From NCBI GenBank assembly GCA_030141605.1, contig JAQGDQ010000780.1, positions 1 to 49,030 on the forward strand: DNA of 49,030 nt, read 5' to 3'. This document shows positions 1-49,030 of the stretch, one piece after another. A program made the translations under genes and the position numbers. A model generated the notes under the pieces. It searched no databases, was not told the origin of the DNA, and saw nothing but the letters and a program-made list of their open reading frames with translations. This stretch comes from Tubiluchus corallicola (Eukaryota > Animalia > Priapulida). The stretch's first letter is position 1. Each line of letters starts with the position of its first letter.

Positions 1-909
1 AGACAGAGAAAGAGAGATTATAAGTCAGAGAGAAGGAGAAAGAGGTAGAAAGAGAAGAACAGAGGGGGAGAGAGACAGAGAGAAAAACAGAGAGGGAGAT
101 AAAAGAAAGAAAGAGAGATTATTATAAGTCATAGAGAAGGAAAAAGAGACAAGGAGAAAAATCACTATCACTATGACTATCAGACCGAGAAAGTCATGAG
201 AGCGAGCGAGCGAGAGAGAGAGAGAGAGAAAGCAAGAGAAAGAAAGCAAGAGAGAGTGAGTGAGTGAGAGGGAAATGAAGAAAAAAAGACTAGTTCACAC
301 CCACTATCAAATACACAGATCCCTGGCGAGGTGCTCTAGTATGGCTTCTCCATCACCTTTTCTCATGACTGCATGTTTCACTCCAAGCTTCTCCTCTGTC
401 AATAGTGATTATCTTTCCTCAACAGACAGCTACATCAATCATTCAGACAACTGATACAAACATCGAGTAAATCAAATTACCCAGTGCACACTTATCCGCA
501 CAAGTTCTGCAGTAAATATAGCTGTAAATTATTCAACAATGAGTGTACGTTCATCTGGCATAACTTCTCAGCTAAATTATTCATATGATGTTCATGTTCA
601 GCGAGTAGCAGATAAACAGTTGATGTTGTTTGTGGCAATGACGACAGTGTCAGTTGATGATGGTGTTGACAACAATGAGTGTACGTTCATCGGCATAACT
701 TCTCAGCTAAATTATTCATATGATGTTTATGTTCAGCGAATGAACAGTTCTTAAACTGTTGATTTTGTTTCTGGCAATGACGACAGTATCAGTTGATGAT
801 GGTGTTGACAACAATGACGACAGTAAAGGATACAGTCATTAAGAAAAATTTTCACAGAAGCAGGGTAATAAATGACAACCGGAATAATACATAATAAATT
901 TCTTCTCTT

Positions 910-982
<73 letters not shown>

Positions 983-1210
983 ATTATCTCCTCTCTTCCT
1001 CCCTATTTACCCCATTCTCTCTCTCCTCTCTTTCTCTCTCTCTCTCCCTCTCTCACTTTCTTTCCTCTCTTACTCCCGCTCTCTCTCCCCCCTCTTTCTC
1101 CCTATTTTTCTCTCTTTCTCCCCCTCTTCGCCTCTCTCCTATTCTCACTGTCTCCCTCTCTCTCTTGCACTCTTTCTCCCTCTACTTTTCTCCCTCTCTT
1201 CTCTCTCTAG
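1..1210. repeat. GA-rich (1-275) and CT-rich (901-1210) low-complexity tracts flanking a 136-bp tandem duplication (about 536-820)
   Basis: Direct reading. Confidence 0.9.
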
Positions 1211-2122
1211 TATTTTTGTGTATGTTTGTAAATCGTATTTATAATTTCTGTGTGATTGTATATATTATATTATACACCATAAGTGTGAAATAAAAAGTTA
1301 CGTTCAAATTCAAATTCTTCTCTCTGTCTCACCGTCTCTATTTCTCTCTTCTTTCGCCGTTCACCATCTTTCGTCCTTCCATCAACTGCCTGCTTTCTTC
1401 CTTCCATCATCCTGTCTAAACTATAAAGCGCCCCCTGACACGTTTCAAATGAACTAATTTACATCAATCGCGTCACCCACCCCTTATTACGAGCTGCAAC
1501 AGAGACAGACAGTCTGCCGGACGCCACAGAATGAATATAAACTGCAACCATAAAAACTGGATTAGAAAATGAACACAAGTTTGATGATGCGGAGTGCAAT
1601 AGGGAGGCTGAGTTTTATTGCAACATCCTCTTCTAAACCACACGCTATGACGAATCACAATGGGAAAGGGTTAAACCCTGCTTAGACGTGGTGAATTTTA
1701 ATTGGTAATATTAAAGGAATATTCCCAGGATTTAATAGGTCACATTAAAGGAATATTTTCAGGGTAAACTTTACATAATTCGCCACTGGGTGGCACCACG
1801 ATTTCAATTATTTCGTAAATATAATCCCATTTTACGCAGACAAACTAATTAACACCAGAAAACTCATTTTAAATTATCTTTCAATACTTTGGCTGTAAAA
1901 CATTCCTTGCAAAAATGCAAGGAACGTGTTAATTCTTGCACATTACATTTCTGAATTCCACAGCCGTTCTGTTTGTCCAGTAAACAAAACAGAGTTTATT
2001 TCTACTACGACTTGGATTATTTGAACAGCGCAAAATAGAGGCAATTCTTTGTTTGTCTGACCGCTGGGTTGACAACGGTTAAATAAACAAAACGCGTTTT
2101 TGTTGTTTTTTCAAAGAAAAAT

Positions 2123-2866
2123 CCAGAAAAATACTTTTCTCAGCTAGCTAACTCCATTTTGTATTCAAAACTGCTGTACATAGCATACAGTCTGCAACTG
2201 CTGTGCAGAAAAATACTTTTCTCAGCTAGCTAACTCCATTTGGTATTCAAAACTGCTGTACATAGCATACAGTCTGCAACTGCTGTACAGAAAATACATT
2301 TCTTAACTAGCTAACTCCATTTGGTATTCAAAACTGCTGTACATAGCATACAGTCTGCAACTGCTGTGCAGAAAAACACTTTTCTCAGCTAGCTAACTCC
2401 ATTTTGTATTCAAAACTGCTGTACATAGCATACAGTCTGCAACTGTTGTACAGAAAAACACTTTTCTTAGGTAGCTAGCTCCTTTGGTGTCAAAACTGCT
2501 ACACATAGCGCACAGTCTGTAAGTGTTGTGCAGAAAAACACTTTTCTTAGCTAGCTAACTCCATTTGGTATTCTAAACTGCTGTACATAGCATACAGTCT
2601 GCAAGTGCTGTACCGAAAAACACTTTTTTTCTTAGCTAGCTAGCTCCATTTGGTATTCAAAACTGCTGTACATAGCATACAGTCTGCAACTGTTGGACAG
2701 AAAAACACTTTTCTTGGGTAGCTAGCTCCTTTGGTAATCAAAACTGCTGTACATAGCATACAGTCTGCAAGTGCTGTACAGAAAATCACTTTTCTTAGCT
2801 AGCTACTAGCTCCATTTGGTATTTTAAACTACTGTACATAGCGTACAGTCTGCAACTGCTGTACTA
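2123..2866. repeat. Minisatellite, about 83 bp x about 9
   Basis: Recurring caaaactgctgtacatagcatacagtctgcaac. Confidence 0.92.
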
Positions 2867-3924
2867 ACTACAGTAGATTGAATTATCATGTTACCTAACA
2901 GGTAGTGCTGTACATTATACTGCAAACTACTGTACCTGCTGTAGGACATTTTATAACCAATAAAAGCTATTAAGAGGACAAATAAAAAGAATTTACGATA
3001 TCTGAGCAGGAGACCGACATATGCCGTGATTATTAAGAGTGAAAAGCAAAGGAAAATCAATATTTTTTAAAATTTTAAAATTTTTCACACTTTGCTCAAG
3101 TAAACCACATATAAATACGTGTGTAATGAAAAAGACAATAAACGGTGTATACCAAGGGTAAGCCAAACTGTTTGTGGTATACTAGTCCGGAATGCGAAGG
3201 ATTTTGGGTTACTTGATTTTACTCTTTGTTTTCTTTCCAACTGCTTAGATATGTCATGTAGAACGACACGTACTGTTATTCTTTCTTTTTTTACTTATCT
3301 CACTATAGTTATTAATAATAACTTTATTAATTTATTAATACATTAGAACACCATTTACTCATTTCATCGCAAAAATGTAGAAAAATGGATTAATTGCAAG
3401 TGTAACGTCACAATACAAAAAACTGTCTAAAAACGAGAATGCGAACAGCATCGCAGCGAAATAGACGGCTTTATAGAGTTACTTCGCGAGCGAGTAATAC
3501 TCAGAAAGAACACGACATGAAGCTGTAGTATTGAACAGACACAGCAGCCATTAACTCACCACAACTAACCCTTGCAGAGTCGAGTATATTGATTTACCTT
3601 TTGTAATAATGAATACCACAAAAAATTGTATAGGTAATTACCTACTAGCTTTCACTATGAACGTATTGATTAATTAGATGCAGGTAATTAAGTAAAATAC
3701 AGTATGACTCACTGCAGTAATTAAGCTGTAGATTCTAGAATTTTTACCTTAGTCTATGCAGAGTCCATTAAAGGTAAATTACAAGCCTAATAAATTTGCT
3801 TTTGCAACTTACTATAAGTGCTACAGTCATCTTATATAGCACGATATTGGTTTACAAAACTCTGTCTTTTATAGGAATCATACAAGTTGTCAACCAACCT
3901 AAATAATCTTAAGAATCCATGTGA

Positions 3925-4462
3925 GAAAGTCAAGGGCAAAAAAGGCACAGAAAAAAGTCATAGCTAAAAAAAGTCCTAGAAATAAGTCATAGCTAAAAAA
4001 ATCTAAGAAAAAAAGACTCAGAAAAAAGTCATAGCCAAAAAAGTCAAAGCAAAGGGTCACAGGAAAAGTCATAGGTAAAAAGTCACAGGTAAAACGTCAC
4101 AGAAAAAAGCCACAGGAAAATAGTCCCAGAAAAAGTCATAGCTAAAAAAAATTGAAGAAAAAAGTCACAGATAAAAAGCCACAGCTAAAAAAGTCAAAGA
4201 AAAAAGTCACAAGTGAAAAGTCACAGGTAAAAAAGTCAAAGAAAAAAGTCACAAGTGAAAAGTCACTGGTAAAAAAGTCAAAGAAAAAATGTCACAAGTG
4301 AAAAGTCACAGGTAAAAAGTCACAGAAAACAGGTAAAAAGTCACAGGAGGAAAATGACTTAAACCTAACCCTAACCCTAGCCAAAACGAATTGTCCTTTT
4401 TCCTGTAACTTTTCTCCTAGGGAAAATTGTGACTTTTTTCCATGACTTTGTGACCGCTCGCC
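3925..4462. mobile_element. Foldback-like element of aaaagtcaca subrepeats with an internal cctaaccctaaccct
   Basis: Many aaaagtcac(a) units on the left, inverted tgtgactttt units on the right. A similar tttacctgtgcc array lies at about 28925-29090. Confidence 0.6.
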
Positions 4463-4491
4463 GATCTTACAAACTCATAATTAATATAAAT

Positions 4492-4670
4492 ATTGATAGC
4501 AAAACTTGAAAAACAGAAAATGTGAAAGTTCTAATGCAGCCTGTAGTTGAACCAAGTCTTTGCATTGTCTAATGCGTCTGTAATCTAAGCACAAGGCACA
4601 TGGTTCAATTCCGAGACCTGCATTCTCATTTTCTCACATTTTCTATTTTCAAGTTTGGTACAGTATCAAA
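4492..4670. mobile_element. Short palindromic MITE-like element with a central B-box-like GGTTCAATTCC
   Basis: aaacttgaaaaacagaaaatgtga...atgcag pairs with ctgcat...tcacattttctattttcaagttt. Confidence 0.5.
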
Positions 4671-7017
4671 ATTTTGATTTGGCATTAATCTTGGTATTAG
4701 GATTATAACAATTAAACAAAAGAAATAAAATGTGTGTGTTCACTGTTCGCTAGAGAAAATCAAAATCAATACAACAACTGTAGCTTATATTTGCAGACAA
4801 TACAACAAACAATTGTTACATCAGACAAGCCCCCAACAAGGAATATTTTAATCAATCCTCGTGGCTGGATTGACGTTTCTGTAGGCTATATTAATCTACG
4901 GGATTACGGAATTTGCTGTAATTATCTACAGTATTGTTGCGCAAATATCACACAGCCACACAAGTGTGACAAACTGTACAAACATCAAGCCATGTAAGTA
5001 CGACAGACTGTACAAATATTGAAAAAATCCAATTGAACATTCTCTTGAACATTACGATGCATTCAACATCAACTGAATCTATTGGCTTGACAAATTTCAA
5101 ACATATCGCAATTAATTGGGGAAATGGCGCAACAAATATGGACGTCTATACTGCATCTGTTACAGTTTCAATCTAAAGTTTACCAAATTTTCAAGTCATT
5201 TTAAATAAAAGAATAATAAATTTTAAATTCTAAATTAATTTTTTTTAATTAAACGATGATTAATTACACACCTTTTGCCGTTATTGCTCAATAAAAAAAT
5301 AAAGAAATATAAAGATTTCCCATCTTGTAACCGCAAAAATCTGCACGCCTACGCTTCTATATGATATGTAACACGCCACAAACAGTTGTACATAACATTA
5401 ACGTCAACTTTAACAAACCGCAAACAGTTTGCTGGACGGCTCATATAAACACATGACTCTAACAAACCGCAAACAGTTTGCTGGACTGCTCATATAAAAA
5501 CTTGACTCTAACAAACCGCAAACAGTTTGCTGGACTGCTTATATAAATACATGTTTCAAAGGACTTACCAGTAAAATGGCTGCGTTTAACATTAATCAGA
5601 CAACAAGCAACTGAACGATACCACTATAGAGTACTGTACCAGACATACAAAAAATTCCACTTCTCTTGAAATATAAATACCTTAAAATCTTCTTATCAAT
5701 AAATTAATCATGGTTATAACAGTTTGATGCGTTTATAATAATTGGATGATTGCCGCACAGTGGTCTAGAGCACTTAACCCTTTAAATGTAAGAAAATTCT
5801 TGTTTGAACAAAGAACCCTTTCATTTTGACAAAACTAGTAAATCAGCAAACTGCAGTAAAGTAAAAGGTATAATTCTAGTTCTTGGAAACTTTCAGTAAA
5901 TAAAATTATATAGCAATTGTTAAAACCAGTCACAGTCAACATAAAATTTAACTTTGAAATAGGCCACAAAATTAACACTAATTCACTTCTATTAGTTCAG
6001 TAAGTTTGCCCAGGGGGCATTTCAATCGTAGTATGGCGATTAGCAGTTAATCTTGTCTAAATCCTAAAGCTTTTAACAAGCAGTGTGACGTTAAGACGAT
6101 TGTAAACTCACTTTTTATTCGTTTGTTTGTTAGTTCATTATTCATTCGTTCATTCTTTCGTTTATCTTGTTGGCACATCACTATCCAAATCTTCCACTTA
6201 CTCTGTTTTCACAGCAATTGATCATGATCATGAAAAGGTCAAAGGTTATGTGTACTAGATAACGCATTGCAGTCCGTGTTATTATAATAGCAACACTTTT
6301 AACTGCTAACTAGAACCTTACTTAGTTCAATTTTTCTTCTTCCCAAACAAGATCCTCCTAGTAAATCACTCTCTGCACAGACTAATGCATAATTAAGTAA
6401 AATCCGCGTAAGACAACTGAAGTTACTGAAGTGATGCAGCAGACGGCTTTACTTTACTCACATATCACGTGGCGGTTGTAGTTAAGGCACGTGAACTCCT
6501 AACTAAAATGAGAATAGAGCTTTTTCTATGTCAGCTAATTTGTTTTTTTAGCTAAGTAAATTAATATCAATTAACGCAGTAATATAAATACAGGTAAATT
6601 TCTCTATTATAAACTGCGCAAGTACCTGTTCTTTGTGACGTGTTGATCTAGCAAGTACCTGTTCTTTGTGATGTGTTGATCTAGCAACTACCAATCACAA
6701 AACACCTGAGCTTTTTTTCTTAACCATTCTAAATAAGGTAAATTGTTATTATTGTAAATTGTGTTTCAAAGTAACAGGTAATTCACCTGTCAGGTAATTA
6801 CAGGTGTGAAAATGGGGGCAATTTTCTACAATAGTTGCAGCTAAATCAGGTAAATGATGGTGGAAAATTTCAAAAAATATTTTCGTTGATGTGTTAAAAT
6901 ATCTGTTATAATGATGTGTTAAATTAATACATGTAAATTTATGTTTAGCTTATGAAAATGAAATTTTTGTAATTAAATTATAATGCACGAGTGGTTGAAA
7001 TCATTTCTAATTTATAA

Positions 7018-7376
7018 ACCTTTTCACAGTTTCGTTGTGTGCGTTGTGGTCAGAGGTTAAGTGTACCACCGCGAGCGCCTTGACTACAACCATCACGTGA
7101 CGTGTAGGTTAAGCAAAGACGTTTGCAGCATCAGTTCAGTAACTTCAGTTGTTTTATGCGAATTATGCTTAATTATTCATTAGCGTGTGCTTAGAGTGAT
7201 TTACTAGCAGGATCTTGTTTGGGAACTGTAAGGTTCCTTTGCTAGCTGTTAAAACTGTTACTATTACAGTAACATGGGCTGCGAGGCTTTGTCAAGTGTA
7301 AACAAATGCGTTGTCTGGTACACTTAACCTTTGACCCTTTCACGATCATCATCAATCGCTGGAACTGCGAAAAGGC
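7018..7376. mobile_element. MITE family with CCTTTTCACAGT termini (other copies at about 6205-6495, inverted, and 29744-30100)
   Basis: TIR ccttttcacagt / actgcgaaaagg. Shared core (caagatcctgctagtaaatcactct, caactgaagttactgaa) in three places. Confidence 0.75.
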
Positions 7377-7644
7377 TTATTTAATCATTTTGACTGCGTG
7401 TTCCGCCGTTTCGTTCCATTTCCGTTGTTCAGTACCATTCCGCTGAATCAACTCCATGTTATTTCATGACACAGTAAAAACCAGTAATTTTGATTTCGTC
7501 TTACTGTTTATTTGCATGCTATTTTGTTTGTTTCTGTCTGTCTATCTGTCCGTCCGTCAATTTGAATGCAACTTTACATGTTTTACTATCCATATCAAAG
7601 CCCACTTATTTGAATATTTCTTGCAGGTATTACACGCCATCATT

Positions 7645-8106
7645 CCTCAAATCATGAAGGTGCCTGTACTTCCACAAGTAAGGAGTGTGAATAACTAGTA
7701 AGGTAACTAGGCTATGGGAACTTCAGTGGGATTAAGCACAGGGCAACCTAGACACTAGTACCCTCAAATCATGAAGGTGCCTGTACTTCCACAAGTAAGG
7801 AGTGTGTATAACTAGTAAGGTAACTAGGCTATGGGAACTTCAGTGGGATTAAGCACAAGGCTGCCTAGACACCAGTACCCTCAAATCATGAAGGTACCTG
7901 TACTTCCACAAGTAAGGAGTGTGAATAACTAGCAAGGTAACTAGGCTATGGGAACTTCAGTGGGATTAAACACAGGGCAACCTAGACACCAGTACCCTCA
8001 AATCATGAAGGTGCCTGTACTTCCACAAGTAAGGAGTGTGAATAACTAGTAAGGTAACTAGGCTATGGGAACTTCAGTGGGATTAAGCAACCTAGACACC
8101 AGTACC
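7645..8106. repeat. Tandem repeat, 117 bp x 4
   Basis: cctcaaatcatgaaggtgcctgtacttcc recurs every 117 bp. Confidence 0.92.
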
Positions 8107-8994
8107 AGCGTAAGATCTTTGCCCCACATAATTCCCAAATCTCAAACCTGTTTCTCAGGAGTAATGACACTAGAGGGCGCAATGAGACTTCACATCACAA
8201 CACTAGAGGGCGCAATGAGACTTCTCATCACGACGCTAGGTGCAAAAATAAACTACAAAATTCTTTGATTGCATTTCACCAACCTAACCATATTTCTGTT
8301 CCACAAATATTCACTATGCAACACGTTTTACTACTGATTGAGACAATAAACGAACACCCCCGACCTGGATCCGATACACAGGGTTATACGGGTCCCGAAT
8401 CGACGGAGCACTCGGATTATCTTACCGTTTATGGTCGACAAATTGTACAGGTATAAAATCATTTACTGATTTGTCATCTTACCGACACAACAATTACAGA
8501 ACAAAGACTTACCGCGTCACGTGATCACAGACAAAGTCACGTGATCACAGGTAAGGGGAGAAATTTCAAACGTCTAATGTGAGGAAATTGACACAAATTA
8601 AAGTGGCAGATCACTACAGTCTACGACAGATCAGTTTTATATCTAAAAGGGTAGCTAAAAAACCAGCAAATAATAAAAAATATCGCCACACTACAAATAA
8701 TAGAATGACTCACTTTGAAAATTGCTCAAATAAATGCAGTAAAAGTAGCAATAAAAACTTGTTCTCGGCTAAGAACTGAACCTGGGACCATCCATTCACT
8801 AGTAGAGCTGTACTAACTAGACAAACAGGGGGGAGCTAGCCAGTCACCATTGCAGAAGTGAATACAGACAGTTCAGAATTCAAATCAATAATTTTTTTGC
8901 CTCTTTGTCTTATGTTATAAAGCACATTACATAATCGTAAATTGTCAAATGAAAATAGAGATGGGGTGGGGTAGTCTAACCATATGTCTAACAA

Positions 8995-9370
8995 CTTAGT
9001 CTAGTCTAATCTAATCTAATCTAAACCTATCTAATCTAATCTAATCCAATCCAATCCACTCCACTCCACCCTACTCTACTCTAATGTAATCTAATCTAAT
9101 CTAAACCTATCTAATCTAATCTAATCCAATCCAATCCACTCCACTCCACTCCACTCTACTCTACTCTACTCTACTCTACTCTACTCTACTCTACTCTACT
9201 CTACTCTACTCTAATGTAATCTAACCTAATCTAATCCAATCTGATCTAATCCAATCCAATCCTATCCAATCTAATCTAATCTAATCTAATCTAATCTAAT
9301 CTAATCTAACCTTATCTTATCTAATCTACTTTAATCTAATTTAATCTAATCTAATCTAATCCGATCTGAT
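8995..9370. repeat. Compound pentanucleotide microsatellite (CTAAT/CCAAT/CCACT/CTACT)
   Basis: Direct reading. Confidence 0.95.
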
Positions 9371-9733
9371 ATAATGCTTGAAACTAATCTTTTACAAAAC
9401 ATGTAATTTCCAAAAAAAATCCTGCCTTACTTTTGACCAAGAACTACAACATATGCTTACGATACAATTGTAAATTTATACATGTCAACTTTGCTATTTA
9501 TAATTTGTAATAAATTACAATACCTACTACTCTCTAGCCTGGGGTTCAAAAACCACGCATACAAACAGCGTCAGGTAGCTTCAAAATAACCCTAATGTGA
9601 ATTCAATCATTCTTACTAATCTATTCTAGACGATACCATCTCTCCCCCTGGAGGAAAAAGAGAATTTTCTTACGATTTTCGCCTCTCATGAAAGTCTAAT
9701 AGAAAACGCATCGATCATTCAGACTCAAATGGT

Positions 9734-10586
9734 TTGAAGTTGCATTCAGCTCACAGCTGCAGGTTGAACATTTCTGGCTTGTAGTTGCATTCAGCTCAGA
9801 GCTGCAGGTTGAATATTTCTGAATTGAAGTTGCATTCAGCTCAGAGCTGCAGGTTGAACATTTCTGGCTTGAAGTTGCATTCAGCTCAGAGCTGCAGGTT
9901 CAACATTTCTGACTTGAAGTTGCATTCAGCTCACAGCTGCAGGTTGAACATTTCTGGCTTGAAGTTGCATTCAGCTCACAGCTGCAGGTTGAACATTTCT
10001 GGCTTGTAGTTGCATTCAGCTCAGAGCTGCAGGTTCAACATTTCTGACTAAAAGTTGCATTCAGCTCACAGCTGCAGGTTGAACATTTCTGGATTGAAGT
10101 TGCATTCAGCTCACAGCTGCAGGTTGAACATTTCTGAATTGAAGTTGCATTCAGCTAAGAGCTGCAGGTTGAACATTTCTGGCTTGAAGTTGCATTCAGC
10201 GCACAGCTGCAGGTTGAACATTTCTGGCTTGAAGTTGCATTCAGCTCACAGCTGCAGGTTGAACATTTCTGGATTGAAGTTGCATTCAGCTCACAGCTGC
10301 AGGTTGAACATTTCTGAATTGAAGTTGCATTCAGCTCACAGCTGCAGGTTGAACATTTCTGAATTGAAGTTGCATTCAGCTCAGAGCTGCAGGTTGAACA
10401 TTTCTGAATTGAAGTTGCATTCAGCTCAGAGCTGCAGGTTGAACATTTCTGAATTGAAGTTGCATTCAGCTCACAGCTGCAGGTTGAACATTTCTGAATT
10501 GAAGTTGCATTCAGCTCACAGCTGCAGGTTGAACATTTCTGGCTTGAAGTTGCATTCAGCTCACAGCTGCAGGTTCAACATTTCTA
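9734..10586. repeat. Minisatellite, 45 bp x about 19
   Basis: Unit ttgaagttgcattcagctcacagctgcaggttgaacatttctggc. Confidence 0.95.
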
Positions 10587-11599
10587 CTGTAAAACCTGCT
10601 ACACGCCCCGAGCCATTAGACTCGACAATTTAACAAAGATAATCGTGGAACAGGTTCAAAAGACTGGTCGACAAAAGCTGGACAGCGTCCACTACAGCGT
10701 CTTAGCCGCTCTAATTACGGACAGTGGTCAATATCTCAGCAGATATGAACCCACACACATTGAATGTACTTAGATTAACATCAGTAAGTGGTAATTCCCG
10801 CTCCATAGTTAAAAGACTGGTAGATTTTCTAGTTTCATACAACTTTACTAGTACAACGTGCCCACAAATAAAGTCTTTTGGTCAAGTTTGAAAGAAAAAA
10901 TGACCTGCATACTAATTTTATTATTAAACAATAATTTTAAAATAAAATTAAAATGATAAATCTTTACTCACTAACTTTTAACCATTAGACAGTAAGTATT
11001 TCCTATAGGAATTTGATTAGTTAGCAGGGAACCTATATAGGGCTATTAGAAAAGTGCCGTAATAACTAATTTCTAATCTCTTTTGTTCGCATGTAGCTAA
11101 TCTTTACATTTTTTGGACAAAACTGTCTTAAATTAGGTAGTCCCAAACAATGGATATTGCAATTACTTTACATAAAACTGCATAATTCACTATAAAGAAT
11201 CTTAGCTGCCTAACACAATGTTTATTGGAGATTTGGTAAGATTAAGAACAATGTTAGAGCTTCTGCGTCTAACACACCACAAACAGTTATCCACGGATCA
11301 GTAACAAGGTTACACAACTCACTCTTGAAGAAGAAAATGAAATGAATGAACAATACCTCTTAGACTTAAAAAGGTATATTTTTTTGTAGTACTTTTTTGC
11401 TAGCTTCATCCTACACCGTGTGAATTTTCATAATATTTATATTCATGGTCCAATACTTTTATGCTTGGAATTAGTTATTGGAATTACATTTTTCTGCATT
11501 ACTATATTCTTATTAAACAGGTAATACATTGTATTAACACAACTGCTTTTATTTATAGTTTAAAGCACAAGAAACCCCTCAACTTACATAAAGTTTAAA

Positions 11600-12010
11600 C
11601 AATTCCTCTTGAAATTTTAGACCACTTTTTGCATACAGGACTTGTGTAGGCAGTAACGCTGTATAAAACATGTAAATTTAAACTCCCGCAATGACGCGGC
11701 CATTGTGACCATGAGTCGTTTGAAACAAATTTAGATAACATTGTGTAAAGTTTGAAAAAATAATCAGAGCATTTGTAGCGCACAAGTCACTAAGTAAAAT
11801 TTTTAAATTACTGTACCTTGTCAATGAAATTAAAAATACGTTTTTGGTTAGTGAGCGGCGCACCCTGGAGGGTGAGTCTGCGACATTTTACCACTTGGCA
11901 CAAACATTTGAAATAATTAATAATTTTCTTTTCTAGTTACATAAGTCTTTCAAGCAGATAGGGATAATATTAAGTAATATAACTTTGCATGGAAAGTTTT
12001 TTGGGGACAT
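11600..12010. repeat. Dispersed repeat; second copy at about 48200-48610
   Basis: Shared tgtataaaac.tgtaaatttaaactccc, tgaaacaa.tttag.taaca, cagagcatttgta, aagtctttcaagcag. Confidence 0.7.
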
Positions 12011-13207
12011 AGTTTAACATTTCCTTTTCTTCGCTTGATTCACATTTACGTGGTGATGTCATGTAATGTAATGGTGCCATTGGAACAGTGTCGCGGATAG
12101 TTTAAAATGAAAACAAACAAAAATCCTTTCAATGCGAACACTAGATGTCGTGAACTTCGTCTCATAATTACTTCGCGTTTCATTAACTTGACTTGTGAAT
12201 ATTACATCGTTTGTCTTCTTGCTCATCTCTCTTTCATAATTTTTTCATCTCATTTCCTCCTTTTTTAGGCATGTTATAACATTGATATAGCTTAAATTTC
12301 CCTCTAATCTTACTGTACTTATTTGCTTCTGAATGGCCTTTTACATTAATAGTGTTCTAGTTTTCTGTATTTAAGCTGTGTAAGACAGGCTTACCTTGAA
12401 CATTTAGACCTGTGAGCTAGCCAGGCTAATTGTTCCCCTATGTTTTAGTATAGTGGTATTTTAGTATTGATAATAATTATGTTATTTGATTCTGTGATTG
12501 TACCTGCTAGTACAGATGTTATAATATAATTCCTCGTCACTTGTTAATGATTGTAGTTTTTTCATTCTTTGATTGAAAAAGCTAACAGGCTTAATAATTG
12601 TGGGCAAAGTTTAATTCAGTTCCAGCTCTCCCACTTCTTTCACTGCCTACAGTATATATATGCATAAAATTTCTATAAATTATATAATTTCTTAAGGCGA
12701 TTTTACTGAAACCTACTTCAGGTATTCCTTTTTTATCCTTTAATACCTTTAACTGATTAATGTTTGTTTAGTTATACTAACAGCCAGCTTGGCTTAATGT
12801 TACAAAAGAATCTAAGCAGTAAATTTACCTTGATTTTTTTACATATGTTCGAAAAAAGTGTTTGAAATTTGACGAGCTGTGTACTGTACAGTTCTGAAAT
12901 TGAAAATTAGGCATTACAGTGGTTCGATTACAATGGTTAATGGAGTGTGACATGGGAGCACTGTGCACATACTAATATTAACGATTCTCAAATGACAACT
13001 TTCCTCGATTACCCAGATTTCAGTCTTATCTTAAAGTAGTCCAAAGAAAATGTAACTGCTTGTGGTGTGCTAGAGACAAGAAAGGAACAGTAATGAAGTC
13101 ACTTTATAGTTAAATACACACACTGCGTTAAGGAAGAGCAGAATGTGTAAAGTAAAGGTTAGTATGTGTAGCATATTTTTGTATATTGTATACAAAACTT
13201 TCGTACT

Positions 13208-14060
13208 AATTACATTACGTAAAGAAAGAAAGGTCAATTGTAAGAAAGTGTAATAGTAGACAGGCCTGGCTGCATTTTTAAAATCATCTCCAATTTTTGA
13301 ATGATTACTTAAGAAACTATCCTAGGTTTTAAGCAATAGCAGCAGCCTTTCAAGCATGAATCATTTTAGTTGAATGTTGTTGATTTTAAGCAATAGCAGC
13401 AACCTTTGCAACAGGACATCCAAGAACTCTTTACCAGTTTCTGATCTAATTACATTGCGTAAAGAAAGAAAGGTCAATTGTAAGAAAGTGTAATAGTAGA
13501 CAGACCTGGCTGCATTTTCAAAATTATCATCCATTTTTGAATGATTACTTGAGAAACTATCCTAGGTTTTAAGCAATAGCAGCAACCTTTGCAACGGGAC
13601 ATGCAAGAACTCTTTACCAGTTTCTGATCAACTGCTTGAGTTTTTAACCGAGGTAGCAACCTTCATAAAGTTTACATACAGGAGCTCTTAGCAAGTTTCT
13701 GATCAAGTACTCGAGTTAACTGTCCCAGATTTTAAACAATAGCAGCAACCTTTGAAACATGACATACATAGACGTCTTACCAGTTTCTGATCAACTGCTT
13801 GAGTTTTTAACCGAGGTAGCAACCTTCGTAAAGTGACATACAGGAGCTCTTTACAAGTTTCTGATCAAGTACTCGAGTTAACTGTCCCAGATTTTAAGCA
13901 ATAGCAGCAACCTTTGAAACATGACACACATAGACGCCTTACCAGTTCCTGATCAAGTACTTGAATTAACTAGTCCAGATTTGACACAAAAGCTGTAACG
14001 TTTGCTCCAGTTTCTTATCAATACTGGGTAAACCATCCCAGATTTTAAGCAAGAGCAGTA
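13208..14060. repeat. Compound tandem duplications (about 240-bp and 177-bp units)
   Basis: Recurring ttttaagcaatagcagcaacctt and ttaccagtttctgatcaa. Confidence 0.85.
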
Positions 14061-14162
14061 ACCTTTATAATAGCAGCCTTTACTAATGGTAAGCATCAGT
14101 CTACATTTACACTAATAAAACAAGTGAAATTGGTAACAAGAATTACAAAATCTGTTACTTAC

Positions 14163-15433
14163 CGCTTACTCTCATGCGAAACGCAGCCGTTACCGGAACA
14201 TTCGTATTCAAAGTCGCATTCAATTTCAAATCCCCCGTTGTTTCGTTCAGTATGAGCAAATGAGCGTTGTTTCCAGTCAGTATCTCGTACTTTAACTCGT
14301 CGTTCACGTCCGGATCCTTAGCAGGTATTCGACCAATCACACCGGTCGGGAAATGATTCTTAAAATTGTTAAAAATGATCTTAAAATCGTTGAACACGGG
14401 TCTGTTGTCGTTCACGTCCTGCACGATGATGTGAGTTATCGTATCCGTGAATAACGTCATCGACGACGCTCTCAGTATGATCTGAAACGCTTTCCTTTCC
14501 GACTCATAATCCAGCTCCGTGTCCGTTACGAGCTTCGTAGTTTCGCCGCCCCTCTGCACCAAGTGGAACAGATCTGCATCGGGACCGCCCACTATGTCGT
14601 AGCGGACGACCGCGTTCTCGCCTAGGTCGGGATCGTGGGCTATGATTTCGGAAACGGTCGAACCCACGGGAGAATTCTCCGCAATGTAAAACTTGAGCGG
14701 ATCCTCTGCAAACTGAGGCGGAGAGTCGTTCACATCATCCACGTTGACGGTGATCACGACGGACGCGGAAAGCGGCGGACTGCCGCGATCCCAGGCGTAC
14801 GCAACCAAATTATACTCGGCAACGTCCTCTCTATCCAGTTGTCTATCCGTCCGGATGATTCCAGACGTGGGATCGATGATGAACGCACCGTTGCCGTTGT
14901 CGCCATTAGTGAAGGTGTAACGGACACGCCCGTTGAGTCCGCTGTCAGCATCGTCGGCCGAGATGCTCACCACGCTCGTACCGATAATCGCATCTTCTGG
15001 AACGACAGCTAGGTACGACACCTGCTCAAATACGGGAGGGTTGTCGTTCACATCTGCCAGGATAATCTCGATGTCGGTCGTATCGGAAAGAGGCGGTTTA
15101 CCGTTGTCCTGAGCCGTTACGCTGATGGTGTAACTTTCCGTCTCCTCGCGGTCTAACTTCATCTTCGTCGTTATGGCGCCCGTTCCGGGGTTGATCTGGA
15201 ATTCGGGAAAGTCGTCCATGGTGTACGTTATTCTGGCATTCTCTCCGACATCTCCGTCCGTAGCGGAAACCGTAAGCACTGTGGAACCGACAGGGATGTC
15301 CTCAAAGACGTTAACGGAGTAAGAAGTCTGTTTAAACACCGGACGATAAGTATTGGCATCTAGAACCTCGATGTAAACTTTGGCACTGTCCAAACGACCG
15401 CCGGAATCCGTAGCCGTTACGGTCAACTCGTAC
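14163..15433 (-). CDS. CELSR: CELSR coding exon 3 (end of EC5 to EC9)
   Basis: ORF 14155..15453. CELSR-typical DANTYRP linker and atypical EC9 (F.IIFNNF...IGRIPAKDPDV.D.L.Y). Acceptor gttag|G, donor AGCG|gtaagt (phase 1). No further exon found in 1..14162. Confidence 0.93.
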
Positions 15434-15566
15434 CTAACCAACAGACAGTACAAACAATGTTGAAAGACTCAACAAAGGCTTAACGTTTAGAAGGTGACTT
15501 ATGAATCAACGTTAAAGCAACTGGTCTTGGTTGAAGCACTTAAAAAAGATTATCAATTAAAAAATA

Positions 15567-16066
15567 CAGGGATGAGAATGACAAATTGCAAAAAACTCTG
15601 AAACAGGCCGGGGGTTTTAGGGCCAATAGGGTTCAAGGGAACCCCTTTGAATGCAGCAACAAATTGCAATTTTCTGACCGTAGAGAAAGTGGACTTAAAA
15701 TATCAATTACCTTGTTTCGTGCATAATTTAAAATACCGACTATCAAGGATACATGATACCTAATTGCGTCAAAAATGCCCAAGTACTGGCCGCTCCTATG
15801 CAAAAGTATATAAAAACTGTCTGTAATTGACTCAAATAACTCGGCACAATTGATTCTATATTTTTATACACAGAGATATACACGTGGTTACACTGATGTA
15901 CGTGATGTAAACAAAGTGACGGCCTGCCATCTAGCGGTCAGCTTGTGAAATAATGTACTGTGTCCGTAAACATTTTTTGAATGAATTTACACGATTTAGA
16001 AAAATGACACTACTGGTCTTTCAAAAACTCGGAATTCCGAGTATCAGCAGAAAATTCTCATCCCTG
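15567..16066. mobile_element. MITE with CAGGGATGAGAAT TIRs (hAT-like), copy 1
   Basis: 13-bp TIR; colinear with 45985-46683; aaaata repeated on both flanks. Confidence 0.78.
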
Positions 16067-16306
16067 AAAATACTACTGGAAACAGAATCTAACACTAAAC
16101 CAATACCAGCTTCATAAATAAAGATATGTCAAATTTAGTGGGTAACTGGATGAGTGACTGCGAACTGAATGAATGAAAAAAAACTGGCAAGTTGAGAAAT
16201 TCTTATTAAACATGCAAAATGCTGCCAATTCTGTTCAATTAATTCAAAGAAAGTAACGACATAAAGTTTATACAGAAAAGTGCTAATAAAAGATTTGAAC
16301 TCTCAC

Positions 16307-16506
16307 CTTCTTTCCTGTTTGTAGTTGAGGGGCTGAGCCACAGAAATCAGACCTCGTCCCATTTGGCTAATGATGCTAAAGTGGTGCTTGCTGTTGCCAC
16401 TAGAGATCTGGTACGATAGCCTCGAATCTTCATCATCATCCGTCGCTGTTACTGTGACGACTGGGGTGCCCGGAACATCTTCTTCAGATACCGTAGCATT
16501 GTAAAT
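16307..16506 (-). CDS. CELSR: CELSR coding exon 2 (200 bp, most of EC5): IYNATVSEEDVPGTPVVTVTATDDDEDSRLSYQISSGNSKHHFSIISQMGRGLISVAQPLNYKQER
   Basis: Absent from the ORF track; found by reading the minus strand. tttag acceptor, AG|gtgaga donor. Phase 0 in and phase 2 out joins both neighbouring exons in frame. Confidence 0.93.
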
Positions 16507-17136
16507 CTAAACACGTATTGTAATCATGTGTATAACATTTAACTAATTAACAGTTTCACTACGTAATTGCTTTTCAACAGGGATGCATTGGCTTTTGTAC
16601 ATTTCACAATAACTTCTTGTGGTGTGTTACTAAAACAGAATCTTGGAAATAAACAAACAGCGATTCATTATTAAACACCAATATTGAATATTAGTTTTAT
16701 TTAAACTCATGCGCACACATATATGCACTCATGCATGCACGCACACGCACACCCACACAAATAAGCACATTCTTATATTTAGAAGCCAATTTTCACAAAG
16801 TCATATTACTGATTCAAAATATGTCCAATATATAATCCACAAGCCACTAAACGCATCTTTCACCAACTATCAACAAGCAATTATGCAAGATCGAGAACGT
16901 ACTATACAGTACACTATTATGGAATGCACTTGGCTTGAGATGCTGATTGGCTAGTTAGCGTTACTTGTTGCCAAGCAACTTTTCTACAATGCATTTGCAT
17001 GGCCGTACCAGTGAAATAAACAGACCTGGGTCACTGCGCTTGGTGCTGCCACCTTCTGTCTCTTACAAGAAAAACAATAATTTGATCTCAAGGTCACTAC
17101 TTCATTAGACAATAAAAGACAGATGAACTTTCCTAC

Positions 17137-19278
17137 CTTAGGAAGAAAGACCGGATCGTTGTCATTAACGTCTCTGATATTGATGATGACACTTGCTGTA
17201 GCACTTCTTGGCGGAGTTCCCTGATCTGTTGCCACGACAACAAAATTGTATGTTTCGGCCTCCTCGCGATCCAGTAACCGAGTGGTCGTTATCGCGCCAT
17301 TGCCGGAATCGACTGCAAGCGGCATGTTGTCCGGTGCCCGGTCAATCTTGTACACCAGCTTGGAATTCGGACCGCCGTCCGAATCGAACGCTTGCACCCG
17401 GACGACCGAGTAGCCAACGGGAACGTCTTCTGACACGGATTCAGTGAACAGAGACGTGTAGAACCTCGGGTCATTGTCGTTGCGATCCTCAATCTCGATA
17501 AAGACGACCGTTGAATTGGACCTTGCGGGTGATCCACTGTCTTGTGCTCTCACAATCAATCTGTAGCTCTTCACCGATTCATAATCAAGTTCGGACACCA
17601 CGCTAATGTCCCCCGACAACGTATCAATACTGAAATGACCCTGGGTATTGCCTCCTGTCAGAGAATAACGAATCTCCTTGTTCTTACCAGCATCAGCATC
17701 AGTTGCTCGTATCTTAGCAACAATCGGATTAGACAACCAGTCGATGTCTTCCGGTACGTCCACGTAATACTGTTTTTGCTTGAACTGGGGGTAATTATCA
17801 TTGTCGTCTAGTACGTCTATGGTCAGTGTCGTAGTTGAAGATTTCCGCTCGGCCACAGTGGCCTGGTCGCTTGCTTCGATCTTAAGGACATACTTGCTGA
17901 TCTTTTCTCTGTCAAGCTTACGTCTTGTGGTCACTACACCAGAACGAGGGTCAATGTGAAACGCTTCGTTCGGTCCACCAGGGTTCAGAATGCTGTACAC
18001 TATTTCCTTATTCATGCCAAGATCTTCATCAGTTGCGCGAACGGTCACTATGGTCGAACCAATGGAAGCACTTTCGCGAATTTCGTGGTGATATTCGGAG
18101 GACTCGAAGACGGGAGTGTGATCGTTCACGTCGTCGACGTTAACTTGCAACATGGTTGTTCCGGAGCGTTCCGGTTCTCCGTTATCCCGGGCTGTTATCC
18201 GGAAGTAGTGCATGTTCATGTCCTCTCTGTCTAGCCGCTTCGTCGTAACAACCTGCCCGGAGATCGGATCGATCGCAAACATGTTTTGGCTGCGTCCGTC
18301 CCGCACAGCAATCATGGAATAAGTTATAGCGTCATCATCGGGGTCGGTTGCACTGAGTGACGTAACAGAGTAGCCAGCGTCCATTTCTTCTGGAACGTTG
18401 ACCGAATAAAATGAACTAGGAAAAAATGGCTGCTTATTTCGTTCGGCCATTCGCCTTACTCTCCGAATCTGCGATACCCTAGGCGATGTCATCATCATCA
18501 TTTCAACGCCACTTTTCACTAATACATTGCCTAAGAAAGTTCGATCTCCCAATTCGCAGTTGTAAACCACCTGCAAGTCTAATGAAAGATTGCCCTCATT
18601 GCCTGAAAGATTGCCCTCATTGCTTGAAAGATTGCCCTCATTGCTTGAAAGATTGCCCGCATTGCTTGTTTCCGAACACAACTTTCGTTTTGTCACAATT
18701 AAAGCACCATAAATAATCTCAACTGAATCAGACAACGACCGAATCGTCTTAAGTCGACAGCCGTGCACGGTTTCTGGAAAATACGAGACAATATCGCTCA
18801 ACGATTCGCCTTTCGCAAAGCATTCTCTGTCACTACGAATCACAACACTTTGGTTACGTGTCACTGCTGTGTTCACTGTACAGTTTTCACCATTCACACT
18901 AATAAATAAAGGTATTCTTGTTAAAACACTACTAGTATCACGTTTTGATTCCAATGATCTACCTTCTATAACTACTAGAAACGGATTATGAGGCAATGCT
19001 AGACAATCAAGTCGTTCGGAAAGCCACACAACACCCGTACTTTCATTAACCTCAACGGACACTCTCTTCATTGTCTGAGGTAGCAAGCGATATTTCAATC
19101 CGTGGTTCAAATTTAACCTCATTAGCTCCGTTCCCGGCGATGCACCGCTATGAATATGAATATCATATCCGAACACCAAGCTATCTGGCCACACCATCAA
19201 AAGTAACCATGCAAATGAAGTTAGCATGGCACTCGGTAGAGAAATCGTGGGAAAGCTGGGTAAATGCCAACAACCCAT
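17137..19278 (-). CDS. CELSR: Flamingo/Starry night/CELSR first coding exon: signal peptide, pro-region, furin site RRVRR, cadherin repeats EC1-EC4
   Basis: ORF 16984..19329 has repeated cadherin motifs (LDRE, A.D.D, DxNDN.P). Acceptor ttttttgtag precedes exon start 19347. In-frame ATGs at 19278 and 19227 (gccATG, then hydrophobic MLTSFAWLLLMVW). Donor AAG|gtagga after 17137 (phase 0). Confidence 0.93.
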
Positions 19279-19560
19279 TTCCAATAAATTCGGTAGTTTC
19301 TTACACAAGTTTGTATGATGCTTGTACACTTGTACAACCGAACGTTTCTACAAAAAAATGAAAGAAAGGTTAATTAGAAAACTAATTAGAAAGTTAATGA
19401 GCATTAGTTCAAACGTGAATTAGCATTTTCATTATTTTCACCTGTCAGTAAGAAAATTAATGATGACATAAAAAAATAGAAGTAAATACTATGAACTATG
19501 AATTTATTTTCACACATTAAAATACAATATCATACACATTAATAAACTTTAAATAAAATG

Positions 19561-20108
19561 ATTTGAGTAGTGCGAGCTGAGTGTACGACCATACAGTCAT
19601 TAACACACTCACCTTACTTAAATGAAAAAATGATTATAGTTATGCATGCTGCTGTAGATAACTTAATGTAAATAAGGATGAAGTAAATGATGTAATAATT
19701 TGAGTAGTGCGAGGTGAGTGTACGACCATACGGTCATTAACACACTCACCTTACTTCAATGAAAAAATGATTATAGTTATGCATGCTTCTGTAGATAACT
19801 TAATGTAAATAAGGATGAAGTAAATGATGTAATAATTTGAGTAGTGCGAGGTGAGTGTACGACCATACGATCATTAACACACTCACCTTACTTCAATGAA
19901 AAAATGATCATAGTTATGCATGCTTCTGTAGATAACTTAATGTAAATAATGATGAAGTAAATGATGTAATAATTTGAGTAGTGCGAAGTGAGTGTACGAC
20001 CATACGGTCATTAACACACTCACCTTACTTCAATGAAAAAATGATTATAGTTATGCGTGCTTCTGTAGATAACTTAATGTAATTAAGGATGAAGTAAATG
20101 ATGTAATA
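19561..20108. repeat. Tandem repeat, 137 bp x 4
   Basis: atttgagtagtgcgaggtgagtgtacgaccata recurs. Confidence 0.93.
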
Positions 20109-21331
20109 ATATCAATGGCATAAGAGCAATAAACCTGAAAGTTAAGAAAGGAAAACATAATATGTAATTACAATTTTGAGTGAGCCTTAAAGAGTGAAAA
20201 AAATTTTTTTTAAATAGTTATGAATATGAATTATGTGATTATCTGTCAATATAGACTAATTATGATGACACAATTAATTTGTAATTAATAAGAACAGACA
20301 GATGAAAGGGCAGTGAGTGAACATGTCAATGCAACAAGTTTAGGGTCCTTTAAAACTTTCAATTAAATCTACTGATCAAATTACTGCACTGCTACAGTAG
20401 TAAACAACATCAACACACATAATTAACAAGATAATTAAAAAATTGTTGCCGCATCTTCATCACTGATTCTAGACAAAGCAAAATGCAGGTCTACAAAATA
20501 CTTGATAGTTCTGATTGCAGTTACGAAATTACAAAGCTGCTGTCCAATTAGAAAATTTACTCTAAATTTACAAAACTACTGTTCAAATTGATCTTTCTAG
20601 ATGACAACTACATCCGACAAAGTCTCAAATTAATTTTCTTTTTCTTCCTTTGGCTCTAGATCCTCATAACATTAATTTTAAATACATAATGGTTAAATTA
20701 TTATTTAAAGATAGTCACGTGTCTCTTCTTTCCCATTATTGAACATTATTTTATTATAACACATTCGTATAATATTCAATTTTCATTCGTCTTAAATGCA
20801 AAATCTGATAATTTTTAATTACCTGATACATGCGCATTAACTAATTAATTATATTAGTAACAATCCTGTGAGGGTGGCTGACCTCGATAACTTATAGTTC
20901 TTTCGCCACCCTTTCACCACTAATCAATAATTACTTTTGCACTTGGTAATATTATTGTATGTTGTATATAGATTTATAAATATAGAGTTATGTATTTTGC
21001 TATTTTAGAAATGGTGATAAACTAATAAACTTACTTACTTACTTACATTGTAAGAACAACTGTACACTGTCTCAGTGACATTGCATTTTATAAAGCTGTA
21101 CTGAAACTACTGGAAGAAAAGTATTCGGCGGAATTTTTTTCCAACACTAAAAACACTGCTTCATCCTACTAATACTTGCAACGATATATGAATAATTCCA
21201 AATAAAAAGCACGAATTTTGCAAGATAAACACTGTGCAAAAAATTAACTAATACAGCATAATTTAAACAATACAATTAAGCAAGCTGGATTATCTTAATA
21301 TTCTCTTTCAATTTTTACACAATTTACTTAC

Positions 21332-22043
21332 AATTTTAACTTCTTATGGTCATTTTAAAATCAATTTCGATCAACATCAAAGTTTCAAAGTCATTTTTCG
21401 TCATCTTCTCTTCATGTAGTCACTTTTATCATAACTGCAACACGCTAAAGCAAGAATAAATTCATTAAAAAAATGTCTGGCACAAAGCATAGAACACGTC
21501 GCTGAAAAAATAATGTACGTCGTTGAGTTTTGGGTTTATCCATTTTTTCACTGTTTCCTGTAAGCGCAAACATGATCTAAAAACTTTGGTTAAAGTACTA
21601 CGTCGCATTCAAATGCTAAGAGTAAAGCGCGACGTCTACAGTACCGTTCCGAACAAGTAACTACACATACACACAACATATAACTGCAGTCACAACTTTA
21701 TCAATACAATGTACTATATCTACTAACAACAGACAACCAGCTATACTTACAATAAAGATTTTAGTATTTTATAGTAACCATATTGCAGTATGATTCACGG
21801 AAATCTCCCTCTCTCTAATAATTTTAAATACTGTAGTAATCAGCACAGGCACTAGCTGCTCACAAAAGAAAACACAGTTACGAGATTACTAAACGTCATA
21901 TCTGTCCACTGTTGTCTTCTAAAGACATAAACTGCCACAACTACTTAACTATCCTGTTTTCGAAGCGAGCCGGTAGACATAATAACGAAATGTAGAGCGA
22001 ACTAGAAAATCACATCACATGAACGCTACTGACCACAAACTGA
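21332..22043 (-). promoter_or_regulatory. Putative CELSR TSS and non-coding first exon
   Basis: The coding exon starts at a splice acceptor, so an upstream exon is implied. Inr-like TCAGTT at 22043-22038 in a CpG-containing stretch, GTAAGT donor at 21331, (GA)n tract upstream at about 22505-22585. Confidence 0.4.
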
Positions 22044-22504
22044 GTGAATGCCACTCGAACGATTGAAGTCACCGAACCGGTTTCTCTCTAGCGTGATAGC
22101 ATCAGGTGGAGGAAAGAAGAGAAACGCAGTCGCAGCGCCATCGTGTATCGAATAAAGAATTTACGAAGTAATATTATTATCTGTGTGCAAAGCTGCAATT
22201 ATATCTACTCATTATTTGAACTCCTCATATCACCAACTTTGCGGGTGTTCCAGCAAACACGAAACGTTTTCCCGATATTTTTAAAACGTATTAGAAAACG
22301 TTGTATTGTACGGCGGTATCAAAATGGTTGAAAAATCTACTGCTGCTGTACATATGAATATATCTATGAGTTGACTACTTTTTATTGTTATAATTGACAC
22401 TGTTTAACTTGCAAATGAATATTTTCACAGAAAGTAAATGTAATTAGTGAGATGTTTTGCAATCTCTAAGAATTTGTTGATGATTTTAGCTAAGCACTTA
22501 TAAG

Positions 22505-22535
22505 GAGAGAGAGGGAGAAAGATAGAGAGAGAGAG

Positions 22536-22573
<38 letters not shown>

Positions 22574-22662
22574 GAGAGAGAGAGATATCTACAGATGTAT
22601 TATAATTAATAATAGTAATGGTAATAACAATAATAATGATGATGATGATGATGATGACGATG

Positions 22663-22717
<55 letters not shown>

Positions 22718-22721
22718 TAAA

Positions 22722-22803
<82 letters not shown>
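22505..22803. repeat. (GA)n, (ATG)n and (ATA)n/(ATT)n microsatellites between the divergent genes
   Basis: Direct reading. Confidence 0.95.
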
Positions 22804-23948
22804 AATTAGTCAATGCATGACAAAATTGACAACTATTGCAATCTCTTTAGCGTCAGATCTTGTTACATTGATTGCTGTTGCAGTATCTTTAGTGTGAGAT
22901 TCTCTTACATTTTAGCACTACATAAAGATTTCACATGAAAAATAAATTATGATGATGGTGGATATGATAATGGCACGGATGATGATGATTGGCCATTAGA
23001 TCTTATGTTGTCTGGTAAATAAGTGACTGCAAATAGACATTGTCTTTGTCTTTTTTTCTTTGTGATGATAATAAGGATGACAAAAACAGTTGTGGTGATG
23101 ATTTTGGTTACTTTGTTGTTGCATCTGCCACTACTGATGCTCTTCGGGGGGTTGCTCTTGTTGTTATTATTACTGCCCCATGTTCTTGTTGTCGTTTTTG
23201 TTCTATAATCATTCAATTCTCATATGTAGTATTTATGCATATGTGTTGTTTACCATTGAGATGTTTGAAGCAGCATACAAATAGCACAATTTTGCTGCAG
23301 TTTCTGTGCAAAAATTTTTAAAACTAATAGCGGTTTTACTTCAGAACAAAATTAAGTACTACGCTTGATTTTTTGTAAGACCACTTTTTACTAATGGTTC
23401 AATGTCTTGTTCGAAAAAATTCAAACTCAATTCGACGTCGAAATACCGAAATTCTGTTCGATTGGAATTCGCATTTTAGTAGAGAATGCTCACCCCCTAC
23501 TGTAAACTTGCTTCTTTATAGTCTGTTTGAGCATGCAATGTGCGCAAGGAATGACTCTGTGGGAAAACAAATGCGGCTGAATAAAACAGGTTGTTCGCAT
23601 TGGCATACAATCATGTTGCCACATTTTATCAGTAAAGAAGCAAGCTTGATATTTGTTTTCGTTCGTTCACTTAGGTGCTTCGTTAATAGAAATAGTTTTC
23701 CAAAATTCCTTCATCAAATTTCATTAAAAATAGCTTTTTAAAAATCATTACAATTCGCTAAACCTGCTTTTACGTTAGGATCGGTGTGAGGAAGTTTTGA
23801 GTATCTGAATTGTAACAGAGGTGCTAGAGGAGAAACTAGACCGCCTGACTGTTTTGCACTTAGAGTCGTAAAAATTGTAAATTGTCGGTATTTTTAAATT
23901 TATCCGTGCTGTAAGACTTATGCAGACTGAAACACACGTTAAAAAGTC

Positions 23949-24060
23949 ATGAATGTTTCACAGACAGTCTTGTTAGTTGTAGGCCTAACTTGTTTTAGTC
24001 TGTGTCTACATTTTGCTAAGGCTGTGGAAGAAGAACCATCCACTTCTAGTCCAGAAGTAG
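23949..24060 (+). CDS. PTTG1IP: PTTG1IP exon 1 (signal peptide MNVSQTVLLVVGLTCFSLCLHFAKA)
   Basis: ATG, hydrophobic leader, donor G|gtgcgt (phase 1) matching exon 2. Confidence 0.85.
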
Positions 24061-24246
24061 GTGCGTATTCTGATCTTATCAACTCTGTATTTGACATTAA
24101 TGAAAATTTCTGGATTTCATGCTTTTTGGATTGTAATTAAGTATAAGTATAAGTTTTTTTTAAGTATAAGTTTATTTATTTCCACTGCATCTAACAATTA
24201 TAATAAAAATACAGATAATTTCACTGAAGTAAATATAAATATAAAT

Positions 24247-24279
<33 letters not shown>

Positions 24280-24439
24280 AATCTCCAGTAGTTATAATAT
24301 AACTTTTGAGACAAATAGTTCTTCGACTGTAATTGCGACAAATTGCACATTTAATAGATTGTCATCAACAAAATGCAGTATTATCTAGAAATTACAAAAT
24401 GCAGCATATACATGTGCAAATTACATTACAGAATAATTT

Positions 24440-25140
24440 TGATGCATACAGTTTGAGCCTAAAAGCATAGCTTGACAGGCCAAACTGTACGTGGAAATCT
24501 TAAAGAAGTGATTAATAATTGAAATAATGATAATATATACATAAAAGTGGGGGGGGGGACTAGTGAATGAAAGGTGAAATGGAACGAGAACTAAGAAAAA
24601 CTGTGATCATGATTATAAAGTGTTCAGAAACCTGTTGAGCATAGTCACGTTTTATTAAGATTACTGTGGAAAAAGAATGCAGGTGATTACCATTATCAAA
24701 CTGTGTTACTCTCAATACTTTTGAAATATTTCTTTTCTGACGGTTTTTTTAAAATTTGAAAGGGATTGACTACATTTCGAATTGCGGCTTAGTCTGTTCC
24801 GTAGGACTGGTCCCATATAGCTAATGAAATGTTTCGCCATATTTGTTCTACAACGTCTTGGTATATATTCATTATGTCTGTATCTTTTTACATTTATCTT
24901 GACTGGATTTTCAAAAAAAGTTGGAAATAAGTTGTTGTTGGTTCTATACATGTATATTCATCCATTAAAATTAATAACATCATCCAGAAGTAATATCTGA
25001 CATTGCTTAAAATGTGTAGTAGTAATTGTGCTCCTTTTGTCTAGTTTGAAGATGACACGTAAAAATTTTCGCTGTAAAACTCTTAAGCATTCTAAATTTG
25101 TAGTATAAGTAAAGCCCCAGATGTCATTCACTTTCACTTG
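24440..25140 (-). mobile_element. CR1/L2-clade LINE 3' remnant in PTTG1IP intron 1
   Basis: Broken peptides IWGFTYTTNL..L.VLQRKFLR.I and RTN.....ISY.GP.L.N.L......SL..FK are typical post-RT C-terminal motifs. Confidence 0.8.
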
Positions 25141-26297
25141 TTGACAGTAAAAAGTTATCAGAAGTAGAGAAATGATAGAAAGTTTCAGTAACAAACGTAT
25201 GATAAGGGTTTCGTGTAATTTAACTGAAACGTGCATTCATCTGGTTACCGTGAAATATAAACACTCATCTTGCCATCTCCTCAAGGAACTTTTCTGATTT
25301 ACAGAGCAAACTCTATAAACTAAGTAATCCTACTACATGCTCGCAAGTTTAGGTGCGTATCTGAAAGTCAACAAAAATTCAAAAATTACATATTTACAAA
25401 ATTAATGTACACTTCTCACACATTTTAAAGTATAATCCTGTGGATTTAAGCTATGTAACCTTTTTGAATTAGTCATAATTGATCCAGTAAACACAACAGT
25501 AGAACAATGAAACGTCCAGGTCTACCTTTACCACAGCTTGCCTTCACAGCATGTACGCTGCCCACACAAACTTATGTCATTTTCAAATAAAACGGCAGTA
25601 ATGTTCATTTGGTGGGAGACAATGTGCGTATATGAGCTTCATTCATTACATCATTCCATTTTAAGCACTAAATGTTTTCTTTATCATACGATTCACTTCA
25701 AATTTTCAGATTATTTTCATTACTTTTTTTTCTTTCACCGTGTGGGACAAGCCCTGCTTTTTGATTGCCCGCAAGCAACACATTTACATTTGTATACAGG
25801 TGAACAGTGTGTGAGGCTTTTCTTGTGCAGAAACAATAAAGACTTATTTGTATTACGTTCATTGTAGGCCCTTTCACTAGATATTGTATATGTAACGACT
25901 GTAAATGTGTAAGGTGAAATAAATGACTTATGACTTAAATTCAGCAGCAAAGATAAAGGAATTTGATGATTTTGGAAATTTGTCATTTAACCCTTTCAGT
26001 CGCTAATTATTTTTTTAATAAGAAAAAACTTTTGGCATAAGAAATATTTAAATTAGTTTTACATTGTTAAGCTAGGCATTTTGTGTTTGATTTCGTTATT
26101 TTTAATTGTATAATTGAAGTGCAACAAAATATACTGTTTAAGGTTTGTATTTTCCTTTAAGCAACTAATGGAAATTTCTGTTTGCTGGGAATATAAGTTC
26201 CTTGTGTAGATCACCAATTTTGTATAGCATGTAAACAATTCCGTATCATCTCCTCCGCATATTCCTGCTGTAACTTGTTGATATTATTGTTTTTCAG

Positions 26298-26347
26298 AAT
26301 GTGAGAAAGGCAACGGTAACTGTACATCTTGTGTACAAAATGTTAAG
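26298..26347 (+). CDS. PTTG1IP: PTTG1IP exon 2 (ECEKGNGNCTSCVQNVK, start of PSI domain)
   Basis: ttttcag acceptor, AAG|gtaaac donor, C..CV.N motif. Confidence 0.9.
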
Positions 26348-27023
26348 GTAAACAAAGTTGTTATGAGTAGCAAATTCCTTTTATAAAATATTTGAATTGC
26401 TTGAGCGCTGCGGTAAATTTGAAATTTAAATCTTTATCTTAAAACTTTCCTAGTTTTAGTACAACACATTTCACTATTCATTAGCGATACGGGCACAATG
26501 CCTGCATTTCGAAAATGCATTGCACAAAAACAGGTGCTTATCTCTGTTCAAATATGTTAGTTTGTGATGAACTACACACTTTCGGCAGCTCAGGTAAGAG
26601 TGCAGCGATAAATTTGAAATTTGAATTTTTATCTTAAAACTTGTTTAGTTTTAGTACAACACACGGAATCTCTTACATTAGCACTGTACTTCAATTTTCC
26701 CTTTTCAAACACGTGCAAGAGGTTGGTGAAATATTTTTGCTGTTAAAAATTATGTTAGTTTGCGATGTTAGTTGGGCTTGCCCGGTGTTAATCAAGATTA
26801 TAATTAAGTTATTTATTTATTTATCAGAAACGCTTTTGCAGTATTAAGTGTGTTAAAGTGTATACTTTCAAAAGACTTGAAAAAATATGCTTGTATATGA
26901 AAAATCATCCTGTCTTCTGTTAAAGTTGCTTCAAGAATTTCCTTTTTTTTACAATGTTTCGTAAAACTCTGATCCGACAAAAATGTCTAGAGGAGACTTT
27001 TGATATACTTGCCTAAAATGAGC

Positions 27024-27789
27024 TGTGAAATCAGCGCATAATCAAGCATTTGCAAAGCTGTGAAAGGCCTGCAGTACAGCGTGAAATCAGCGCATAGTCA
27101 AGCATTTGCAAAGCTGTGAAAGGTCTGCAGTACAGCATGAAATCAGCGCATAATCAAGCATTTGCAAAGCTGTGAAAGGCCTGCAGTACAGCATGAAATC
27201 AGCGCATAATCAAGCATTTGCAAAGCTGTGAAAGGCCTGCAGTACAGCATGAAATCAGCGCATAATCAAGCATTTGCAAAGCTGTGAAAGGTCTGCAGTA
27301 CAGCATGAAATCAGCGCATAATCAAGCATTTGCAAAGCTGTGAAAGGTCTGCAGTACAGCATGAAATCAGCGCATAATCAAGCATTTGCAAAGCTGTGAA
27401 AGGTCTGCCGTACAGCATGAAATCAGCGCATAATCAAGCATTTGCAAAGCTGTGAAAGGCCTGCAGTACAGCATGAAATCAGCGCATAATCAAGCATTTG
27501 CAAAGCTGTGAAAGGTCTGCAGTACAGTATGAAATCAGCGCATAATCAAGCATTTGCAAAGCTGTGAAAGGTCTGCAGTACAGTATGAAATCAGCGCATA
27601 ATCAAGCATTTGCAAAGCTGTGAAAGGTCTGCAGTACAGCATGAAATCAGCGCATAATCAAGCATTTGCAAAGCTGTGAAAGGTCTGCAGTACAGCATGA
27701 AATCAGCGCATAATCAAGCATTTGCAAAGCTGTGAAAGGTCTGCAGTACAGCGTGAAATCAGCGCATAATCAAGCATTTGCAAAACTGT
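27024..27789. repeat. Minisatellite, 56 bp x about 13.5
   Basis: Unit gtgaaaggtctgcagtacagcatgaaatcagcgcataatcaagcatttgcaaagct. Confidence 0.95.
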
Positions 27790-28360
27790 TTGCTAACTTT
27801 GGTGCAATGAATCATCAAAATAAAATTTGTTTATGTGGTCATGTTATACAAAACAAATTGCAACAGAGCTTAAATTCTTCTGCAGATATTTCAAAAGTTT
27901 GGCAATTTCTACGTGTTTCAAAACAAACTCGTTGGCTGCTAGTCGACGGGCCGCCGTCACTTTGTTTACATCATTACATAAGTGCAAACACGAAGCGTGT
28001 AAAAATGCAAGCTTAGCTTGTATGTCAGCATGTTTAAGTGGTTTAATCAGAGTCAATTATAGAGCGAAAAATATAGAGTCAATTATGCGGAGTTATTTGA
28101 GTCAATTGCCGACAGTTTTTATATACATTTGCGTAGGAGCAACCAGTACTTAGGCATCATTGAGACAGTTAGATGATTGACTTTATGATTACCATGATTT
28201 TAATACACGGCGCCTACTTGTATTAGCTTAGTATCGTGAAATTTGGACCGACGTCTCCCCCCCCGGCAAACCGAGACATGAGTGTACATAAACACTTATA
28301 TGGTTATTTAACTCTTTCAAATGTTGTCTGTTTAATAGTTTTATGCATTTCTGTTTGCAG

Positions 28361-28475
28361 TGCCTGTACTGCTTCACGGATAACAAGTGTAAGCTCTATC
28401 CCACAAACACCATCCTGCCAGGTAAAACCGTTTGTAAGTTAAGCGATGCTCGATGGGGACCTGGTCTTTGCTGGT
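28361..28475 (+). CDS. PTTG1IP: PTTG1IP exon 3 (CLYCFTDNKCKLYPTNTILPGKTVCKLSDARWGPGLCW)
   Basis: Resembles the human PBF segment CLWC..NK.C..YP...LP....CKLS.ARWG.CW. Canonical splice sites. Confidence 0.93.
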
Positions 28476-28520
28476 GTAAGTATCTATTTTTATATGAAGA
28501 TACTATATTGTAAAGCCTGA

Positions 28521-28920
28521 TGTTGTTTTTGTTGTTGGCATCCTTCTGTCTCGGAAGACAATGGAGTGTGCGCCAAGAGAGTCAGTTATTGATCACATTG
28601 ATGGAGCTGCTGCGTCGACTGTGGCTGAGCAGTGCGATCCTTGAACGTCTCCAGGGCGCACGCCTGGGCAAGGTGTATTGGAGATCCTGAGTTGCCCAAA
28701 CAGCAGGAACCCCCTCTCTGCCTCCCTGGTGTAGTCCAAAGGAAAGCGGAGCAATACGTTTGGCACCAGGTTGGCTACCGGAGTCAGTGAGCATGCTGCA
28801 CTGGTCCGCCTTCGGGTCTCCACTCCTGATTTGGAAAGTTTACTCCTCTACACATGGCCGTTCGGTCACTTGACCTCCTCTGCCCTCTAGCCGTTGACTG
28901 CTTGTGCAGCTCCTCCGCCT
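28521..28920 (-). mobile_element. Second non-autonomous RTE-derived mini-element (structured 5' region, short RTE 3' end, (AAC)n tail)
   Basis: GC-rich island. Minus strand ends ...AHSIVFRDRRMP followed by aacaacaaaaacaac, an RTE-like terminus. No TSD found. Confidence 0.6.
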
Positions 28921-29328
28921 ATTTCATGTGCCATTTTTACTTGTTCCATTTTACCTGTGCCGTTTTTTGCCGTAACATTTTTTCCTGTGCCATTTTTACT
29001 TCTTCCATTTTTACCTGTGCTGTTTTTTGCCGTAACATTTTTTCATGTGCCATTTTTACTTGTTCCATTTTTACCTGTGCCATTTTTTGAATTTACTGAA
29101 TTCAAATTTTATTGAATTTACATTACTTGATTGGTTAGGAATTGCGCTTCACAATTGTGTGAGGAGTAGAAAACTACAAAAATTATGAAATGTAGCGTAA
29201 TCTCTGCTTAATGAGAGCAGTTTTTCATGAACCCGAGCAAAATGCTGCAAACGCTTCCGGGTCTGAACTAGTTCTGAGCCTTAGCTGCTAAAGGAGTGCT
29301 AATAAAAATTTCATTTTGTCTGTTTTAG

Positions 29329-29443
29329 TCAATCTACAGGCACTGGTTATAGCGATGGCATGCGTTGCCGTGGCGTTGATCGCCGGATGCTGTTGCTGTA
29401 TCTACTGTTGCTGCTGCCGTACCAAGAAAAAGACGTCAATCAG
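29329..29443 (+). CDS. PTTG1IP: PTTG1IP exon 4 (TM helix and poly-Cys: FNLQALVIAMACVAVALIAGCCCCIYCCCCRTKKKTSIR)
   Basis: ttttag / AG|gtgaat; phases 1 and 2 fit; TM followed by Cys cluster and basic residues. Confidence 0.93.
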
Positions 29444-29743
29444 GTGAATTAAAGATGTTACTATAGAAACATTGGTAGCGCCGTTTGATGAAACTGCCGT
29501 AGAAAAATAACTTGATGATGTTGATAAGGAGTGGGTAACCATGGCAACCCTCTTGTGATCTTAACTAGCCGACTGATTTCTTAAGAAACGGCACAGACAA
29601 GGATTTTACTGAAACAAAAATTTGAAAACGATACGAAATCTGATTTTTTTTTGCCAAAAGCCGAATCGATGCTGAACCGATAGACAAAACAAAAATCAAA
29701 GCTGATATGAAAACTGAAATGCCTTTTGAGAACTGGTTAATAA

Positions 29744-30100
29744 ACCTTTTCACAGTTGCAGCGGTTGATGATGATCGTGAAAAGGTCAAAGGTCAAGTAA
29801 ACCAGACAATGCATTTGTGTACACTTGACAACACCTCGCAGTCTATGCTATTGTAATAGCAACAGTTTTAACAGTTAGCTAGAACCTTACTTAGTTCATT
29901 TTGTCTTGTTTCCAAGCAAGATCCTGCTAGTAAATCACTCTACGAACAGACTAATGCATAATTAAGTAAAGTCCATCTAAAACAACTGAAGTTACTGAAC
30001 TGATGTTTTGCATTATCCACATGTCCCGTGACGGTTGTAGTTTAGACACATTGCTGTGGTACACTTAACCTTTGACCTACAGCAACCAAACTGTGAAAAG
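29744..30100. mobile_element. CCTTTTCACAGT MITE copy in PTTG1IP intron 4
   Basis: ccttttcacagtt...aactgtgaaaag; homologous to the 6.2 and 7.0 kb copies. Confidence 0.75.
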
Positions 30101-30922
30101 ACTTGTTGTAATAAGAAATGAGACTTAACCATTGTAATTACCATGACTTGGTTCAAAGCAAGTTATTATGGAGGAACAAAGTTATCCAGTATTCAGATTC
30201 CTGGAGTATAGTAAGTCTACAATGATGAAATACAAACTTTATTATCATACAAAGCAGAGAAATTGCTGCAATGGCAGGCGTGCAAAAACTCAAATTTTAT
30301 GTGAAACAATTCAAATTATTGAGATCACCTTACAAAGACGTGAAAGTTACTGCTTGGAGTCAAATTTTTTTTAGTTCAGATGGTACTGTCAGGGTCTCGT
30401 TTATATTGTACCTGTAGACTGTAGCATTTACATTTAAGCCAAGTGAAGTCTGATGATTTCAAGTACCATTTTTTATCATTTAGGCAAGACATTAAGACAA
30501 AATGAATCACTTCAGCAAATGTGCAAAACTAGCTATTTTCGGCTAAAATTTTAGTTACTTGTAGCTAAAGTTTTAGCTACTTTTGGCTAAAGTTTTAGCT
30601 CTTTTAGCTAATGTTTTAGCTACTTTTAGCTAATGTTTTAGCTACTTTTAGCTAAAGTTTTAGCTACTTTTAGCTAAAGTTTTAGTTATTTTTTCAGGTA
30701 ATATATGTCTGCATGTTATTACATTATTTTCATGACAGAGTTTTACCGATAGCAAAATGAAAATGTAGGAACTGATGCGTAGTTATTGTCAAAAAAAAAA
30801 CAACAGAATCCTGTACATAAGTTTTTGGTAAACAGTAGTGAAATTATCGGTTCTGTAACAAACCTGGTATAGATAATGTTCAAACAAAAAGTAAAAATGC
30901 ATAAATTTTAAATGTTCTTCAG

Positions 30923-30988
30923 ATTTGTCCAAGAAGATGAAGCAGAACAAAGAAAGAAAGAAGAACGACAGCAAAAGCATGACATGAA
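30923..30988 (+). CDS. PTTG1IP: PTTG1IP exon 5 (FVQEDEAEQRKKEERQQKHDMK)
   Basis: ttcttcag / AA|gtaagt; charged helix; phase 2-2. Confidence 0.88.
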
Positions 30989-31816
30989 GTAAGTCTCTTT
31001 GTTATTGCTGATGTGTAGCAGTGAAAACTGCATTAATAGAAGCTGAAACTGAGTCAGTTGCGACTAGATCAGCTGACTCACACAGTATATTTGCTAGCTC
31101 GACTGAGGTTGACTGACTTTTTAGCCGAGTTGGCTTAAAGAAAAAAATCAGCTAACTCAGCTAAAGGTACGAAATTTTGTTAACTAAATAAATGATCAAT
31201 TGTTATTTAAATGTTAAATTATGGAGATAATTTTTTTAAGTAATGTGGCCTATTTGTATATTTAATTTTGAATTGAGCAGCTTTCTCATTCAAAAGTTTC
31301 TAAAGTTTAGTATCTCTGCCAGCACACGCACAATCTGACAGCGAATCTGCAATGCATTTGCCATATTTCAACCAGTGATTTGCAGTGTCGCCAACAGTCA
31401 ACTCGACTCCCATCGCTGTACGGCTGGTGCTACTAAAGCTGGGTTTCTTTTCGGCTAGCTAGACTGTAGAATAAACTGGCTGTAGCTCAGCTGAAATGGT
31501 GACTTCGGACTTTAAATGGTTAATAAAGATAGCAGGTGGTTTCCTTTTAATACACCACAAGCTGTTACAAATCATTCATTTCTTTAACAAGTGCTTGGTA
31601 ACACTGATAGATGCTGCCATCTAGTGAGGAAAAAAGCAATCTGTTGCTTAAATTCGAATGGCAGAGTGTGGCTTTCTCAGTTTTTGCAAGCAGTTAATAA
31701 CTGGGAAGCAATTAGTGATTAATAATTATAATTAGTTAAGTAGTTCTAGGATGTTTGTTTGTCAATTGTTACAAATTTGTCACGTATAGCTAACATGTGT
31801 GCGTTGCTTCACTTAG

Positions 31817-31863
31817 GATGGCTGAAAGAAGAGCAAAACATGACGATATTCGACGTAAATATG
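31817..31863 (+). CDS. PTTG1IP: PTTG1IP exon 6 (MAERRAKHDDIRRKYG)
   Basis: Family motif HD.IR.KYG; cacttag / G|gtacgt. Confidence 0.93.
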
Positions 31864-31949
31864 GTACGTTCTCTTGTTATTTACAAAATAGTACCATGTC
31901 AATACTCTACTTTATGTGTGGTTTTGAAGTACATTATCGTGAACTTGAT

Positions 31950-32160
31950 GGGGCCTGGAAAAGAGTACCCTATAAAGAGGGGGCCTGGAAAAGAGTACCC
32001 TATAAAGAGGGGGCCTGGAAAAGAGTACCCTATAAAGAGGGGGCCTGGAAAAGAGTACCCTATAAAGAGGGGACCTGGAAAAGAGTAACCTATAAAGAGG
32101 GGGCCTGGAAAAGAGTACCCTATAAAGAGGGGGCCTGGAAAAGAGTACCCTATAAAGAGG
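31950..32160. repeat. Minisatellite, 30 bp x 7
   Basis: Unit ggggcctggaaaagagtaccctataaagag. Confidence 0.95.
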
Positions 32161-33959
32161 TACTTTATGAGCACACTCAGCTAATTAGTTGACTGAGTCG
32201 GAGTCGGGATTCTGGAGTGCACTTATTGTTAGAGGAGTTGGTAAAAAATAGACAAACTCAAACTCCAGTTACTCTTAACACCTTTATGCATAACGTCGCA
32301 TTTTGGAACGCTTTCGTATCGCTGTCTACGCAGTTAGACTGATTTTTGAGCATAAGAAGTAGTGATAAAATGCCTCTGTAGCTGAATGAGAGAGAATTTT
32401 TTAATATCTTGGCAGTTTTAGACGAAATACTCAAATGTTCTTCACAAATTCTTACTTTAAAATGTGTGAATATTTTGCCACCAAGGTAAGCAGCTGCTGC
32501 ATTGAAATCGTTAAATACAACCAGACTGTAAGAATCCGGGTATTTTGAGTTTAAATGGCATGAAAAGGACAAAATTATTGCCAGATTTTAACACAATACG
32601 TAGCTGGATATGGGGGGGGGGGTGCAAGTTGTTTCACAATTCGATTGATTTTGTTTTTCACTTGCAAACATTGAGTCCCAGTGAATTTGTAAACTAATAA
32701 TAATGATTTTCGACAAAAGTTCAATCTTTTCAATTTCAAATTCTCCACCAAAACTGCAGATATTCCAAAAATCCAAAGTTTTGCTAACAGCATAGTTTCC
32801 ATGTGTTGTAAATTTATAATATTACAATGTTACACATTACAATGTAGTGTCGACAATATTACAATTTTATCTACAATATTATACATTCTTTAGCTACTGA
32901 TATGAAATATTTTATCAGTTATCAAGTATCAGACCATCTTTAATAGTTTTAAGAATCAAATTGTTTTACTTTTTTCTGCTTGCAAAGGCATTGAAATTCG
33001 ACTTCCGGGTAAAAAAGGTTTGTATCGACTAACTGCCTTCTACAAGTTCAAATTTTCACAGAGAAGTTTTAATTTCCATAAATGTTTCATAAGAGCAAAA
33101 GAACAAGTTTTGCCTTTTTCTGACTAAGTAAAATCATTTATAAGTCATTTCCGGTCAATTTCTTCATGAGCAGGTGTTAATTTTCTCATGTAAAATTACC
33201 AAAGCTGTTTACTCATTCTGAATTTTTACAGCTTCTTATATTGCTTTGTGAATGTAAGTGATTGTAGTGTGTTAGTGCGTTAAATGTACCGTTTGCACTC
33301 CAAAATTACCAAAGCCGTTTACTCATTAAACATTTTTAGCAGTCTGACATGTTTATATTGTTTCTGAATTTTTGCAGTTTCTTATGTTGCCTTATGAATC
33401 TAAGTATTTGTGGTGTGTTAGTACGTTAAATGTACCGTTTGCACTCCAAAATTTTACTGTTCTGAATCTGAAAAGCACCTTTGATGTAAAAAATTCAAAT
33501 TTTTTATATATTCAGCTTTTTGTGACCTAGTTTGCCCATTTGGTGTAAAAAATTGCAGTTTTTGTTATATAGTAAACTTTTTGTGGCCTAGTTTGCCCAT
33601 TTGGTATAAAAATTTGAGTTTTTTTTACTATACTAATCATTTCAGCATCTAGTTCTAAACTGTTTACAAAACAACACATACTGTAGGTACTCACTAATTA
33701 TTATGTAAGGTTTTATAGTATAATTTAAACAGAAGCAATGCAGTGGAACAGGAAATTGTCTTATTAAATTGAAAGTAAAATTAAACGTAACTTATTAACT
33801 TTAACTGTAAAGTAGAAATTAAAAATAAAAATGTCAAATTGAAGAAGGAATAATTATGGTGTAACATCTGCAGTTGTTTTCTTCTGTGTATGATAATGTG
33901 TTTATCTTCGTTAACCTTGACCAATAAGTAGGACTAATAAGCGATAATTAACATTACAG

Positions 33960-34006
33960 GTTTGATGAAAGATGAAGTTCCGTACCAGAAGTTTGATGAT
34001 GCGTAA
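33960..34006 (+). CDS. PTTG1IP: PTTG1IP last coding exon (GLMKDEVPYQKFDDA*)
   Basis: Branch-like gactaat, ttacag acceptor, YxxF endocytosis motif (human PYARF), TAA. Joined CDS is 552 nt = 183 aa. Confidence 0.92.
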
Positions 34007-34097
34007 ACTGAGGATCAGCGAGGGAGAACTCGGCTGCATGTGATAATGTATTTTAACCGTATTGCTGCTTGTTCCAATTATGCTTGCATTTGAGTTG

Positions 34098-34468
34098 ACC
34101 AAATATGGTCATTTTTAATTCCTTTGGTCTTTAAATCAGTCAAAACTTCATGTAATGTCACCAAATATGGTCATCTTTAATTCCATTGATCTTTCAATCA
34201 GCCAAAACTTCATGTAATGTCACCAAATATGGTCATCTTTAATTCCTTTGGTCTTTCAATCGGCCAAAACTTAATGTAATGTCACCAAATATGGTCATCT
34301 TTAATTCCATTGAACTTTAAATCAGCCAAAACTTCATGTAATGTCACCAAATATGGTCATCTTTAATTCCTTTGGTCTTTCAATCGGCCAAAACTTAACA
34401 ATGTCTCCAAATATAGTCGTGTTTAATTCCATTGAACTTTAAATCAGCCAAAACTTCATGTTATGTCA
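34098..34468. repeat. Tandem repeat, 62 bp x 6, just 3' of the PTTG1IP stop
   Basis: caccaaatatggtcatctttaattcc recurs. Confidence 0.92.
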
Positions 34469-34968
34469 AGTTAAATGGGTTCCTGCTTCTGATCAGCATA
34501 GATTTTCGTATTTGATTGGCGCATTATTGATTTTTGCGCATTATTGATAAACTTTCAAGCAGTAGTGCTTTCATATTAGTTGTAATTATGCATGAAATCG
34601 TTTATAATTATTCCATATGTTTAAAAATACATTTAGACTAGTAAATCCGACTTGAAAATTGAAAACCCATTTATTGCTAACTTTTAATTAGACGGCTTTT
34701 TAAGAACAACATTTTTAGCACATTATGTACAAGAAATCCAGATTTTTTTCTCGTAACGATTTATTTTGCGATTTTTGCTAGTGGGAGTAAATTTGCAAGA
34801 TTAAACAGCATGCAGAAACTGTGGGAAACGTGTCGTTATAAAAATTTTACTATTTTGCGTCTGATGTTCTGCTGATTCGTGTGAAAAATTTGCAAATATT
34901 GAAATCACAGCTTCAGGAATAGATGTCATTTTTAAACTTACTGAATAACTACATTGTTCCATGTTAAG

Positions 34969-36329
34969 TCAGTGCACAGGAACACCGGCTCAGCTGGTCG
35001 GTGCATAGGAACACCGGCTCAGCTGGTCAGTGCATAGGAACACCGGCTCAGCCGGTCGGTGCATAGAAACACCGGCTCAGCCGGTCGGTGCATAGGAACA
35101 CCGGCTCAGCTGATCGGTGCATAGGAACACCGGCTCAGCTGGTCGGTGCATAGGAACACCGGCTCGGCTGGTCGGTGCATAGGAACACCGGCTCAGCTGG
35201 TCGGTGCATAGGAACACCGGCTCAGCTGATCGGTGCATAGGAACACCGGCTCAGCTGGTCAGTGCATAGGAACACCGGCTCAGCTGATCGGTGCATAGGA
35301 ACACCGGCTCAGCTGGTCAGTGCATAGGAACACCGGCTCAGCTGGTCAGTGCATAGAAACACCGGCTCAGCTGGTCAGTGCATAGGAACACCGGCTCAGC
35401 TGGTCGGTGCATAGGAACACCGGCTCAGCTGGTCGGTGCATAGGAACACCGGCTCAGCTGGTCAGTGCATAGGAACACCGGCTCAGCTGGTCGGTGCATA
35501 GGAACACCGGCTCAGCTGGTCGGTGCATAGGAACACCGGCTCAGCTGGTCAGTGCATAGGAACACCGGCTCAGCTGGTCAGTGCACAGAAACACCGGCTC
35601 AGCTGGTCAGTGCATAGGAAAACCGGCTCAGCTGGTCGGTGCATAGAAAAACCGGCTCAGCTGGTCGATGCATAGAAACACCGGCTCAGCCGGTCAGTGC
35701 ATAGGAACACCGGCTCAGCTGGTCGGTGCATAGGAACACCGGCTCAGCTGGTCAGTGCATAGAAAAACCGGCTCAGCTGGTCAGTGCATAGGAACACCGG
35801 CTCAGCTGGTCAGTGCATAGAAACACCGGCTCAGCTGGTCAGTGCATAGAAACACCGGCTCAGCTGGTCAGTGCATAGGAACGCCAGCTCAGCTGGTCAG
35901 TGCATAGGAACACCGGCTCAGCTGGTCAGTGCATAGGAACACCGGCTCAGCTGGTCAGTGCATAGGAACACCGGCTCAGCTGGTCAGTGCATAGGAACAC
36001 CGGCTCAGCTGGTCGGTGCATAGAAACACCGGCTCAGCTGGTCGGTGCATAGGAACACCGGCTCAGCTGGTCAGTGCATAGGAACACCGGCTCAGCTGGT
36101 CAGTGCATAGAAACACCGGCTCAGCTGGTCGGTGCATAGGAACACCGGCTCAGCTGGTCAGTGCATAGAAACACCGGCTCAGCTGGTCGGTGCATAGGAA
36201 CACCGGCTCAGCTGGTCGGTGCATAGGAAGACCGGCTCAGCTGGTCAGTGCATAGAAACACCAGCTCAGCTGGTCAGTGCATAGAAACACCGGCTCAGCT
36301 GGTCAGTGTATAGGAACACCGGCTCGGCT
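34969..36329. repeat. GC-rich minisatellite, 29 bp x about 46
   Basis: Unit ggaacaccggctcagctggtcRgtgcata. Confidence 0.96.
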
Positions 36330-36939
36330 TAATTGTGAACTTTAGTAAAGGTGCAAAATGTTCTCTATGTTCTCTTGACATGTACAAAGTTCTAATACAT
36401 CAAAAACAAAAAAGGTATCATTAATTGTAAAATCGCAAAACTTGCGTCCATGATACACCTAAGTGTCCAGCCAAGTGGAAAAATGCAATTGCTTTTCTTG
36501 CTTATATGTTCTGAAGTGAAGAACCTTGTTAACTTGTAATTCTTGGACCAACATGCGATACTACCTGATATAATTAAGTACTAATATAAATTATTAATAT
36601 TTGTTTATTATTATAAATGTTTTAAGTGTGACGACTTTGTTATCGTAACTGATTTTTATCAGTTATTTGCGAGTTTCATCCATTTCAATAGCGGATTCTG
36701 TCTGTTACAGTAGGACTAATTGTGATCTGATACCCTTTGAATATTCATTTGTGAATATGATTATTGTAACGGAATGGAGATTTTTATTTTGAATAACGAC
36801 TGTATTAAAATAAAATGAGTAAATAAACTGCAGTAATTGATATACATGAGATATTCACTTTAAATATTTGTGATTCTTATTTATCTGTTCTGTGATCCAT
36901 CACTCCGTCACACGATCATGTAGTGGCAGTATGTAGATA

Positions 36940-37445
36940 GTTGTAGCAGGACAAGCACCTATGCTCATATCAAGGATAATTCTTTAAGATGAGCCACTGA
37001 ACCAGAAGGAGTGTGTCATCGTTTGGGTGCAGTATGGCAGGTGAAACCACCCGAGGTAGTTTTTCTAGTCGTCCATCCACTTACTAGTCAACCTCAGTGT
37101 TGTTTAACTTGTTGACTCTTGAATTAAGTCTGTCTTATACGGTTCTCTAATAAAATAGTTTTTCTGGTGGTCACCCTTCCACTTACTAATCAGACTCAGC
37201 GTTGTTTAACTTGCTGATTTGCTTGAATTAACACTGTCTTATACGGCCTCTGGTAACGGATGCAAAAATGTAAGTGGTTGCCCATCCAGTTACTAATGAA
37301 CCGCAGTGTTGTTTAATTTGCTGATTATCTTGTATTACACTATTTTAAACGGGCTCTAGTAACGGAAGCAAAAGCATAAGTGGTTTCCCATCCACTTACT
37401 AATGAACCGCAGTGTTGTTTAACTTGCTCATTGGTTTTTGAATTA
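36940..37445 (-). mobile_element. 5S rRNA-derived SINE-like element with four tandem 5S-like heads
   Basis: Minus strand aagttaaacaacgctgagtctgattagtaagtggaagggtgacc aligns by eye with the 5S internal control region (box A AGTTAAGCA, TTAGTA, box C GGATGGGTGACC). Repeated four times at about 110-bp spacing. Confidence 0.7.
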
Positions 37446-38019
37446 CCAGCATTACGAATAGTTTCGAACGCAATGCTCTAATCACTTGTATTTTATACAC
37501 GAGTATACGAAAATGGCAAAACAATGCAGATTTGGTTTTTAAATTTTTTATTACGCATCAAGAATAACAACAGAGAAATCAGAGGAAATAACAACGACAA
37601 CAACAATAACAACAACGATGAAATGCAAGATTAAATTTCACATAAATTAGCCCGATTTGGTAATTTAGAATTGAAATCAATCAATCATAAATCAAAATGT
37701 AAATTTTGTCTGCAAAGTAATTTCACAGCTATAAAAACTAAAAGTAATGATTTTTTAAAAAAGATACATTAATACATAAACAAAGTCATGCAAAGAGATT
37801 GTTTACAAGTCTCAAATTGTAAATAAACTTAGAGTGAAAAAAATTGCAAATAAAGCTATAGGATGGTATATGGCAAAATAGAATTAAAACCCCGCAGTGA
37901 TTTAAAAATGAAACCAAATACTGAGATTCATAAACGAAGCCAGACTATGGAGAGAGAGACAATAAGTTTGTAGTAATTTATAAATGAAGCTGCTTACATA
38001 GTGATGCTGTAATTCAGAG

Positions 38020-38160
38020 GATGCTGACACAGTTCAACTCAAGCTGGTTCAACTGATGCTGACACACTTCAACTCAAGTTGGTTCAACTGATGCTGACAC
38101 ACTTCAACTCAAGTTGATTCAACTGATGCTGACACATTTCAACTCAAGCTGGTTCAACTG
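38020..38160. repeat. Tandem repeat, 35 bp x 4
   Basis: gatgctgacacacttcaactcaagYtggttcaact. Confidence 0.9.
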
Positions 38161-39430
38161 CCAAGCCAAAAATCACTAAAATCTGAAACAACTTTTCTCT
38201 GTGATAACTTGCTATAATGTATGACACACGTGGGATTGTAATCGAAAGATTGAAAGCCATACTTTGTCATACTTTCCATTTCACAGTTTTGTTAAACTTA
38301 CGTGATACGTTGCCTGCCTGTACTGGCTATAATTACTAGTAAATAACCAGTATGCCTATGGAAGCAAACACGATATAAGCACAAGCTTTACTGATACAAC
38401 TAAAGTTGACTGTGTGTCAGTGACCCGACAGACATAGTTTACACAGATGTTGTACAACGGCATACAATGCAAACAGTAAAGCGACAGAATGCAATGCAAG
38501 CACAATTTTTGTCGATACAACTAAAGTTGACTGTGTGTCAATGCCTCGAGACAACCTACAGAACACAGAAACAGTGTGCAAACGTATACGGCACAAAAAA
38601 TAAAGTAACACAAACATTCCGATGCACAAAATCTGCACAGTCAGAGAATTTCATTTCCAAATTCCATGCCATGACGACATTTTCTTAAAGTAATGAATTT
38701 AGAAAAAACACAGTTGCTCACACAATGGCACCGGTTTAATGTTGCAAAAAAATTGAGAAAAATAAAAAGTTTTGATGCTACGAAATAAATGTTCTTATAG
38801 TTGAAAAAATAAAAACTAGTTGTGTATCAACAGAAGAAAAAAACGACATAAATTATGACTGAATCATGCGACTGGGTTATGCATTTATAAAGTTATTAAC
38901 AGATTGGTGTTTGATTTTAACGTCCTTGATAATTAAGTCAATCTGGAAAAGTGAGTTCAATTCTTGACTAAGAACATTTTTTCTAATATTTTTATTATAA
39001 ACTCTAGTCTGTCTGCCAAAAACTAATTAAAAATAATATTCTAATAGTTACATATAGTTAACTACACAATAAACAGACCAATCGGGAATAGTGGGTTCAA
39101 TTCTTGACTAAGAATAGTTTTTTAATAATTTTTTATTAAATCAGTCCCAGTTAATAAACTATTTTGTCGGCATAAATTAATTAAAAATTAATAATTGTAC
39201 TACATATAATTAACTATACAATACGGTATTAATACAGATCTTATCTCGAACGCCATTATACTATAAACCTTGAGATATCTTTCTAATTACTTTTTTATAA
39301 GAAAACGTAATCGCAACATTCTTTAGCTAAACAAGTGTTTATATATACAACTAGGTAAATCACTATATAATAGTTATTAACAGAAATGCATACATTAACA
39401 CAACGAGCCAATGACTAGGAAATGGTCGTA

Positions 39431-40132
39431 CAGGGTGGTTCATAACATTTCGCTAGTGGGTGGCACAAAAGAATGAGTAATAATACAGAACAATTTATTA
39501 CATCAAATCATTGCTGAAAGAATGCAGAATCCTTTATGCCGTCAAAAATTAGCACGAAAGCCTCGTGCATCTTGCACAGCCGGTGATCTTGAAGACAATT
39601 CAAGATCCTCCAATTATCTTGAACATGTCTCACAAGTTTAATACTGATCAACAGCATGTTCTTTCATCATCTCATATGGCTCACATACGAATGCGCAAGC
39701 GGAGACAGTAAAGAAACACGCGACAGATTGGTAATGATCTCACAAGCGCAGAGCTTGAAGTTGAAAATATTTGCATTCTAAAACGTCTACCTTATTCAAA
39801 CTCGTACTTTTTGCGGATCAGTCGACACTTAAAAAATGGCGGCACTTGTACATAAACGGCACGGCGAAAATGAAATAGAATTTTTGAACAAACTTCAGAT
39901 TAATTACCGTAAGTGTTTAGTTCAATCTCATTGGCTAGGCAAACAAAGGAGTCAATCAAGCTTTATTTCAATGTAATCCAAGCGAAAATTTATTTTATAG
40001 CAAAATATTGGCGTCGCTGTTGCTGAAATTAGGACACATCAACCCGATATCTGTTCGTTCCGATATGTTAGTTTGCGTGCCGATCTCGGATTGTTAATCA
40101 GGACATATCTCTGAAAATTATGCACCACCCTG
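39431..40132. mobile_element. Tc1/mariner-type non-autonomous DNA transposon
   Basis: TA flanks; TIRs CAGGGTGGTTCATAA / TTATGCACCACCCTG; no ORF. Confidence 0.8.
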
Positions 40133-40200
40133 TACAGACCATTCTCAAATAAAGTGGAACAACCTGTAGGTGAGTAAAATATAAGACTAGAAAGACAATA

Positions 40201-40517
40201 CACTCATACCTCGGTGTGCCGGACCGCGCCTTTACGGATATCGGAAAAGTCTGGACCGTTAAAAGTCCCGTATACTGCGGACACAGTCCGTTGCTTCGTG
40301 ACCTGACCGTTAGTTGGCAGGCGGTCACTTTGTTTACGTCATTACAGCAAGCAGTGTGTAATTTATACGTCAGGAGCGTCCAGTACTAGACGTTTTTGAG
40401 ACAATTAGGTGATTAACTCAGCGCCTACTGTATTAGCTCAGTATCCGTAAATACGGACAATCGGCAAATTCGGACCGACGTCTCTCCCCTTTTGTCCGGA
40501 AAACCGAGATGTGAGTG
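40201..40517. mobile_element. TA-flanked MITE (CACTCA termini); related partial copy at about 27930-28286
   Basis: TIRs cactcatacctcggtgtgccgga / tccggaaaaccgagatgtgagtg; TA on both sides; a similar right end at about 28240-28286. Confidence 0.75.
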
Positions 40518-40784
40518 TATTTTAGTTGGTTTTCTCTCCTGTTTCTATGCTTATTCATTCAAATACTCCGTGTCTGACTGGCTATGTAAAAGACACAAAA
40601 ACAAGTGTTCAACGCATTCAAAAAAACTAAAAAAATAAAAAAATGTAACTACATATAACATATAAATAAATATATCAGGTAGAATGTAGATAGATGCAAA
40701 TTATAGATCTCACAATTTTAGCACAATCCCTAAAAGAAAAATCTTGAAAATGAGATTATTTAAAAAGTTGAAAAGAAACACGTT

Positions 40785-41165
40785 AACCAACAATTTTACA
40801 ACATATTTGACTTACAAGTCATGAAATTAAACCAAATTTTTATTATTAATTTCTAAAATCTCCTGTAGATGGCACCACAAACTCAATTCTTTAATTTTGC
40901 ATCATTTGTCAACCAACAATATGACACCATATTTGACTGACAAGTTATGAAACTGAACCATAAATCCCATTCTCATTACTAATTTCTAAAATCTCCGGTA
41001 GATGGCATCACAAACTCAGTTCTTTAACTTTCGCATCATTTGTCAACCAACAATTTTACAGCATATTTGGCTGACAAATCATGAATTAAACCCCATTTTT
41101 ATTAATAATTTCTAAAATCTCCTGTAGATGGCACCACAAACGAAGTCCTTTAACTTTCACATCAT
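40785..41165. repeat. Tandem repeat, about 130 bp x 3
   Basis: aatttctaaaatctccKgtagatggcaYcacaaac recurs. Confidence 0.88.
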
Positions 41166-41731
41166 TTTAAATACAGTTTTATACACGATCACAGTTTTAC
41201 TAAATATCCAACTCTAATACTAGAAAATACTAATACTACAAAATATTCATGCTAATTTTCCGCCATAATAATTCAGTAATTTATCTGAGTTAAAAGTTTT
41301 TAACAATTTCTGACAAAATACGAAGTCGTAAGCACCAAATTTGTCCATCAACGGTTTTCAGGTAACACAAAATTATGAACAGATGGAATCGGTTTATTTA
41401 ACAGCAATTATATCTTTTCCATAATGTTTCAGCAGTTCATAATAAAATTATGGTTAGGGGTAGATCGGAACTCAGAAAATCTAGAACGTGCCAATGTGTG
41501 TAAATGCGTTAAAACCAGAACTCGAAAATATGGGAAAGTTATTCTGATTGGCTGAGAAGTATTTTGATCTTACTATATTATGGTAAAGTGCTGTCACCTC
41601 TTGACTGCATGTAAAACTATTTTCAATCGCAAATTTTTGCTTTAATTGTTCGTTGAATAACAGAAATTTAGCGTTTAAGGAGCAGAGAGCTATTCCACGC
41701 TGACAATAGCATTTCCACACGTCTCTACATG

Positions 41732-41910
41732 TTACTCATCGACATTCCGTGTTTCCGACGAATCCGTGTTTTCAACGGTACGAGACGTGATGCTAGCTGT
41801 TGACTCAGAATCAGATAAGCTTGGCGTTAGTTGCTGATCACTGCTACTAGATGTCACCGGTGGTTGCACATTTGCTACATCAGGTTGCACTGCATTCAAT
41901 TTTGGAGTGT
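41732..41910 (-). CDS. WBP1/VOPP1-like protein last coding exon (DTPKLNAVQPDV...SSETRNVDE*)
   Basis: tttctacttag acceptor; phase 1 matches the previous donor; stop-free Ser/Thr-rich frame ending in TAA. Confidence 0.7.
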
Positions 41911-42659
41911 CTAAGTAGAAAGTATCTACATAGAAAATAGCTAAGTAAAATTGCCTACATTAGTTTAAAGGAAGACCAGACGATTGTTTAGACTCAATCT
42001 CATTTTAATTAACTGTGCAAAATGTACATTTTCTTGCCTATAAAAGTTAACAATTGTTTCTTATATTTCAATAATTAGCTTAGAAAGTTAATTAACGGCA
42101 ACCGAACACAGCTATTGCTTACGTCAGAAACTAACCACAGTTTGTGCAATGACAGGCATCTTCCTTTGCGCGTACAAACGTACGTGTTACAGTACTGCTT
42201 AAACGCGTGATGTCACGAAAATGGGCTTTACATCACATGACATCATGAAACTAACACTGCAGTTCAAGCTCAAGGTTATCACGGTACCGCCTTCTATTTG
42301 TTGGCCACGCGAATGTGACAAAAAGGCGCCGCTGCCAATCTTACTAGATTCACTGAGCCGCGCGTAGCTTTGAAAGTTGAACGAAATTTGTGTATCCGAG
42401 GTAATTATTATTTAATCTAAGCTTTGATTTAAAATAAGCTACTGTAGTTTTCAATATTTTAGAGCATTCTTTATTCTGAACTCGTGTTTACACAATCATC
42501 CGGTTTTCCTTTAAGACTTGGATGCCACACATTACACTACATAAAAATGCTGACTTGTTAAAGGAACATATGACGATTTTTCACTTACTACCCCATTTTC
42601 AAGTCTGATAAAAGTATACATTTCAACACAATTAATACTGCACAATTGTTTCTGATAAT

Positions 42660-42735
42660 TAACCTAGCCACGGGGGGGGGGCAAGGCAGCCCAACTCAGT
42701 ACCGGTCCCAAGCCCGGATAAATAGGGAGGGTTAG
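42660..42735 (+). ncRNA. Twister ribozyme (type P1), copy A
   Basis: UAA-CCUA(P2)-GC-[P3]-CCGG-UCCCAAGC-CCGG(P4/L4)-AUAAA-UAGG(P2')-GAGGG matches the eukaryotic twister layout. Confidence 0.82.
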
Positions 42736-43132
42736 GGTCAGGAAGGGTATCCACCTGTAAAAACTGCGCCAAAACCTTCTATGAATGAGTCGGTGAGTGC
42801 AAAGAAGTGGTCAGACCCGCTCTAATCTACGGGCAGGAAGCAGCTTCTCTAAAGAAGATCGAAGAGAAGAAAATGGGTGTGGTAGAGATGAGGATGTTGA
42901 GATGGATGGTGGGAATAACAAGAAGAGATAAAATTAGAGATAATAAAATCAGAGGAACAGTAAAAGTAGTGGAAGCCTCGCAAGATTGCGATGGTATGGA
43001 CACCTGAAAAGAAGAGTCGGTGAAGATCATGTGGGAAGGGAAGACATAAATGAAGAGATGGTCAACAACAGGAATGCGTGGAGAAGACTCATTCACAACG
43101 GCGACCACGCATAGGGAAAAGCTGGGAAGAAG
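42661..43132 (+). mobile_element. Non-autonomous RTE-derived retroelement, copy A (twister head, RTE C-terminal remnant, (GAA)n tail)
   Basis: 17-bp TSD aattgtttctgataatt at 42644-42660 and 43133-43149. Peptide VRPALIYG.E...EMRMLRWMVGITRRDKIR is a typical RTE ORF C-terminus. Confidence 0.9.
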
Positions 43133-43321
43133 AATTGTTTCTGATAATTAAATAATAGATTAAAAACTTAATTAACGGCCGGGGAGCCCAATTATTGATG
43201 AAATCACAAACTATAGCATAATTCTCAAAAGCAAAAATATTCCAAGAGCATGTTTGCCGAAGCAAAACTAGACGAGTTGAGAAACTAGGACAATTGTGAT
43301 GTAACTTTGAGACTCACTGAA

Positions 43322-43481
43322 TTTCTGCAAGCGCACTGCGGGTTTCTGCAAGCGCACTGCGGGTTTCCGCAAGCGCACTGCGGCTTTCCGCAAGCGCACT
43401 GCGGCTTTCCGCAAGCGCACTGCGGCTTTCCGCAAGCGCACTGCGGCTTTCCGCAAGCGCACTGCGGCTTTCTGTAAGCGC
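43322..43481. repeat. Minisatellite, 21 bp x about 7.5
   Basis: Unit ttccgcaagcgcactgcggct. Confidence 0.95.
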
Positions 43482-43857
43482 ATGCTGTTTAAACTCATTC
43501 AAACTTCTGCAGCTTACCTAATGTTCGCGCAAAAACATCACAAAATTAGCTAATTTCTTTGTGAAAACTTATTATATTTCTGATGAAGATTAACAGTGCG
43601 CATTTTTTCTTCATCATGAATGACGTCATTGGAAGAAGAACGGCCATTGAAAATGGGAGCGCCGAAGCATGAAGTGATCGCGACTTTTAAAGTGATTTTA
43701 CCTAATTAAACAATGAGCTTATTGCAGTTTTATTACTAAATCCTTCTGACATTTTTTGCGAACATTGCAATAAGCTTGACTTTTCCTTTAACATTCAAAT
43801 GCTATCATCAACAGCTGTAAAGCCAATAGAAGACCCAAATGGATAATACAGTAAACT

Positions 43858-44353
43858 TCTTCTTCTTCTTCCCAGCTTTTCCCTATTCAGGGTCGCCGTT
43901 GTGAATGAGTCTTCTCCACGCATTCCTGTTGTTGACCATCTCTTCATTTATGTCTTCCCTTCCCACAAGATCTTCACCGACTCTTCTTTTCAGGTGTCCA
44001 TACCATCACAATCTTGCGAGGCTTCCACTACTTTTACTGTTCCTCTGATATTATTGTTTCTAATTTTATCTCGTCTTGTTATTCCCACCATCCATCTCAA
44101 CATCCTCATCTCCACCACACCCATTTTCTTCTCTTCGGTCTTCTTTAGAGAAGCTGCTTCCAGCCCATAGATTAGAGCGGGTCTGACCACTTCTTTGTGG
44201 ACTTTACCTTTAAGTCTCACTGACTCATTCATAGAAGGTTTTGGCGCAGTTTTTACAGGCGGATGCCCTTCCTGACCCTAACCCTCCCTATTTATCCGGG
44301 CTTGGTACCAGCACTGAGTAGGGCTGGCTTGCCCCCCCCCCAGTGGCTAGGTT
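43858..44353 (-). mobile_element. Non-autonomous RTE-derived retroelement, copy B
   Basis: TSD ggataatacagtaaact at 43841-43857 and 44354-44370. Near-identical to copy A; LKGKVHKEVVRPALIYG remnant; (GAA)n tail. Confidence 0.9.
44279..44353 (-). ncRNA. Twister ribozyme, copy B (degenerate)
   Basis: Same layout; P4 is CUGG/CCGG (wobble), L4 is UACCAAGC (C>A), and position -1 is C rather than U. Confidence 0.72.
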
Positions 44354-44514
44354 GGATAATACAGTAAACTAAAACTCTAAAAAACTCCGTTATTCCAAAC
44401 AAATTGATTCATTCTAGCCCCACCTGGAACCTCGAACGATTGCTGGCTCTTGTTTGGGGGAGGATGAAGACGGGGAGATAACTAAAAGTAATAATTACTA
44501 ATTAGTCAAGTTAC

Positions 44515-44614
44515 CCTGCTCTGCTGCCGCAGCTCCTGCAATCTCCGAATACGATGGGAGCGCATCGTCTTGATACGGCGGTGGCGCCATCTGTGGTGAA
44601 GGTTTTGCAATAAC
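44515..44614 (-). CDS. WBP1/VOPP1-like protein exon (VIAKPSPQMAPPPPYQDDALPSYSEIAGAAAAEQ)
   Basis: tttacag acceptor, G|gtaact donor. Completes PPPYSEV and adds PPPY and LPSY WW-binding motifs. Confidence 0.8.
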
Positions 44615-44725
44615 CTGTAAATAATTTCATACGTTATTAACATTTTGTACTAATATTGCGATAAGTTGCAGTGTAACTGATACTAAATCTGAGTCACACA
44701 CACACATATATATCTAATGTAAAAC

Positions 44726-44756
<31 letters not shown>

Positions 44757-44766
44757 TGTATGTATG

Positions 44767-44798
<32 letters not shown>

Positions 44799-45503
44799 AT
44801 GTTTAGGCAATATGTGTGCTTGTATAGCAAAATTATCCAAAAATCGACAATTAAGCTTTTCTAGTTATTCACATATCCTGAATCTCCATTTCATGAGGAT
44901 CATTTTAATACCAAGTTCATCACTCTCTGTTATTTCTAAACTGAGATAATCTACATTGAAGTTGAGGTGCAGGCTGCACACTGAAAAACACAACCTTGAG
45001 AAAATCACTGTTAAAGTTAGCCATTGTTTTTGTCGTGTTTCTACAAAGCTCTTAGCAACCGTAGAAATGATGGTTGTTACGGACTTTGTAAGAACGCATT
45101 GAAGTTATGTTTAAATCCAGTAGGTGGCTCTTCCTGACGAAGATCTGGGTTTGGCAACAGAAAATCGTGGCTTCCACGAGCTACTGTAGGAGTTTGAAAA
45201 TTCATGTTTTTTATAATTGCAGTTCTAGTTTCCAGACAGAAAAGTGAGTATGGAGCTATAAAATTAAATTTTTAGAATTTTTTAAACATTTTCTTGATAA
45301 TTTGATGCCAGAATATAAAAGTCCAATATATTTAGCATTTACCGTAGAACGACAGAGCGAGGCCTGTAAGTAGGCTTTTTGCCTATAGTTATCTCTCTTG
45401 TTAAATCTCTGTTAATCAGGCGCAACAATGGAAGCAGCATGAACACACAATTGTTGGCCAAGAAGTCCAGACGGCTTGCTATAGTGAAAAACTAGACATT
45501 TAC

Positions 45504-45774
45504 CTCAGAGTACGGCGGCGGATCTAGGGCACTGCCTCGAGGGCTCGGACTACTCACTGGATCCCTGTAGATGAAAAGAGGTGGATATCCCACAATCCTC
45601 TGCGCGAAGGTCGACGGCACTTGCGACGTGGCGTCCGTGAACGTAGAACATCGGCTAAACGACAGAGGATCCGAATTTGTCATGTTTCCATAGGAACCGT
45701 AGAAGAGAAGCTGCCGACGACGCCAGTACTTGCAGCCTCCGAAACAAGCGATGAGTAAAGAGATGACGATAAAC
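45504..45774 (-). CDS. WBP1/VOPP1-like single-pass membrane protein, internal exon (FIVISLLIACFGGCKYWRRR...LDPPPYSE)
   Basis: ctttttcag acceptor, GAG|gtaaat donor. TM segment, Cys, RRR stop-transfer, PPPY motif. Upstream exons not confidently located. Confidence 0.75.
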
Positions 45775-45984
45775 CTGAAAAAGAGGTGTCGTTAGTAACA
45801 GTAAGAAACAATGAGGCAATCGATGCTTAGTGAGAGCAGTTTTTCGTGAACCTATGTAAAATGCAGTAAACACTTATGATCCTGAAGGAGATAATGCTCT
45901 ACTATTTCTGCTGTCTCCTTTTCTCATTCCAGATAAGTAAACAAGAGACTGAGCAAAAAATTTGCTTTTGACCGATACCACGTG

Positions 45985-46683
45985 CAGGGATGATAATGAC
46001 AAATTGCAAAAAACTCTGAAACAGGCCGGGGGTTTTGGGGCCACGTAGGCAGCAACAAATTACAATTTTCTGACCATAGAAAGCCTCTAAGTGGACTTAT
46101 AATATCAATTACCTTGTTTCATGCATAATTTAAGACACCCAACTATCAAGGATACATGATACCTAATTGTCTCAAAAACGCCTAAGTACTGGCTGCTCCT
46201 ATGCAAAAGTATATAAAAACTGTCTGCATTTGCTTCTCTAGCCTCACTGCAGTACAATTATTCTTTTATGATAACGATATTGTATGAAACAGAACAATTC
46301 AAGACAGTATGATGTAATAATTTTGATGTCACTGTGCGCTTAATATTGTACTGAATGTGATAATAATAATAATAAATAAAATAAAAGTTTTGGTGGTGGG
46401 TTTTGTGTGTTTTTGTTGTTGTTGTGGTGGTGTGGGTGTTTTGTTTTTTTTTTTTTTTAAATAACTCCGCACAATTGATTCTATATTTTTATACATAGAA
46501 ATATACACGTGGTTACATTCGTGTACATGATGTAAACAAAGTGACGGCCTGCCAACTAGCGGTCAGTTTGTGAAATAATGTACTGGATCCGTAAAAATTT
46601 TCTCAACGAATTTACACGATTTTCAAAAATGGCACTACTGGTCTTCCAAACACTCGGAATTCCGCGGAAAATTCTCATCCCTG
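45985..46683. mobile_element. Same MITE family, copy 2, with an internal insertion (about 46230-46460)
   Basis: cagggatgataat...attctcatccctg; internal similarity to copy 1; no TSD evident. Confidence 0.75.
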
Positions 46684-48645
46684 TACAAGAAACACACTAG
46701 CATTTATTGTGGAGGTTTATCATTCAGAGGTGATATTCCAGGCATCCCAAATCTACAATCACAAATTAAGATAAAAAGACGATCTGCCTGGCAAATGTCT
46801 TAAAACATGTTTTGGGATAATTCCCCCCCCAAAAATACTCATAAGTTGACAGAAAAAGGGAATTCTATCCCTGTTTAGAACAGCTGAGAAGGAAAATAGA
46901 TCAACTGATAAACATGTAAACAGAAAAAGTTGTTTACCCAGAGGGGGTAAAGCACAACATTAAAGTTAACGGATAGTGACATTCAATAAAGAAGTTCACC
47001 CAGTTAATTACTCTAGTAACGGTTCTTGCCACCAGAGGGCAAATACCTCAATGCCCGGGACACTTTCCAATAAAAGACGAGACCAGAAGCAAAAACCTTG
47101 AGATCAAAAGATTAAGAAATTTTATGAACTACTGATAAAGAGGGTATATGGATGCAACCTTGAGGAACTTCCTACTTAACATGAGGAAGCAAACATGTGA
47201 CAGCAGCGTGTCAAAACACGCGCATTAAGACGTCGTTATTACAACCATTTGTATCTAATACTGCGTATGTTGCTTTTGTGTGATATAATTTCTGCCCTAA
47301 CTGAATTCTTTTTTGCTTTGGTTTTGACAAATTCGTTTACTTTCAGTTGAAATACGTTTGCTTTATAAAATTTTCACTTTGAGTTTCATTTTGTTTGATA
47401 TAATTTTTTGCTATAAGTTAAATTCCATTTTGCATTGCTTGTGATAACTTCCTTTCATTCTGAGTGGAATTGCATTTTTGCTTTGAGTAGATTTTTGTTG
47501 CTTTTGTTTGATATTATTTTTTCTCTACATTGAATTTCATTAATTTTTTGCTTGATGTTATTCCTTGTTATGCTTTGAATTGCATTTCTGCTTTGAGTAG
47601 ATTTTTGTTGCTTTTGTTTGATGTTATTTTTTGCTCTACATTGAATTTCATTAATTTTTTGCTTGATGTTATGCCTTGTTATGCTTTGAATTGCATTTCT
47701 GCTTTGAGTTGATTTTTGTTGCTTTTGCCTTTTATATATACACAAACACCTAAAAAATGTCATGAGCCTGTGAGTAAACTTGTATTTTTAATAAGGGGCA
47801 GCTGACCAAGTGACCAATAGGTCTTTCGCTGCTCCTTCTCAGCTGCAATGAAATGTAAAAATAATTATGACGAATTTTAACTGTTAGTGAGAAAATAAAA
47901 TTGAATTGAATTGAACTGCAGAAGAACAAAATTGCAGTTTTGACAGCAGAAGGATTAATAAAGGGTAACGATGCCAAATGAAATTAGGATATATTACAAA
48001 ATTTAATGAAATTCTAATTTTGATATAATGTTTCAAAAATTGGGATAAAACATGTAGTGGTAAGTGGTAGATGTGGTAGAAAGTCTGTGCCGGTTTTAGA
48101 CAACAAATAACCATAAAATTTAAAGCACAAGAAAACATAAACTATTCTTTAAAATTCGTCTTGAAATTTTACATTTGAGAATTTACTTACATGCTGCCTT
48201 ATTGTATAGAACTTGCATCAACAGTAACTCTGTATAAAACTTGTAAATTTAAACTCCCTCATTAGGGAGTTAGGTGCAGCTATTTTGATGGTAATTTATT
48301 TGAAACAAGTTTAGGTAACACTGCATAAAGTTTAAAAAAATAACCAGAGCATTTGTACGACACTTTTTGCTAATGAAGAAAAAGTATAAATTAGTGTACC
48401 TAATCAATAAGATCAATAATGTGTTTTTTGTGAGTCATTGATGCACACTGGGAATGTGAATCAGTGACTCTGTGCAGTTTGCGCAAACATTTTAAACTGT
48501 AAAGATTTCCATTTTTTAGTAACAAAAGTCTTTCAAGCAGGCAAGTTTCCTTTAAACTACTAGTGTGACAAGTAACATAACTTTGTGCTTATGGAAAATT
48601 TTTGGTACATGCTTTAAAATTGCCTTTTCCCCCTTTAAACTCACA

Positions 48646-49030
48646 TGATACGACAGACGAGATTCAAGTAGACTGTCTCAGAAATGTGTAACGTCACGAG
48701 TCTTAACTCTGATACGACAGACGAGATTCAAGTAGACTGTCTCAGAAATGTGTAACGTCACAAGTCCTAACTGTGATACGACAGACGAGATTCAAGTAGA
48801 CTGTCTCAGAAATGTGTAACGTCACAAGTCCTAACTGTGATACGACAGACGAGATTCAAGTAGACTGTCTCAGAAATGTGTAACGTCACAAGTCCTAACT
48901 GTGATACGACAGACGAGATTCAAGTAGACTGTCTAAGAAATGCGTAACGTCACAAGTCCTAACTGTGATACGACAGACGAGATTCAAGTAGACTGTCTCA
49001 GAAATGTGTAACGTCACAAGTCCTAGCTGT
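48646..49030. repeat. Minisatellite, 64 bp x 6 or more (runs off the window)
   Basis: tgatacgacagacgagattcaagtagactgtctcagaaatg recurs every 64 bp. Confidence 0.95.

What the first reader, a model, noticed from the sequence alone, without database searches (positions are those of the whole stretch)
42644..44370. Twister-ribozyme-headed non-autonomous RTE mini-retroelement whose 5' end is the cleavage site in two independent insertions
Seen: two copies of about 470-500 bp with different TSDs, so they are separate insertions. Both begin AACCTAGCCAC. The first ~75 nt fit twister: P2 CCUA/UAGG, GC, P3 hairpin (poly-G with GCCC..CUCAG), P4 CCGG/CCGG, loop UCCCAAGC, then GAGGG. A short leader is fused to only the last ~70 codons of an RTE ORF and a (GAA)n tail. 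Known: twister cleaves U|AA in loop L1, and twisters occur at the 5' ends of RTE-clade elements in Schistosoma. Inference: this is a SINE-like family with no evident promoter that keeps only a ribozyme head and an RTE tail, is cut out of host read-through transcripts by self-cleavage, and is mobilised in trans. The shared start at the A just after the scissile bond would be the footprint of that processing.
Basis: partly seen in the sequence, partly recalled or inferred. Interest (0 to 1): 0.85.

Follow-up and report, generated by a model that had tools for sequence, protein, structure and literature searches.

The report
Twister-ribozyme-headed mini RTE retrotransposon family
These are two copies of an abundant, shortened jumping gene that keeps only the front and back ends of a longer RTE retrotransposon, and many of its relatives start exactly at the predicted cut site of a twister-type self-cutting RNA that likely frees it from host transcripts; both halves of this story are already published separately.

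Summary
Largely confirmed, but mostly known. Two 92%-identical copies (42661-43134 +, 44353-43858 -) each have their own 17-19 nt target-site duplication (TSD). Both heads match Rfam twister-P1 (E 7e-9 and 6e-8), below the gathering score because the P1 5' strand is missing and each copy has private mutations. The family's majority letters restore the conserved core, and all four P2 pairs co-vary across related heads. The two copies alone cannot fix the 5' end, because one or two of the leading A's overlap the TSD. Public contigs do: 32 of 99 and 9 of 53 partly matching contigs leave the element exactly at the first A of AAC, the twister cut site. The element is the parent's whole 5' UTR, joined at a 2-nt microhomology to about 113 codons in three pieces (not ~70), then (GAA)n. 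Short contig ends show the longer parent in the same species. Cleavage, transcription and trans-mobilisation are inferred. Twisters at RTE 5' ends, bipartite non-autonomous RTEs and ribozyme-headed R2 SIDEs are published. The scan noted the same arrangement seven times on other genomes. Host: an invertebrate animal, taxon unresolved.

The parts
42644..42662 (+). Copy 1 left TSD (17 nt, plus the last 2 A's shared with the element start)
   Evidence: Exact 19-nt duplicate at 43133-43151; empty-site contigs of the host repeat join across the insertion (table 5)
42661..42735 (+). Copy 1 twister-P1 ribozyme lacking its own P1 5' strand; predicted cut site between 42660 (U) and 42661 (A); P2 5' strand 42663-42666
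   Evidence: Rfam RF03160 47.2 bits, E 7.2e-9; private changes at 42686 and 42701 lie in P3
42736..42792 (+). Copy 1 rest of the RTE 5' UTR, parent start codon (42785-42787) and 2-nt microhomology deletion joint (42791-42792)
   Evidence: 84-88% identity to RTE 5' UTRs in L001-L006; joint mapped from copy 2
42793..43114 (+). Copy 1 RTE ORF C-terminal remnant in three pieces, with a private 16-nt deletion near 42798; stop codon 43112-43114
   Evidence: tblastn of P0007, 72% over residues 849-909 and a second gapped match 914-985; alignment
43115..43134 (+). Copy 1 short 3' UTR and (GAA)n tail
   Evidence: sequence
43133..43151 (+). Copy 1 right TSD
44353..44370 (-). Copy 2 5'-side TSD (17 nt, plus 1 A shared with the element start)
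   Evidence: Exact 18-nt duplicate at 43840-43857
44278..44353 (-). Copy 2 twister-P1 ribozyme; predicted cut site between 44354 (C) and 44353 (A); private changes at 44306 (CCC pseudoknot strand) and 44310 (P4)
   Evidence: RF03160 44 bits, E 6.2e-8; 99% of depth in run X1 carries the Rfam-type letter at both sites
44221..44277 (-). Copy 2 rest of the 5' UTR, parent start codon (44228-44226) and deletion joint (44222-44221)
   Evidence: Loose ends of parent-type contigs leave at 44221 and enter at 44222 (table 7)
43883..44220 (-). Copy 2 RTE ORF C-terminal remnant: 44223-44014 (residues 840-909 of P0007), 44017-43955 (914-934), 43954-43886 (about 965-987); stop codon 43885-43883
   Evidence: tblastn 74% identity on the first piece; 79% to decapod RTE proteins
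43858..43882 (-). Copy 2 3' UTR and (GAA)n tail
   Evidence: sequence
43840..43857 (-). Copy 2 3'-side TSD
42562..43787 (.). High-copy TTAA-flanked repeat with AGG...CCT ends (MITE-like) into which copy 1 inserted; not part of the element
   Evidence: TTAA at 42558-42561 and 43788-43791; many empty-site contigs

Best explanation
This is a high-copy, internally deleted derivative of an RTE-clade LINE that keeps the parent's whole 5' UTR, headed by a twister-type motif predicted to self-cleave, and it is likely cut out of host read-through RNA and copied into new sites by the parent's protein in trans. Shown: the anatomy, the two TSDs, the twister match, the majority-intact core, the pile-up of 5' junctions at the cut site, and parent-type contig ends on both sides of the deletion. 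Inferred steps: (1) a source copy is transcribed from an upstream host promoter; (2) the twister folds using host flank in place of its missing P1 5' strand and cuts at N|AA, removing the flank; (3) the parent's endonuclease and reverse transcriptase recognise the retained 3' end and prime on the (GAA)n tail; (4) the short RNA is copied to its very end, and the terminal AA pairs with an A or AA at the target, which explains the 1-2 nt overlap of TSD and start; (5) the new TSD becomes the flank for the next round. The family arose by one large deletion at a 2-nt microhomology just after the start codon, plus two smaller deletions, and then amplified from that deleted master.
For: Twister-P1 over the full model in both copies and in three related loci. 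At the core sites where a window copy departs from Rfam, 98.6-99.9% of X1 depth carries the other letter. P2: 4 of 4 pairs have changes on both sides across 7 heads, covariation score reached by 1 of 500 shuffles, slid controls lower; P1 only 50% paired, as expected for a strand donated by flank. 5' junctions: 32 of 99 partly laid contigs in X1 and 9 of 53 in X4 go loose exactly behind 44353 into unrelated sequence (agreement 0.43 and 0.48); no other listed place has more than 3. In a second organism (X5), 5 of the 8 listed pieces end at 44352-44354. Parent: two X4 contigs leave at 44221 into an open frame resembling RTE N-termini, and one enters at 44222 from sequence that reads as the RTE residues just upstream of the remnant (translated by hand, compared with P0001 and P0007). 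X1 depth stays at 7-9e5 across the joint, so deleted copies dominate. Autonomous RTEs L001 and L005 carry the same kind of head starting U|AAC, and L001 has a (GAA)n tail. No tRNA gene and no A or B box. Both TSDs begin with A, as reported for A-rich microsatellite tails of RTEs (PMC6007223, abstract and section 16). P1 defects and C at -1 are tolerated by natural twisters (PMC11662667, section 32; PMC8501958).
Against: No cleavage or expression data. Scores are below the Rfam gathering threshold. Nested folding does not favour the twister fold in either copy (z -1.8 to +0.4; P2 probability at most 0.02 with native flanks), though such folding cannot score pseudoknots; in copy 1 the flank can pair with the 3' side in a competing helix. 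Two thirds of partly laid contigs in X1 (67 of 99) leave elsewhere, and 196 loose-end rows were not shown. The parent is seen only as 30-nt ends of three contigs in one run, not as a full element. The covariation set is small (7 related sequences) and the structure was drawn from the Rfam model. Copy 2 carries a pseudoknot mismatch and is likely impaired.
Confidence: 0.8

Rival explanations
1. An internal RNA polymerase II promoter in the RTE 5' UTR starts transcription at or near AAC, and the twister is a secondary or redundant feature, as in the dual promoter-ribozyme head of trypanosome L1Tc/NARTc.
For: The whole parental 5' UTR is kept, including a block conserved across RTE heads downstream of the ribozyme. 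Bipartite LINEs are thought to be Pol II-transcribed (PMC5786205, discussion). A dual head is described for L1Tc (PMC3383444, search listing only).
Against: A start site that coincides to the base with the twister cut site, with only the P1 5' strand missing, would be a coincidence; P2 co-varies and both catalytic residues are kept across families. Perere-3 heads cleave at this site in vitro and in yeast (PMC8501958).
Confidence: 0.12
2. The ribozyme worked only in the autonomous parent; the mini-element inherited the cut end once and now spreads from a few masters that happen to sit at a host start site, so its ribozyme is a passenger.
For: All copies share the same three deletions, which points to very few masters. 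Both window copies have private changes in the ribozyme.
Against: Transcripts from upstream promoters would give shared or variable 5' extensions, but junction flanks are unrelated to each other and start at one base. The head shows 0 polymorphic sites in 130 nt against 11 in 335 nt of ORF remnant (Fisher p 0.04, counted), weakly suggesting selection on the head.
Confidence: 0.06
3. The copies are not a mobile family but decayed or assembly-collapsed RTE insertions, each deleted after insertion.
For: Sporadic internally deleted RTE copies exist (L003 joins a twister head to a different C-terminal point).
Against: Identical deletion points in two insertions with different TSDs; depth does not drop at the joint and only 1-2 contigs leave there.
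Confidence: 0.02

Closest known systems
Twister T-variant ribozymes at the 5' end of Perere-3 (RTE clade), Schistosoma mansoni; Liu et al. 2021, PMC8501958 (read: parts 1, 3, 4, 5 of 9, discussion, passages)
   Same: Twister-P1 at the extreme 5' end of an RTE; TSD directly next to the AA; TSD supplies the P1 5' strand; transcription from host promoters proposed.
   Different: Perere-3 is autonomous; the parts read do not describe a non-coding, internally deleted family. Here the element is about 0.49 kb with a G-rich P3 and a (GAA)n tail.
Bipartite non-autonomous RTE elements (RTE-N2_Lch, RTESINE1/2, WALLSI3, Bov-A); Kojima 2018, PMC5786205 (read: parts 1-4 of 5); Kojima 2020, PMC7245038 (passages)
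   Same: 5' end plus 3' end of an RTE joined by internal deletion, no small-RNA head; the paper notes that they usually keep the parent's 5' end and links this to self-cleaving ribozymes.
   Different: The ribozyme class is not identified as twister there; most examples keep UTRs only, whereas this one keeps about 113 codons of ORF in three pieces.
R2 SIDEs of Drosophila; Eickbush and Eickbush 2012, PMC3414825 (read: abstract, section 5)
   Same: About 0.5 kb non-autonomous element made of a 5' ribozyme and the parent's 3' end, processed from a host co-transcript and moved in trans.
   Different: HDV-like ribozyme, site-specific in 28S rDNA, cleavage shown; here twister, dispersed, cleavage untested.
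Truncated twisters at RTE 5' ends; de la Pena et al. 2020 review, PMC7761336 (passages)
   Same: States that truncated but active twisters are conserved at the 5' end of RTE-superfamily elements.
   Different: One sentence citing work in preparation; no non-autonomous family described in the passages seen.

Membership tests
Twister-P1 ribozyme (RF03160) | Covariance-model match at the curated gathering score | tested here: not met
   47.2 and 44 bits against 67.2; E-values are significant; L001 reaches 61.3
Twister-P1 ribozyme (RF03160) | P2, P4, both pseudoknots and catalytic A and G present | tested here: met
   Copy 1 intact; copy 2 has one pseudoknot mismatch; majority letters intact
Twister-P1 ribozyme (RF03160) | P1 helix | tested here: inconclusive
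   Native flanks give 2 of 4 and 1 of 4 pairs, as random flank would; P1 is reported dispensable (PMC11662667)
Twister-P1 ribozyme (RF03160) | Site-specific self-cleavage | not testable with these tools
   Needs an in vitro assay
RTE-clade non-LTR retrotransposon derivative | Coding remnant homologous to single-ORF endonuclease + reverse transcriptase proteins | tested here: met
   75% to 987-aa P0007, which has Exo_endo_phos and RVT_1 domains; the clade name RTE for these proteins is recalled from their motifs, no tree was built
RTE-clade non-LTR retrotransposon derivative | TSD and microsatellite 3' tail | tested here: met
Bipartite non-autonomous LINE | 5' and 3' parts of one parent joined by internal deletion | tested here: met
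   Parent-type contig ends at 44221 and 44222; evidence is 30 nt on each side
Bipartite non-autonomous LINE | Many copies with the same deleted structure | tested here: met
   9746 contigs laid on 641 nt in X1 (includes the host repeat); flat depth across the joint, about 6,400 times the unique flank as a crude, overlap-inflated ratio
Bipartite non-autonomous LINE | Intact autonomous partner in the same genome | tested here: inconclusive
   No genome held; only short parent-type ends seen
SINE (Pol III, small-RNA head) | tRNA, 7SL or 5S head with internal Pol III boxes | tested here: not met
   No tRNA, no A or B box, no such Rfam match
Retrozyme (hammerhead, circular RNA) | Hammerhead ribozymes in tandem or terminal repeats | tested here: not met
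   Single twister per copy, no hammerhead hit

The most novel reading that the evidence does not exclude
Because copying ends at the cut site and the terminal AA anneals to the target, nearly every new insertion is born with a working cleavage site. This young family would then have seeded hundreds to thousands of live twister ribozymes through one animal genome, cutting any host pre-mRNA that reads through them in sense, and it would be a natural minimal RNA template (ribozyme head plus tail) for RTE-driven gene insertion.
Probability: 0.3. Interest if true: 0.55.

Novelty: new variant of a known kind. Interest (0 to 1): 0.3.

Why it matters
If cleavage is confirmed, it extends the twister's one known biological role from an autonomous fluke element to promoter-less parasites of RTEs, giving the twister counterpart of R2 SIDEs and direct support for the proposal that ribozyme-headed LINE clades are the ones able to spawn bipartite derivatives. 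It also marks out the minimal ends an RTE protein needs, which bears on RTE-based gene-writing templates (PMC13708176, passages). It does not add a new principle.

Tried and rejected
No whole genome is held, so no genome-wide BLAST; public contigs were used instead. No RNA holder listed. X13 (RNA is a guess) has one contig matching only 35 nt of the twister core with different sequence on both sides, so it belongs to another twister-headed family and says nothing on expression of this one. P0007 found no related loci in viral or prokaryote contigs; the head pattern found nothing in viral contigs. Nested folding was uninformative for a double-pseudoknot RNA. A translated mini-protein from the 81-codon frame opened by the deletion in copy 2 was considered and rejected: of 8 polymorphic sites, 3 are silent, 4 change the residue and 1 makes a stop at 15% of depth, and copy 1 is frameshifted. 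The search with the neighbouring cadherin exon did not resolve the host taxon (best 63% identity). X4 shows far more depth on the 3' part than the head; contig depth cannot be read as expression and I left it. The two SNORD72/SNORA79 hits (E 4.6, 9.8) are chance. A look-up by sequence in earlier findings gave nothing.

Full report
Setting. The window is animal DNA of about 36% GC with two cadherin-repeat exons of a CELSR/Flamingo-like gene on the minus strand at 14.2-15.5 and 17.0-19.3 kb; the taxon was not resolved. No whole genome is held.

Observation. Two copies lie at 42661-43134 (+) and 44353-43858 (-), 91.9% identical, with no third copy in the window. Each is flanked by its own exact duplication, 19 nt and 18 nt. 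The longest duplication includes both leading A's in copy 1 and the first A in copy 2, so the pair alone does not prove where the element begins. Copy 1 sits inside a high-copy TTAA-flanked repeat (42562-43787), and many empty-site contigs of that repeat join across the insertion.

The head. Rfam finds nothing in the window at gathering scores. By E-value, twister-P1 matches both heads over the whole model, 47.2 and 44 bits against a cut-off of 67.2. The lost score comes from the P1 5' strand, which is flank, the long P3, and private changes. In run X1, 98.6-99.9% of depth carries the other letter at the five head sites where a window copy differs, and these letters restore P3, P4 and the CCC pseudoknot strand. 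Across seven heads (two window copies, L001, L002, L003, L005, L006) all four P2 pairs show changes on both sides; 1 of 500 shuffles reached the covariation score, and P1 was only 50% paired. The set is small and related, so this is support, not proof. L004, nearly the same as L006, was left out. Nested folding does not favour the twister fold but cannot score pseudoknots. Natural twisters tolerate P1 defects and any base at -1, but less so pseudoknot mismatches (PMC11662667, abstract and section 32 read), so copy 1 could cleave and copy 2 is likely impaired.

The 5' end in the population. Contigs were laid on 44120-44400. Of 99 partly fitting contigs in X1, 32 go loose directly behind 44353, the first A of AAC, into mutually unrelated sequence; in X4, a different sample, 9 of 53 do. 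No other listed place has more than 3 contigs in these runs; 196 rows were not shown. If the two A's were flank, about 8% of junctions would clip there. The consensus first loose letter corresponds to U at -1 in both runs; per-contig letters were not given. In X5, another organism, the head is abundant while the ORF part is almost absent at 80% identity, and 5 of 8 listed pieces end at 44352-44354.

The body. Against a 987-aa endonuclease + reverse transcriptase relative (P0007) the element keeps residues 840-909, 914-934 and about 965-987, about 113 codons in three pieces with both small deletions shared by the two copies. The closest named proteins are from decapod crustaceans at 75-79%. In X4, two contigs leave the element at 44221 into an open frame that resembles the N-termini of P0007 and P0009, and one enters at 44222 from sequence that reads as the residues just upstream of the remnant (table 7; translated by hand from 30 letters each). 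So the 5' part is the parent's entire 5' UTR plus its start codon, and the large deletion used a 2-nt microhomology. Depth in X1 stays at 7-9e5 across this joint against 119.5 on the unique flank; the ratio of about 6,400 is inflated by contig overlap and is not a copy number, but hundreds to thousands of copies, far outnumbering the parent, is a fair reading. There is no tRNA head and no Pol III box. The remnant shows no coding constraint.

Relatives. A head pattern found three metagenome contigs and three loci in prokaryote assemblies, probably animal contamination. L001, L002 and L005 are long RTE ORFs directly behind a twister head; L001 and L005 start U|AAC, and L001 has a (GAA)n tail. 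L003 joins a twister head to a different C-terminal point, an independent deletion.

Mechanism. Most likely (0.8): host read-through RNA is cut at N|AA by the twister, using flank in place of P1; the parent protein primes on the (GAA)n tail and copies the short RNA to its end; the terminal AA anneals to an A or AA at the target, which gives the 1-2 nt overlap. A precise junction with unrelated flanks needs a defined RNA 5' end in every generation, so either cleavage or an internal start site. An internal promoter (0.12) and a passenger ribozyme (0.06) are the rivals. Cleavage, transcription and trans-mobilisation were not shown; no RNA holder was listed.

Known context. Liu et al. 2021 (PMC8501958; parts 1, 3, 4, 5 of 9 and discussion read) show twisters at Perere-3 5' ends, TSDs next to the AA, and cleavage in vitro and in yeast. 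A 2020 review states the same for RTEs generally (PMC7761336, passages). Kojima 2018 (PMC5786205, parts 1-4 of 5) and 2020 (PMC7245038, passages) describe bipartite non-autonomous RTEs as common and tie their intact 5' ends to ribozymes. R2 SIDEs are the HDV-ribozyme equivalent with cleavage shown (PMC3414825, abstract and section 5). A review of ribozyme biology was seen as passages (PMC6765202). Six searches found no paper describing a twister-headed bipartite RTE family; the library lacks most subscription papers, Repbase was not available, and the supplements of the Liu and Kojima papers were not read. The scan's own notes list seven such findings on other genomes; I did not check them.

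Verdict. A real, well-preserved example of a predictable combination: new variant of a known kind, interest 0.3.

Noticed in passing
window 42562-43787 and 41969-42510: Two neighbouring TTAA-flanked repeats with AGG...CCT ends, very abundant in the runs; resemble Kolobok-type non-autonomous DNA transposons (name recalled, not tested). The second contains a 21-nt tandem array at 43322-43482.
   Followed up: partly
window 42661-43134 and 43858-44353: The two copies face each other 0.73 kb apart with arms 94-96% complementary; a transcript through both would form a long double-stranded hairpin.
   Followed up: no
window 14155-15468 and 16984-19347 (-): Two large exons of a CELSR/Flamingo-like cadherin gene, 23 kb or more from the elements.
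   Followed up: partly
L003 825-1332: An independent twister head joined to RTE sequence at about residue 750 of P0007, a second bipartite-like deletion in another organism; head partly decayed.
   Followed up: partly
L004, L005, L006: Twister-headed RTE sequence inside three bacterial assemblies, most likely animal DNA contamination.
   Followed up: no
window 44250-44330 in run X5: Another organism has a very abundant repeat sharing the twister head and 5' UTR block but not the ORF remnant; its body is unknown.
   Followed up: no
window 44280-44314 in run X13: A 421-nt contig with a twister core and different flanks, so a second twister-headed family under the same species label.
   Followed up: no
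window 34968-36329, 27025-27789, 9730-10585, 2124-2864: Long tandem minisatellite arrays.
   Followed up: no
window 44017-44220 (-): The closest named RTE proteins are from decapod crustaceans (75-79%), while the host cadherin is only 57-58% identical to decapod proteins; horizontal transfer is possible but untested.
   Followed up: no
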